DNA of 64,000 nucleotides from Paragordius varius (lineage: Eukaryota > Animalia > Nematomorpha). The stretch lies in the NCBI GenBank assembly GCA_964247055.1, contig OZ176051.1:7750001-7814000 (forward strand). The letters are read 5' to 3'. The notes under the pieces were generated by a model. The model made no database searches. It was not told the origin of the DNA and saw nothing but the letters and a program-made list of their open reading frames with translations. Shown in pieces: positions 1 through 64,000 of this stretch (within the stretch, counting starts at the first letter, position 1; each line of letters begins with the position of its first letter). The position numbers and the translations under genes were made by a program.

Positions 1-130
1 ATGGGGGCAAAAATACAGAAAATGATTTTTTTAACCAATCAGAAGTGGAAACGATTGATAATTAGAATTGTAAAAACCCCGATTCAAATGTATTTTAATT
101 TTAAGACTTAAAGCAAGGGGGGGGGGGCAA

Positions 131-160
131 GTCACATGGCTCACGAGCCACATTTTTGAC
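131..160. repeat. Possible hAT-Charlie MITE end remnant
   Basis: TCACATGGCTCACGAGCCACATTTTTGAC resembles the GTGGCTCGCGAGCCACAT subterminal motif of Charlie-type elements; very short. Confidence 0.25.
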
Positions 161-500
161 TCAAATTAGGCAGGCCTCATACAAACAATATAAATATATG
201 ATATTGACATAAATATTAATTAAAGTCTTGGGACAAATATGCCACTAATATTTTACATTGTTACAACTATTTCGTCAAAATTAAGAAGTCGTATTATTAG
301 CTCTACCGACATATATTTTAATTCAAACACAGTATTTTATAATTGAAAATTAATTCTTCTTACGGTTTTTGTCAGATATACTTTTTATGCAAGTTTTCTT
401 TTTGTAAAATGTAATTTTCAGATTAAAATCTAGGACAAAATTGTGGACACTATACCGCATGATTCTCATAAAATACAGGAGTTAATGTGGTAAAAATTAC

Positions 501-931
501 TTATTCGAAGGATCTAGGAGTTTGTCCCTAAGTAACTTGGCTAAAAATGAACTTTCACCTTTATTCATAACTGTTTCCTGAGCAACTCCGAAATCGGTGT
601 ACTTTTTATCTGTCAAATTAGCATTAGGGTTTTCTTTCATAATGCCCATACAAGATCCAGCTAATTGTTTTTTAATAAAATCATAATTGACTATTGATGA
701 TGGATTTGAACGCAACGGAACGTTGAACGAATTACAATTTTTTTCCAATTCCTGGATGCTATTAACATTTTTGGTCCCGATAATTTGATTAGAATGTTGA
801 GCATTGATAAGAGATTGTTTTAAAATATCAACAGCATTGGCATTATAAATATTTTCGTTATTTTGCAATGAAGCACGTTTGAATTCGGGACTTTCGAAAA
901 AAGTTTTTAAAAAAGATGGGTCGGTGGCCAT
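501..931 (-). CDS. Putative coding exon of an unknown gene (144-aa ORF as given)
   Basis: Long open frame, visibly more GC-rich than its flanks, ATG at 931. The apparent stop TAA overlaps a GT donor (AA|GTAATT at 500), so it may splice onward. No motif recognised. Confidence 0.35.
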
Positions 932-1801
932 GAGAAAAAAATAACATATGTTGTAATTTATTTAACCCTTGGTGGCAAATTAAAATATTTTCGGGATTTT
1001 TGGAGCCCCAAGAGATTTTTACGACCAATATTGAAGATAAATATAAAAATGGTTGAAATAAATTACTAACCAGACATATATTATATATTTTATTTATATT
1101 TTAGAATAAGGGTTTCGATTTAACACACGGTATATCCCAAACATTTAATCATTTAGTATTATTTTTTACATATAATATTTTCTCGAGTAATCTATTGATT
1201 TTAATTAATTTTAATGTTTATGTTGGGTGATATAAAATATACTAATTAATGCTTTATTCTTTTTAAATTATTATATAGGGGATACATTTTGAGGCGTTTT
1301 TATCCTAAAGACATGCATTAATTTTTATTAACACTTGGATACAACACATTCGTTTCCCTCCTTTAATTGAAATATGGGTTGGATATCCCAAACCTTTAAA
1401 AATTACTCAAAAAATATGGAATGAATAATGAAACCATGGAAGTTTGCACTTAAATAACATTAAATCCGAAATATAAAAAAAATTAGTTAAAAATACTTGA
1501 TATTACTTAGTTAATTATCATTGTGAGCTAAATTTGAAAATATACAAAATAACGACTAGTCTGATCCTCACAATAGTATATTACTTTTAAATAGTAAATT
1601 AGCTTTTATTTCTTAAAATTTGATAAATACGATAATTTGCAAAAATGTGTAAAAATGGTTCTAATACAGTTTGATATGGAACTTTTTTTCCAAAATAAAT
1701 TGAGATATTTCGGCATATATATATTAGAATAGAAGCATAATTTAAATTGGGAGCTTTTCTTTCAGTAGTTTCATTAAAATATCAACTAATGTGTGTATTA
1801 A

Positions 1802-2392
1802 CACTTCGATTCAAATTGGGGTATCTACCCCAGACTAAATTTAAATTAATATTTTTAAATACTACTGAAGGAAACGGTCCCATTTGAAACTTATGCTTCT
1901 ATCCTAATTTAAATTATATAATGCCAAAATATCTAATAAATTTTTTTTAACAAAAAGTTCCAAGTCTAACTACTTTGACGCCATTTTTATTGCATAAAAT
2001 TTTTGTAAAATATCGTCTTCATTTAATTTTGAGGGTAGCATTAAGGCTAATTTTATATTAAAATTACATCAAACATTGATAGAAATAGAAATAGCGGTTT
2101 ATTTTGTATTATTTTTAATTTTATCATTTCACACATGTCACGTTGATCAAATTTTACCTTTTGTTTTAGCTTTAAATAAGTAATATCGAGTATTTTTGAA
2201 TAATTTTTTTTATATTTCGGTTTATTAATGTTATATAAGTGTAAAATTTTGCCATGGTTTCGATTCCTTCCATACTTTTTAAAGTATTTGATTTTAAACA
2301 GGCCTGGGGAATCCAAGTACCCTAATTTGAATCGAAGGACTAAAATGAGTGTGTTGTATCCAAGTGTTAATACCCCAATCGGAATCGAAGTG
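1802..2392. mobile_element. piggyBac-like non-autonomous MITE
   Basis: TTAA at 1798-1801 and 2393-2396; inverted ends CACTTCGATTCAAATTGGGGTA / TACCCCAATCGGAATCGAAGTG. Confidence 0.6.
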
Positions 2393-3427
2393 TTAAAGGT
2401 TTTTAATTACAATTTTGAAATGGGCAAGTCGACTTAAGATATATATATATATATATATATATAAACAAAGATGACGTGTGAGCTTTGAACGGCTTGGAAA
2501 AATGGACAAGCCCATTCCGATTTCAAAGTAAAAATTATTTTTTAAACACTTCGATTTAAATTGGGGTATTTAAATACCACCTAATTTTTTTAAAAAACTA
2601 CTGAAGGAAACGTAAATTTAAATTTATGCTATCCTGATAAAAATTGTATTAATAAGCCAAAATATCTAAATCAGGGCTTCTATCAGTAAATGCCCTTTAG
2701 CAAATAAAATAACACTATATTTTTAAATTATAAACATTACATCTGAAATAAATTTACGATAAAAAAACTGTGTTCTACATGTTTTAATGGGGAAGCTTTG
2801 GCGTTTCTCATTTATATACAAAGACTTTAGATACAGAAAACTTTAATTTTAAATTTCAGAGCAATATTTCTAAATGTACCACAACTAAGTCTATATTTAT
2901 CGCTTTGATAACTTCACAATTTCAACCATTTACATATGGTAAAATTCATCAGAAATTGAATTTGATACTTAATTAGATAGAGAAGTAACTACATGATTTA
3001 AGATATTTGGGCAATTAAATTTAAAAGCGAATTTCATTGTTTACTAAGTTGGGAAAGATAAATAATATATTAATGTACCGAAGGATTTTAACTATCCTTT
3101 CGTGATCAAATAACTTATTTATCAAGGATATTAGAATTTGTTTATAATAATATTTCAATATTTCTTGATAATCCTCTTAAACAAGCTAAACAAAAAAAAT
3201 ATGTTAAATATATAAAAACTCTTTATAATTTTTATCAACATAAAATTAATTTTTGCGATCAAGCGTTAATTTATATATTGATTTATAAATAAATTTTGTC
3301 AAATATTTTAAAACCACAAATTTTATTTTTTTGGTTGTGAGTTACAAAATATATCGATCAATATTCAAATGACCACAGAAATTTCATTACAACATTTATC
3401 GTTTGTATGTCTGGTGAACAAATTTAA

Positions 3428-3848
3428 CACTTCGATTCAAATTGGGGTACCTAAATACCCCAGATTATATTTGAGTTAGGATTTTTAAAAAACTACTGAA
3501 GGAAACGGGCCCAATTTAAATTTATGCTTCTATCCTAATAAAAATTATATAAATATGGCAAAATATCTAAAAAAAAGTTCCATGTCAAACTACTTCGACG
3601 CTATTTTTATTTTACAAAATTTTTGCAAAATATCGTCTTCATTTAATTTTAAGGGTAAAATTAAAGCTATTTTTTTTAAATTACATCTAATATTGTTAGA
3701 AATAGAAAAAGCGGTTTATTTTGTATTATTTTTCAATTTTACCATTTCACACATGCGTAGACCAAATTTTTACCTTTCGGTTTTATCTTAAAATAAGTAT
3801 TATAAAGTATTTTTGAATAAATTTTTTTCTATATTTCGGTTTGTTAAT
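3428..3848 (+). repeat. Second copy of the TTAA/CACTTCGAT MITE family (other partial copies at 2547-2670 +, 1637-1780 -, ~55690-55915 -)
   Basis: Colinear match to 1802-2228 (ACTACTGAAGGAAACGG, TATGCTTCTATCCTAAT, AAAATATCGTCTTCATTTAATTTT, TATTTCGGTTT). Confidence 0.75.
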
Positions 3849-4111
3849 GCGAGTTTCTTAACGACCCCATCAAATATAAAAGTAAAATAAAATAATATTT
3901 TTTGATGATATATTTATTAGATAATGATATACATAAAATAAATTATTTTAGAATTCGTTTTGAAACATATAAAATCAAATATTGAAATTTGCAAAAAATG
4001 TTATAGAAATGTTTTTATTATAGTTTCAAAAACAAAAGTGAACTCTCACCGTCTTAATCTCAAATATATCCTAGTAGTTGCGTGGTAAATATTAAATTAA
4101 AGTCTATCTTA

Positions 4112-4325
4112 TTAATGAGATGGATGTGTCTGTTTTTTATTGCATAACAAATCAAATCTTGGTGCAATGTTTGAAACCTCTGGACGTAGGACCACTTCAA
4201 CATTTTTTTCATAGCTGAACGATATTGGGATTTATATGTAAAGCTGAAAAATTAGCTTCATATAATGTGGTGTTGAATGGCAGAAGTACATTCCACATCG
4301 GCGATTGTGGGAAATTCAGTTCTTG
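4112..4325 (-). pseudogene. hAT (Charlie/SPIN-type) transposase C-terminal remnant
   Basis: Minus strand reads EFPTIA..., then after frameshifts EVVLRPEVSNIAPRFDLLCNKKQTHPSH*, matching the typical Charlie-type LR..LS.I.P...L...KQ.H.SH stop terminus. Confidence 0.65.
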
Positions 4326-4334
4326 TTCCGATCC

Positions 4335-5037
4335 ATTTTCGCCCAGGGTATGAGACGGTAAAAATTTGATAAGGATTCCAGGTATTCCCTGTTAACAGGC
4401 AAAAATTTTAGACAAGTGTTTCTTTAATGGCTGCTGGGTAAGGAGCTACCCGTTAAAAACTCATCCGTCATGTGGCTTCGTGATCTGTTTCCGGAGAACC
4501 GGTAGACCCATTCAAATCCAATATCGAAAAAATATAATCATTCATGAATGCCCCGTCAATAGCTTCGCCCTTTTTTTAAATTAGGCCCCCAGTTCAAGTC
4601 CACACCGTGTAAAAACGGGTGTGAGAAAATTTTCCGGAGAACGCGTTACACCATTCAATTTCAAATATGATTTTTGTTTACTTATTTTCGATTGCGCCGA
4701 ACATAGTCGTCTCGCTTTTTTAATTTAGGCCCTCTTTTTACCCGCTCCCCCCGTAAAATGCCATTTTTTTTAAAAAATTAAGTCCACCAAAATAAATTTT
4801 TGAATGTATTTTTCGCCCAAGGTATAAGACCGTAAAAATTCAAAAAGGATTCTACGCCCGTTAAAAGGCAAAAATTTTAGTCAAGCGTTCCTTTGATGAT
4901 AGCTGCTAAGTAAGGAGCTACCCGGGAAAAATGACCCGTCATATCGAAAGCGTGCTTTTGTGGCTAAATTTCTGAAAACCTATCAGGCCATATGAGTCAA
5001 TAACTGCTTGAAATATGGATAAAACATTATTTATGGT
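4335..5037 (+). repeat. Truncated copy of the Helitron internal tandem array
   Basis: Same modules as 15124-16020 (CGATTGCGCCGAACATAGTCG, GCTGCTGGGTAAGGAGCTACCCG, AATAGCTTCGCCC); both termini missing. Confidence 0.75.
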
Positions 5038-5224
5038 ATAATTGAGTGGGTAACGACGAGGGTTTTTTAATGTAAATGATGTTGGAATCGTCAAAAAGGT
5101 TGAAGAGGGACATTCCTTGCCTTTTTTGATATAGTTAAAATAAGAATGAAAACCGACAATCAGTATATAATTAATACAAAGGTATACTACAAAAATTTTT
5201 TTAAATACAGCTTTCTATCAATAA

Positions 5225-5990
5225 ATTCCAATTACCCCTCCTTCACATAAAGGCTATAGTATCCAGTTACCTAAAACGCACAATTACCCAATACAGTAAA
5301 AAGGCAGATATACCAAACAAATGAAATTGTACAGTATTTGCTACAACAAGACTATCAAAAAGAATGGATTACAACAGCAGTAAACAAAATTATAAAAAGA
5401 AACCTGACTTCCATGTCGGCAAATCCGGTTGGTTTTATTCCATGCCAGCCCATCCTTCCCACAGAAGCCTCACGTCAACGGACGAAACTATTCTTCCCTC
5501 TGGAAAAAAACAATCGTGTAATTGCTTGCTTACCCTATAGCGCTACATCAGAAAGTGTCGGGAGAATTTTATAAAAGAAAGATGACATAAAAGTGGTTTA
5601 TAAACCAACATAGAACTTTTTAAAAATGTTAAAGTCTAAGGAATTGGAAATGGAAAACACGATATACAAGTTGAAATGCGAGAATTGCCCAGCAATTTAC
5701 ATAGGCCAGTCGAAGCGAAACATAAAGGTAAGATATAAACATAAAAAAGAAAAAGTTCGGCTATGTTTCTGCATTGCGTGGATAACATCCATGAGTGCTC
5801 AAATAGAATTGACGTTTTAGCCGTGGAAAGAAAGTACATCTCAAGGATAACAAAAGAAGCACTCTTTATACAAAGCGCAGATGGTTTACTTAATCGCCGT
5901 CAAGAAAGGAAAGATATAAACCCTGAAACTAAATCATTTATCAAAAATTATCGAATTTTTAATCACAAACCATTTTACAGTGTTTAAAAT
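5225..5990 (+). pseudogene. Penelope-like retroelement fragment (RT thumb region plus GIY-YIG endonuclease)
   Basis: Frameshifted translation: SNYP...KAIVSSYLKR..., LPYSATSESVGRIL, IYKLKCENCPAIYIGQSKRNIKVRYKH, VLAVERKYISRITKEALFI...LLNR. Confidence 0.8.
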
Positions 5991-6339
5991 AATAATTTTG
6001 TGTTTACATTGTTTCATGTTAAATTATTATTTTATTTACATTAGCGTATGCAGTAAAAGATTGTTAGTGCAAAATAAAATAAAAAACACTTTTTAAAAAA
6101 CAGGGGGATATTATGGATAGTGTATACAAAATTAGGGGACAATCTTGGTATATGTAATATATGCGCATTTGGTTTTTTTAAAACTGCGAAAATTTTTTTT
6201 AAAAATATTAGTGAAACATCATTTCCCAGATATATTATAAAAAAATGTTAAATTAAATTTCATGGTAGAATTATACATTCGTGATTAATTATGGAACTGT
6301 ATAACAAATACAAATTATACAAGATCTTTATTTAAATTA

Positions 6340-7542
6340 CAAGCGTGAATCTCGTGCTGCTACGCAGCCGAGGAAGTCCTTCGGACTTCTGGGGGGGGGC
6401 GGGTGTTCGAAGCTTGGATTTGATTGGGTCTACCTTTTTTCCGGTACATCACAAAGCCAGCATTTTCCATTTTTATAAATATATAGATTACCATAAATAA
6501 TGTTTTAATATCCATATATCTTTTAACATGCTATACATATGATAGATACTCCTTACTCAGCAGCTATCATCAAAGAAACGCTTGACTAAAATTTTTGCCT
6601 TTTAACAGGGAATACGTGGAATCCATATAGAATTTTTACGATCTCATACCTAGGGCGAAAAATCGATTTAAAAAATCATTTTTGTGGACTTTGTTTTTTG
6701 AAAACAATGTCATTTTACGGGGGTAGGGGGTAAAAAGAGGGCCTAAATCAAAAAAGTGACTCGACTATGTTCGGCGCAATCGAAAATAAGTAAACAAAAA
6801 TTATATTTGAAATTGAATGGTCCAACACGTTCTCCAAAAAATTGACTTAACCCATTTTTCACACGGGGTGGGCCTGAACTGGGGACCTAATTCCAAAAAA
6901 GGGCGAAGCTATTGTCGGGGCATTCATTAATGATTATATTTTTTCGATATTTGGATTTGATTGGGTTCACTGGTTTTCCGGAAACAGATCACAAAGTTAT
7001 ATGAAAAATCAGTTTTTAGCGGGTAGCTCCTTACCCAGCAGCTATCATTAAATAAACGGTGGACTAAAATTTTTGCCTTTTAACAGGCAATACGAAAAAT
7101 CTTTCTCGAATTTTTACAGTCTCATACCGTGGGCAAAAAAATACAATCAAAAAAATATTTTTGTGGACTTTGTTTTTTTTTGAAAAAATTGGCATTTTAT
7201 GGGGGTAGCGGGTAAAAAGAGGGCCTAAATCAAAAAAGTGACTCGACTATGTTCAGCGCGATCAAAAATAAGTAAACAATTATATTTTAAATTGAATGGT
7301 CCAACACGTTCTCCAGAAAATTGTCTCAAAGACACGATTTTTGTGGACTTCTATTTTCAAAAAAAACCGTTTTTCATACGGGGTGGGGCCGAACTGGGGG
7401 CCTATTTCAAAAAAAGGGCGAAGCTATTGTCGGGACTTTTATTAATGATTATATTTTTTCGATACTTGGATTTAATTGGGTCTACCGGTTTTCCTGTACC
7501 AGATCACAAAGCCAGCATTTTCCATTTTTATAAATATATAAA
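6340..7542 (-). mobile_element. Non-autonomous Helitron with internal tandem array
   Basis: Element strand ends hairpin GCTGC-GTA-GCAGC then CTTG|T (CTAG variant) and starts T(C>T)TATATA; inserted at A|T with no TSD relative to the empty site near 13500. Confidence 0.8.
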
Positions 7543-7875
7543 TTACTTGCTTTTCTCGATCTATTGAAAACTGAATATGCGTCAGGTGATAAATAAAAGA
7601 ATTTTTGAAATTTGGAGTTTTTTGTAATTAAAAATAAATTACAAAAGTTTACTTGTTAAATGCACTACTTACACAGATTCAGGGAAAGATTTAAACACAA
7701 TGATATTTTAAACAATGATGTTTTCTTGAATGTGCAACAATATTAAAAACCATATATTATAATAATAAATATGTATCTATTTATTAATACTGTTGTGAAA
7801 TAAGTATAAAATTTGAACAATAAATCTAATGCAACATGTTAAATAATATTTGATATATTTCTATGTGTATTTTCA

Positions 7876-8676
7876 TTAAATAAATGTTTTTTCTGTAACG
7901 CAACTTCTGTCAAAATCTTGTGTGTCATGTTTGCCGATTGGGCCCCTTCCAACTTGTCGATATGGCTCTAGATTAAAACCTGTTTCGTCCAGATAAAACG
8001 TCTTTTCCCAAGGCATATCTTTTGCCCTTAAAGCGTATTTGTATCTATCTAAGTATATAAACCAAATACCTTGTTTCTATGGTTGAAAGGGAATTTCTAT
8101 TGATTGGCTTTTTGTATATTCGTTTTATATTGTATTTAATATTTTTTAGTATTTTGGCTAAGGTTGATCTCCCAACTTTAACCTCATCTGGAAGACGGCT
8201 TATTATATCTTCGTATGTGACTTGATAATCTTGATCAATAATTTTTTTAACAATATTTATTAATTTTGGATCATTCCATTTACATTTTGGCCCTCTTTTC
8301 TCCACCGTAAACTCATTATCATTCCTTAGATATCTCAAAAATTTATAAATGTGCTGTTGTTTCAACCCCAATCTAAGGGCTATATCCTTCACTGAGAATT
8401 CGTAAAAATTTGGCTCTGAAAAAATTCGATATGCCTCATTGATTTTTTCAGTGGTCCAAAAGCAATATTCTAAACATTATTAACTGCTAAACTTTTAGAT
8501 TTCTTAATTTTTTTTGTAGTTTTCACAACATTTAATCTTCTTGTAACGTTATCTAAATTGGATATATCCTGTAATACATTTCTAGAAGTATCAATTTGTT
8601 GAATATTTGGTATTGTGGCTTCATTTTCCTCTGAGTATTCATAAACATTTAATAAATTTTTAATAAAAAACATCAT
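7876..8676 (-). CDS. IS630/Tc1-like transposase N-terminal half (HTH region plus first catalytic Asp), spliced model of 250 aa
   Basis: Exons 8676-8493, 8469-8070, 8044-7876; GT-AG gaps 8492-8470 (23 nt) and 8069-8045 (25 nt). The joins give KSKKYCFWTTEK and NSLSTIETRYKYALRAKDMPWEKTFYLDETGFNL. The 3' DDE part is decayed. Confidence 0.65.
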
Positions 8677-10184
8677 ATATATTTCTCACAAAAATTTTAT
8701 AAGCTTTTCAACAACCAAATGTGCCGACCAAATGTCCTTAATTTTCATATTTTGATTATCATTCAGTCTTATTATAAACATATCCATAATATCCCCCTGT
8801 TTTTTTTTAAAAAGTGTTTCTTATTTTATTTTGGACTAACAATCTTTTACTGCATATGCTACTGTATAGCATTACAATTAATTTTTATAAAAAATGCACA
8901 TTTGGTTATTTTATATCACAACGGTTTCTTTGTGATCTCTATTTTATCCACTAATGGTTCTTTTGTGATCTCCTATATAAGTGTTATCAACCATAATTTT
9001 GTTCATTTTTTATAAATTAATTTTTATTATCATATATTGGGTGGGGTGATAAAAAAGTCGCACTTGACTTGTAAGCCAAGCGTGGCAAGTTGAGCAAGAT
9101 TACTTAAGCCGGCAAGTGTACACTTGAAGATCGGCGATAAAAAAACACTTAAATCAAGTCTTTTATGAATGTAACAGTTTTTTGCCACCCAATTCGAATT
9201 TTATGGAAATTTTTTTGATCATTTTCAGCTAAAATCTGTGAAATAAGGCACAAAAAGATAAACAATAAATACGATATGCATTTATTGAAGTTTTTCAAAC
9301 TCACTGGCACCTATCTTATATAATATTATAGAGTTTTCTATTGTGATCCTAGTAATAATTTTTAGATTGATGAAACCATTCGCCCTTAAAATACTTTCCA
9401 TTATTTCACCACACTACTTATTTTGTTTGGAGTCCAGTTGCAAATATAATGGGAAGATGTTTATACATAACATAATTATTTTTAATTGATTATAAACATT
9501 ACATTCGAAATAAATTTATGATGAAATAAATTCTTTACATTGGATAAAAGTGAAGTTTTGCCTTTAATAAACGAAGATAAAATTTTACAAGATTAATATT
9601 TAATTAATTTTAAAAAATTTTTGTGAATTCCAATTTTTTTGCGGTCACGGAAACGATATATTCAGCATATTTTTATGTGCCATGTTATTTAATATTAGCA
9701 GAGTTTTTCTATAAATTTATCCTCTTTTGTATCCACCCAATGAATAGATTAATTGGCCAAAATTTATCAAATTAACAATTTATAGCATTAATAAAGGTTT
9801 GAATTACATATAAAACCTAAATTTTGTATATAATTAGTTTCCAAAATAATTTTATCCATATTTTTGAATCTGTCAAGTGTGCCTTATACCTAAGGTGACC
9901 AGATTTTTTGAAGGAAAAAGCGGGACAAATCTAGAAGGGAGTGGGTCATTGGGGGATACAACCAAAAATTTTTATACAAAAAATTTATTGTAATATTTAT
10001 TTATTTTTAACAAAATACATTATAAATATAAAAAAATTTGTACCTCACAGGTTGTTTGTACCATATTCAATAAATTTCCATGTGCACGAACAAAGGGTGA
10101 AGTTATTTTAATATTCTAGAAAAAAATATTAAAGACAAAATCATCACAAAGTGCGCTGGGTGATGCAAGAAGCGGCACAAAAAT

Positions 10185-10870
10185 ATTTATAATAATTTAG
10201 CGAATAATCTTAATCAAAACATTATTGGCAGATACACAACGTTCAAACAGCTACTGATTTGTTACCCCTGGATGTGGAAAATATAGATGTTAAAATGCTT
10301 GTATATTGTAGAACTGTTGGTTAGCTCTTTTGCCAGCGATTGAAATATTTATAAAAATGTGATCTCCTAGAATCCTATTTTTTATCACAGGACAAAGGTC
10401 AAAATTCCAAGTCAAAAAAGGTTAGAAAATAATTCTATACCATTACCTAATCGCAATATTATAAAACATCCAGAAAAACAAGGCTCAATGAATAGCCAGA
10501 ATATAAAAATGTTTTATACAAACAGAAACGATTATTTGGAAGACAAGACGGTGCACAATGACACTTTTTGATGAAGTCTCATTACTAAATAAATATATTG
10601 AATGAAAACTTATATTATGGACAACAGAAAAAAATACGTAAGATAGAAATGGTTAAAATAATCATTTTTAAACAAATTATGTTCCATACAATATTATTTT
10701 AATTGTAGAATTTGCATTATTTTTACCTGAACCACTGCTATTGAACGCGTTTTTCCACAGTAAATTAAGTAAGGACACGGAATCAAATTTAAATGTTGAA
10801 TAAAAGCCATTTTGTGTGTTCAAATATAATTTGACAAATTATGAAGACTTATACAATATTTTACGTGATT
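10185..10870 (+). pseudogene. Second, more decayed hAT transposase fragment in the opposite orientation
   Basis: 10185-10310 is an inverted match to 11930-12060 (TTCAAACAGCT.CTGATTTGTTACCCCT.GATGT.GAAAAT); 10560-10870 is an inverted match to the dimerization-domain region 10950-11300. Confidence 0.65.
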
Positions 10871-10909
10871 TTGTTTATTTTTTTACACAAAAACTTTAAA
10901 GAAAATATT

Positions 10910-12620
10910 TTATTCTTTGGTATATTTTTTGTTTGAGTGAATGCGTTTTAGCAGATTGTCATCATTTTTTAAAATATTGTAGAAGTCACAAGAATTTGTC
11001 AAATTATATTTGACAGATAAAACGGCCTTTAAAGTAACAACATTTAAATTTGATTTTTCCGATGTCCACACCTGATTTACTGTGGAAAAAACGAGCTCAG
11101 TAGCTGCGTTGGTTCCAGGTAAAGATAGTGCGATTTCCACAATTTTTAAAATATTATTGTATGTAATATAGTTGGCTTCAAAATGATGAAATATTTCCAA
11201 CCATTTCTTTTCTAGTGTATATTTTCTTTTGTCCATAATTTAAGTTTTTCAATATTAATATATCTTTTAACTAATGATACTTCAGAAAAAAGATCATTTT
11301 CTGAAAGATTACCTTTTGATAAATTTTGGGAGCAGATATAATCAAATGATTTTTGAACATCGCACCAATTAAATTCTGATTTAATGTTATCCAATGAAAA
11401 TGATCAATTTCAATGAATTGGGTCGTCCAGTCTTCCAAATAATCTTTACAGTTTGTATAAAACATTTTTAAATGGTACAGGATATCTTGGCGATTTTTTA
11501 AGCCTTGTTTTTCTAAATTATATATTATATTGCGGATGGTTAATAGTATAAAATTATTTTCTAACCGTTCTTGACATTGGAATATTAGGTTACTAACTTC
11601 ATTGGCTACTTCGATTGCCGAAATTTTGTCACCTTCTATAAATTTAATAACATTTTGAAAGAGAGAAGCTTGATTATGTAAGACTAACCATATTTTTGAA
11701 CAATCACTTTCAAAAAACTTTTTTAAAGTTGTAGGACATTTGTCCTGTGATAATAAAAAAGATTTTAAAGGATCATACATTTTTAAAATTCTTTCGATAA
11801 CTGGCATAAAAGCTAACCAACGAGTTTTACAATATCCGAGCATTTTTTGATATTGAACTTCTGCATTTTCACAAAATTCTTTAAGCGTTTTAACACGTAC
11901 CTGTATATATAAAAATAGGAATATATTTAACTACATTTTCTACATCTAGGGGTAACAAATCAGCAGCTGTTTGAATAGCGTTGTGTATTATATGCGCTGC
12001 ACACCCAACGCCAATAATGTATTAATGAAGATTATCTGCTAATTTATGAAAAATATTTTTTGTTCCCCTCCTTGCTTTTCCACCATAGTTCATATTGGTG
12101 TTGTCAGCGCAATATGCGATAATCTTTTAAATTATTTTTTTCTAGAATATGCATTATTGAAGTAAATATTCTTTCGGAATTTTCAACGTGTAGAGATATT
12201 AAATCTAAAATTGTAATTTTTACTCCGGTTTTTGAATCTAAATATCTTATTAAAGTGGGAGATAATTTTGTTTCATGGTGATTGATGTATCAGAGTTTAG
12301 GGATAAAAAATTAATTTTCAGCAAATCTTTTGTATTTCAGAAAATGCATGTGAGGAAAGGACATTGCACACAATAGCTTCAGCCTTTGTACGGGCACATG
12401 TAAATTTTTTATGGAATAACGTGCGAATAAGTGAGGTACAGTCCATAGATCTAAACGAATGATTGTGATTAACAGCGTGAAAACGCCCTCAGCTAGTGCC
12501 AAATTCTTTACTTCTTCTCCAAAAGCGGTTTTTCGAAAAAAAACGCTCATTTTGTAAGATGATGCCGCCATATCTCTAAACATTTTTTATGTTTCTGTGT
12601 TTCCATATGCTTTGTAATAT
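10910..12620 (-). pseudogene. hAT transposase pseudogene (frameshifted)
   Basis: LAEGVFT...HSFRSMDCT, GCAAHIIHNAIQTAADLLPLDV (CxxH), YCKTRWLA (RW motif), LSLPGTNAATELVFSTVNQVWT (hATC dimerization-like). Confidence 0.85.
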
Positions 12621-13319
12621 CATGCTTGCCGCCATGTGCTAGGGTGAATTCCCCCTCGCATATGAGACATTTAACAGATGATTCATTCTTCGTTTTTTAA
12701 ATAAAAGGAAAATCTTTCATTAATTTATCGTTAAATTTACAACCTCTTTTTGTGCTCATATTTATAAACTACTATTAATATATTAAATATTATATTACCT
12801 TAATTTTATGAAATAAACGTGTAAGGTACCGATTTGTGGTATCAATTTGTCTTTTAAGCTACAGATTTATGGTATTAATTTGGCTTTTTAATAAATGTTG
12901 GCAAGTGATAAAACTAAAATATTAGTATAGCAAATATTATAATACCTTAATTTTCTGGAATAAACATGTAAGGTACCGATTTGTGGTATCAATTTGTCTT
13001 TTTATCTAGAGATTTGTGGTATTAACTTGGCCTTTTGAGAATGATGACAGTAGTAGTAGGAAGGAAAGTGTATAATCATATGATATAAATTCGAAAAAAA
13101 TAAATATTAATTTAAAAATAAAAATTTTTTTTTAAAATTTATATAGATATTGAAAATATTTAATGATAAAAAATTTAAACGGATAAAAAAAATTATTTGT
13201 ATTAAAAAATTTTTTTTATATAATCGTGAAAAAGCGGGACATTTTAAAAAAGTAGCGGGACGCGGGACAAAGTGTGAAAAAGTGTGGTCCCGCCAAAAGC
13301 GGGTCGTCTGGTCACCTTA

Positions 13320-14840
13320 CATATGCAGTAAAAGATTGTTAGTGCAAAATAAAATAAAAAACACTTTTTAAAATTAGTGAATCATAATTTTTCAAATATC
13401 TTATAAAAAAAATGTTAAATTTCATGGTAGAATTATACATTCGTGATTTAAATTATGGAACTGCATAATAAACACAAATTATACAAGATCTTTATTTAAA
13501 TTATTACTTGATTTTCTCGATCTATTAAAAACTGAATATGGGTGAGATGAAAAATAAAAGGATTTTAAAAATTTGGAGTTTTTTGTAATTAAAAATAAAT
13601 TACAAAAGTTTACTTGTTAAATGCACTATTTATATTATTTATTATTAAACGACACCTTTTCTTTTACACAGATTCAGGAAAAGATTTTAAACACATTAAC
13701 AATGATGTTTTCTTAAATGTGCAACAATATTAAAAACCATTTGTTATATAATAAATATTTATTAATGTTGTGAAATAAGTATAAAATTTAAACAATAAAT
13801 CTAATGCAACATGTTAAATAATATTTGATATATTTCTATGTGTATTTTCATTAAATAAATGTTTTTTCTGTAACGCAACTTCTGTCAATATCTTGTGTGA
13901 TTTGTTTGCCGATTGGGCCCCTTCCAACTTGTCGATATGGCTTTAGATTAAAACCTGTTTCGTCCAGATAAAACATCTTTTCCCAAGGCATATCTTTTGC
14001 CCTTAAAGCGTATTTGTATCTATCTAAGTATATAAAACAAATACCTTGTTTCTATGGTTGAAAGGGAATTTCTATTGATTGGCTTTTTGTATATTCGTTT
14101 TATATTGTATTTAATATTTTTTAGTATTTTGGCTAAGGTTGATCTCCCAACTTTAACCTCATCTGGAAGACGGCTTATTATATCTTCGTATGTGACTTGA
14201 CAATCTTGATCAATAATTTTTTTAACAATATTTATTAATTTTGGATCATTCCATTTGCATTTTGGCCCTCTTTTCTCCATCGTAAACTCATTATCATTCC
14301 GTAGATATCTCAAAAATTTATAAATGTGCTGTTGTTTCAACCCCAGTCTAAGGGCTATATCCTTCACTGAGAATTCGTAAAAATTTGGCTCAGAAAAAAT
14401 TCGATATGCCTCATTGATTTTTTCAGTGGTCCAAAAGCAATATTCTAAAACATATTAACTGCTAAACTTTTAGATTTCTTAATTTTTTTTGTAGTTTTCA
14501 CAACATTAAATCTTCTAGTAACGTTATCTAAATTGGATATATTCTGTAATACATTTCTAGAAGTATCAATTTGTTGAATATTTGGTATTGTGGCTTCATT
14601 TTCCTCTGAGTATTCATAAACATTTAATAAATTTTCAATAAAAAACATCATATATATTTCACACAAAAATTTTATAAGCTTTCAACAACCAAATGTGCCG
14701 ACCAAATGTCCTCAATTTTCATATTTTGATTATCATTCAATCTTATTATAAACATATCCATAATATCCCCCTGTTTTTTTTAAAAAAAAGTGTTTCTTAT
14801 TTTATTTTGGACTAACAATCTTTTACTGCATATGCTACTG
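13320..14840 (-). mobile_element. IS630/Tc1-type transposon, copy 2 (no Helitron insert, left TIR missing its first bases)
   Basis: Colinear with 6045-8864 minus the Helitron; right end ...TGCATATGCTACTG followed by TA at 14841-14842. Confidence 0.85.
13851..14651 (-). CDS. IS630/Tc1-like transposase N-terminal half, copy 2, spliced model
   Basis: Exons 14651-14468, 14444-14045, 14019-13851; GT-AG gaps 14467-14445 (23 nt) and 14044-14020 (25 nt); exon lengths identical to copy 1 (184/400/169). Confidence 0.65.
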
Positions 14841-15123
14841 TAATTTTTATAAAAAAAATGCACATTTGGTTATTTTATATCACAACGGTTTCTTTGTGAT
14901 CTTTCTTTATTTTGTCCACTAAAGTTTGTGATTTTTTCCTATATAAGAAATATCAACCATGATTTTGTTCATTTTTTTTAAATTAATTTTTATTATCTTA
15001 TATTATATATATTTTTCTTAACTAATCTCCTATTGATGCCTATGGCGAAAATTTGAGAATTAATAAATTATATTTTATTTTTGCGTTATTTTACTACGAT
15101 TTCAACATCATTATTTATGGTAA

Positions 15124-16211
15124 TCTATATATTTATAAAAATTGAAAGTGGTAGCTTTGTGATCTGTTTCCGGAAAACCGATAGACCGATTCAAATCCAA
15201 ACGAAAAAATATAATCATTATTGAATGCCCCGACAATAGCTTCGCGCTTTTTTTCAAATAGGCCCACAGGTCGGGCCCACCCCGTGTGAAAAACAGGTTT
15301 TTTGAAAACAGAAGTCCACAAAAATCGTGTCTTTGAGTCAATATTTCTGAGAAAGTGTTGGACCATTCAATTTCAAATATGATTTTTGTTTAGTTATTTT
15401 CGATTGCGCCGAACATAGTCGTCTCGTTTAAACCCTCTTTTTACCCGCTCCCCTCGTAAAATGCCATTTTTTTCAAAAAAAATAAGTCCACAAAAATTAT
15501 TTTTTTAATCTATTTTTCGCCCAAGGTATGAGACTGTAAAAATTCAATAAGGATTCCAGGTATTCCCTGTTAAAAGGCAAAAGTTTTAGTCAAGCGTTTC
15601 TTTGATGATAGCTGCTGGGTAAGGAGCTACCCGTTAAAAACTCATCCGTCATGTGGCTTTGTGATCTGTTTCAGGAAAACCGGTTGACCCATTCAAATCC
15701 ATATATCGAAAAAATATAATCATTAATGAATGCCCAGACAATAGTTTCGCCCATTTTTTTGAAATAGCCCCCAGGTGTGAAAAACGGGTTTTTTTGAAAA
15801 GAGAAGTCCAAAAAAATCGTGTCTTTGAGACAATTTTCCGGAGAACGTGTTGGACCATTCAATTTCAAATATGATTTTTGTTTACTTTTCGATTGCGCCG
15901 AACATAGTCGGCTCGCTTTTTTAATTTGGGTCCTCTTTTTACCCGCTCCCCCGTAAAATGCCATTTTTTTCAAAAAAAAACAAAATCCACAAAAATAATT
16001 TTTTGAATCTATTTTTCCCACAAGTAAACAATATATTAGTATGAATGCACCGTTTTAAAATTCCTATGAGATGATATTTATTAGATAATGTTACGAAATA
16101 ATCCACATATGTGGATCATTTTATTGTCCCTTTTTTCTAATAGCCCCCCCTCCCCTCCCAGAAGTCCGAACGACTTCCTCAAGCTGCGTAGCAGCACGAG
16201 ATTTACGCTAG
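15124..16211 (+). mobile_element. Non-autonomous Helitron with internal tandem array
   Basis: A|TCTATATATTTATAAAAA at 15124; poly-C, hairpins and CTAG|T at 16208-16212. Confidence 0.8.
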
Positions 16212-17541
16212 TATATAATATTTATAATTTTAACATACTTGCCATTGAGTATCAATAAATGCATATTTTATTGGTTGTTTATTATTTTGGTGTCTTATTT
16301 CATAAATTTTGGTTGTAAATGTTCAAAATAACTACCGTAAAATTGAAATCAGTAACAAAAAATGATACATTATAAGCAAAAGACTTGGGTGTTATCGATT
16401 TGCAAGTTTACACCTGCAGGCTTAACTGTACATGCCTCAAATGCCATGCTTTTGCAAGTCAAGTGCGACTTTTCTAACCCCTTAAAATATAGATTTTAGA
16501 AAATGATAAAATAAAAATAATGGTTATATTTTTACTAGGTAATTTTAATATTATATCTTTGTTTTAGTTCATTCATTCAAAAAGATAATACCATGTTATG
16601 TATCGAAAGTTTTCGATATAATTGAATTTATTTAATTTACTTAATTTTACAATCTTTTATCTGTTTTTAAAAACAGTTGTAATATGGTCAATCTCAAGAA
16701 ATAGCGAATTTGAGCTTATGAAATAAAAAAATAATTAAAGATTATCAATAAAATGTTTTTTATTAATTTTTAATTCTCCAATACCTCTATTTATTGGTAA
16801 TTATTAAAAATATTTATCGGTGAGACACCGTCACAGAGAACGTGACAGGGCCAACTAGCAAATTTAAAAAAGCTTTCAGGACATATTTTACGAGCAAAAA
16901 TTTGATTAATTGACTTTAGTAGCTGTCCCAATTTTAGAGTCTGGGAGTCACAAAACCGTAAGAAATATAAAATTTTTTATGTAATACATGAGAATGTTTG
17001 ATCAGTAATTTTAACTAATATAAATTCTAAAACTGTAGTTTTGGAAACGTTCAACATCATCGAATTATGCATAAGAAGTGTTTTTGTAAAATCTTGAAAT
17101 TTATCATTCCGTTTCCATCATACCTCATAATAGTAAAAAGTACACTTAAAATTTTTTTGCCCATTTTGAAAAAAGTATTGCATTTTTTTAAAATTTTTAG
17201 TTAATATCAAAATTTAGCTATTTTTCGATTTTTCCCGCAATATCGGTATTTTTGCGTATAATTTAAGAAACGCCCATTTTAGAAGAGCGTACAAATTTAA
17301 GACTTTCGGAGCTCATTCTTAAAAATTGTAATATAAAAATTTTATTTGCTTTTAATAGTAATTCATAATATATTGAGGTGATTTTTTTGGTATGAGACAT
17401 TTAGCCTAAAAATAATTATTCAAAAACGTGCTCTATTTTGCCATTTTTTATATTGAACCTTACGACAAAAGTGTTAAAAACTTTCTCTAGTTGTAAATAC
17501 CAAAACTAAAGGGACTATGATAATTCTGACACATTATCCCA

Positions 17542-17544
<3 letters not shown>

Positions 17545-17586
<42 letters not shown>
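17545..17586. repeat. (TA)n microsatellite (others near 2439, 21701, 25370, 29443, 41320, 42871, 43559)
   Basis: About 21 TA units read directly. Confidence 0.95.
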
Positions 17587-17587
<1 letters not shown>

Positions 17588-18801
17588 CACTGTGTGCAAA
17601 AAAGAGGGTCATTTTGATTTAACGAAAAAATTTTTTTATCATGAGATTGCCTAGATCAGCGTATTCTTTTGCCGCAAAAATTTTTAATTGTTGACAATTT
17701 AGTTTTTGAAATATTGAGAGAAAATCGAAATCGGGCAAAAAGTGAAAATTAATGATAATTAAGGATAATTTAAAAAATACTGATAAAATCTGAAATATTA
17801 TGGTTTATTATCATTTGAGATATTTTCAATATATAAATAGCCTAAAATCATATAGTTAGGGTTTCTATAAAATTTCAGGTCAAAAGATGGCGTTCTTCTT
17901 TTATCACACTTAAAAGACAAAAAAATTAATGAAACTATATTAAAATAATTTAATTTAATTATTTACTACCTAAACTCACTATTAAAATACATTAATATTT
18001 TATTCGGTAAAATAAACTCTAAATCAACCAAAAATATTGTTTTTTTTGCATTTTTTTTCTCATCTCGTTTATGAGTATAAAAAAATTTGCACTGTTTTAT
18101 TTTGGATTCTTACATGATTGGGAATCATTAAGTATATAATTTATGCAAAATAGGATTTAAAACTAGTGGAATATCAACCAACAATTCTTATAATTTCCTG
18201 TAACAAGTCTGTGTTATGACAAATTAATAATTGTATTGGGATTTGTACGGATTGTTGGTTGATATTCCACTTTTCAATCCTATTTTGCACAAATTTTATC
18301 TTTAATACAAAAAAGAGTATAAATTTTTCATACACTCATAAAAAAATGCAAAAATAAAAAACAATATTTTTGGTTTTATTTTGATATAAGTTTATTTTCC
18401 TGAATATGAATGTTAAGATTTTAATAGTTAGTTTAGGTAGTAAATAATTAAAAAAATTATTTTATTATAGTTTCATTAATTTTTTTGTCTTTTAAGTGTG
18501 ATAAAGAAAAACGCCATCTTTTGACCTAAAATTTTATACCCTAATTATATGATTTTAGGCTATTTATATATTGAAAATATCTCCTAAAATGATAATAAAT
18601 GATAATATTTCAGATTTTATCATTATTTTTTGAATTATCCTTAATTATCCTTAATTTTTACTTTTTGTCCAATTTCGATTTTCTCTCAATATTTCAAAAA
18701 CTAGGTTGTCAACAAATAAAAAGTTTTGCGGCAAATGAATACGCTGGTCATAAGCTATCTCATGAAAAAAAATTTTTTCGTTAAATTTTTTTTGCACATA
18801 C
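17588..18801. mobile_element. Foldback / long-TIR non-autonomous element (~1.2 kb imperfect palindrome)
   Basis: Arms of ~600 bp are reverse complements along their length (e.g. GGTCAAAAGATGGCGTT / AACGCCATCTTTTGACC; GTGGAATATCAACCAACAAT / ATTGTTGGTTGATATTCCAC) around a ~50 bp centre. Confidence 0.85.
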
Positions 18802-19165
18802 TTAATATTATCAGGATACATTTTTGTTTGCGTATGTTAAGCTAATTTTCTAAAAGTTTTATTATAATTTTAAGACTTTAAACCAAAAGCTTATTTTATT
18901 CTTCCATAAATACCTAAATTATATTTCAGGATATTTTTGCATGCACTGTGTTTTTGTATCGATTATGTGAAACCAACCTCGTAAAATAGCAGATTATATT
19001 ACATTCCGACCATGCTTTAAATATTTTTCTGCTTAAAAAATTTATTTATTGTTATTGTTTCATAATTTCCTATAAAACAGTTTATCAAATTATAGTTTTA
19101 GCACACATATGTCCTTTCATTTTCTCACTATGTCATATACGTATTAATTTTTTTTTGGTGGACAG

Positions 19166-22100
19166 ATGCACGGACACCGCAAGCATTTTCCGATCGGGAT
19201 TAAATGGTATTTTCAGAAATGTTATGCTAAAAATGAAATCTTGTTTAAGGATAAACATGACCATCTTTACGATTCTGCCGTAGATAAGGAAAATCAACAA
19301 TATAATCCTGATAATGAATCTGAGACCTTAATTCCTATAGAGAATGAAACACGATCTCCGAAATTTACTCCTGTAATTAATAACTTAATACATCATAAAT
19401 TCCCCACATTTATACTACTTTTAACGTTTGTCATATACACGGGGTATCACGCATCTCGGAGACCTATTAGCGTGGTTAAATCGGTTCTGCATCATCCCTC
19501 CAACTGTTCATCATTCGTAACATTATCTCCGTCATCGGATAATCCTACCCCTTATCCATATGCTAACAACAGTTTATGTGTCGATTGGCCACCCTTTGAT
19601 GGCCCAAATTATAATCGATTGTTTGGAGCGCTTGATATGGCTTACTTATTTTCCTATGCTATTGCCATGTTTGTTTCTGGTCATTTGGCTGAACATAGTC
19701 ATTTGCGATATTTCTTAACATTTGGAATGATTCTAAGCGGTTTGTCTACCGTCGTGTTTGGGGCCGGATATTTTTTTAACATACATTCCATATTATTTTA
19801 TTTCGGGATCCAAATTATTGGTACTTCTTATATTAATCAATAATGTCACTTATGATTTTTATGCATAAACTTTTATATTATAATTTCTGATAAATACACT
19901 CGTTATTTTTTTATTAGAATACTTATTTAAACATGGTATTATTATAAAATAAAAATTTATTGTTGTATACTCAACCAAGCTGCCTTTTGTTTAAAATTTT
20001 ATTAATAGGTGGAATATTTCAATCCTCTGGGTGGCCTAGCGTAGTCACTTGCATGGGTTATTGGTTTGGAAAACGGAAAAAGGGGCTTATATTTGGCATT
20101 TGGAATTCACACACTTCCGTTGGAAATATATTAGGTACACTTTTAAAATTTTTGCTCAAAATTTGTACAAATTTCAAATATATCATAATTCAAAAACGCC
20201 AAATTCGCCCTAAATATAAGGCTATATAAAAAAAACAAATATTTTGTTATATTCATTTTATAATGCTTTCTCCTTTGTCTTTTCCAATTTACTTTAATTT
20301 ACTTTTTATATTTAATTTTGAATATGTGCATATGTACAGGTAGCCTTCTTGCATCCATTTGGGTTAATTATGCTTGGGGCTGGTCTTTTGTAGTTCCTGG
20401 TGCTTTACTTATATTACTTAGTGGGGTTGTGTGGATGTTTCTCATCCCTTCGCCCGAAGAATTTGAGGAAGCCCTTGTTATCCATTGTGCCAAAAATCGC
20501 CAAGAACCGAATGATTTTGCCAGAGTGTTGAATGCTGATAATTATGAAAAAAATAAGGATCACACACCTATTATGGAACATGCTGAAATTCCCACCTTGT
20601 TTGCTACGCACAAGAGTTTAAATGGTAATGCCAAACAACATACCTCAAATCGACATCATAGCAACAATGGTATTGCACCAGAAAGCTATATAGCTGAAAC
20701 AGGTAAATATAGGTTTTGTTACACCTCTAAATGTCTGGACTACTTCTTTAAAATATTTTATCTTAATTTATAATAATAGAATAGCAGCTAAATCATACAT
20801 AGTTTTTTCTAGGGTACTAAATTGATTTAAATTCAGTTACTTTGGTTATTTTTATAATTCTAATATTTCGTGTTTTTTGATTTTGATATTTGATAGCTTT
20901 TTGACTTAATATATAACGGTTAACACTTACGATCTTATTCCAAGGTCCTTATCTAGACATTTGGTAATGTTGAGGTTTAGTATTTTTATGATATTTAATT
21001 AATAAATTCTAATTTTTGGCTATTTAGATGGTGATGGATTTGTTAATGAAAGATCGGATTTACTCAGAACAAGGTAATATCATATTTTACCCAGCTTTTA
21101 TTGGGTTTAATATAATAAATTAATAAATCAATAAATCTTTTTGCATTTTATGACGCTGCCATTTTTATTTAATATATTTCAATTTACATATAATACGATT
21201 TTTTTATAGGTCTACCGACAACATTGGTAATCATGCATCTTACGCTGGACCCAGTCACACACCTATGCCTCTTTTAGCTAAAAAACCGATTGGTTATATA
21301 TGATTATAAAGATTTTATTTTGCAATACAAATAATCTAAGTTTTATACTTTAACTAAAGTTTTTTGAACCTGTATTGTATTGTATTGAATATGATTATTA
21401 TTAAATAATTTAATGTGTAGGTATTGGGAATGCCTTACGCGTACCAGGTGTTTTGGAGTTCTCTTGCTGTCTGTTCTTTGCCAAGGCCGTGAGTTATACC
21501 TTTCTGTATTGGTTACCGAATTATATTACGGCCTCCTCTGATTTAGATCCGGCTCAAGCTGCCAAACTTGCGAGCGTTTTTGATTTTGGGGGTATTTTGG
21601 GTGGCATTATTGCAGGTAGGGATGATATAATAACAACTATTATGTTTTTAAATAAATTTATTATATTAAGTTTTGGTCCAAATGAGATAATTTATTTAAA
21701 TATATATATATATATATATATATTGAAATTTTATATACAGTCATGAATCCTTTATTTTATCAAAAATTTATTTCTTGTTAAATGGATATAAATATTTGAT
21801 TAAGAAAGGAAAAAACAAGAGTTCTATGGTAATTCTTATATTTTTTGATAAATATGATACTGTTACATTATAGAGCTCTTGTTTTTCCATTCTTTACCAA
21901 ATATTTACCCATTTAACGAAAAAAAAATAATTTTTTAATAAAATAAAGGATACATGCCTGTATTCCGTTTTTGATTTCACTTGATTACAACAATGGTTTT
22001 TATAATTTCTTATTTTAATAGTGTTGAGATTTAAATTGCCTATCATCACCTTAAATAGTTTTCTTTGACAAATTGGGATTTCATAAATGTTGTAATTTTT

Positions 22101-23097
22101 ACTAAACAAAAAAATTATTTTTATTTTTTGGGTATGCATTTTTATGTTGATTTGTATAGATTTGTGATAAAAATGTGTTTTTACTAAATTTATTTATAAA
22201 TTTAATCATATTTGATTTTGCAATAAAGGTTACATTAGTGACAGAACGGAGGCTAGTGCAACTGTGTGTGCCCTTATGTTGGGATTATCTTGCCCACTAA
22301 TATATTATTATCACATATATGGACATATCGATTTCACAATTAATGTTATCCTCTTATTCATAAGTAAGATATAAAGTTAACAAATAACGGGAATCAGATT
22401 TAGTTTAAAAAATCTTAGTTTTTACAGGATTTTATTAATATAAAAATATAAAGATGAATAATTAAAAAACCATTTTTAAAACTTGATTGATAACTATATG
22501 AAATTGGGTGATATATATTTACATTTCTATACTCTTTATTTCGCAACCCCGAACGAGAGTTTATTTGAAAACGAAACACAAGGTTTTAAATATTTGACTC
22601 TTTTATAAATATATTTGTGGCGTAACTGTTTATGTTTTGTTTTTTATAAAAAAAAATTTTACTAATTATTTAGCGGGTTTATTTGTAAACGGTCCATACG
22701 CCCTTATAACAACGGCCGTTTCAGCTGACTTGGGAAACAAAATTGGAAAGTCTCAACATGCCAAAGCTTTAGCTACGATCACTGCCATTATTGATGGATC
22801 CGGATCTTTGGGTTTATATTGATTATTTTGCATATTAATTTACTACATTTAGATATTTATATCAGACTGTTTTCAAAACTTAGGTCTTTATAAGAAAAAA
22901 ATAATTAATGTATAAATATTATAATTATAGGAGCCGCTTTGGGTCCCCTTATCGCAGGTTTAGTCGCTTCGGATTCTTGGTGGAATGTATTTGCTATGCT
23001 CATAATTTCTGATATTTTTGCCATCATATTTTTAATACGATTATCTTTCCGTGAAATGAAACTAGCTTACCAATTACAAAAGGAACGAATTGTATGA
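19166..23097 (+). CDS. SLC37A2: Sugar phosphate exchanger (MFS, SLC37A1/A2-like), 635 aa
   Basis: Exons 19166-19820, 20009-20134, 20340-20702, 21028-21073, 21210-21292, 21421-21615, 22229-22363, 22674-22811, 22931-23097; all GT-AG, phases consistent, 1908 nt. Motifs YHASRRPISVVKS, QSSGWP, GIWNSHTSVGNILG, VPGVLEFSCCLFFAKAVSYTFLYWLP, NGPYALITTAVSADLG. Confidence 0.92.
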
Positions 23098-24224
23098 ATG
23101 ATAAAACCCCATGAGAATTAAAATATTTCTATTGCATTACTTAATGGAATTATTAACGTTATGTGTGATATCATAAAGTTCTTTCCATTCTTTTCATTCT
23201 TTGATGATATTACATTGGCTAAAACCTCATACTACTTTTTGCATCGATTTAATTAATATAATGGTATTTGCTGCAATGATTTATAATTGGTTATTATATT
23301 ATTATTATTATATATTTTATTGTTTGTAAAAACACAACAAATGGATTATATCAAATTTTTATAGCTAACTAATACATTTTTATTTTCATAGTAATTATAA
23401 ATATTTATTATATTTATTTACAACGCAAAATGAACCAAAAAATAAATAATTTTGAAATATTTATACACGAAACGATGCGATTTGTTTGTTTGAAATTTAA
23501 AATCTACCAAATTAGATACGTAAATTTTCAGAACCAAGCTGAAAATATAACAAGTTAAACAACTCTATATAAATTGTTTATTTTAATTGTCAAAAATATA
23601 ATTATAAACGAATTTTTTTACTGCTAAAGCTGGCTGTTAAACAATATAAAAAAACTGATGACATCCACTCATTCTTGGTTATAAGATAATACAAGGTTCA
23701 ACCTTTAAATAAAAATGGAAACTATAAATCTTCCATTAGTTTTTAATGAATAAACTAATGTTTCATAATGTCAAATTCTAATAGATTTAGTATATTAATA
23801 TTTCGAAAATTTCTAATTTGCTATCAGATTGGTTACTAATGTTTTTTCAAAAACTCCCATTCTATAATGCACAAAATCGGGGCCTACTTGATGATATATT
23901 TGTATTCTTATAGATAAATGTATCAGGATTTTCATAGTGTTTTTGTTTTTGCGCATTACGAGTAATCTTAAAAAGATAAAAAAATATCTAAATTTGCGTA
24001 TATTTGCTTGAAATTTGTTTGTTAGTTATCATTTTATTACCAAAATATAAATTATCTCTGATTTTCTAGATCAAAACTTTGACTTATTTAGAACAATGTT
24101 TGGGCCCAAACCCAAATTCTTGGCCTCTATAATGTGCTAGCTTTTTCAAATAGTATATTCGATTGGCTATAAGTTTTAATAAATGGTATATGACATTAAA
24201 ATAATTATAAATAAATATTTTGTT

Positions 24225-25986
24225 AAACAGTCAGTTCATTAACTTTTGAGGTAGTTTTACCCTAGCATTTAAATTTTTAAAAATTAAATTATTGTGCCAA
24301 ATATTTAGATATAGATTATGTAGCCTTTAGGCGCATGATTTAAAAAATCAAATAAAATTCTTATCTTAAATAATTTCATACCTATTTTTTGTTAGATTTG
24401 CTCACAACAGTCAACTAAATGTATAGTATGGTTAATAAATGTAAAAATACCCTAAAAAGTTTTTCTAACATTTTAGCAAATATTGTTTTTTTAATAATTT
24501 TAAAAGCTGTTTACTTCAATCTGGTTTTGGAGCTATCCCGATTATAGAATGTAAACTTAAAACTATAATATGGACTATATTATTAATGTTTGAAAATTAA
24601 ATTTACGCAAACACACCTATAAAACAATTGTTAATAAGGAACTGATAAAGGAACCCCGAAATGTGATCAACAAAAAGACGAAAAGTGGAGTGAATTAAAA
24701 AAAATTTCGTTGAAGATTTCAGACTATGAGCTGATGGCGGTATAAAAACGCTAAGAAAATAATCACCTTTTATCCAATTCGATGATGAACATTTTTAATA
24801 TCTCAGAAGAATGATTAAACATGCTTGTCTTCAAATTATACTAGTTATAATTTGTTTTTATTTAAATATTTACTAATATTTTAAAGAAAACGAACCCTTT
24901 TATTAATCTGAGATGATTTAGATAAATAATATGTAATAACTTCGATATTTTGCCATTTTCCATCAAGCTTTAAAATATCATAAAGTACAGAACAGAATTT
25001 TGATAATTTTTTTTGAAAGTTCAAGTTTCAAAATTTTTTTGATGGCATAATCTAGCCCAGGGGTGTCCAACACAAATGGCTTCGCGGGCTCCATTCGAGA
25101 TATATATCGGCATTCAAATGCAAACATAGGATATATTAAATTTACTAACATTTTTTAGGCATATTTTTGCAAATTATGGATTTCAAATTTTTTTCCGGAT
25201 AACACAAAGGGACGACCGCATATTGGAAACCCTTGATCTAAACTATTAAAATATTATCACAAAATCTGGGCATTTCTGGGATTCTAAAACAATTTGGCCA
25301 TTTTAGGGGGGGGGGAATGAAATTTTCGGAAAGCTCATATAAAAATTAAAATTATAAAAATATTGTATATATATATATATATATATAGTATTAAATACAT
25401 TAACATTTGTTGAAAAAAACATTTAGTTTGCAACAAAATTTTTTTATTTAGCATAAGGTGCTTAAATTTGATTATGAATTCACCGTAAAAGTGTAATATT
25501 TTTCTTGAACATAATGCTTAACACTTAATTGTTCATTTTGTGAACGCGTATTTTGGGCTAGTTTTCTACCCCAGAGCTTAAAGTAGTAAACGAGTTTTAC
25601 CCTCTCCTGCATAAAAAAAGATTAGATTTTTTGCAGTTTTTATAACTCTAAAGCCCAAATAGCTTTAAAATTAGATAGAAGCTAAGAGCTAATTAATCAA
25701 CAATAAAAGATTAGCCTCCAAATTTTAAGCCAAAGTTTTACTTCATATTTTTAAACCATAATATTCATTTATTTGCCTGTTGTATTCGCGATTTAAAAAC
25801 TAAGGCAGCGAAAAGTTTGAGATGAGGATTTTTTACAATTATGCATGTTTTTGAAAAAAATTGTATCATGCGCCAAAAAGGCTGCAGAAGTATATTTTAA
25901 AATTTGGCCCAATGCTAAAATAATTTTTAAGATATTTAAATTTTGAATGGCCCTTGTATAAAACTACCCCAAAAGGTCATGAAGTG
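24225..25986. repeat. Inward-facing degenerate ends of a piggyBac-like (TTAA) element family; another copy at ~56190-56345
   Basis: 24225-24340 is an inverted match to 25860-25986 (TTTTG.GGTAGTTTTA, GCCTTT..GGCGCATGAT); right end GAAGTG|TTAA. Confidence 0.45.
25058..25235. mobile_element. hAT-Charlie MITE
   Basis: Ends CAGGGGTGTCCAA / TTGGAAACCCTTG; 8-bp flanks ATCTAGCC / ATCTAAAC fit the NTCTAGAN target preference. Confidence 0.7.
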
Positions 25987-25993
25987 TTAAAAC

Positions 25994-26739
25994 CAGGGCT
26001 TGGAATCGGAACCGCATGTAACCGGAACCCGGTTCTTGGATTTTAACAAGAACCGGTTTCATTGGGATAGACCAACCCGGTTCCGGTTCCACCTCCTTAA
26101 TTACTGGATCCCATATGAAATTTATTATCTAAATTTTCCTTTATTATTTAAATTTGATTATCACATATTACATACTTCAAACTTTAAACCTAAAACTAAG
26201 CCACTAATATTATATATTAGCATATTCTCTGAATTTTGGGCGATTCGGCTGTTCTAAAAAAACTTATAGTCTTATCTCAAGTTTATTTACAATACATATG
26301 TTCGTATATATAGGTCTCCGTTGAAAGGGGTTTTTTCACCCTTAATTTTGTTTTCAGACGAGAAGCAGTTTAACCAGCGAATTGCTTGGGGCAATATTTA
26401 AAGTTAAATAAAAAATTTTTTTAGATGCCATATTTAATTTAACACTCATTATATCCCTTTGTACTTATACATTTTCCTATTATAATTTTATAATTTGTTT
26501 CATTTATTATTCTATATTTTTTTTCACATTTGGAATATAATAAATAGTTTGATTTATAATTGTTAATAATTTGGTTGTATTATTATTATAATAATATTGT
26601 AAGAAAATCATTTAATCAAAAGTCAAGAACCGAAAATGGGACCGGTTCCAAATGTAAAGAACCGGTTCTGGAACCGCTAAATATTTAAGGAAACCAACGC
26701 GGTTCCGGTTCCACTTTTTTGACCTGGTTCCAAGCTCTG
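25994..26739. mobile_element. hAT-family MITE
   Basis: Perfect 8-bp TSD GTTAAAAC; TIRs CAGGGCTTGGAA / TTCCAAGCTCTG; many subterminal GGAACCG/CGGTTCC repeats. Confidence 0.9.
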
Positions 26740-27519
26740 GTTAAAACCAAATGTAGAAATTCCGATGCATTTTTCTATATAAAGATATATTAATATTTGT
26801 TAAAAATAAATATCATGTCTAAAATACTAACATGATATAATAAATATATCATAATCGAGTTTTTATCCATTGCTTTATACGGTAAAAAATGAATTAATCC
26901 ATATGGTCTTATATTTATACATTATTAATTTGGTGGCTTATTTTGATTTAATAGAAATGGCTAAAACCCTTATTAATTTATATGGTTTTATGAGTGTTAA
27001 GAAAAATTGCTTAATAGCCATGTTATTATTATATGGTAACATATTTTACACAGATAGTTTCCTATAAAATGGATAATTTTTAAAAAAACATCGGGCTATT
27101 CCCTTTAAACTAAAAATTAAACTACTATTGATTTTACAAAGTCACAAAACTTAAGCGAAAAATACTTAAATTTTTGAGATTTTTTTCGCAAAATGTTATT
27201 TAACGGGAGAGAGGCTAAAAGGGGTATTATTTATAAGATGCCTGACTATGTGCTATGCTCTCGTATAAAAATTAAATAGATGCATTAACTAATTAGTTTA
27301 AAATTGCTTTTTTTCCGGAAAATTGTCACAAAGAGATTATTTATGGATTTTTTTTAAAAACACATTTTCACGTCAAGTGGGGCTTATCTGAGCGGCTAAA
27401 TATAAAAAGTGAATATGTACAGATTTGATGAATATTTTAAATATAAATGGATCCATACGTTTCTCGGTAAATAAGCAAACAGTCTAGATTATTATTATTA
27501 TTGTTATATTACATGTTTT

Positions 27520-27900
27520 CACGCGTGAGAGCGGTCATGTTATACAACCTGTCTCGCCATAGAACTCTATCTATGGCGTGTTTTGCTTTCTCATATTCTG
27601 CGAGCTCTTTTTTTAAAAATGTTTATTCATTTCGTTTTAGGCCACGCACGTCCTCGTTTTCCTTCAACTATATGACTATCTATTGTTTTTTGAAATATAA
27701 GTAAAATTTCTCCTTGTAATGTGCCCAAGCCAACGTACCCTATTTATGACATTATTCCCACTATTGGTTTAACATTTGTGGTCCCACGTTAACTTTGTCC
27801 TTTACTCCACACATCACTCTAAGCATTTTCATTATCGTGATGTTATAATGTCTTTCTTCGGATTTTTGGCCGCCCCACTCCTGTTTTTTAGCAGTCATTG
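27520..27900 (-). pseudogene. RTE-clade LINE 3' fragment
   Basis: MKMLRVMCGV..., then VEGKRGRAWPKT.W...AIDRVLWR with frameshifts. Confidence 0.7.
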
Positions 27901-29289
27901 GCAAAAGGAAAAGTTTAAAATGTAAAATTCCTCTAACCATCTTAAACAAGTTTAAATTACTGAAGTCAGATAAAATATTTATGGACACAAAATAATTTTA
28001 TCGTTATACTTCATTTATTAAATCGTATTTTCCATGAAAAGGGAACTCTCGAATATGAAAATTCATAAATTAAAATTTTAAGTTGAAAATGATAACCAAT
28101 TTCGAAACGTGTAGCAACTGAAAAACCTGTCCGAAATATTAAAGGCAACGCTTGATTGGGTGACCAGACACCTGTTCCCATGTGGAAACTTGGTTTCAAT
28201 TTCAACTTTTAAGAATCTCGCAATTCTAAAAGCCAACCAGATTTTGTTTCTAAGCTTCAAACATCACAATTGATCTCATACGATTCTCTCAAAACAATGC
28301 AAAACTGTTTCATTTTAATCTATCCTACTTTGCGCTAAGTGGATAAATTATAATTCTGACAAAAAATAGGATATTTTATAATTAACTGATAAATAATAAA
28401 ATAAAAAGTCGGATTTTTGTTTGTTACTATTAATCAGCATGGTCAAGATTCTCCAAAAGAGATTTTTTTACAAAAACTAAAGTCAAGAAAGCTCATAATT
28501 TGATATAACTTTATTTAAACATCGTATATTGCAAAGCGTTTGTAAATAGCATTTTATGGTATTATTGAGTTAGTTGATTCTTATATATACTATCAAAAGA
28601 AATCAAGTGATGCAATAAACACCTCCGGCTTTTTTATTTTGGCAGGGACAATTTTAAAGTACCACGATGCATAAAATTTAAAAAGGATATCTGTATTTTC
28701 AAGGAATTCCTTAATAGATTTCAAATTTTAAAAAATCCGATTTGTATGATACAACGGGGTGATTCTAATCTAAATGGCGATTCTACTCTAAATAAACCGC
28801 TTTAGAAAATAATTTATCAAATAGGAATTTTAACTCGGTTAAGAATTTTGATTATCAATTATATTTAAATACACATATATACTGGTAATGAAAAAAAATG
28901 TAAATTGAAACTTAAAATGCTGCAAATATTCATTTATCTTATACGACCTGAATGAAACCAAACATCTTTTAAATAAAATTAATTTTAAAAAAGTCAAAAA
29001 TTAAGTTTAAAAACAATTATATGACAAATTTTTATATGACAATAAAAAAGATGACTTTTTGTTCCTATGAAGCATTAGGAAAAAGGAGCCATTTACCTTT
29101 TGGCCATAACCTTGTTTCTAGCATACGCATAAATAAAATTTTTTAAATTATTTTTTTATTATATAATCTTTTAAAGAAGTATGGCATAGAAATTCGTCAA
29201 CTTTATTAAACATTAAACAACACAATGAATGACAAAAAAACCGCTACAATTTACGATACAATGCACATACATATTAATTTTATTCGTTA

Positions 29290-29432
29290 ATGCTCAATTT
29301 TAACCATAACCACAATGAGATCTTGCAAAAATATAAAGCATCTTCGTTTAATTTTTATTCTAACATGGGTCCTGTTCCAATATCCCATAGGTTTGTCAAT
29401 GATATTAAGTTTTTGTAGTTTTTATATTTGTT

Positions 29433-29465
<33 letters not shown>

Positions 29466-32400
29466 ATATAAAACAGTTTCCTCAATAACCAGTGTAAAAA
29501 TTTATAACACTCTACGGCATAGACAAATCAAATGCCAAAGCTTTTTTAGCAAACATTCCGAATGCCTTGTGGGAGGACCAATAAAATTCATATATTTTAG
29601 GTATTAACGTTTAAATTATATAAATTATACTTTTTAACCAGAATTTCGAACAGGGACCGGAGCCACATAGAAAAGAGGAACGGTTTCATTGGGTTGAAGC
29701 AATTTAAATTTTTAGGAACCAACCCAATTTCATGTTTAAATTTGTTTGAACCAGTGCGAAGCCCTGTTTTATACCCAATGATGCCTTTAAAACATCTTAC
29801 TTCAGATCGCTATTTTCCCTCTAACCCCAATAGAGATGTTTTATATGATTGTAATATTACTGAAATATATTTGTTATCATTATATTAGATTTTTTTATAA
29901 CTTCTTAGTTTTTGTTTTTTTTTAATATTATTATTTGCGGATATAACTTGTACTTGATCAACTTATGTAAATACGTTGGACAAGTTCTCTATTGTATTTT
30001 AACTAAATATAATTATATTTCTATAAAAAAATTAAATTTTGTCATTATTTAAGTAGCAGTTATTTTGGTTATGCACAATAATTCCGATATATTAAACTTT
30101 TTAAAATTTGGGTTTTGTAATAAAGATCTTTCGCTAAAAGACTTTGCATTTATAAATAAATCGGATCATGGTATGTCTATATTCTATTTTTCATAAATTA
30201 TTCCATGTTTTGACTCCTCTTTGTAATTAAAATAAATTGGAGGGTATATCTCCAATAATTTTAATAAAAAGTTTAATACGAGAGGTAAATATTTTTAATA
30301 AATATTTAGGTAATAGGGAAGAACCCTTATCTTGTAGTTTATAAAATCATAAAGTAAATACCATATTTAAGAATATAATCTATTTCACAAAAATTTTAAT
30401 ATAAATAATTGGTGAAATTTAAATTTTTACCGTACCTTATTAGGCGGCAACTGACAGAAAATGAATGTCGCATGAATCAAACGTATGGAACGATACCTGA
30501 CCGAGGCATCGTATGGGTTAATAAGGATTGCGCTGGATTGTTCGATGTTTATTATCAGGTAGATGATGGAAGTCGAACAAAACCTAGAGAGTTACCCGTA
30601 TTGACTGAAGAAAAAAAGAATACTAATATAACCAAAAGAAACGATTATGATAATAGTACACTGACTAGTGAAATACCGATTATTTCAACCAAATCGCCTG
30701 TTACGAAATACAAACCAGATGATTCACTTAAAATATTTTCCAATGAATACAAAAGTGCCACTTGTGAAAGTTGGGGAACAAGGAATGAATGCGAATTCTT
30801 CCGTAATATCACATCAGTACGATTATTAAAACAATTATCCTTCGCTGAGTGTTCAAAGAAGTTAGGCACTTATGGATATAATGACAACAAAATTTGGGTA
30901 GATCAGGGGTGTCGGGCCAAATTTGAAATTAAATTTAAACAGGATGAAGATTATTACTATTCCCTTATATCGGATCGCAAAGCTCCACCAAGTCAAAAGG
31001 TTTTGGACGATTTCTTATTTTGTGCAAGTCCGCCCCCATTCACCAAAGCTTACATTGAATGCCCCTTAGTGACAAGCCTACCCGTTCATTTATATGTATC
31101 CAATGATCCATCCAAGGATGATGACGAATTTTTGCCAGATTCTGACAAAGGTTTTAATGCAAATTTGGTAAAAAGAGATGATTCGGATAGAACAACATTA
31201 GAAGCACCGGTATTACCCGAAGGCTTTAAGACACATTGGTTATCTTCGACCCTTTCCTCCCAGGTCAAACGATTGGCGGGCCGTATAGCTACAAATCGAC
31301 ACAATAGCAAACTTAATCCATACGATAATCTTTTGTTTGGTGATGAACTCATTATTATTGAGAAATTTAAACTCATTAAATCTATCGAACCTGATGCCCC
31401 ATGTATATTTAATCGAACCTATGGGATTAATGTCAAAGCTCTTGATATGGAAGACGAACGCGTTTATGAACATGAAATGCAACATTACCACAATGTTTGG
31501 ACCAATCAGGAGGCAACGATGCCTACCCCACCCCCGAGAGTTGCTTCATACATTTGGGTAAAGGATGGTTGTGCCGGCATATTTCAGCTAAGAATTAAAG
31601 TTAAAAGTCCGTTAGGATATCTGATAGCCAATGAATCTCAAGTTTTTGAGCCAACATATAATTCTCCCTATTTTACCGAAGATAAAAATTATCCAATTCA
31701 CAAGCGATCATTTTCATCCCCTGCTCATCACAAAAACTATACTTGTTTAACAGAATCCGCTAAAACAGACACACAAACTTTCAGTTATTACTCAACAGCT
31801 TATACACCAAAAATAACCATAAACCCGCATATCAATGCAAGTTTAGTAACTCGAAAAATACGTTTTGCGACTCCTGTTAGCACCATAAACTATAGCAAAA
31901 AAAGCAATATTACTACAACCCCTTACCTAAGAAAGTTCACAGAAATTGGCGGTTTTTATGGGAGGTGGAGTTTGAAACTTGATGAAATTCAAAATTTTAC
32001 CAATTTGCTGAAGCATATGGATAAACAAAATATGACGCAATCAGAAATGAATCATACTATTCGTATGCTGCAAAATATGTCCCATAAATCCAACATATCC
32101 CTTTTACGAGATATGAAGGAAATGGCCAACAAAAGTTTTATACCATTTTGGTTAAATCACAGGAATTTTAATTTATCATACACAAATCCCAACTTAACCG
32201 GCAGAGGTGAATATCATATTTACACTAATGATGTATATGAGCATGGGCCAGAAAATCGGTTAAAATATTCGGCTTATTCAGACGAAGATAATTTTTCTGT
32301 CGTCAATGAAAGTAGTATACTTTTAACACCTTACCTCATTTATTGTGGTAGTCCGGACCTGTTTTACATGGAATGCCATGTGGGTCAACCCATAATGGGC

Positions 32401-35400
32401 ATTAATGTTTTCCAATTAATTGGACCTACTAAAGCTGCAAACACTTATGTAGGCGATATTACTTATCCCATAGATAACACTATCCTAAATGAGGGTAGCT
32501 ACACATCAAACGCCACTAAGAAAAGTGATAATCTCTCCGAATTGAAATGTGAGTTTGGGAAAACTTTTGGTTATCGCGATGAAAACATTTGGGTAAGTAA
32601 TGGGTGCCGGGCCATATTTGCTGTGCATTTGCCCTCTGTCTCCATAAAAAATTTTACCGTCAAAGCCAGTATCATGGAAAGATCGGTATATAAACCAATC
32701 TCCGAACACAATGGGATGAACCATTTTGAGGTTTGTCACGAAATTAACAAATATTTTATGAGAATAATTTATAGAAATTGATCTTGAAAGGCTGAAATCC
32801 ACTTTTTCCGAAACATAAGTTGTTAAATAATTTAGCATTTAAACAAATTATCTTTCAGAAAATGAATAAAAGCTTTTCCCGTTTATTCCTGAATACTATA
32901 CAATGTTCCAAATACCTCAAGATCCGGTTCAGTTTTTTTTGCAAAAAAATTAATTCCGCTTATACAAAAATGGTTTAAGTTTTAATTTTTGATTATATAT
33001 ATTTTAATATATAATTATGACACATTTAAAATTATTAATGCAGTTCCAATATTATTTAGTTGATTTGTAAAAGTTTTGGTCAAAGACATCAATGTAGAGC
33101 ACCAGGAAATATCGTTTCAATAACATTGACCGAAGAATTCTCCGTCCTTAAATGTCAGTTCGGTAACTATTAAACAATCATAATTATCTAAAGTTTAATT
33201 CCACCTATAATAAATATAATCAATATATTGCTATTTTAATTTTTGAGGTGAAACATTTGGGCATTACTATGATCAGGTTTGGGTTGATGAAAATTGCCAG
33301 GCCAAATTTATGGTAAATTTTTTGGAAAACAAGCCTTCAGAAAAACCCTATAAAGAATACAAGCATAAAACAAGCGATAATTCACATGCCTATCATGATA
33401 AACCAGAGCCAAGAATTATACAGGGACACGTGGATGTAAAAGAAACTCCAAAGCATTCTTATGTTAAACATTTTTCACCTGAAAGTATAAATTATAAAAT
33501 CATCCTTTAAAATTGTATACATTGCATATCCATGTCACACTTATAAGTTTGTATCTTAGTTTAGAGTTATATTGTGACACTATGGAATTTTTATTTATAT
33601 AATTAACTAGCGTGAATCTCGTGCTGCTATGCAGCCCGAGGAAGTCCTTCGGACTTCTGGGGGGGGGGGGGGTTCGAAGTTTGGATTTGAATGGGTCTAC
33701 CGTTTTTCCTGTAGATCACAAAGCCAGCATTTTCCATTTTTATAAATATATAGATTACCATAAATAATGTTTTAATATCCATATATCTTTTAACATGCTA
33801 TACATATGATAGATACTCCTTACTCAGCAGCCATCATCAAAGAAACGCCTGACTAAAATTTTTGCCTTTTAACAGGCATTACGAAAAATCCTTCTCGAAT
33901 TTTTACAGTCTCATACCTTGGGCAAAAAAATACAATCAAAAAAATATTTTTGTGGACTTTGTTTTTTTTTGAAAAAATAGCATTTTACGGGGGAAGCGGG
34001 TAAAAAGAGGGCCTAAATCAAAAAAGTGACTCGACTATGTTCGGCGCAATCGAGTAAGCAAAAATCATATTTGAAATTGAATGGTCCAACACGTTCTCCG
34101 GAAAATTGTCTCAAAACACGATTTTGTGGACTTTTTTTTTAAAAAAACCCGTTTTTCATACGGGGTGGGCCCGAACTGGGGGCCTCAATACGAAAAATCT
34201 TTCTCGAATTTTTACAGTCTCATACCGTGGGCAAAAAAATACAATCAAAAAAATATTTTTGTGGACTTTGTTTTTTTGAAAAAAATGGCATTTTACGGGG
34301 GGAGCGGGTAAAAAGAGGGCCTAAATCAAAAAAGTGACTCGACTATTTCGGCGCAATCGAAAATAAGTAAACAAAAATCATATTTGAAATTGAATGGTCC
34401 AACACGTTCTCCAAAAAATTGACTTAACCCATTTTTCACACGGGGTGGGCCCGAACTGGGGACCTAATTCTAAAAAAGGGCGAAGCTATTGTCGGGGCAT
34501 TCATTAATGATTAAATTTTTTCGATGTTTGGATTTGAATGGGTTCACCGGTTTTCCGGAAACAGATCACAAAGTTATATGAAAAATCAGTTTTTAGCGGG
34601 TAGCTCCTTACCCAGCAGCTATCATCAAAAAAACGCCTGATTAAAATTTTTGCCTTTTAAGAGGGAATACGTGGAATCCATATTAAATTTTTACGGTCTC
34701 ATACCTAGGGCGAAAAATAGATTTAAAAAATTATTTTTGTGGACTTTGTTTTTTGAAAAAAATGGCATTTTACGGGGGTAGCGGGTAAAAAGAGGGCCTA
34801 AATCAAAAAAGTGACTCGACTATGTTCTGCGCAATCGAAAATAATTAAACAAAAATCATATTTGAAATTGAATGGTCCAACATGTTCTCCGGAAAATTGT
34901 CTCAAAAACACGATTTTGTGGATTTCTGTTTTCAAAAAAAACCCGTTTCTCACACGGGGTGAGCCCGAACTGGGGGCCTATTTCAAAAAAAGGGCGAAGC
35001 TATTGTCGGGACATTTATTAATGATTATATTTTTTCGATATTTGGATTTGATTGGGTCTACCGGTTTTCCTGTACCAGATCACAAAGCCAGCATTTTCCA
35101 TTTTTATAAATATATAGATTATTTATTTTTTATATATTTTTATTTTTAATTGTTATGTTTGCTTAGAGCTTTTGAAAGTATTGGCTTCTGTCACACCTTA
35201 GAAAAAGTTATTGATTATACTCTTAATAATGCAAAAAATGCATTTCAATTTTCGAACATGAAAGATTTGATTAAAATTTTTTGATTCATTTTCATTTTAA
35301 ATAAAATACACAATTTTTAGAAAATTTGTTGACAGCATGTCAACAATCTTTGGAAGTTGGACATTGCCCTTACAATTTAACCAGATATTATTATGATTCA

Positions 35401-37657
35401 AACCGTAAACGATGCTTAGGTTTTTATTACAGTGGGTGTGGCGGAAACGATAATAATTTTTTATCTCTTTCACACTGTGAAAAAACTTGTGAAGCAGGTA
35501 TTTGTTAAATTTTGATTGGGTAACTTATGGCAGACCCATATATTATAAACATAGGTTAAAGGATAAATAATTACAATTGCAAACAGTGAATAAATGCACA
35601 TTATTAATTTTAATTACTTTTACCATTTACAATTTAAATTCATCCTTAAACAATTCAAATTCACCCTTGAACAATTAAAATTCACCCTCGAACAATTCAT
35701 ATTTACCCTCAAATAAATTATATGTTTTTTATGATTAAAATTTACCTATATATTTATATATTTTTGATAAATAAAATTATGCTTTAAATTAAAATAATAT
35801 TGAAAAAATATTAAACTATGCCCTAAAGATGTATTTCATATTAACAATGAGTTATATTAGTTCAAAAACACATAATTTATTTTTAGGGTGAATTTGAATT
35901 TTTCAAGAATAATTTGAGTAAATGGTATATTTATTATCCATATCGTTTAATCAGTGACGATTTTGAATTGTAAGAGACAACCTTTAATTTAAGCAATTAA
36001 GGTTAATATATCTCTTTTATTTTATGGGGTTGTCCACTAATTTTAAATATTAATCAGATAAGTTAGGTAGAATTGCATTAAATTCACGTTGGACTGCATA
36101 AACTCATAAATTATAATAATTTACATACTATTGTAGATATAAATTAATGGCATTTGTTAAAATTTATTAATGCTAACACTTATTAATTATGTAGAAACAA
36201 CTTTTCCATGCTTCCTTTCCCCAAAAATTGGTTATTGCTCGCATTTTGAATCAAAATATTTTTTCAGTCACACAACTTCAAGGTGTGAAAGCTTTTGGTA
36301 TTCAGGGTGTGGTGGAAATGAAAATAGGTTTGAAAGTTTTGAAGAATGTACACAAATATGCGATATTATCGGTATGATTATCATACTTATTATTTTGATA
36401 TTTCTATTTCAGAATTTTTTAGTTATTTTATAAAAAATCTGATATTGTTTAGAAAGCGTTTGCACTCTTAAACCCGATCCGGGTAACGGAACAACTATAC
36501 ATATTCGGTTTTATTACGACACCACTTTGAAAAGATGCCAACAATTCCTATACTCTGGGGAAAATGGGAATGGAAATAAATTCAAATCCGAAATTGAGTG
36601 CATGAAACGATGTTCGGGTAGACTAAAAATATAAATTTTTATTATGTATTTTTAGTTCATAAGGAAAAATTGATGAAACGAAATTATAATAGTTATTTTT
36701 GCTTATAAAATATTACTTTTAGGCCATTAATTGGTCAAAATATTTAACGGGTCAGCTGCGTTTTTCGTATTATTCTCTAATAATTCTTTAGGTAATTATG
36801 CAAGATTGGGTGAAATATCTATCATGTGTGCAAGTTATGACTTCAGTTACAAAGAATGTGATCTTGGGGTCCCCATCGTGGGGATAGAGATTGAATCTCA
36901 ACTTTCCATATTTTCGTGCATTCCTGAAATAACTTATGGAATACTGGGAGGAAAAATATGGGTTTTCCAAGGTTGTACAGCTCGGTTCAAGGTTAAAACG
37001 TTGGGTATGTTACCCATTTCCTCGTATTCTCTTACCACGGATGACAATTACATTCCACACCCCTCGTATAAAACAGCGACTACAAAATATTGGCCAAAAC
37101 ATGCGCAACCTCACAAAGGTGAGGAAACGCATAAATATACAACACCAGCAATTTATGACGCAAATGTACGGCATTTCAGCAAGTCATGGATAGCTCCACC
37201 CGGAAATACCCCGTTTCCACACTTCTTTAATGGGCCTTCTTCACCCAATGACTTTGGGAAAAAATCTTATGTTTCCTCGAAACAGGACACTTTTGCGACA
37301 AACAAATCCTCTATATACCATTATTCTGATAACAGACGACAAGATTATGCTTATGCACATATCCACAATGCGATCGAACAAACAAAAAATAATTATCCTA
37401 GCGTACCAAATACGATTAACCCTTGGAGTAGCGGGAGTAAAGGACCAATCCCAAGTTTATATGAATTAGTTACCTGCGCTTCAAATGCACCCGAAGAACT
37501 CCAAATATGTCCGCTATCTGATTCAGTGGTTAGAATCAATCTATACACGGAATTATCGAACGACGTTTGCGTAGAGGGTAAAACTTTCGGGAGACAAACT
37601 AATAATCTTTGGGTTTTTAATGGCTGCCAAGCCCAATTTATGGTGTGGAAACAATGA
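29290..37657 (+). CDS. Probably secreted mosaic protein: 7 DUF3011-like repeats plus 3 Kunitz/BPTI domains, 1411 aa
   Basis: Exons 29290-29389, 29477-29600, 30444-32730, 33060-33162, 33248-33484, 35321-35497, 36195-36371, 36453-36617, 36792-37657; all GT-AG, phases consistent, 4236 nt. Hydrophobic N-terminal stretch LIFILTWVLFQYPIVSS; repeat pattern C.S....C...I..I.L..QLS..C....TYG....IWV..GC.A.F; Kunitz pattern C...G.C.....RYYY....C..F.YSGCGGN.N.F....C...C. Confidence 0.85.
29645..29766. repeat. Degenerate MITE remnant related to 25994-26739, in intron 2
   Basis: GGAACGGTTTCATTGGG matches AACCGGTTTCATTGGG in the MITE; ends ...GAAGCCCTG. Confidence 0.3.
33607..35118 (-). mobile_element. Non-autonomous Helitron with internal tandem array, in intron 5 of the DUF3011-Kunitz gene
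   Basis: Element strand A|TCTATATA... to hairpins and CTAG|T; array anchors GTGACTCGACTA at 34026, 34334, 34811. Confidence 0.85.
36453..36617 (+). CDS. Third Kunitz exon, not in the ORF track (four-cysteine variant)
   Basis: ESVCTLKPDPGNGTTIHIRFYYDTTLKRCQQFLYSGENGNGNKFKSEIECMKRCS; phase-1 AG/GT borders like the other two Kunitz exons. Confidence 0.85.
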
Positions 37658-38587
37658 TATCGATTTATAATTATATCAATATCATTAATACCAATATATA
37701 ATGAAAAGATTAATAAAATAAATTTATTATATAAATTTCAACACTTAAAGCGTTAACATATCTTTGATTGTAGGTATGCATTCTTTTGTGTTAGAATTGA
37801 TGGTATGGTTATACAAATTTCTGATAAATTCATTGAAGCTAAAAGAGAAAATTTTTGTTATATATTTGGCAATACATATAAACAAAAATTATAATTTAAA
37901 ACACTTACTCAGTTTCGTAATTGGGTGTTGGTTTAAGATGCGAAAGCATAAAAAGACTGACTTCTAACATTACATATAAAAGTGTAAATGTTTGACTTTC
38001 CAAATATATTTCGGGGCGGCCTTGGCTTATTTCTTGACGAGTATTTATTTTAGATAAAACTGGTTCCAAACCAGATTGATGCATAGATATATCTAATTGT
38101 AATCAAGAGTTTAAAAAATAACTGCGTTTTAATTTAAACAATTTAACATTTTTTAAAAATTCATATACTTTTATCGGATGTTGCGGCATATAAAATTTGA
38201 ATTTGTTCAACGACCATATTAAAATCATTCAGCAAAATTGCAAATCGTGTTTCATACAATGGAACAACTTTCCTATAAAAAATAATTTTAGGCACAAACT
38301 TTTTTTACAAAACAAGCAATAACTAAATTAGTTTTATATATATAATAAATTTAATAGTTTAACCTTTCGAGTAATCTGATATGGTAAAATCGAAATTGGA
38401 CAAAACGTAAAAATATAAAGATAGATATTTTTTCTAAAAGACAACCCTACTTTTAATCATAAAATCATTTCAATATATTTTACAATTTTTATTAAATGCT
38501 TTTAATGGGATAAATTAAGGTTTAAAAAAATACGGTGTTTAGAAAAAAATTGTTTATATATTTTTACGTTTTATCTGTATAACTGCT

Positions 38588-41500
38588 TCAATTTTTACTA
38601 TAATATACAATGTTTATAAAAAACCGTGGTATAATATATCTTATGTTGAAAAATAAATATAATATATTCAAACGAAGCACCAAAAATAATATTGAAGAAA
38701 AATTATACTCTTTAAGACATTTCTTATAGCTTGTTAACCAAATCTCTGTGATAAGGTTCCAAACACAAGGTACCACAAATTCAAGCAAACATTTTAGCGA
38801 TAGAGTTGGACCCACAGAAACAGCTAAGAGTGTTTGTAAGTTCAATCGTAAAAGTAATTTATCATTATCTCCTCCAGGCGCAAAATCATTACTAATTTGA
38901 GGATTCCTGAGAGGTTTTACGCCCCACGCATTCGGTTTATTATCAACAATGAGTGTTGGCCTTAGGGGAATATTAACTTTGTGATTGGGTACCTCAAATC
39001 CCCATACCAGCTGTGAGAGTACGTAATTTATGTCATATGTAATGAGACAAATAAGTGCATAGCATGTGAAGGGTGATTCCAAAAGAACTTGAATTGATAA
39101 CACACTTTCCATGAGGTGATGAGCAATAACCTATCGTGAACATAATATTTTAATTGATAAAAATCTTTCATAAAACATGTACCATGTAATAAGGTAGTAA
39201 TTTATATCAGCAAGTATCGAATTAAGTAGGAATAGTTTTATTAAAATTTGAGAAATTTTAATGTAAACATTAATAAAAATGTTAAACGCGCTTCGTTAGT
39301 AAGGACACACCTTTTTCGGTTTTATTAAGAGAATTTGTATGGTTTATAGCGTTCCATAATTATAGAAACATTGGAAAAGGTGTTGAATAAACTAAAAGTC
39401 AAAAAATTGTGGCGCCTTACTGATGTTAACAAGCATATTGTGACTTTTAACTAGATATTTTATGGATCTTTAAATTTTTTTAAATTTAATTATTGTCTTA
39501 TAATAATAATACCTTTTGTAAATGGAAATAAGTATCAATATCATCAATGATTGTCCTAGGTGAAATATATTCGGTAATGCATTTTTGTTGCATAGATTCA
39601 ACAAACGTTTTATAATCATTGTGAATGAAGGATCTGAATTGTTTTTCATTTTGCATTTTTGTGTTTTCCTTAAATTTCATGGCTAATGCCTGAGTCTGTT
39701 GGATTATGGACATATAGGTGTCATATCTTTCTTTCAAACATTTATTATTGTTGATTAAAATTGAATCTCCATTAATTTTATATTCAGCATTTAGCATTTG
39801 TAAATTTATCTCGATAGCAAAAGACACTGTAGTAAACCATTTCAAAATATTTTCTTCGAGGGCGTTCCCCCCTAAACCACAATAAAATATATGTTTTAGT
39901 TAAATTTTAAATTATTTTAGAAAAATTTTAATTACCTTCGGTTATAACTAGCAAGCGATCTTTAATCATCCTTAAATTTTTGGATGTTTGTTGGGGACAA
40001 CGGGAGAAAGAATGATAATAGTCACTGATAATAAGCAAAAGTGAACTCCTTATATCATCTAGAATTAGAATAAATTAGTTCACAAAAAAGAGGCTAATAT
40101 TTGATTCTTCATATATTTTTAAAATAAAATTGTTTAATATTTATAAAAAAGAACAAATTGTATAATGTAATAATCCCTGTCATTTAAGGAAAATTAATTA
40201 TTAATTAAAATAAACTCTTTATCTCTTAGTTGTAAGGAAGAATTTAAAATACGGCAAGAATTTGTTAATTTAAAATGCAAAACTCAAAACCAGTTTTAAA
40301 ACATAAATCGCCAGTAAATTATCATAAGATGAAAGGGTTCAAAGTTAATCTCAAAATGAGAAACGGATGTGTTTTTAGTTTTTGCAAAACAAAATTATTT
40401 TTATGAGATAGTAAAAAATCATGAAATAAATAAAATTACCTGGATAATTATGTATTAACTTTTGAGAAAAATAAAAAGCTGAGTCAACATCTCCCAAAAT
40501 TAGATATATTGCAGTAATCAACCATTCTGCATCCTAAGCAAATAATAATAATAATTAATGATTATAAATACATTTATCTAGGATAAAGCCAATATTTTGA
40601 TAAAAAAGTAAGTACCCTATCATATCTCTTAAAAGATTCCTTAATCATTGTACTGTATTTTGCAATCAAACTATATCCGTGGTTACATGTAATTTGATTA
40701 CGTGATAATAAAATTTCTAAAATTTCAATCGGTAAAATCGGTGTAGATTGTATTAAGTTAGGGGACATTGGTATTCTCATAGAGTATTGTAAAATACAAT
40801 TTTCCATATATCCCTATTCAGTATCGTGCAAAAATGTTTATATCTTGAAAAAATATATATATATTTTAGAATATCAAGATGACAGATATTTAAAAATAAC
40901 AACTAATAATTGTCACGTTTTAGGTTAAAAAACTAAAATAAGTTAAAAAATAAAACCTGCAAAAATGTTAGCAAATATTTAGCATATAGGGTTTGTGATT
41001 GTCGACTTTCTTGATTGCCCATTAAAACTTCTGCAAATGTTTTGCCCAAACTCTCTATTCTGTGCATCAGGGTTTGTGGAAAAGTTTTACAAATTGAACA
41101 CCATTTTTGATATTGTACAAATGGATTAGGACTAAATTATATGTGCAAAATAATTTTTTTGCAGATAAATATATGAATAATAATATATCTCTAAATCTAA
41201 TGAATAATCTTTGAAGATCCGTGCCAAATTTTGATAGCTAAAGATAAAATTAAAAACTATATGTGCAACCGTGATTATCATTGTTCAATACGACATGCAC
41301 TAAATAGTTTATATATATAATATATATATATATATATACCTATCATTGGATATACAGTATGAGTAAGTATACATTACTAGAAAGTTATTAATTATTGCCA
41401 AATAACATATATAACACAGGGCAGTATTATTGGCTAATAATAGTAAAAAATGAAAAAAACTATTAGCCATTAATACTGCCCTTTTTTATATATACTATTT

Positions 41501-42867
41501 GGCGATAATTACTAACTTTCTAACAATGTATACTTTTACTCATACTGTAATATAATCTTTAAAGTTAGATAGTATTATTTAATAAATCCATGTCAATTTT
41601 AGATTCCTTGCATAAATAAATAAATAAAAGATAAAAATATAACTTTATATGTAAAAATATGTACTTTATGTAAAAACTAATCATTTGACAAACTATGATA
41701 GCAAGGTTCCCATAATAATCTTTGATTAAGGGTAAAATGTCCAAATTAGTAATCGTAGGTATCGGTACTTTTTGCATGATAGTTACTTTAGAAAATTCGG
41801 ATGGATCAAACTGTTTTTTGGGATGGCGACTCCTTTGATTATTCCTCTTATCAGGCCCCAAAGTGTTTTGTCCATTATCTAATGGTGTTAATGGTGGTGG
41901 TTCATACCTAGAAATATATATATATGCATGTATATATATTTGAAGGTAACAAAAAAAATTAATCCAATTTTCGAAACATTTTTTATTTTTAATTATGATG
42001 TTAGTTAAACAAACTTTAGCAGGATTATAAACATCTCGATGTTTAATATGTTTTAAGTGTAAAAATATAATATATGGGGGACAAATATTTAAGGCATGAA
42101 TACATATATAAATATGTATGTCCATGACTATGCCCATTCAAATATAAGTTATATAGAGTCTTTAAATGAAATTCATAATTAAAATCAGAGTAAAAACGGT
42201 TCGAAACATATTTCCCTATGTGAAACAGTAACCCAAAAAATATTTTGATTAATTTGTTGAATGGGTCGGTCAAAGACTCTAAATGCATTCGTGACGGTAA
42301 TTGGACCATTTATTAAAACTGCCCAAATATTTTAATATATATTTAACACATGGTATTATTTAAATATTATGCTGTTATAAAATTTTAATTACAATATTCT
42401 CAAAATGTGAAAATAAGAATTTATCACTTCTTTATTCTTGGTCAATAACAATTTTATTAATATTATTAATGCTAATACGTTAGTTAATTTACTTTTTATA
42501 TAATTACTTATGTCTTGCCAATTGTAGCATAAACAATTTGTAACCATAAATGACTGCACATTTAAAAGTTATCAGCTATTATTTTATCTAAACTGGTTAA
42601 AAATTCAATTAATAGCATACATGTTAATTAAAATCTTGTAGATTTGAGTATGATTCAAAAACGCGTGTGGCAAATTTTGGTGTTCGTATGAAAGTGTGGC
42701 CAAAACAAACGTAATGAATGTCAATAATTTGCTTTTTATGATGGCATCAGTTGCTGGCTTTAATGTTTGAGTGATGCGATCATTGGTATCCATGTATTTG
42801 TAAAAATGAGTGGACAATAAAACTGCACACAAAAAAACAAGATACTAAATCTAATTTTTAATGAATG

Positions 42868-42911
<44 letters not shown>

Positions 42912-45900
42912 GATATTAACCCTAAATAGATAGAGTTTATCTGTGAAAAATTAATAAATATGAATCAATTAACATACGATGTTTCAGAAAGTATTTTATT
43001 TTTTTCTGAATTGGAGTGTAAACTAAATAATAAAATTTAAATTATCAATGCCCTCGGATACTTTGATACTTTATTATCATTCTTAAATATTTCTTGTTTA
43101 TATTACTGATCATCTATAAAATATCGAAAAACATGTGTAAATATCTTAAATAAGAAATATTCGAGATAGATTTTTTATATAGCACAATTAAAATAGGTTA
43201 GCATAATAGCAATGCTTCCCCAATAAATTAGTATTAGAGCCCATTTTTATGGTTAATTTATACTTTGTTGGGAATATTTCCAATGTTTGATAATTTCAGG
43301 TTGAAGTTCAGGACACTTTTCACGATCATGAAATAAAGAAATGCTTAATTGCAACAAGACATTATTAGCCCAATCGCATTCTTCGCTATATTTTTATAAA
43401 ATATTATGCAATAAAAAATGTCAGATATTTGTGAAAAACATTGGAAAACTCATAAAAATTATTTTATCAGTCAAAAGTAAGGATGATGTCCAACACGCTT
43501 TTTTTCGTGCGCAAAATTGCTCTTAAAAATGTTAAAAAAATTTACGATTGTGTAAGGTTATATATATATATATATATAGATATGTGTGTTGTGATAAGAA
43601 TTAAAAATACTTTATGAATGGTAGTCCATATAACTTTTCCGTAAAGTGTATGTAAGATAAAAGAAGTAAAAATAAATCAACTTCCACGCGTAAAAGCGTT
43701 TCGTTATCGACTAATTTATCTAGGATAAATAAACATAACTTGCATTAAACAAAAATTCATTCATACTTTAAATAAAATCAATTAAAGTTGGATTATAATA
43801 TAATATAAAAATAATAGTTATTTGATGTTTATAGATAAATGTTAACAAAAAAACCTTCAGATATAGAAGATGAAATATTTTTATAGTTTTGAAGACCCAT
43901 TAGTAGACAATGTGAATATAAATGGAAGTATCGATTAAGCTGTTTGTAAAACATTTTAATTTCATTTGTCTGTGCTCCGTCTTCAATCATGGTTTGAAAT
44001 TGCTTTGTAATAATTTTCAATTGATTATGATATTTTTCGCATAACAAATTAGTATTCGTAGTGAGGTCCATGTTTTCGGATACATTGAATTGACCATGCA
44101 AATTATTTCCAGTCAAAAAAACTGTCAAAGCTCTATAAATGCAAGAAATAAAAGTGTAAATTTATAGAACAATTCCGTAATATATAGTTTGATATCTGCA
44201 ATAAAGATCTTCATCATGTTATTTATTATATTTGTTGACCGATATGATATCAAAATTTATAAACATGATATATTTTTTTAAAATTACAACAAAATATTAC
44301 AATGTTAATTTAATAATAGTTAACCATTGTATATAAATGTGATTACATTCTTCAGTAGCGTATGGCATAAAACATTATTAGTACATAAAAAATGTTAGTT
44401 GTTGTGCATAACCATAATATCACCTTGTTTTTTCTAAAAAAACATTTTTTTATTCTTTTATGGACTCATATTATTTTATACCATACGCTGCTGTAAAACA
44501 TTATTAGGGAGAATATCATATATTTTGCTCAAGAAAAGGTATCATAGAGAAAGTATAAAAAACTTATTTATGTTATGAAAATTTAAGCATTGTTTAGTGA
44601 TAAATTAAGTAAAAAATAATGCGTTCGTTCGTATGAGCAACATACTTTCCAGCTAAGTATATAATATCGCGTTCCAAAAATGCCATTTGACCATCACTTG
44701 AATGTAATGGTGTGTAAAACATAAAAGGCTGCTGTAAACCCTTGAGCATAAGGTAAAGTTGAACGTATACGTAATAGAACTCAGGATTAGTTTGATGTCT
44801 GCACATAAAAATAATTTTAACGCATTTTTCATTATCTTTTTTGACACAGTGTAAATGGATCCATGCAAAAACAAACAGTTTTAAATTTTTTAAATTCTAA
44901 TTCCCATATTTTTTACTTATGACCATGATTTCATACAGTTTCATTTAGCTAAAACTTCATCAATAATTTTTATTCCAGAATCAGTTGTAGGGCAATTTTC
45001 TCTTGGTAATTTTTATCCGACCCGCACACACAATTCCTCCATAAAAAACATTTTAAAACACAAATTTATTCAGCCACAAAATTCGTTTAAAATGTTTCAT
45101 TTATTGATAAATCTATAGTTAAATTCAAATATAAACGCTCCTATCTTTCCTTTACTATTAATATATAATTTATGTCAAAATATAAATTGTTAACCTAGAG
45201 GCTATTTTAACCATAGCTTCAAGTTGAATAGCAGTATAATTATGGACACGATCTTTACGAATCCGATCTCTTAGGCCCACAAAATGTTGATGCAAATCCA
45301 AAGTTTCGTATTCCGTCCCATCTAAGTTTTCCCAATTTTTTTTATTTTCATCTTTTTGAGATGCGTTGTTATTGTTGATTGCATTTACTTTTTCTGAAGA
45401 ATTATTCAATTTTTTTGTCCCGTGATTTTGGTTTTCGGACATTAAAAATGTGTCATCGGATGATGAACATAAGCAGTAAAGTTTAAGCAAAACTTTACCA
45501 CAGTTTAAAATGTTATAGGGCTAAATTATTATGTAATGTATATGGGTAAAAATTTATTAAACTTAACAAATTCACCAAAAATTAACTAATGGTTCAATTT
45601 TTTATATAATAGTTTCAAGTCTTTTTTTTCTAACTGATTCTTGATTACAGATATATATTTCGTGTATTATTTTTTAATATCGATTGAACATAAAAAAAAT
45701 ATATATTAATTTATAGTTATAGCCTTAAAATATATGTCCAAAATTATTTTATATTGTTAATTTTTAGTAAAAACAATTAAAATAAAAAAAATAAATGCAA
45801 AAATTAAACAAATTACATTGTAGATGAAGGAATAGGTATGTTGATACAAATCTATGGCTTCTTCTAAATTATGACCTAACATTTCGGCCAATGTTGCTTG

Positions 45901-48900
45901 GCCCATCCATGAAAAGGGGTATTTAGGGTCATTAATTTGTGCCTTAGTAAATGATTCATTTGCAAGCTATATATTAGTGGTAAATTTGAAAATTAAAATG
46001 TTAATTTTGGGTCTAAAAATAAATATCGATGCGATGAATTATTTTGTCAAAGATCATTTTTTATCATATAATTCAAAAATTTTACAGCATTAGCATTAAA
46101 CAAAGGATATAGTTTATGTCATATGATTAAGTTTACTTAAAATCTCATTAAGAATTCATTATTAAAAAACTTAATGAAATTACTCATTTTACAATTTTTA
46201 GCACAAATGTTTTTTTATATTATTGGACTCTAAGAAATTACGCCTCTACGGGCACATTCTAAGGCGAGTCATTACATCCGAAAATTATCGAAGATATAAT
46301 TTTTAGCAAAAGATAAGCCACTTGTCTTGATGTTAGAATAAAAAAAATTAAACCTAGGTAGCGTCCCTCCAAAGACCGATTATATATATAGGGTCCTAAA
46401 ATTATACAAACAACTTTTTTAAGATATTTTTGTCTCAAATCGACCGTTTTTTAAGCTAACTATAATTGGTCAAACTTAGCATACTAATGGCAAATAATAT
46501 TTACTTTTCCTTCGCCTTTCATCAAATATAAAATCCCCAGATTGGAGGCAAACATCGGTTCATTGGGCGCAATATCAATGCTTCGTTGAAAAGATTGCAA
46601 TGAAATATTATTTTCGCTTTCTTGTTCTAGTAAAGCCAACAAAAATATCATAATATATGATTTAAAAAAAGATTTATTATATATAAATATCTTACTTGTT
46701 TCAGTTGTGACAGCCAATATGCCAAGTATATTAATGGCCCAGGGGTCATTAGGATGTAATTCAATGAAAGTTTTGAGTAATCTATTTAATAAATATAATT
46801 TATCTAAAATTGATGATAAATTCGATTGTATGGTAAATTTTTCTTTTAAAAAAATGATTCAAAAAGGTATTATTATTTTGGCCCAGATACTGGGATTCTA
46901 TGGATTAATAAAGAAACAAAGATATCTCTATCTTTGTTGCGTTTCTTGGGAACAAATCTTGTTCTACGATTTGAGTCGAAGTTGTTTTAGGCCTCACTTT
47001 TCGGTTGGGGGCAGGGATATGTACTCAATAATATCTTCAGCAGATGAGTCCATGCTAGATCAGTCTAAATGGCCAAAATAACAAAGTCTTTTTGTTCTGA
47101 TAAAAGCTCTTATTGGTTCTATTTCAGTTATAATAGTATTTATCTTCTTATGTTTTAGCATTCTGATTCTTTTAAATCTTTATTAATGATTTTGTGATGG
47201 TAGGGCAGACACCGACTTTATATGTTTTAATTTTTTTCGGATAAGTCTTTATGTGTTAATAGATATTTGAATTGGTTAAATTTTGGCCAGCCGAGTTTGA
47301 TATTATGTGATGGTTGTTTGAGCATCCCCATTTACTGATATTACATAGATAGGTGAAAATGTTCACAATTTCGAGCCTAAAATTTCCTATAATAAACTCC
47401 TAGGTATGTTTAGTTTACCCATTATGAAGCTTTGGCATTTAAAATTATTATTGTCAATTGATTTTTCTTTCAGGCCAGTGCATTTTTTATAAGCCCATAT
47501 TTTACAAGATGCACATAAAATGGCATTAGTTTTAACTTCGGTGTGGCAGATAGAGCATAAATATTAGTTATGTTTTATCCCCTGTAATTAATATTTTTGT
47601 TCTTTCTACATTTATTTTTTTAAATACAACTGGCTCAGATTCTTTAAGATAAAACAATATAAATATATTATTTTTGGGACGTTTTTAAACATTCTACTTA
47701 GGAATAGTCATTAAAAACCATTTCATTAACCGTAGTTTTAGGCTATAATTATATACAAAGATTTGGATAGCAAGTATAAATATATATTAATACGGCTATG
47801 GAAAAATGCTTAGATAACATCAGATAAATAAATTAGAAAATATTATCCATATTTTTTACAAACCTAAACGTCAATGGTATAAAACTTAAAGAGTCTGTAG
47901 CTTTAAGTGATGTTGGAATTTGCAATTCAAGTTTTGGACACAATTTCCATAAAGCCAATAAATCCGGGGATGGTTGGCAAGATAAATTTAATTTTTTAGT
48001 CTCGGCTTCCATTTTGACCAATAACATAAGAGCATTGAATACTTTTAACCATAAACCACGATTGTTTGGTAGGATTTGTAATGCTATAGTAAGGGATCTA
48101 TAAGCAAAAAAAATAATAAAACTTGTGAAAAAACATTATAAGTAAAAAAAGATTTTATCGTTTAAATTTGTCATAATCATACATTAAGTACATTAATATG
48201 ACCAATCTAAAAACGATGATCAATTTTAATAGTCAGATTATTAACTTTTACATTTTACACTAAGGAATAATCAAGACAATGCATGTTCTAACTTTAAATT
48301 TAATAAAAAATTACCGAAAAACTTTTTAAATTAGGGTAATGATAAAATATATAAAAAAATACTTTAAATTTATGAGCATTAAATCGATTAGCGTAAATGA
48401 ATAGGAGACACATCCTTTGACATTATCATTATTTATTGCAATAGTTATCAAGGGTATAATTTCATCTTTTTTGGTTGCGTTTAAATATATTGGAAGTGTT
48501 TGTAGCAAACAACACCCTTTAGATAAAAGTAACCAGTATTTTATCCATTCCGCCATTTTTGGTTGTTGCGATATCTAAAATAGACACAAAAAATAACGTT
48601 ATAACACGGTAATAAATGATAATTTATTCATATGTAGCATGAAAATTGAATTACGAAAAATAAATCTGTATGTATAAAATATATCATTTCTCTAAAACAT
48701 GAAAAAAGAAAAATTTGTTGGTAAACTAAATAAGGCCCTCTACAAAATGTTAAATTTAAAAAGTAATTTATGTAACAAATTGGATTTATGGTTAAGATAA
48801 TTGACATTAAAATGGACCCCGGCTTATAATAATCGCAATTGTGGCAAGGTCACATGATACGAGTCATCTGACCCTTTTATAAACATATGAATTAAATTTT

Positions 48901-51900
48901 ATTTAATTAAAAAAAATCAATAACTACAGATATTTAAAAAGAAAAATTGTAAAATTATTTATTTATTATTTTAGGCTCATTATATTCCATAATCCACACG
49001 AATAGCAAGTTTGTAGGAAACTGCTCTTGTTGAACAACTCTAATTTAAAAATTAAAATCTTTTATATAAAAATAAAAAAAGTGTGTAGTAGCTTAGTTAC
49101 TAGGCCGGTTAACTTAAAAAAGCTCATATTGAGGGGGGTCCACTGTTCATTTGAATAGACCAATATTGGTGGAAATATGTAACCATGTTAAAATTAATAA
49201 ATAATGACGACAACTACATCCCAAAAATTAAAAAAAATTATTCCATTCGCTATTTCATGATTTCAAAGTACAAAATTTAAAATATTAACTTTCTCATCCG
49301 TGCCACCGTTCAAATTTTGTTCTGTGCCAGGTTTCTCAAGACTTATATTGTTTAGGAGTATCTCTAATGCATTTTTCACACATTCCGTGGCTTTAATATC
49401 CAAATAGTTTTCTAAACTCTTTTCAGCAAGATCAATATATGTTTCTGCCAATCCTGTATGTATAAAAAGCAAATTAAATAATTTTTTTATTTAATTATTT
49501 CACATAATATGCATATATCCATACGGTTAAAAAATTCTAAATTTATACCCATTAATGCAAGAGTGTAGCCAGGATTACGATCTAATATATCTTGAAAAGC
49601 AGAAATAGCCAATGAATGCGAACCCATTTTAAAATGCAACATTGCAAATTTGGTGTTTACGTAACATATTTCTTCGGTGTGCTCTTGTGTTTTAACAATA
49701 TTTTTATTATCATTACTAACATCATTCGATTTCCAGATTGGATGTTCTTGAAAAGCTTTGAGTGAAGCTTTGAAAGAGTTATTGTAATAATAGGCCTCAG
49801 CCAAACATTTCCATGATATTCTGTGATAAAATTCAAAATATGAAAAAGTTAAAACTATAATTTTCTTTAGTTAGTTTTAAACGGTTAAAAAAACCATAGA
49901 GCAATCTTATATAAATATTTATAAGAATTAATTGTGGAGTAACATAAAATATTTTTACTCATCATTCGGATCCTGATGAAAAACTTGTGTGAAAGAGTTG
50001 ATTGATTTTTCGTACAAACCCTTGTTAAGGTACAAAATTCCCAGGCGTCGATATAACCATGAAGTACTGATATATAAATATAAAATACAAAAGTTATCTA
50101 TTATACAATTAAATTTTAGACACGATTTCCAACTTAAATTTTTTCTTATCATTTTTTATTATTATAATTACAATAACGTGTTTTTCATATAATCTACTTA
50201 ATCATTAAAATACATTTTGAAAAATAATTTTTGAAAAAAATTGCATACAATAAAGTATGTTACCATTTCACATTCTACCAAATAAAAAAGATTTATCCAA
50301 GTTTAAAAATCGAAATCTAATTTTTACGCCCTAAGATATTGAAACCTGAACTAAAACTAACTTACTTTTATAAAAGTATGTGGTACCGTTTCAAATCTCC
50401 AATTTTATCATGTATATTAGACATAAATAAAGCTAACTAACTAATATTTACCAAGTATCTCGGGGTAAATTCTCATATACATCCACCATTTTTTGCAATA
50501 CATATCCGTATAAATCATTCATACGCAATTCAATCAACAAATTAGCCAATAATTGATTGGCCGGGAAAAAGTGATATTGATAAATTTCACAACACCTTTC
50601 CAGCAAATCTTTGGCTCCACTAAAGATTTATGTATGTTGAAATAATAGAGAAAAAAATATAATTAATAAAATGGTCATCATATTTTGCTGTTAATATGCA
50701 ACTTGGTTTATTTTCATAACTTTTTACGTTTCAAAGGTGTACTTAAAATGTTTAATATGGTAAATGCAATGTCGAAAAACATAATATTTTTCAATGATTT
50801 CAGCCGAATATACATAATCAAATTAAAATATATTATTTAACTCATCTATTTTGACTGACCAAAAGCTATATAATATGTAATCATAAAATAGACACAATCT
50901 TACTTTAATAAATTGAGACTGTTAGGATTGGTAAATATATTATTAAGGCTCCTCTCTACATTATTCGAATCTCCAGTTTCGTTCTCATTATCATAATCAT
51001 TGGTAATATCTGTTTTGAAAGTGAGACATGCCAAAAGTAAATAGGATTGTGCCATCAAATAATAGACATAAGGATTATATGTGTCCATTTGACTCATGCT
51101 AAATAGAGTTTCAAGAGTGTTTTCTATCGTAGCAGTAATAATTGTAAATTCCTGCGAAGTTTTATAATTATCCAAAATGTTAGATAAATCATTCAAATCT
51201 CTATGTTCAAGTGTAAGGAGTTTAAAGGATGATATAGCCAATGTACTAATATTATCACCATAATTATTTGAGAATAATTTTTGCAATATTTCATAAATCT
51301 TAAGGTGTATTCGTAAGAAATGTGCCGTAAAATATATGGGGAATGATAATGTATCTATTGCATCTGCGTTTAAATCCGTCAAATCTTCCAAGCTGTGAAA
51401 AATATAAACATTAAAATATAATGAAACAAAAAGTTTGATAATTTTATCGATGTGTATACAAATAATCTTTATGCATATAAAAATAATCTTTAAGGAATCG
51501 AAAACGAAAAAAAAATCGTGATAAAATTTGGGCAAATGGTTGTAATTTCAGGTCCAATATATAAAAATAAGGATAAATATTTTAATAGAATATATATGTA
51601 TAGCCGGGCAAGAAAAAATGTAACCCTCACAATTTTATCGTGCTTTATATTATCATTATTAATAAAATAAAATAAGAAAATATTAAAAATATGGCGCTAC
51701 TATTGTATTAAATATGCAAAAAATTAGTAAATAAAATATTTGCAAACTGTTACCCATATTTCAGTTCTAAAATGTAATGGTTTTTAAAACCTCTTTTTTT
51801 CCAACAATATACAGCAGCAAATGGTTCCGGTTCTGTTCGCTAGTTCAAATCAACCAAAAAAACCGCAAAAAAACTTATATTAGTATAAAAATTACCATTT

Positions 51901-54900
51901 ATTTGCTTCACTGCAATGGCCTAAATTATAAAAACAGATTCCCCTCACGGCAGATATGGGAGTGATCTCTTGATTTATATATTCAACCATTATTTCATCC
52001 AAAAGCTAAAAAATTAAAAAAATTTCCAAAAACAAAAACTATCTATAAAGCTATGCCAATTATAATCGTATCTCTATTTTTGATTACAGTAAAAATTAGG
52101 TTAATAACTAATATTTTATTAAAACCGCATATTCTCCAACCTCAGTTTTTTTCATATATTATTGTTTTTCTTGGAAATAAAAATTGGTAACTGATTCAAA
52201 TTATTTTATACCAATCATAATTATATAAAAACGTGGATCTAAAAATATTAGTTTCTCTTACTTTAAAAATTTAATTAAATTCGAAAAATATTGATTAACT
52301 TTATGATGTAAAAAAAAGATAAAACTTGTATGCATTGACTTTCCAAATTTAGTTGGGAATAACAGATGGCCAGTAGAAATTCGATTTGTAACCTTTGTTC
52401 CTCATGAAATAATTTGTTTTCTCGTATCTAACAAAATAATATTTTTTTTGCAGATAATTTTTTTGGCCACATATTATTAGATAAAAATTTATTCTACTAA
52501 AAAATTTTAATTATACCCCTGTTAAATTAACCAAATTTTACAAAAAATCGAAAACATTGGATTGTTATATGTAATTAAAAATTTGCATTAATTTTTAAAT
52601 TAACACATTACATATAGATTTTACACTTTAAATTCCTCAATTTTCCAATTTAATTTCCAAAAAATAATTAAAGCTTTATCTTAACATAAAACTATTTAGG
52701 GGTGGGAGTCTTAATAAAAAACAAGAATATAAATTCACTTTCAATAATTCAGTTAAGGCTTTGGTATAATATCGTTTACAATCAATTTTCTGTTCCAACC
52801 AAATACGACACCTCAAAACTGCTAAATTCTCCCAGAATATTGCTTCATAGACTAAACATGGTATTTCCTTTAGGGCAAGAGCTACAAAAAAATAATTATC
52901 ATATATATCCAAAATTTTTGTAAAAAAACTTTGATTATTATAATTTTTTTGTATATATTTGCAATATGAAACCAATAATGTAAAGGTCGACAAAAAGAGA
53001 GGCGTAAATTAGGTCCTTAGAATTATAGTTAAAATTATGGATGACAATCGATAAAAAGGTAAAATATTGTAAGAAAATAGGCTAAATTAAAATGATACAT
53101 AATTTTTATATTTACACCATATATAATGGGCAGATTTGAATCAAGTGTTCAAAATGACATATACATAATATATATTTAAATTTTTTTAATTCTTTTATAT
53201 GGCAAAAAACTTTTAAGTAATTATCTATTTCTACTATAGATTGCTAAGTAAAACTTTATTATATTATTGTATGTATAATTAATATGTTTGGCATCTTCAA
53301 ATTTTTTAAGTGAACGTGAAACAGCTCTTTAAGACATTCCTTCGCGTTATATTGCTTAATCCCTTTAGTAGCTAGATATTTTAAAATTAAAAACACATTC
53401 TTGACGCAATCTAAAAAATTATATCCCGAAAAAAATGGTATGGTAAAAAAATATTGGCTCTACCCCTAGTGTTTTAATATTTATTCATTAATAAAATTAT
53501 GTAAACAAGTATGGTAAATTTTAAACACTAATTAAATTACCAACATACTACGAATTTCTAAATTTAGTTTAACCAATACTAAAATATATAATATAGGCTC
53601 ACACTACGTTAAATTTTTAATAATTATCAAAATTTCTAAATTATGTAAAGATTTATGCATTTGTGTGTTTTGATATCCTTTATACCTTCGTCCAATATTT
53701 TATCAGCATTAGCAAGATCGTGAACACGAAAATATATAAGAGCCATGTAATAAAATATTTCTGGCCCATTGTCCAACGTGTCATCATTGTAAACTGTAAT
53801 AAGTGTGTTGTATAAATATACGATTATTTCTAAATTTTAGTTTTAATAATATTTTGGTCTTTAAAAAAATTATATAAATATTAAAAAACAATTTTTATGC
53901 AAGTTATAGGATACCGATGAAGTTTAGAAAATATATTTAATACATTTTCATCTAAATTCAAAAACCACCTAGCCAATTCATTAATATTTTCATTCTAAAG
54001 GCGATGAAAAAATATTTAAGCAAATTATTTAAAATAAAGTTATGGTATATGATTTTATGTTAGAATCAATAGCAAACGAACATTTTTTGTCAGGTCAATT
54101 TAAACAGGGCGCATATTAATTTTCCTTTATTAAAAAATTTTATTAAAAATTAGATTTTCTTTATCATAATTCCTATAAATAAATCATAAATACCATCAAG
54201 TAAGGCATTCAATGCATTAGCATAATCTAATTGATGAATTAATTCATAGGCTAATACAACTTTGGACAGGGATTGAATACTAACATATTCATTTGTGAAG
54301 TGCGACAATCTACTCCATATACTTTCGCATTCAGGGTGATTTGTCAAGAAATTATCTAATAATATATAAATATTAGTAGATAAAGGATATAAAACATCAT
54401 CAAGATTTCATCAAAAACTTAAAAAAATTTATTAAAGTTAATCCGTGGAGAAATATAATGGAATTATTATAATGGGCTTTCAACATATTAATTTTTGAAA
54501 AAAGATGTTTATTTTTGAACACATCATAATAAAATTTTTATCCTTTATATTTTCAAACATTGTAAGTTATTATTATCCTCGCCAATACAAATTACCCAAC
54601 TAAATAAGATTGTTGACACCTATCAAATATAATTTATTAAATTAAACACTGTTTATAACCCTTATTTATTGTAATATCTATTATTAATATAAAGCAACAT
54701 TTGACAAGTAGTTATAGGTCTTTTATAAAGTAACTGATGTACATTTTATTAAATATTTCTTATTCATTTTTAACTGTCAATTAAAAAATATATATTTCAA
54801 AATTTAGTTTAATTAAAAAAAAATACCAGGATCTTCATACATATACACTTTGAACAAGCATTCCAATGCAATATAATCGTTTTCATCCAAGTTTAGTAAA

Positions 54901-55334
54901 AGTTCACATGCATCAATCAACGTTGAAGAATCAGAAAAACGTGATAAAAGTTTCAGGCATTCATGTGCTATTGAGAAAAAATTCGGATTCTCTGAGTTAT
55001 TATCTGTTAAAAGATAATCTTTAGCGGCAGTAATTATCTTAAAAATTAGAAAATTCAATACATCATCCTTATAATTTTCCAAATCCATATATTTAAAATT
55101 ATCTATGACCTTTTCAAGATAATTTTCATTTTTGATTTTCTCAACCTTATCTTTCAAAATTTTATAAGCCTTATATATAACTAAATAATTTTTTACATAT
55201 TCATAGCACATATATTCTTGTAGTAAGTTAACTAAATCATTTAACTCATTGCCAGATAAATCTTTATTTGCCTCGTAAAATTTCTGAAATTCTGCCAAAA
55301 TTTGATTTTTATCATATATTTTTGATAACGTATC
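38588..55334 (-). CDS. TTC37: Tetratricopeptide repeat protein 37 / superkiller complex protein 3 (SKI3), multi-exon, both ends uncertain
   Basis: Ordered exon matches to the TTC37 sequence as I recall it: TLIDACELLLNL (54827-55334), WLYRRLGILYL...DPNDEISWKCLAEAY (~49.5-50.1 kb), FQDILDRNPGYTLALMGLAETYIDLAEKSLENYLD, YWLLLSKGCCLL (~48.5 kb), SFQRSIDIAP...SNLGILYL (~46.5 kb), FTKAQINDPKYPFSWMGQATLAE...DLYQHT (~45.9 kb). N-terminal exons not found; last exon tentative. Confidence 0.8.
41355..41547. mobile_element. Palindromic Tc1/mariner-type MITE (intronic)
   Basis: TA flanks; ends CAGTATGAGTAA...GTATACATT / AATGTATAC...TTACTCATACTG; the whole 193 bp folds back. Confidence 0.8.
48811..49145. 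mobile_element. Possible Tigger/pogo-like MITE (intronic)
   Basis: ATGGACCCCGGCTTATAAT on the left and GGGGGGTCCACTG on the right; weak identity. Confidence 0.3.
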
Positions 55335-57114
55335 CTATATTTATTAAATATTTAAACCTTTAATAACTCCATGTGCTTATCATATGTATTTTATAGTTTA
55401 ACATTAAAATGTTCATATCGGGTAGAAATATATCATGTAGTTGTAATATCGCATATTGGGAAATTATAATTTTACTGATATGACATAGAAACTAAAATAA
55501 GATATAAGCTGTCATACTCGTTTTAATTTTTAGACACCAGATAATTTTTTTTGCTTTAGGAGTAAGGGATCTTTCAAAGCTCTAACTTCCAAATAATTAG
55601 TTTTACCATAAAAATGGTTAATAAAAATAAACTACTTTTTCTGTTTAAGGCAATGTTAAATGTAATTTTAATAAAAAACAATTTAATTTTAGCCTTGGAA
55701 TCATTTAAACACGATATTTTGCAAAAATGTTGATAAAAATGGCATCCAGGTAATTTGATATAAACTTTTTTTCCAAAACTCAATGATATTTTGGTGAATC
55801 TATATATTTTTTATTAGGATAGAAGCATAAATTTAAATCGGAACCGTTTCTTTCAGTAGTTTTTTTAAATATCAATTTAAATATCTGAAGCTACTAGATA
55901 CCCCAATTTGAAGTGTTAAAATGTAATTACTAAAATTTAAACAATGTTCGAGTTCATCAATTAAATAATAAGCAAATTATGAACAATGATGAGGTAGGCT
56001 GTTTGTAGTAGAGTCTAACACCAAAACACGATTGAAACATACAGCTGATATTAAAATCATAATATATCAGGTTTTTGCTGGTAGGTAGCCTAAAAGTTTT
56101 TTTATATTTGCATTTTTCAACCGTAGTCAGTTATTTGTCTGTTGCAACAGCGATTTAAAAATAATATAAAAAAACATGGCGGAAAAAAGTTTGATATGAG
56201 GCTTTTTTACAATTTTAGATTTTTGGAAAAAAATTGTATTATGCGCCTAAAAGGCCAAAGAGAGCCTTTTTTAAATTCCGCTTAATACCTTAAAAACTTT
56301 ATATTGAAAGTACAAATCTCGCAGAGATATAAAACTACCTCAAGGAATAATAATTAATATAAAAATACAATACATTCAAAATAAATAATTATAATTTAGG
56401 AATTTTTTATGTGATTGCGTATAATAAAATGGATTTAGCAAACGTATGAAATTAAATTATTAACAAAATTATTGTTTCTTTTTACCCCGACTGAACCATT
56501 TGACCAATAAAGTATAATAAACCTTTGTTTTTTAGCTTAGACTGAGAAAATTATTTAATTTTTGCACGTGTCATTTTTTTAAAATGTGTAAATAAAATAT
56601 GATGGCTGTTTGGCGTATTTATATTCCTAATATATTTTCGATTGTACCGCATTGAACTATTTTTGGTTTTTACATCCCCATCACAAAATCTACCTATAAC
56701 TGTCTCAAAGAGTGAGACGTCATTTTTCTGTTTATTTAGGGTCGTTCGCATCATGGGTAGAAACTACCATCTTTTCGTAAAAAAATCACAATGCATATGA
56801 ATCAAGGGACCCAAACTACTTTTTAACGCACTTAGATATAAAATACTAATATTTTTCCATTTAACTTGAGCTAATATATATGAGTCTAATATTAAAAAAT
56901 GAACAGTTATATAAAATTAATTTTAAAAATTGAAGCAGTGTTTTTACAAAAATAATATATATATTATTGGTTTTTATATGACCTCCCTATTGAGCGCACT
57001 ATGGTTTTTGAAATCCCTTTCAATTAATTAATATTCTGTAGTAAAAAAAATGTGGTTAACATATAATAAGCCAGTACAAAATTTCATAGTTTTTGCATTG
57101 ACAATTTGGAAAGT

Positions 57115-57240
57115 GATAAAATTTCGTCTATCCAACGAATACGTCTTCCTCCTCTCCTCTCTTGCCATTTACTCACATTCTATCCATTTTCAAAGAATGT
57201 CCTCGACGACAGAACCGAATTGCGGAAGCCTTTCTATAAA
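57115..57240 (-). pseudogene. RTE LINE 3' fragment
   Basis: Frameshifted ...HSLK.WI..VNGKRG...GRRIRWIDE, similar to the C-terminus at 60230-60330. Confidence 0.55.
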
Positions 57241-60124
57241 ATCGCTAGTCGATAATCGATTACAAGCCAAGAACGAAATATAATCAAAAGCTATATAAAA
57301 ATTATAATTAAATATCGCTTTAAACAAATTAAATAAATACCCTAAAATGTTTAAATGATCCGTTACATTTTCCGATTGCATATAAGTAAGCTTTCTGACT
57401 GTTCTTTGAGTGCTTAATTATATTGGCCAAAATAGCTTAAACAATATTGTACTTCTCAAATTTAATCCGATATTTCTAAAAAATCTGTTTCAAAGTATTG
57501 CTGACACTCCTTCTTTTAAAAAATTTTATTCGAAGATTTTAAAAGCTCAGATATTTGCGCCCTCGACAACTTTTTATACTTATTGATGCAAAAAGGCGTT
57601 GAGATTTTAGGGAGTGTAGTAAACCTGAAAATAAATTTGACCCAGCTGAAAAATGATAATATAAAAATATTACCAATATTTATAATTGAATTATTTTTTT
57701 TATATATTTTATTATTAGCAAGCCTATTTGGTATTACTAAACCTAAAACAATGACCTTTAAGGTTAATATCCATTTATATTATGGATTTATTTAAACGTT
57801 AACAAAATACTAAAAACATCAACTAAACCGAAATTTTCTTATAAATTTGCACATTTTTTATTCAAATAAATGAAAGGAACAACAATGATAATATTGGTCG
57901 GACTTCTGACCGTATATGATTTATTTATTTAGATATCTTTATTTAGCCTCAATACATATTCCAGGAACCTGAAAGGATCAGTTTATCAAACAAATTTGTT
58001 AAGAAAAACAGCTAGAAGTAAATTAGAAAACAACAAGCACATTTAAATATTTTTTCCTAATACATTTATTTTTATAACAAAACTCTTTTTTTAGATAAAA
58101 TATTATCAATGAGAACGAATATTTTATGTTAAAATAATAATTCAAATTCTTGTAAAATTTATTAAATTATATATATCCAACATTTTCAATACATAGTAGT
58201 ATCTTTATCAATATGTATTATAGATTTGAAAAAAAATATAAAATGTAATGTCCAAGTGATTTTCTTTCTTATTTTTACGTGGTTGTAAATATCTTGAAAT
58301 AATGTGTTACTTTTGGGCACGCGTTGGTGACATTATAAAATTTTTTTCTTTTTTTTATTCTTAAAACATAAGACACACCTTCGCCCCAGCACCCATTATA
58401 GCACAAGCCGAAAATTTGGAGGCTAATTACATCCACTCAAATATTAAATTATTAACAGAAGAGAAAAAAGAAAAGACTTAAATAATGTCACCAAAGCTTT
58501 CCTAAAAGTAATCGATTATTTCAAGATATTTACGACACGTAGAACATGGACATTGAGCACTTTATATTTTTTCATCATAAGCATAATTTTTTTTTAGATA
58601 TTGCTACAGTTACTGTTAATCCGGCTTTTTTCGAATATGGGAATTTAACATGTTACAATGGCACCGTTATAATTTGTTTTATGACACAAAATCGAACAAA
58701 TAATTAAATTATTGAACAAAAAAAAAATTAATGGTAAACTTATTTGCTCTATCAGACACACTCATATTTCTTGCAGATCATCTGAATTATGACATATAAA
58801 ACACTTTTTATTTATTTTTTAATAATTCAATTTCATCAAACGCTCTTATGGTGTAAAATCAACTAAATCAGAGTGTCTGAGTTAATGTTTATAGATACTT
58901 GAGTTAAACTTTTATTTGTAAAAAACACGGGGTGTTTGCAAATTTTTTGAATCGATATGGTATATTTATTGGAAAAAATTGAAAAAAATCCTTCTTATGC
59001 GAAAAACTAAAATCCAAAATTTTTTTTACAACATATGTTTATGGCATAAAACATGTGACCTTTTAAAATGTAAATTTTAAAAATTACCATTAGGGATACC
59101 AAAATAAACTTTAGCAAACATTGAAATATGTGTGTTTTATAAAAAGCGATTTTATTCTATAACCGATTACATAATAATTGCTGAAGAATGAATATTTGGT
59201 AAAGTTTTAGTTAACGCGAAAAAAATGTTTTAGAATATTTATAGCTTCCAATGGTATTGGACAAAAAAGTCACAATATCTACTTTTAAATAAAGGTAGAA
59301 AGGATAGTATAAAATAATTCACAGTTATAGATTTTATTAACAATATTCCAAAATCATTTTTTTTAGTAATTTTCTGAAAAACATGTATGCCCATTAATTT
59401 TATTAAACTTTCCGATTATGGTACAAAATAAATGCAAAAAATCTAATAAACTGTGATGATCCTTATTTTGTTGGAACGCCTAATTTTACGCTAGTAAGGT
59501 TTATATTTAGAACGGGACTGCTCAAAATTTGAGATGTAAATATTATAATGCATTCTAAAACCTTATATATATATAAATCTATTCAATAAAGGTATATAAT
59601 ATTACAAATAATTTTGGCTGTGTATGCACACAAACAGAGCCACAAAAATCCAGAATTATATATACTATTTAAAATTATAAAGATTTTGGCTTACGAATCA
59701 TATCAGTGAATTCAAACAATTTTGTAGCAATTAAATCCTAAATTAGTCAATTTAGAACATTATCCTAAATATTAATGGAAGCTAAATGCCAAATTTAATT
59801 AATAATATACAGGGCGTCCAAAATCGGGCGATAAAAATAATCTGTTAAATATATATATTCTGATAGAAAAAAGTATCAGGTTATGGTGCTTTTGGTTTGG
59901 GCACTTAGATAGTATACACCTTTGTGGTAAGCGATCCATATGATAAAATGACAAAATCTGCGAACATTTTTTTAAATAAAATATTTTTGGGGATAGCTAG
60001 AGGCTTCATTCCAGAAATCACAAAAATAAATTATAAACTACTTTTAAAAGCAAAACAATATTTTAAAATAAAATTTTTATATAAGGGGAGTCCCAAATTT
60101 TTTGCTCATTTAAAATGGGCTAAT

Positions 60125-61082
60125 TCTCTTATTATTGTAGCAAAGATCGTTGTCGATTTATTGCTTTTTCGAAGGTGTATTTTCTCCAGTTTATTCGATT
60201 GTGAGTGAGTGATGTTAACTGTTGTAAAGAGAGTTTGGTTTCTTTGGTTAGGTTTTCAATCCAGCGCATCTTGCAGCGTCCACGTTTCCTGGATCCTTCA
60301 ACCTTGCCTGTCAATAGTTGGAATTCCAAGTCATTAGCTCTGGTAATGTGACCAAAGTAAGATAATTTCATTTTGAGGCACATGCCAATCAAGTGTATCT
60401 CGGGGTTTATTTTTTCAAGGATTACAGTGTTTTTTGCTTTATCATTCCAAGTGATTTGAAGTGCCTTCCGCCAGCACCAGATTTCGAAGGCGTTAATGTA
60501 TTTTTCGTCTGTCTTTTTTATTGTCCAGCTTTCTGATGCATATAGCATGCAAGGAAATATTAGGGCTTTAACTAAACGGATTTTTGTTTTTAGTTTGATG
60601 TCGTGTGATGTCCATACTTTATTATATTTTATCATTTTTGTCTTTGCAATTCCTTTTCTCCTTTTAATGTCTGGGGTGCTGTTGTTCGTTGTATTTATAA
60701 GACTGCCTAGGTAAGTGTATTGGGACACTACTTCTATTTGTTGGTTGTGAAAAGATAAGTTGTTATAATGGTTATGAGCGTTTATAGTCATGATTTTAGT
60801 TTTTTTGAAATTGATCGTCAGTCCAAATTTTTGACATTCGTTTGAGAATTCAGTTAGGAGTTTTTTCAGGTTGTCCACTGAGTTTGACAGCAGTATGGTG
60901 TCATCAGCATAATGGAGTAATGATATAATATTGCCGGCAATGCTTATACCATTAGTTTTATCTATGTTCCGTAATACACTTTCTATGCAGACGTTAAACA
61001 GAAAAGGTGAGAGGACACAACCTTGTCTTAGACCGTTGTTCATTTGTACCCAATTGCTTATGCCATGTGGGGTTTTTATGTT
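60125..61082 (-). mobile_element. RTE-clade LINE, 3' half (reverse transcriptase C-terminal part)
   Basis: GLRQGCVLSPFLFN, LHYADDTILL, YTYLGS, LYASESWT, AFEIWCWRKALQITW, SYFGHITR, GKVEGSRKRGRCKMRW; open for 303 aa. Confidence 0.92.
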
Positions 61083-61089
61083 TAGTAAA

Positions 61090-62844
61090 GAATTGGAATA
61101 AAGAGATTTACGGTAATGATGGAGGTGGGAAAGGCTTAGTATGCCTACCTTCCTGAAGAAGTACCAATTATTTTTGAAGATGTATTTTTTCTCTTTTTTC
61201 GACAGTATTAATGAAAGCCTTTATCCAATGCATTTGACAAGAATTTATCAACCATTTCTCTACTTTTATCTGATCCCCCTACAACTTTACTCTTAAGAAA
61301 ACACAAACTAAAAATTCAATTGTCCACAAAATATCATTTATTATTCAAAATACAACTCATTTTTTTCCCTCATATCCTTCATCATAAACCTATCGATTGC
61401 TAATCACATCCTCCATATTCTCTACATCTAAATTAACTAAATTCAGACAATGACTGTTCCGAAAAAAACTAATTCCTGTGATGTGCCTTTACGCATTGGC
61501 ACGTGGAACTCTCGCGGCACTACCAACGAAATCGAAGTTATCATAAAAGAAATGGTGAAACTCAACATAAGTATATTAGGAATAGCAGAATCCCACATTC
61601 CGTTAAACGGCCACATAGAATATGAAAATCACATCCTATTATACTCAGGTCATGATACTCTTAAACGAAACGGTGTGGCCCTATTAGTAACCAAATCAAT
61701 CGCCAACGCATCCGAAATTCACCACCCACACAGCGATCGCATAATATCACTTCGACTCGTCTCCACAACCAATAACGATATTCCAAATCTATGCCCCTAC
61801 CAACTCTAACAACGAAGAGGACTCCGACCAATTTTACGAGGATCCCAGTTCAGCTATTGAGAAAGTTCCTAAAAAAGACATGATATTTGTTTTGGGCGAC
61901 TTTAACGCGATAGTAGGTAACGATAATACACATCAAATCACTGGTGGGAAAGGATTGGGAAACAAAAACGATAGAGGCGATCGCCTCATAGAATTTTGCA
62001 GTGAACACAAATTATTCATATCAAACTCCTTTTTCCAACAACCTAAGCGAAGGCTATACACATGGATATCACCTTGCAAGAAGCACAGAAACCAAATTGA
62101 CTTTATCTCGGTATTCAAAAATATAAATCTACCTTTATGAACGTAAAAACTTACCCTGGTTCTGACTGCTATTCTGATCATAATCTCCTTGTAGCTAAAC
62201 TAAAAATTAAAACAGTTTTCTCACGCAACCAAAATTTCAGCATAAACCCAAATTAGATTTCTCTGCGATCTCCCCCGAGTGTCCTTTGTTACTTGAAAAC
62301 AGATTTAAAACACTCGAAATAGACGATGACGCTGAAAATCTTTGGAAAACAATACAAAATATCACTAGCACTACAGCCAAAGAATGCATCCCTATCCAAA
62401 AATCCCATCTTAACAAAATTAAGCTATCACAAAAAAGTTTAGATTTGGCGGACAAACGGCGCCAAGCTAAACGCAATAATAATATGGCAGAGTACAAATC
62501 ACTTAACGCAGAGTTCCAAAAAAGCGCTCGGGAAGACAAAAACGATCACTACAATCAGCTGTGCTTAAAACTAGAAAACGCTGCTAAACATAACAACAAC
62601 TACTTTGCTGAAGTAGATCACATTGCTCCACGTAGGTCTAAAATCTACAAAGGCCCAATGAGAAAGGAAGACGGAGATATCATCACAGACAAGAAAAGAC
62701 TGGTGGAACAATGGGAACAATATGTATTAAAACAATACGGCTCCAGTCCAACGAACGCCGATAAAAACAGTAAGATCTATCAACATGACCCACCGATCAT
62801 CAAAGAGGAAGTTGAATGGGCGCTTAACCATTCCCCAAACAACA
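61090..62844 (+). mobile_element. RTE-clade LINE, 5' half (5' UTR, AP endonuclease, linker), frameshifted
   Basis: LRIGTWN, ILGIAE, NGVALLV, SDRIISLRL, YAPT, VLGDFNAIVG, YTWISP, NQIDFI, SDHNLL, IIKEEVEWAL; homology stops at SPNN. Confidence 0.9.
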
Positions 62845-64000
62845 TGCTGAGATTGCGGGATAAAAAAAATTAATATACGCTAAATTTTGATATCAAATCA
62901 AAATATCTTTTAAAAATTGCATGCTTTTTTGAAAATTTAATTTTTAGCTAAATTTTGTTGAAGATTTCATCCTATTTTTAACCATGATGGAAACGGACAA
63001 AAAATATTTTAGATATTATAAATAATGATGCAACATTTCATCACCCCAGAATTTCAATTAACACATTCGTTCGTCTTTATTTTTGTTATATTAATGTTTA
63101 TTTACACATTCACCTCCTTTAATCAAACTAACCTTTAAAACATTTTGAAGTGATAGAAATCAGCATTATATAATTACCGGCACTTTTGTGTTTATTTTAA
63201 AAGGAATAGTTCATTAAGAAGAGCAAAAAATTTAGGACATTCTGAGTCTTCTGCTAAAAATTAAAATTTGGTGAAAATATTGTTTTGCTTTTTATATGTA
63301 GTCTCTATTTTAGTGATATTTTTTGGAATGAAGCATCTAGCTGGTACCAAAATAATTTTATTTTAAAAAAGTATGTGCAAATTTTGCCATTACCATAAAA
63401 ATGTAAATAATTTTCTTAAATCGTAAGAGACATTAGTTTATGTTTAAAATTATAATCAGAATACAAGTTCTCAAAAAACTTTGAAGAAAAGGGCATAAGT
63501 AGTGGCGAGAATGCCTAAAAACTATTTATTAAATATCGTGATTCCTAAAAAGAATTTCAAAAAGTTCGCTAAAATATCGCATTCATATTCATTATAAAGG
63601 TTAAAAGATCCCAAGCAATATTAACAACTTCCCATTTATATTTTATTTATGTTAAACAGCGTACCATATATAATTGTTCAAACAACTCTTCCTAAAATAA
63701 TCTCAATTTTCATTTTAACTCGTTGAAAGCTCATTGTAAAAATTATTTATTCTAATTATTTAAATAGTTTTGTAATAATTGAAATATCTGTCGCCAAGAT
63801 TCAAATATATTTGATTCAAATCATTGAAATCTATTCAGCTTATTTCTATCGAGTTTCTTATTTTAATACTTATGTAAAATATTAATCACGGCAATTTTGG
63901 CATGCTTCTGCAGCTAGTCTATGGCGAAAATTGCATTTTTAGTAATTTATAGTAAAAGCGATTAGATAGTGTATTCGTTAAGATATAGGTGTAAGTTTTT

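Follow-up and report, generated by a model that had tools for sequence, protein, structure and literature searches.

Two probable introns of 23 and 25 nucleotides in a shortened Tc1-type transposon of a hairworm

Introduction

The transposase genes of the Drosophila P element and of the C. elegans elements Tc1 and Tc3 carry ordinary spliceosomal introns. Like these genes, and like that of a metagenomic relative described below (L004), the transposase-derived gene reported here would need the host spliceosome for its protein to be made; the introns of those elements are about 38–190 nt long, compared with 23 and 25 nt here. Tiny introns of about 25 nt are characteristic of ciliates such as Paramecium, which the segments described here resemble in size, in having lengths that are not multiples of three and in containing in-frame stops that would end translation if they were retained. 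Unlike in ciliates, the host is an animal with the standard code, and TAG and TAA are stops in these frames.

Among 51 animal genomes, introns shorter than 30 nt were found only in myxobolid myxozoans (median 22–27 bp) and in Dicyema japonicum, in a survey of ultra-short introns that does not mention hairworms (PMC13644364). The segments that we describe share with the myxobolid and Dicyema introns their GT-AG ends, their length below 30 nt and their occurrence in a parasitic animal lineage, and differ from them in lying inside a mobile element (PMC13644364). Both transposase introns and ultra-short introns are known already; the segments described here are very probably introns under 30 nt in a hairworm transposon.

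The element itself shares with DDE_3 transposons of the Tc1/mariner (IS630-Tc1-mariner) group the TA duplication, inverted repeats that start with CAGT, a paired-like two-part DNA-binding domain and the YLDETGF motif. As with internally deleted Tc1/mariner derivatives, its shorter deletion forms are the more abundant ones. Unlike Tc1/mariner elements, it has lost the catalytic domain after the first Asp, and it carries a 61-residue N-terminal extension and two putative introns of less than 30 nt.

Organisation of the element

We analysed a stretch of 64,000 nucleotides from the hairworm Paragordius varius, referred to below as the window. It contains two copies of the element, and the first has the following layout.

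6039–8864, minus strand: copy 1 of the Tc1-type element, 2826 bp, with TA at 6037–6038 and 8865–8866
8781–8864, minus strand: terminal inverted repeat on the 5′ side of the gene, about 84 nt, starting CAGTAGCATATGCAGT
6039–6119, plus strand: terminal inverted repeat of the other end, about 81 nt
6400–7546, no strand assigned: array of tandem units of about 500 bp each, an insertion in copy 1 that copy 2 does not have
8493–8676, minus strand: exon 1, starting with ATG, 61 codons and one further nucleotide, encoding an N-terminal extension with the basic cluster KKIKKSK at its end
8470–8492, minus strand: putative micro-intron 1, 23 nt, GT..AG, phase 1
8070–8469, minus strand: exon 2, a paired-like two-part helix-turn-helix DNA-binding domain with no in-frame ATG
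8045–8069, minus strand: putative micro-intron 2, 25 nt, GT..AG, in phase 2, where it interrupts the codon AG|A of the invariant Arg
7876–8044, minus strand: exon 3, which opens the DDE_3 catalytic domain (YLDETGFNL, with the first Asp alone) and continues into an unrelated tail that ends in TAA

A preliminary description of this DNA had assigned the gene to the IS630/Tc1-like transposases. The TA duplication, the inverted ends, the paired-like domain and the YLDETGF motif bear this out, with the qualification that the catalytic triad is incomplete. The two inverted ends of copy 1 (81 and 84 nt) are about 94% alike and begin CAKTAGC.TATGCAGT. The predicted model of exon 2 (mean pLDDT 81.7) consists of two three-helix bundles joined by a KRGPK linker, and in fold comparison it comes closest to Pax paired domains, the Tc3 DNA-binding domain, SETMAR and Mos1, each at a weak E-value. 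Of the catalytic triad the first Asp (YLDETGFNL) alone is present, similarity to relatives stops about 20 residues past it, and no remnant of the remainder of the catalytic domain was found inside the element. Judged by its sequence, the element is a non-autonomous deletion derivative of a Tc1-type transposon.

The gene is broken into three minus-strand reading frames. Frame 1 opens at the ATG at 8676 and closes at a TAG (8472–8470), frame 2 is open from 8476 to a TAG at 8047–8045, and frame 3 from 8076 to a TAA at 7878–7876. Once 8492–8470 and 8069–8045 are excised, the pieces 8676–8493, 8469–8070 and 8044–7876 form a single frame of 250 codons (61 codons, a split Lys codon, 132 codons, a split Arg codon and 55 codons). 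The preliminary description had made the same join, and direct reading agrees with it throughout: removal of 23 and 25 nt yields the 250-residue frame, the premature in-frame TAG of each segment provides its 3′ AG, neither length is a multiple of three, and the motifs that it quoted at the two joins are indeed created. Both segments have GT..AG ends in both copies, and within a range of 15–40 nt each junction has a single GT..AG solution. Both segments are rich in T, with 9 of 23 nt in the first and 12 of 25 in the second.

The 25-nt segment

The exons were searched and aligned as separate pieces, unjoined. Pfam gave weak helix-turn-helix matches for exon 2 and a weak match to the start of DDE_3 for exon 3. 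A word-index protein search with exon 2 returned no matches, and an exhaustive search of 1.84 billion representative proteins returned 13 distant relatives that are 26–38% identical to it; three of them (P0003, P0005 and P0009) are DDE_3 transposases of 288–344 residues. In an alignment of nine relatives into which the two exons were fitted as fragments, exactly one column was left between the end of exon 2 (...NRNSLSTIET) and the start of exon 3 (YKYALRA). Likewise, hhalign placed residues 2–131 of exon 2 on positions 8–132 of a profile of DDE_3 transposase N-termini (99.4%), and profile comparison placed residues 2–41 of exon 3 on positions 136–175 (89.8%).

In the numbering of P0003, the last residue of exon 2 is 133 and the first of exon 3 is 135. 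Position 134 is an Arg, which occupies one of the four invariant columns of the alignment, and its codon, AG|A, is the one that the 25-nt segment splits. With the segment removed, RNS and LDETGF stand 24 residues apart, as they do in P0003, P0005 and P0010, and tblastn switches frame at the same place as the segment. Given that the exons abut on the relatives and that removal of the segment recreates the invariant Arg and the 24-residue spacing, the 25 nt are extra sequence inside a conserved codon rather than coding sequence that has been shifted out of frame. Residues of relatives aligning to the segment, which the preliminary description had named as an observation that would speak against an intron, did not occur, the relatives having one residue between exons 2 and 3. 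Taken together, these results strongly support the interpretation of the 25-nt segment as an intron.

Two relatives have ORFs that end near the same site. In P0008/L003 this is a nonsense-plus-frameshift copy and in P0007/L005 a 1-nt frameshift; both are decayed copies, and neither case is an intron.

The 23-nt segment

Relatives start just 6–8 residues ahead of the CFWTTEK motif and hence cannot place exon 1. The frame of exon 2 is closed just upstream by a TAA (8479–8477), and exon 2 needs exon 1 because it contains no in-frame ATG of its own. Exon 1 lies in a 71-codon open frame directly upstream of exon 2; at the stop-codon frequency of this genome an open frame of at least 64 codons has a probability of about 0.009. 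The join sets the basic cluster before the CFWTTEK motif, where P0003, P0005 and P0006 carry Arg or Lys, and similar acidic-then-basic N-terminal extensions are found in P0006 and L004. The 23-nt segment is therefore a probable intron, less secure than the 25-nt one.

A ribosome that changed frame could, in principle, read the gene with no splicing at all, as happens in some bacterial IS elements. The frame relations fit a shift of −1 at junction 1 and of +1 at junction 2, and exon 1 contains a run of eight A. However, a shift at the A run would end at the TAA (8479–8477) in the frame of exon 2, which leaves just about 5 nt and no slippery motif, and a +1 shift at junction 2 would lengthen the protein by about 8 residues, at odds with the 24-residue spacing of the relatives. 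We rejected ribosomal frameshifting on these two grounds, the block to the first shift and the broken spacing at the second, and regard it as barely credible. A further idea, that exon 1 is a duplicate of exon 2, was dropped for want of any similarity between them.

Upstream of exon 1, a 33-codon ORF that begins inside the inverted repeat (8686–8787, minus strand) shares its frame with exon 1. Copy 1 has only a TGA (8688–8686) between the two; copy 2 has TGT in place of the TGA, but lacks one nucleotide upstream of it. It is possible that the ancestral ORF began within the inverted repeat.

The second copy and preservation of the frame

Copy 2 lies nearby on the same strand.

13320–14840, minus strand: copy 2 of the element, a compact form of about 1.5 kb, one inverted end of which lacks the outer 7 nt
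14445–14467, minus strand: micro-intron 1 (putative) of copy 2, 23 nt, 3 bases different, length the same
14020–14044, minus strand: micro-intron 2 (putative) of copy 2, 25 nt, 1 base different

As had been stated in the preliminary description, copy 2 keeps the lengths and the GT/AG ends despite changed bases in both segments. The three differences in intron 1 are adjacent and can also be read as one base lost and one gained, with the length kept. The agreement of the copies is weak evidence of conservation, since they are about 97.5% identical across the whole ORF and share the sequence beyond the inverted end as well. The two may stem from one duplication rather than from two insertions, and this possibility weakens any argument from selection (97% alike, shared flank).

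Across the ORF and introns, copy 1 and copy 2 differ by 20 substitutions and no indel in 798 columns, compared with about 7 indel events in 577 columns of the flanks inside the element. The contigs of three public runs have 0, 0 and 6 gaps over the ORF stretch. Between the copies, exon 2 has 4 synonymous and 2 non-synonymous differences (pN/pS 0.12, binomial p about 0.016, a test on six substitutions only that was chosen after the data had been seen), and the corresponding counts are 1 and 3 for exon 1 and 0 and 6 for exon 3. With due regard to the small numbers, frame preservation points to a translated DNA-binding domain, and translation of this domain would require the removal of intron 1.

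How far GT and AG count as evidence depends on how the question is put. About 120 cuts of 20–30 nt would restore the frame at junction 1 and 162 at junction 2, and the product of the GT and AG frequencies in the window is 0.0017, so that the chance of finding GT..AG among any of the frame-restoring joins is about 0.2 and 0.27, respectively. The GT/AG ends alone therefore do not carry the case for introns, the weight of which comes from the relatives. For an insertion of fixed position, GT and AG ends are expected by chance with a probability of about 0.002.

These figures bear directly on the possibility that the gene is dead, a decaying pseudogene with ancestral insertions of 23 and 25 bp whose GT/AG ends arose by chance. 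The element is already non-autonomous, the chance of a 20–30 nt GT..AG is about 0.2–0.27 per junction if any frame-restoring join is allowed, and in a crude scan of the window, segments of 18–34 nt that would join long open frames were no more frequent with GT..AG ends than with control dinucleotides. Furthermore, the segments are common to all copies seen, as simple descent predicts, and none of the RNA runs among the public runs searched contains the element. Against decay, the relatives fix the 25 nt as an exact insertion in the invariant Arg codon, for which the smaller chance of about 0.002 applies; the only two lesions in 250 codons would both be of this rare kind; and the ORF has no other indels, compared with about seven in the flanks. 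On balance we consider a dead gene unlikely. A different origin, in which the segments are copies of a short mobile sequence, was rejected, the window holding no other matches to either segment.

Public sequencing reads

The unspliced DNA form recurs in independent contigs, from three public runs that belong to two studies, and is thus not an assembly error. A 624-nt contig spans 7875–8498 gap-free and represents this unspliced form. In the runs that bear the element, coding and non-coding parts are covered alike, as expected of DNA, and the runs that we guessed to be RNA yielded no element sequence. No spliced form was among the joints listed, which cover a 6-kb stretch with a very high-copy neighbour in which a rare form could be hidden.

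One of the element-bearing runs (X5) comes from a second, closely related organism, in which the element is thus also found. A 337-nt contig of this run matches 8356–8047 at 98% and then continues with 27 letters unlike the window, the match ending 2 nt short of the 3′ end of intron 2. In runs X1 and X5, contigs skip from 7850 to 8533, with three different letters in between. This joint represents a shorter derivative without the whole ORF, and its summed depth is above that of the ORF-bearing form; the end regions of the element are far more abundant than even this derivative.

Host genes and introns among relatives

The GC content of the window is 27–28%, and the base composition of the element is like that of the window. 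The genome of another hairworm, Gordionus montsenyensis, has a GC content of 26.93%, in agreement with the window, and consists to 63.8% of repeats, mostly DNA transposons. Introns are not discussed in the hairworm genome papers that we consulted. The one well-conserved host gene of the window, which is SLC37-like (19166–23094), contains no micro-intron; all of its introns are about 100 nt or more, and the other host ORFs are too poorly conserved for an intron comparison. The earlier remark that the mapped host genes of the window lack tiny introns thus agrees with the SLC37-like gene. A candidate 22-nt intron in a hAT element (11879–11900) was rejected, the frame reading through as ...LKEFCE, like hAT transposases.

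The contig of the closest full-length relative, P0003, is 1203 nt long, has perfect 30-nt inverted ends and contains a single uninterrupted ORF, so that this relative is intronless in DNA. A second informative relative, L004 (JGI 3300049218 contig, 17–1527), is a complete, GC-rich, metagenomic Tc1-type element with perfect 64-nt inverted ends, the transposase of which is read from three frames joined via two 38-nt GT..AG segments. One of these lies in the first helix-turn-helix (...IIDNY|IRGKSE). The other (GTGAGT...CAG) interrupts the Glu codon of RRKE|YA; it has the phase of intron 2, whose site lies 6 nt upstream of it. Since one relative is intronless and another has 38-nt introns, the introns of this transposase clade appear, from these sequences, to take a size typical of the host.

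The preliminary description had offered a horizontal arrival of the element, introns included, from a tiny-intron eukaryote such as a ciliate, a microsporidian or a dicyemid. Tc1-type elements do move between species, the segment sizes fit these lineages, and the host genes of the window show no micro-intron. The proposal found no support among the closest relatives, which are 30–38% identical, one being intronless and one having 38-nt introns. Moreover, the 1.84 billion representative proteins contain no close relative, 38% being the highest identity, the base composition of the element resembles that of the host window, and the closely related organism of run X5 has the element too. We therefore regard imported introns as very unlikely. 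Of the earlier micro-intron proposal, the two introns themselves are supported, by exon-wise comparison with relatives, and the horizontal import is not.

The existence of intronless relatives, together with an intron of a relative only 6 nt away, would fit a gain after entry: the micro-introns may have arisen in a young transposon once it was in the lineage, with the spliced, DNA-binding-only product selectively kept as a regulator of the family. We put this forward tentatively, as a possibility that we would not favour over its negation. If it is true, hairworm transposons document introns that were born recently, or that have shrunk to an extreme, at the smallest size that the animal spliceosome can handle.

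A further relative, L002 (JGI 3300031231 contig, 679–1197), encodes 172 residues that comprise an acidic/basic N-terminal extension and the DNA-binding domain alone. The gene next to it encodes a Ras-like GTPase, and L002 may have been domesticated or shortened.

Expression and significance

The anatomy of the element, the fit of the exon 2/exon 3 junction to relatives and the preserved frame are directly observed. We consider the two segments to be very probably real micro-introns of a shortened Tc1-type transposon, and give a probability of roughly three in four to the full reading that they are genuine GT-AG spliceosomal introns in a young, multi-copy Tc1-type (DDE_3) transposon that is a deletion derivative.

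From the layout of the gene we infer expression, splicing and any role of the shortened protein as follows. Transcription would start near the inverted repeat at 8781–8864. Unspliced RNA would yield a peptide of 68 residues only, owing to the in-frame TAG and to lengths that are not multiples of three, whereas spliced RNA would yield 250 residues, with the basic-cluster extension, the paired-like domain and a catalytic stub. The paired-like domain is predicted to bind the inverted ends of the element. An internal deletion has taken the rest of the catalytic domain, so that the element cannot move itself and depends on a full-length relative; the shortened protein might act, for example, as a DNA-binding competitor or regulator. 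Gating of transposase expression by splicing, which the preliminary description had put forward as a possibility and which in the P element works through tissue-specific intron retention that limits the active protein, is ruled out for this particular copy, the product being without a catalytic domain.

If the segments are introns, the hairworm would be the third animal lineage with introns below 30 nt, in addition to the two of the survey (PMC13644364). A young multi-copy transposon would offer many near-identical natural replicates of one tiny intron, with which to ask about the minimum length of an animal intron, the origin of introns and the adoption of the host's intron style by mobile elements. 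Annotation based on ORFs would label such transposase genes as broken though they are possibly intact, and the activity of mobile elements in such genomes may be underestimated.

Other repeats in the window

The region between the two copies (8900–13300) belongs to an extremely abundant repeat family, with summed contig depths in the public runs of 10^5 to 7x10^5 compared with about 4x10^2 for the ORF of the Tc1-type element. A hAT dimerisation domain marks a decayed hAT-type transposase in this region (minus-strand ORFs, 12583–10910). Arrays of about 500-bp units occur at 6400–7546 (in copy 1), at 15109–16021 (inverted, beside copy 2) and at 34811–35149, the last in the region of a DUF3011/Kunitz gene; the units carry the repeated ORF-like sequence MTRLCSA.SK...NGPTRSPENCLKD... 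Reverse-transcriptase and endonuclease ORFs on both strands at 60132–62873 represent a LINE-type retroelement, and a further retroelement-like fragment lies at 5338–5987.

Follow-up and report, generated by a model that had tools for sequence, protein, structure and literature searches.

A hairworm gene that combines seven DUF3011 repeats with three Kunitz modules in a putative secreted lectin scaffold

Structure of the gene and order of its modules

The window, i.e. the whole analysed stretch of 64,000 nucleotides from Paragordius varius, contains on its forward strand, at positions 29315-37657, a gene of nine exons and eight GT-AG introns with compatible phases, as read from the splice sites in the sequence (Table 1). 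The joined exons comprise 4209 nt, corresponding to 1403 codons without any in-frame stop. A complete spliced frame had been reported in the preliminary description, which is correct, but its length of 1411 amino acids and its start at 29290 have to be replaced by 1403 codons from the first ATG at 29315, since eight open codons (from 29291) precede this ATG. The exon junction quoted there (...IKFIYFR/RQLTENEC...) is exactly that of E2 and E3, and the proposal of one gene with several exons, the first of which is signal-like, also holds: the E1 peptide has a basic n-region followed by the hydrophobic stretch LIFILTWVLF, is the most hydrophobic of all exon products (KD 1.69) and contains the sole strongly hydrophobic segment of the protein. 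The C-terminus lies immediately past the last repeat, a hydrophobic tail is absent, and a poly(A) signal of the AATAAA/ATTAAA type is located at 37712. The protein contains 26 N-x-S/T sequons, 23 of which are encoded by E3, where a linker of 260 amino acids is rich in N, S and T.

Table 1 Exons, modules and longest intron of the gene, in positions of the window.
Feature	Position	Strand	Content
E1	29315-29390	+	first ATG and signal-like peptide; ends in phase 1
E2	29477-29600	+	DUF3011 repeat R1, first half (C1, C2)
E3	30444-32730	+	762 codons; R1 second half, R2, R3, linker, R4
R1, second half (E3)	30445-30555	+	
R2 (E3)	30754-30936	+	
R3 (E3)	31018-31596	+	
R4 (E3)	32338-32631	+	
E4	33060-33162	+	DUF3011 repeat R5, first half
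E5	33248-33484	+	R5 second half and basic, His-rich linker; ends in phase 1
Intron 5	33485-35320	+	1836 nt, longest intron; GT...AG ends
E6	35321-35497	+	Kunitz 1, phase 1-1
E7	36195-36371	+	Kunitz 2, phase 1-1
E8	36453-36617	+	Kunitz 3, phase 1-1
E9	36792-37654	+	R6, linker of 155 aa, R7
R6 (E9)	36818-37000	+	
R7 (E9)	37466-37651	+	
Stop codon	37655-37657	+	

Three to five copies of a composite dispersed/tandem repeat (repeat families D1-D8) fill intron 5, which divides the first block of DUF3011 repeats from the Kunitz block. The GT donor at 33485 is the only phase-compatible one for E5; E4 to E8 each end in phase 1, so that E5 to E9 each start in phase 1, with no stop between them. The GC content is 37.0% in the exons versus 27.5% in the introns. 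The genome of P. varius is very AT-rich.

The module order claimed from the sequence, i.e. five DUF3011 repeats, three Kunitz modules and two further DUF3011 repeats (R1-R5, then R6-R7), was reproduced with profile searches. The Pfam profile PF11218 matched E3 (5.5e-22, 79.1 bits) and E9 (1.1e-16, 61.8 bits) well above its cut-off of 25 bits, and PF00014 matched Kunitz 1, 2 and 3 with E-values of 5.5e-18, 4.9e-17 and 5.1e-18 (65.4, 62.3 and 65.4 bits; cut-off 21). When the 110.6-Mb genome was searched in six frames with PF11218, matches were obtained at this gene (51.8, 34.4 and 27.9 bits) and nowhere else.

A repeat HMM identified six clear repeats, R1, R2, R4, R5, R6 and R7 (22-93 bits). R1 is divided between E2 (HMM positions 1-25, 21.8 bits) and E3, and R5 between E4 (positions 3-35, 31.4 bits) and E5 (positions 38-60, 30.1 bits); E3 yielded 32.7, 90.1 and 35.7 bits, with 6.9 bits for the first half of R4, which is interrupted by an insertion of about 38 amino acids, and R6 and R7 in E9 scored 92.7 and 91.3 bits. 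In R3, insertions of about 95 and 37 amino acids lower the scores to 7.4 and 3.4 bits, but the four cysteines remain in order and the typical ending is kept. The count of 5 + 3 + 2 therefore holds, with R3 being degenerate. The repeat unit, of about 60 residues, contains four cysteines and ends in ...[W/Y/F]-G...W-V-x-x-G-C-x-[A/G]-x-F.... An AlphaFold2 model of R2 (pLDDT 92.7) contains six strands, and the DUF3011 repeat is predicted to adopt an all-beta fold; fold searches gave no match above Z 4.9, and neither a DUF3011 structure nor a sugar complex was found in the PDB.

An orthologue in Gordionus and the rarity of the architecture

Among 5.8 billion proteins, a single close relative was detected, the 'uncharacterized protein LOC135929428' of Gordionus sp. 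m RMFG-2023 (Nematomorpha; P0001; XP_065322076-78, CAK9304997-99), for which three RefSeq isoforms and submitter models exist and of which XP_065322077.1 carries both PF00014 and PF11218. The orthologous sequence is thus already known as a RefSeq entry without a name, and no description of it was found in the literature searched. It shares the putative signal peptide, the order of the ten modules and the insertions in R3 and R4, and its Kunitz 3 likewise lacks the C14/C38 pair; it differs in its length (1171 versus 1403 residues), its shorter linkers and the P1 residue of Kunitz 1 (Ile versus Pro). Tblastn revealed collinearity with E2 to E9; E1 had no match, and the Gordionus N-terminus is likewise hydrophobic and signal-like. 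Identities amount to 76% for E2 (2e-14), 35% over the whole of E3 (3e-107), 60% for E4 (Gordionus residues 684-718), 59%, 62.5% and 78% for Kunitz 1, 2 and 3, the last being the best conserved of the three, and 69% and 75% for R6 and R7. Overall, structured modules are 50-78% identical and linkers about 34%. The coding signal is far beyond chance, since the complete gene model runs collinear to a protein that was annotated independently in another species. From the collinearity of the aligned exons and the equal architecture we conclude that the two sequences very probably represent one old, conserved gene. In addition, the repeats of both species pair one-to-one in trees (support 0.97-0.99; SH-aLRT 96-98), which, together with the conservation of the modules, indicates that the array is old and constrained.

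The combination of DUF3011 and Kunitz domains, suspected to be unusual from the outset, is genuine, and it is rare: the architecture search returned only the Gordionus orthologue, and none of the approximately 176 other DUF3011 proteins that were fetched contains a Kunitz domain. Pfam found no domain besides PF11218 and PF00014 in the Paragordius exons and the Gordionus orthologue. A papilin- or lustrin-type multi-Kunitz matrix protein was considered and rejected, as lustrin-Cys, TSP1 and other matrix domains are absent according to Pfam. A nematode match (P0171) carries PF14625 and has only its Kunitz part in common with the hairworm protein.

Relationships of the repeats and the Kunitz modules

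The DUF3011 repeats side with those of molluscan ADEL-type lectins rather than with most bacterial ones, as judged from repeat sequences with moderate tree support. Hairworm and mollusc repeats formed one clade of 27 of the 548 tips (support 0.73-0.89), in which the mollusc neighbours are an Aplysia 'lectin ADEL-like', a Plakobranchus 'D-galacturonic acid binding lectin' and a chiton protein, and a branch with an SH-aLRT of 83 separated the hairworm and mollusc repeats from 59 of the 60 bacterial-type repeats in a subsample analysed with IQ-TREE; support is moderate because the alignment has only 61 columns. At HMM column 40, all hairworm and mollusc repeats carry Y or F (12% of the others), whereas W occupies this site in 89% of the other repeats and in none of theirs. 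The repeat phylogeny and the common Y/F-G signature thus bear out the suggested affinity to the ADEL/AKL family. AKL is an egg-mass lectin composed of DUF3011 repeats that binds galacturonic acid, a sugar which disturbs larval development (PMC5484111).

ADEL/AKL and the mollusc relatives (P0126, P0045, P0091, P0032) resemble the hairworm protein in being secreted, in their PF11218 repeats, in the [S/T]-[Y/F]-G motif and in the W-V-x-x-G-C-x-[A/G]-x-F ending. However, ADEL/AKL are proteins of about 218 residues (about 24 kDa) with three repeats and no further domain, whereas in the hairworm protein seven repeats and three Kunitz modules are spread, with long linkers, over 1403 residues. The identity between their repeats is low, the second cysteine of the Aplysia repeat is shifted or lost, and sugar binding was demonstrated for AKL alone. 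Bacterial DUF3011 proteins, to which E3 has its best database scores (35-48% identity over a repeat), consist of three to seven tandem four-cysteine repeats after a signal peptide, but mostly carry W-G at the Y/F-G site and have short linkers, no introns and no Kunitz modules.

Kunitz 1 and Kunitz 2 retain six cysteines, with Pro (Ile in Gordionus) and Ser (in both species) at P1, respectively, according to the alignment. Kunitz 3 has four, with Gly and Glu (Gordionus: Gly and Asp) in place of the C14-C38 pair, and Thr at P1 (Ser in Gordionus). A basic P1 (Lys or Arg), which would indicate trypsin-like targets, is thus absent from all three modules in both species. Inhibition of the trypsin type is unlikely given Pro, Ser and Thr at P1; the trio may remain compatible with other classes of target proteases, or the modules may not be inhibitors at all, considering the Pro in Kunitz 1 and the missing disulfide in Kunitz 3. 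The initial suggestion of a protease-modulating function is weakened by these features. Tandem Kunitz modules also occur in bikunin, TFPI and SmCI, the tri-Kunitz carboxypeptidase/serine-protease inhibitor that is the best solved match for the Kunitz block of the Gordionus orthologue (PDB 4bd9_B, 8.7e-30), and conkunitzin-S1, also among the matches, lacks the same disulfide as Kunitz 3. Yet SmCI, bikunin and TFPI are small dedicated inhibitors with a mostly basic or hydrophobic P1, unlike the trio described here, which is flanked on both sides by lectin-type repeats. Each of the three Kunitz modules is encoded by one exon of symmetric phase 1-1, and at least 51 Kunitz exons were counted in the genome; this fits exon shuffling, as had been proposed. 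Most likely, the Kunitz block was inserted by phase 1-1 exon shuffling before the two hairworm lineages split.

Possible function and alternative explanations

We propose that a single-copy animal gene encodes a secreted, N-glycosylated mosaic in which a multivalent lectin scaffold received a shuffled Kunitz block, an account that, taken as a whole, we regard as evenly balanced between right and wrong. Its function would most likely be that of a glycosylated, multivalent extracellular lectin scaffold. The 1403-residue protein would be heavily glycosylated, with modules joined by long, poorly conserved linkers; its seven repeats, of the same subfamily as those of the galacturonic-acid-binding egg lectins of Aplysia, could bind and cross-link acidic glycans of the uronic acid type in an extracellular matrix. 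By analogy with mollusc egg-mass lectins, the egg-string jelly or the egg coat would be the first guess for its site, and the larval cyst wall or the cuticle surface are alternatives. The Kunitz trio might shield the matrix against proteases that are not trypsin-like (e.g. microbial or elastase/chymotrypsin-like ones), or might serve as a protein-binding spacer. Two points count against a scaffold: R3 is degenerate, and ADEL/AKL, with only three repeats, are small rather than giant mosaic proteins.

That two or three adjacent genes (DUF3011, Kunitz, DUF3011) were merged erroneously, here and by the Gordionus predictors, would be in line with the length of intron 5 (1.8 kb) and its repeats and with an in-frame ATG upstream of the Kunitz 2 acceptor in the surrounding open frame. 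We consider such an artefact hardly credible, given the uninterrupted series of phase 1 starts from E5 to E9, the lack of own signal peptides in the Kunitz exons and E9, and the equal order and junctions in two independent Gordionus annotations, whose isoforms vary only in small splice choices at the E5/Kunitz 1 junction and in Kunitz 3. The gene is no bacterial contaminant, since R1 and R5 are interrupted by spliceosomal introns, its composition is host-like and an orthologue exists in a second genus. That hairworms recently acquired a DUF3011 gene from bacteria by horizontal transfer appears very unlikely to us, even though the family is overwhelmingly bacterial (782 matches), most of the best 150 of these 782 have, by our own reading, Ala-rich signal peptides of the bacterial type (only P0117 is named as bacterial), the best matches, with 43-45% identity over the matched stretches, come from metagenomes and have neither a name nor an assigned taxon, and no DUF3011 has been reported from rotifers (PMC8878817). 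The repeats are very divergent from one another, group with mollusc repeats and bear the [Y/F]-G signature, which argues for either a long-established animal subfamily or a transfer of much greater age. Compared with the earlier notion of a domain acquired horizontally by hairworms, an old animal subfamily is thus at least as likely.

With regard to function, a larva or parasitic juvenile might secrete the protein into its insect host, where the repeats would attach to glycans of haemocytes or of the matrix and its Kunitz modules would dampen the serine-protease cascades of melanisation and coagulation. Parasites commonly secrete Kunitz proteins, and the protein is secreted, multivalent and limited to the lineage of a parasite whose genome contains numerous Kunitz modules; however, insect clip-protease cascades cut after Arg or Lys, in contrast to the P1 residues found here (Pro, Ser and Thr; Ile, Ser and Ser in Gordionus), and a glycosylated scaffold of this size is unlike typical small effectors, so that we consider this role doubtful. 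It is quite improbable, in our view, that the protein acts in the hairworm's own humoral pattern recognition or antimicrobial defence, with repeats recognising uronic-acid polysaccharides of bacteria, algae or biofilms and Kunitz modules blocking microbial proteases. Such a role would agree with the common repeat family with mollusc lectins annotated as galacturonic-acid binding, and a small or aliphatic P1 suits non-trypsin proteases better, but a single-copy gene with one-to-one orthologous repeats differs from expanded, fast-evolving families of immune lectins.

A bolder version of the proposed lectin scaffold, which we consider unlikely, is that hairworms hold the only known ecdysozoan lectin of the ADEL type, which the insertion of three phase 1-1 Kunitz exons turned into a giant multivalent adhesin and protectant. 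It would withstand proteolysis and would glue and protect egg strings or larval cysts by binding uronic-acid-rich polymers, whether of the worms' jelly, of plant pectin or of biofilm, and the patchy spread of the domain over bacteria, some Spiralia and Nematomorpha would go back to an ancient transfer from a bacterium to an animal.

The finding does not open a long-standing question. DUF3011 is among the least understood lectin-type domains: the Aplysia egg lectins are its one characterised family in animals, its structure is unsolved, and its hundreds of bacterial proteins are functionally uncharacterised. A conserved seven-repeat Kunitz fusion in a second, distant animal phylum broadens its known animal range. 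The gene also provides a clean, textbook-style example of domain insertion through symmetric-phase exons. With its seven repeats, the protein offers a naturally multivalent construct for structural studies and glycan arrays. It is also a specific candidate in a field that has hardly been studied, the extracellular chemistry of hairworm eggs, of cysts or of the host interface.

Gene structure and predicted product

The window consists of AT-rich eukaryotic DNA (23-36% GC in 2-kb steps), and open frames follow one another in series on its forward strand between 29.3 and 37.7 kb. By linking exons via GT-AG sites taken straight from the window DNA, we obtained a gene of nine exons (E1-E9), in which all eight introns carry GT...AG ends and range in size from 81 to 1836 nt. 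The coding parts sum to 4209 nt, i.e. 1403 codons, with phases compatible throughout, and GC content is 37.0% in exons compared to 27.5% in introns; GC and length were counted on the concatenated exon DNA, while searches were run with single exons or with the natural Gordionus orthologue. Overall, this confirms the gene reported in the preliminary description. The protein of 1411 residues starting at 29290 given there corresponds to the same model, with eight of its codons being open frame before the first ATG (29315), and the E2/E3 junction quoted there is exactly as the splice sites give it.

Exons and stop codon of the DUF3011-Kunitz gene, with the encoded DUF3011 repeats (R1-R7) and Kunitz modules
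Feature	Position in window	Strand	Basis	Encoded modules
E1	29315-29390	+	splice sites	
E2	29477-29600	+	splice sites	R1 (part)
E3	30444-32730	+	splice sites	R1 (part), R2-R4
E4	33060-33162	+	splice sites	R5 (part)
E5	33248-33484	+	splice sites	R5 (part)
E6	35321-35497	+	splice sites	Kunitz 1
E7	36195-36371	+	splice sites	Kunitz 2
E8	36453-36617	+	splice sites	Kunitz 3
E9	36792-37654	+	splice sites	R6, R7
Stop codon	37655-37657	+		

Intron 1 harbors an (AT)15 microsatellite (29441-29470) and intron 6 a 21-nt tandem repeat of about four copies (35629-35723). Intron 5 (1.8 kb) is mostly made up of three to five copies of a composite repeat (33600-35150; families D1-D8), whose units are spaced about 310-510 nt apart, are 75-100% identical and have translated frames that recur among the window ORFs; it resembles a local tandem array or an element of SINE/MITE type. 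Two ORFs of the same length (190 aa each, 11271-11843 and 41565-42137, both on the reverse strand), which have no Pfam match, flank the gene and probably represent copies of a repeated element. A 303-aa ORF on the reverse strand (60132-61043) with an RVT_1 reverse-transcriptase domain (2.1e-20) is a retroelement fragment, and a 225-aa open frame on the forward strand (19166-19843) that matches the Major Facilitator Superfamily only weakly (2e-4, below the cut-off) probably represents one exon of a transporter gene lying upstream, unrelated to the gene studied here.

Pfam searches matched PF11218 (DUF3011) in E3 (5.5e-22) and E9 (1.1e-16), and PF00014 (Kunitz_BPTI) in E6 (5.5e-18), E7 (4.9e-17) and E8 (5.1e-18). 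A 61-column repeat HMM, seeded with compact repeats from this gene and its Gordionus orthologue, places R1, R2, R4, R5, R6 and R7 at 22-93 bits; the first half of R4 reaches only 6.9 bits, owing to an insertion of about 38 residues that separates its second and third cysteine. R3 retains four cysteines and the W-V-x-x-G-C ending and scores only 7.4 and 3.4 bits because it carries two insertions, one of about 95 and one of about 37 residues; it is a degenerate DUF3011 copy. With this caveat, Pfam and the repeat HMM bear out the previously noted order DUF3011 x5 - Kunitz x3 - DUF3011 x2.

E1 codes for a basic n-region followed by the sole strongly hydrophobic stretch of the protein, the C-terminus lies directly after R7 without a hydrophobic tail, and 23 of the 26 N-x-S/T sequons are located in E3. 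We read this as a predicted secreted, glycosylated protein. A membrane-anchored form was ruled out, since a second hydrophobic segment is absent.

Gene unity and conservation between two hairworms

A word-indexed search of 5.8 billion proteins with E3, of a kind that detects only fairly close relatives, returned a single match (9e-116), namely XP_065322077.1 ('uncharacterized protein LOC135929428 isoform X2', 1171 aa, PF00014 and PF11218; hereafter P0001) from the hairworm Gordionus sp. m RMFG-2023. Its cluster comprises three RefSeq isoforms and four submitter models, and Pfam matches in P0001 cover three Kunitz and five DUF3011 stretches. A second Gordionus model (P0005, CAK9291316.1, 955 aa) comes from another contig, of 93.7 Mb. 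It shares at least 90% identity with the orthologue, the substitutions being scattered, and contains all three Kunitz modules; it represents either a second haplotype or assembly copy, or a recent paralogue.

It is extremely improbable that the model merges neighbouring genes, given that P0001 matches E2 to E9 collinearly in a tblastn comparison with the window. E1 was unmatched in this comparison (P0001 residues 1-27), and both proteins start with a signal-like hydrophobic N-terminus. Furthermore, six residues at the E5/Kunitz-1 junction and a stretch of 15 residues in Kunitz 3 are all that distinguishes the Gordionus isoforms, a pattern that looks like alternative splice-site use. A merger is also at odds with the shared phase, as E4 to E8 all end in phase 1 and E5-E9 therefore all start in phase 1, and with the absence of a signal peptide of their own from the Kunitz exons and E9.

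Between the two hairworms, the structured modules are 50-78% identical (R2 72%, R6 69%, R7 75%, Kunitz 3 78%), and the linkers, which are long, variable and sequon-rich, are about 34% identical with many indels. In repeat trees, window repeats R2, R6 and R7 each form a pair with their Gordionus counterpart of the same number (FastTree support 0.97-0.99, IQ-TREE SH-aLRT 96-98), and non-equivalent repeats within one protein are more than two substitutions per site apart. On the strength of this one-to-one pairing and of the module and linker identities, the whole array can be placed before the split of the two lineages and regarded as being under constraint; this includes the Kunitz insertion, the insertions in R3 and R4 and the disulfide loss in Kunitz 3.

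The full set of six cysteines is present in Kunitz 1 and 2. In Kunitz 3, the C14/C38 pair is replaced by Gly and Glu (Gly and Asp in Gordionus), and it thus resembles conkunitzin-S1, from which the C14-C38 disulfide is also absent. Kunitz 3 is the best conserved of the three modules between the two hairworms and so does not appear to be decaying, which suggests a specific, constrained role. The P1 residues following the second cysteine position are Pro, Ser and Thr in the window and Ile, Ser and Ser in Gordionus. In BPTI-type inhibitors, tight trypsin-like inhibition requires a basic P1, and Pro is among the worst residues at this position. Given these non-basic residues, trypsin-type inhibition, including that of Arg/Lys-specific insect clip proteases, is unlikely for Kunitz 1-3. 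Among solved structures, the tri-Kunitz inhibitor SmCI (4bd9_B, 8.7e-30) matches the P0001 Kunitz block best.

Rarity of the architecture and origin of the DUF3011 repeats

When E3 was compared exhaustively with 1.84 billion representatives in HMMER, 782 proteins were retrieved at E <=0.001, the best 150 of which were inspected. Almost all of these 150 have 160-600 residues and three to seven repeats; judging from Ala-rich signal peptides, we read most of them as presumably bacterial, and most are unnamed metagenome proteins. Neither the Kunitz cysteine pattern nor a phmmer match to the window Kunitz exons was found among the best 150 of the 782. Searching with a profile of aligned animal DUF3011 proteins (alignment A2) added 26 proteins, all PF11218-only, consisting of a chiton protein and metagenomic or bacterial proteins, with no further animal taxa. 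A search with words over the full length of P0001 returned only P0001 itself and a nematode Kunitz/lustrin protein, which has the Kunitz part alone in common with it, and in the ESM Atlas P0001 had no usable match and R2 only bacterial DUF3011 clusters, below 0.9. Within the searches run, only the Gordionus orthologue thus combined PF11218 and PF00014, in agreement with the presumed rarity of the architecture. The literature searched linked Nematomorpha to neither DUF3011 nor Kunitz. The gene is a combination of two known domain kinds; the orthologous sequence is already public, unnamed, and without a description in the papers searched.

In the 110.6-Mb genome, PF11218 is confined to this gene, and PF00014 occurs in at least 51 exons in several clusters, from which we conclude that Kunitz exons are a mobile module in this genome. 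Kunitz 1-3 are each encoded by one single symmetric phase 1-1 exon, which is the classical signature of exon shuffling.

Five of the best 150 of the 782 matches are named, i.e. proteins of the snail Candidula, the chiton Liolophura, the sea slug Plakobranchus ('D-galacturonic acid binding lectin') and Aplysia californica ('lectin ADEL-like'), and of one Bdellovibrionota MAG. Among 548 repeats analysed with FastTree, every hairworm and every mollusc repeat lies in a single 27-tip clade (support 0.73-0.89), which also takes in a few metagenomic repeats and the one from Bdellovibrionota; in a quick IQ-TREE of a 93-repeat subsample, 59 of 60 random other repeats are separated from this group by one branch (SH-aLRT 83). 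HMM column 40 is Y or F in every animal-type repeat and W in 89% of the others. The trees and column 40 support the suggested link to the ADEL family, the Aplysia egg lectins made of DUF3011 repeats, and constitute moderate evidence for an animal grouping, as they cover only 61 columns of an HMM seeded with hairworm repeats. The literature searched knows DUF3011 lectins from molluscs only (PMC8878817; PMC5484111), and none was reported from six rotifers (PMC8878817). The introns, including two that interrupt repeats, and the orthologue exclude bacterial contamination. The preliminary description also considered the domain to be possibly horizontally acquired. A transfer specific to hairworms appears less probable than membership in an old animal subfamily or a far earlier transfer, and a recent bacterial transfer is very unlikely, considering that hairworm and mollusc repeats group together and share Y/F at column 40.

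An AlphaFold2 model of R2 (30736-30954; model me5314446129b), based on a 100-sequence alignment (A3), confidently predicts a six-stranded all-beta domain (pLDDT 92.7, pTM 0.77). With this model, Foldseek gave no specific solved relative (best E 0.53), and VIA-align against 48,161 representatives gave only generic small beta-sandwiches (best Z 4.9). Sequence searches of the PDB copy with E9, P0001 and the Plakobranchus lectin (P0045) found Kunitz matches only and no DUF3011 chain, nor was an ADEL structure found there. The fold of the widespread bacterial DUF3011 family seems to be experimentally uncharted.

Proposed function

The gene encodes a conserved, single-copy, secreted-type mosaic of seven ADEL-subfamily lectin-type repeats and three atypical Kunitz modules, and we are highly confident in this gene and its architecture. 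The earlier interpretation as a glycan-binding, protease-modulating extracellular scaffold is supported in part: a lectin scaffold is somewhat favoured, an egg-matrix location is a tentative proposal by analogy, and for the statement combining the mosaic gene, the glycan-binding scaffold and this location, our confidence is evenly balanced. We consider an effector at the host interface unlikely, and a humoral immune lectin of the worm itself rather improbable. As a glycan-binding scaffold, the protein would be a multivalent extracellular glycan binder or cross-linker. AKL/ADEL proteins bind galacturonic acid and are lectins of the egg mass (PMC5484111), and by this analogy a first guess for its site of action would be a protective matrix, for example the egg coat or the jelly of the egg strings, where the Kunitz block may provide protection from non-trypsin proteases or serve as a spacer with a binding role.
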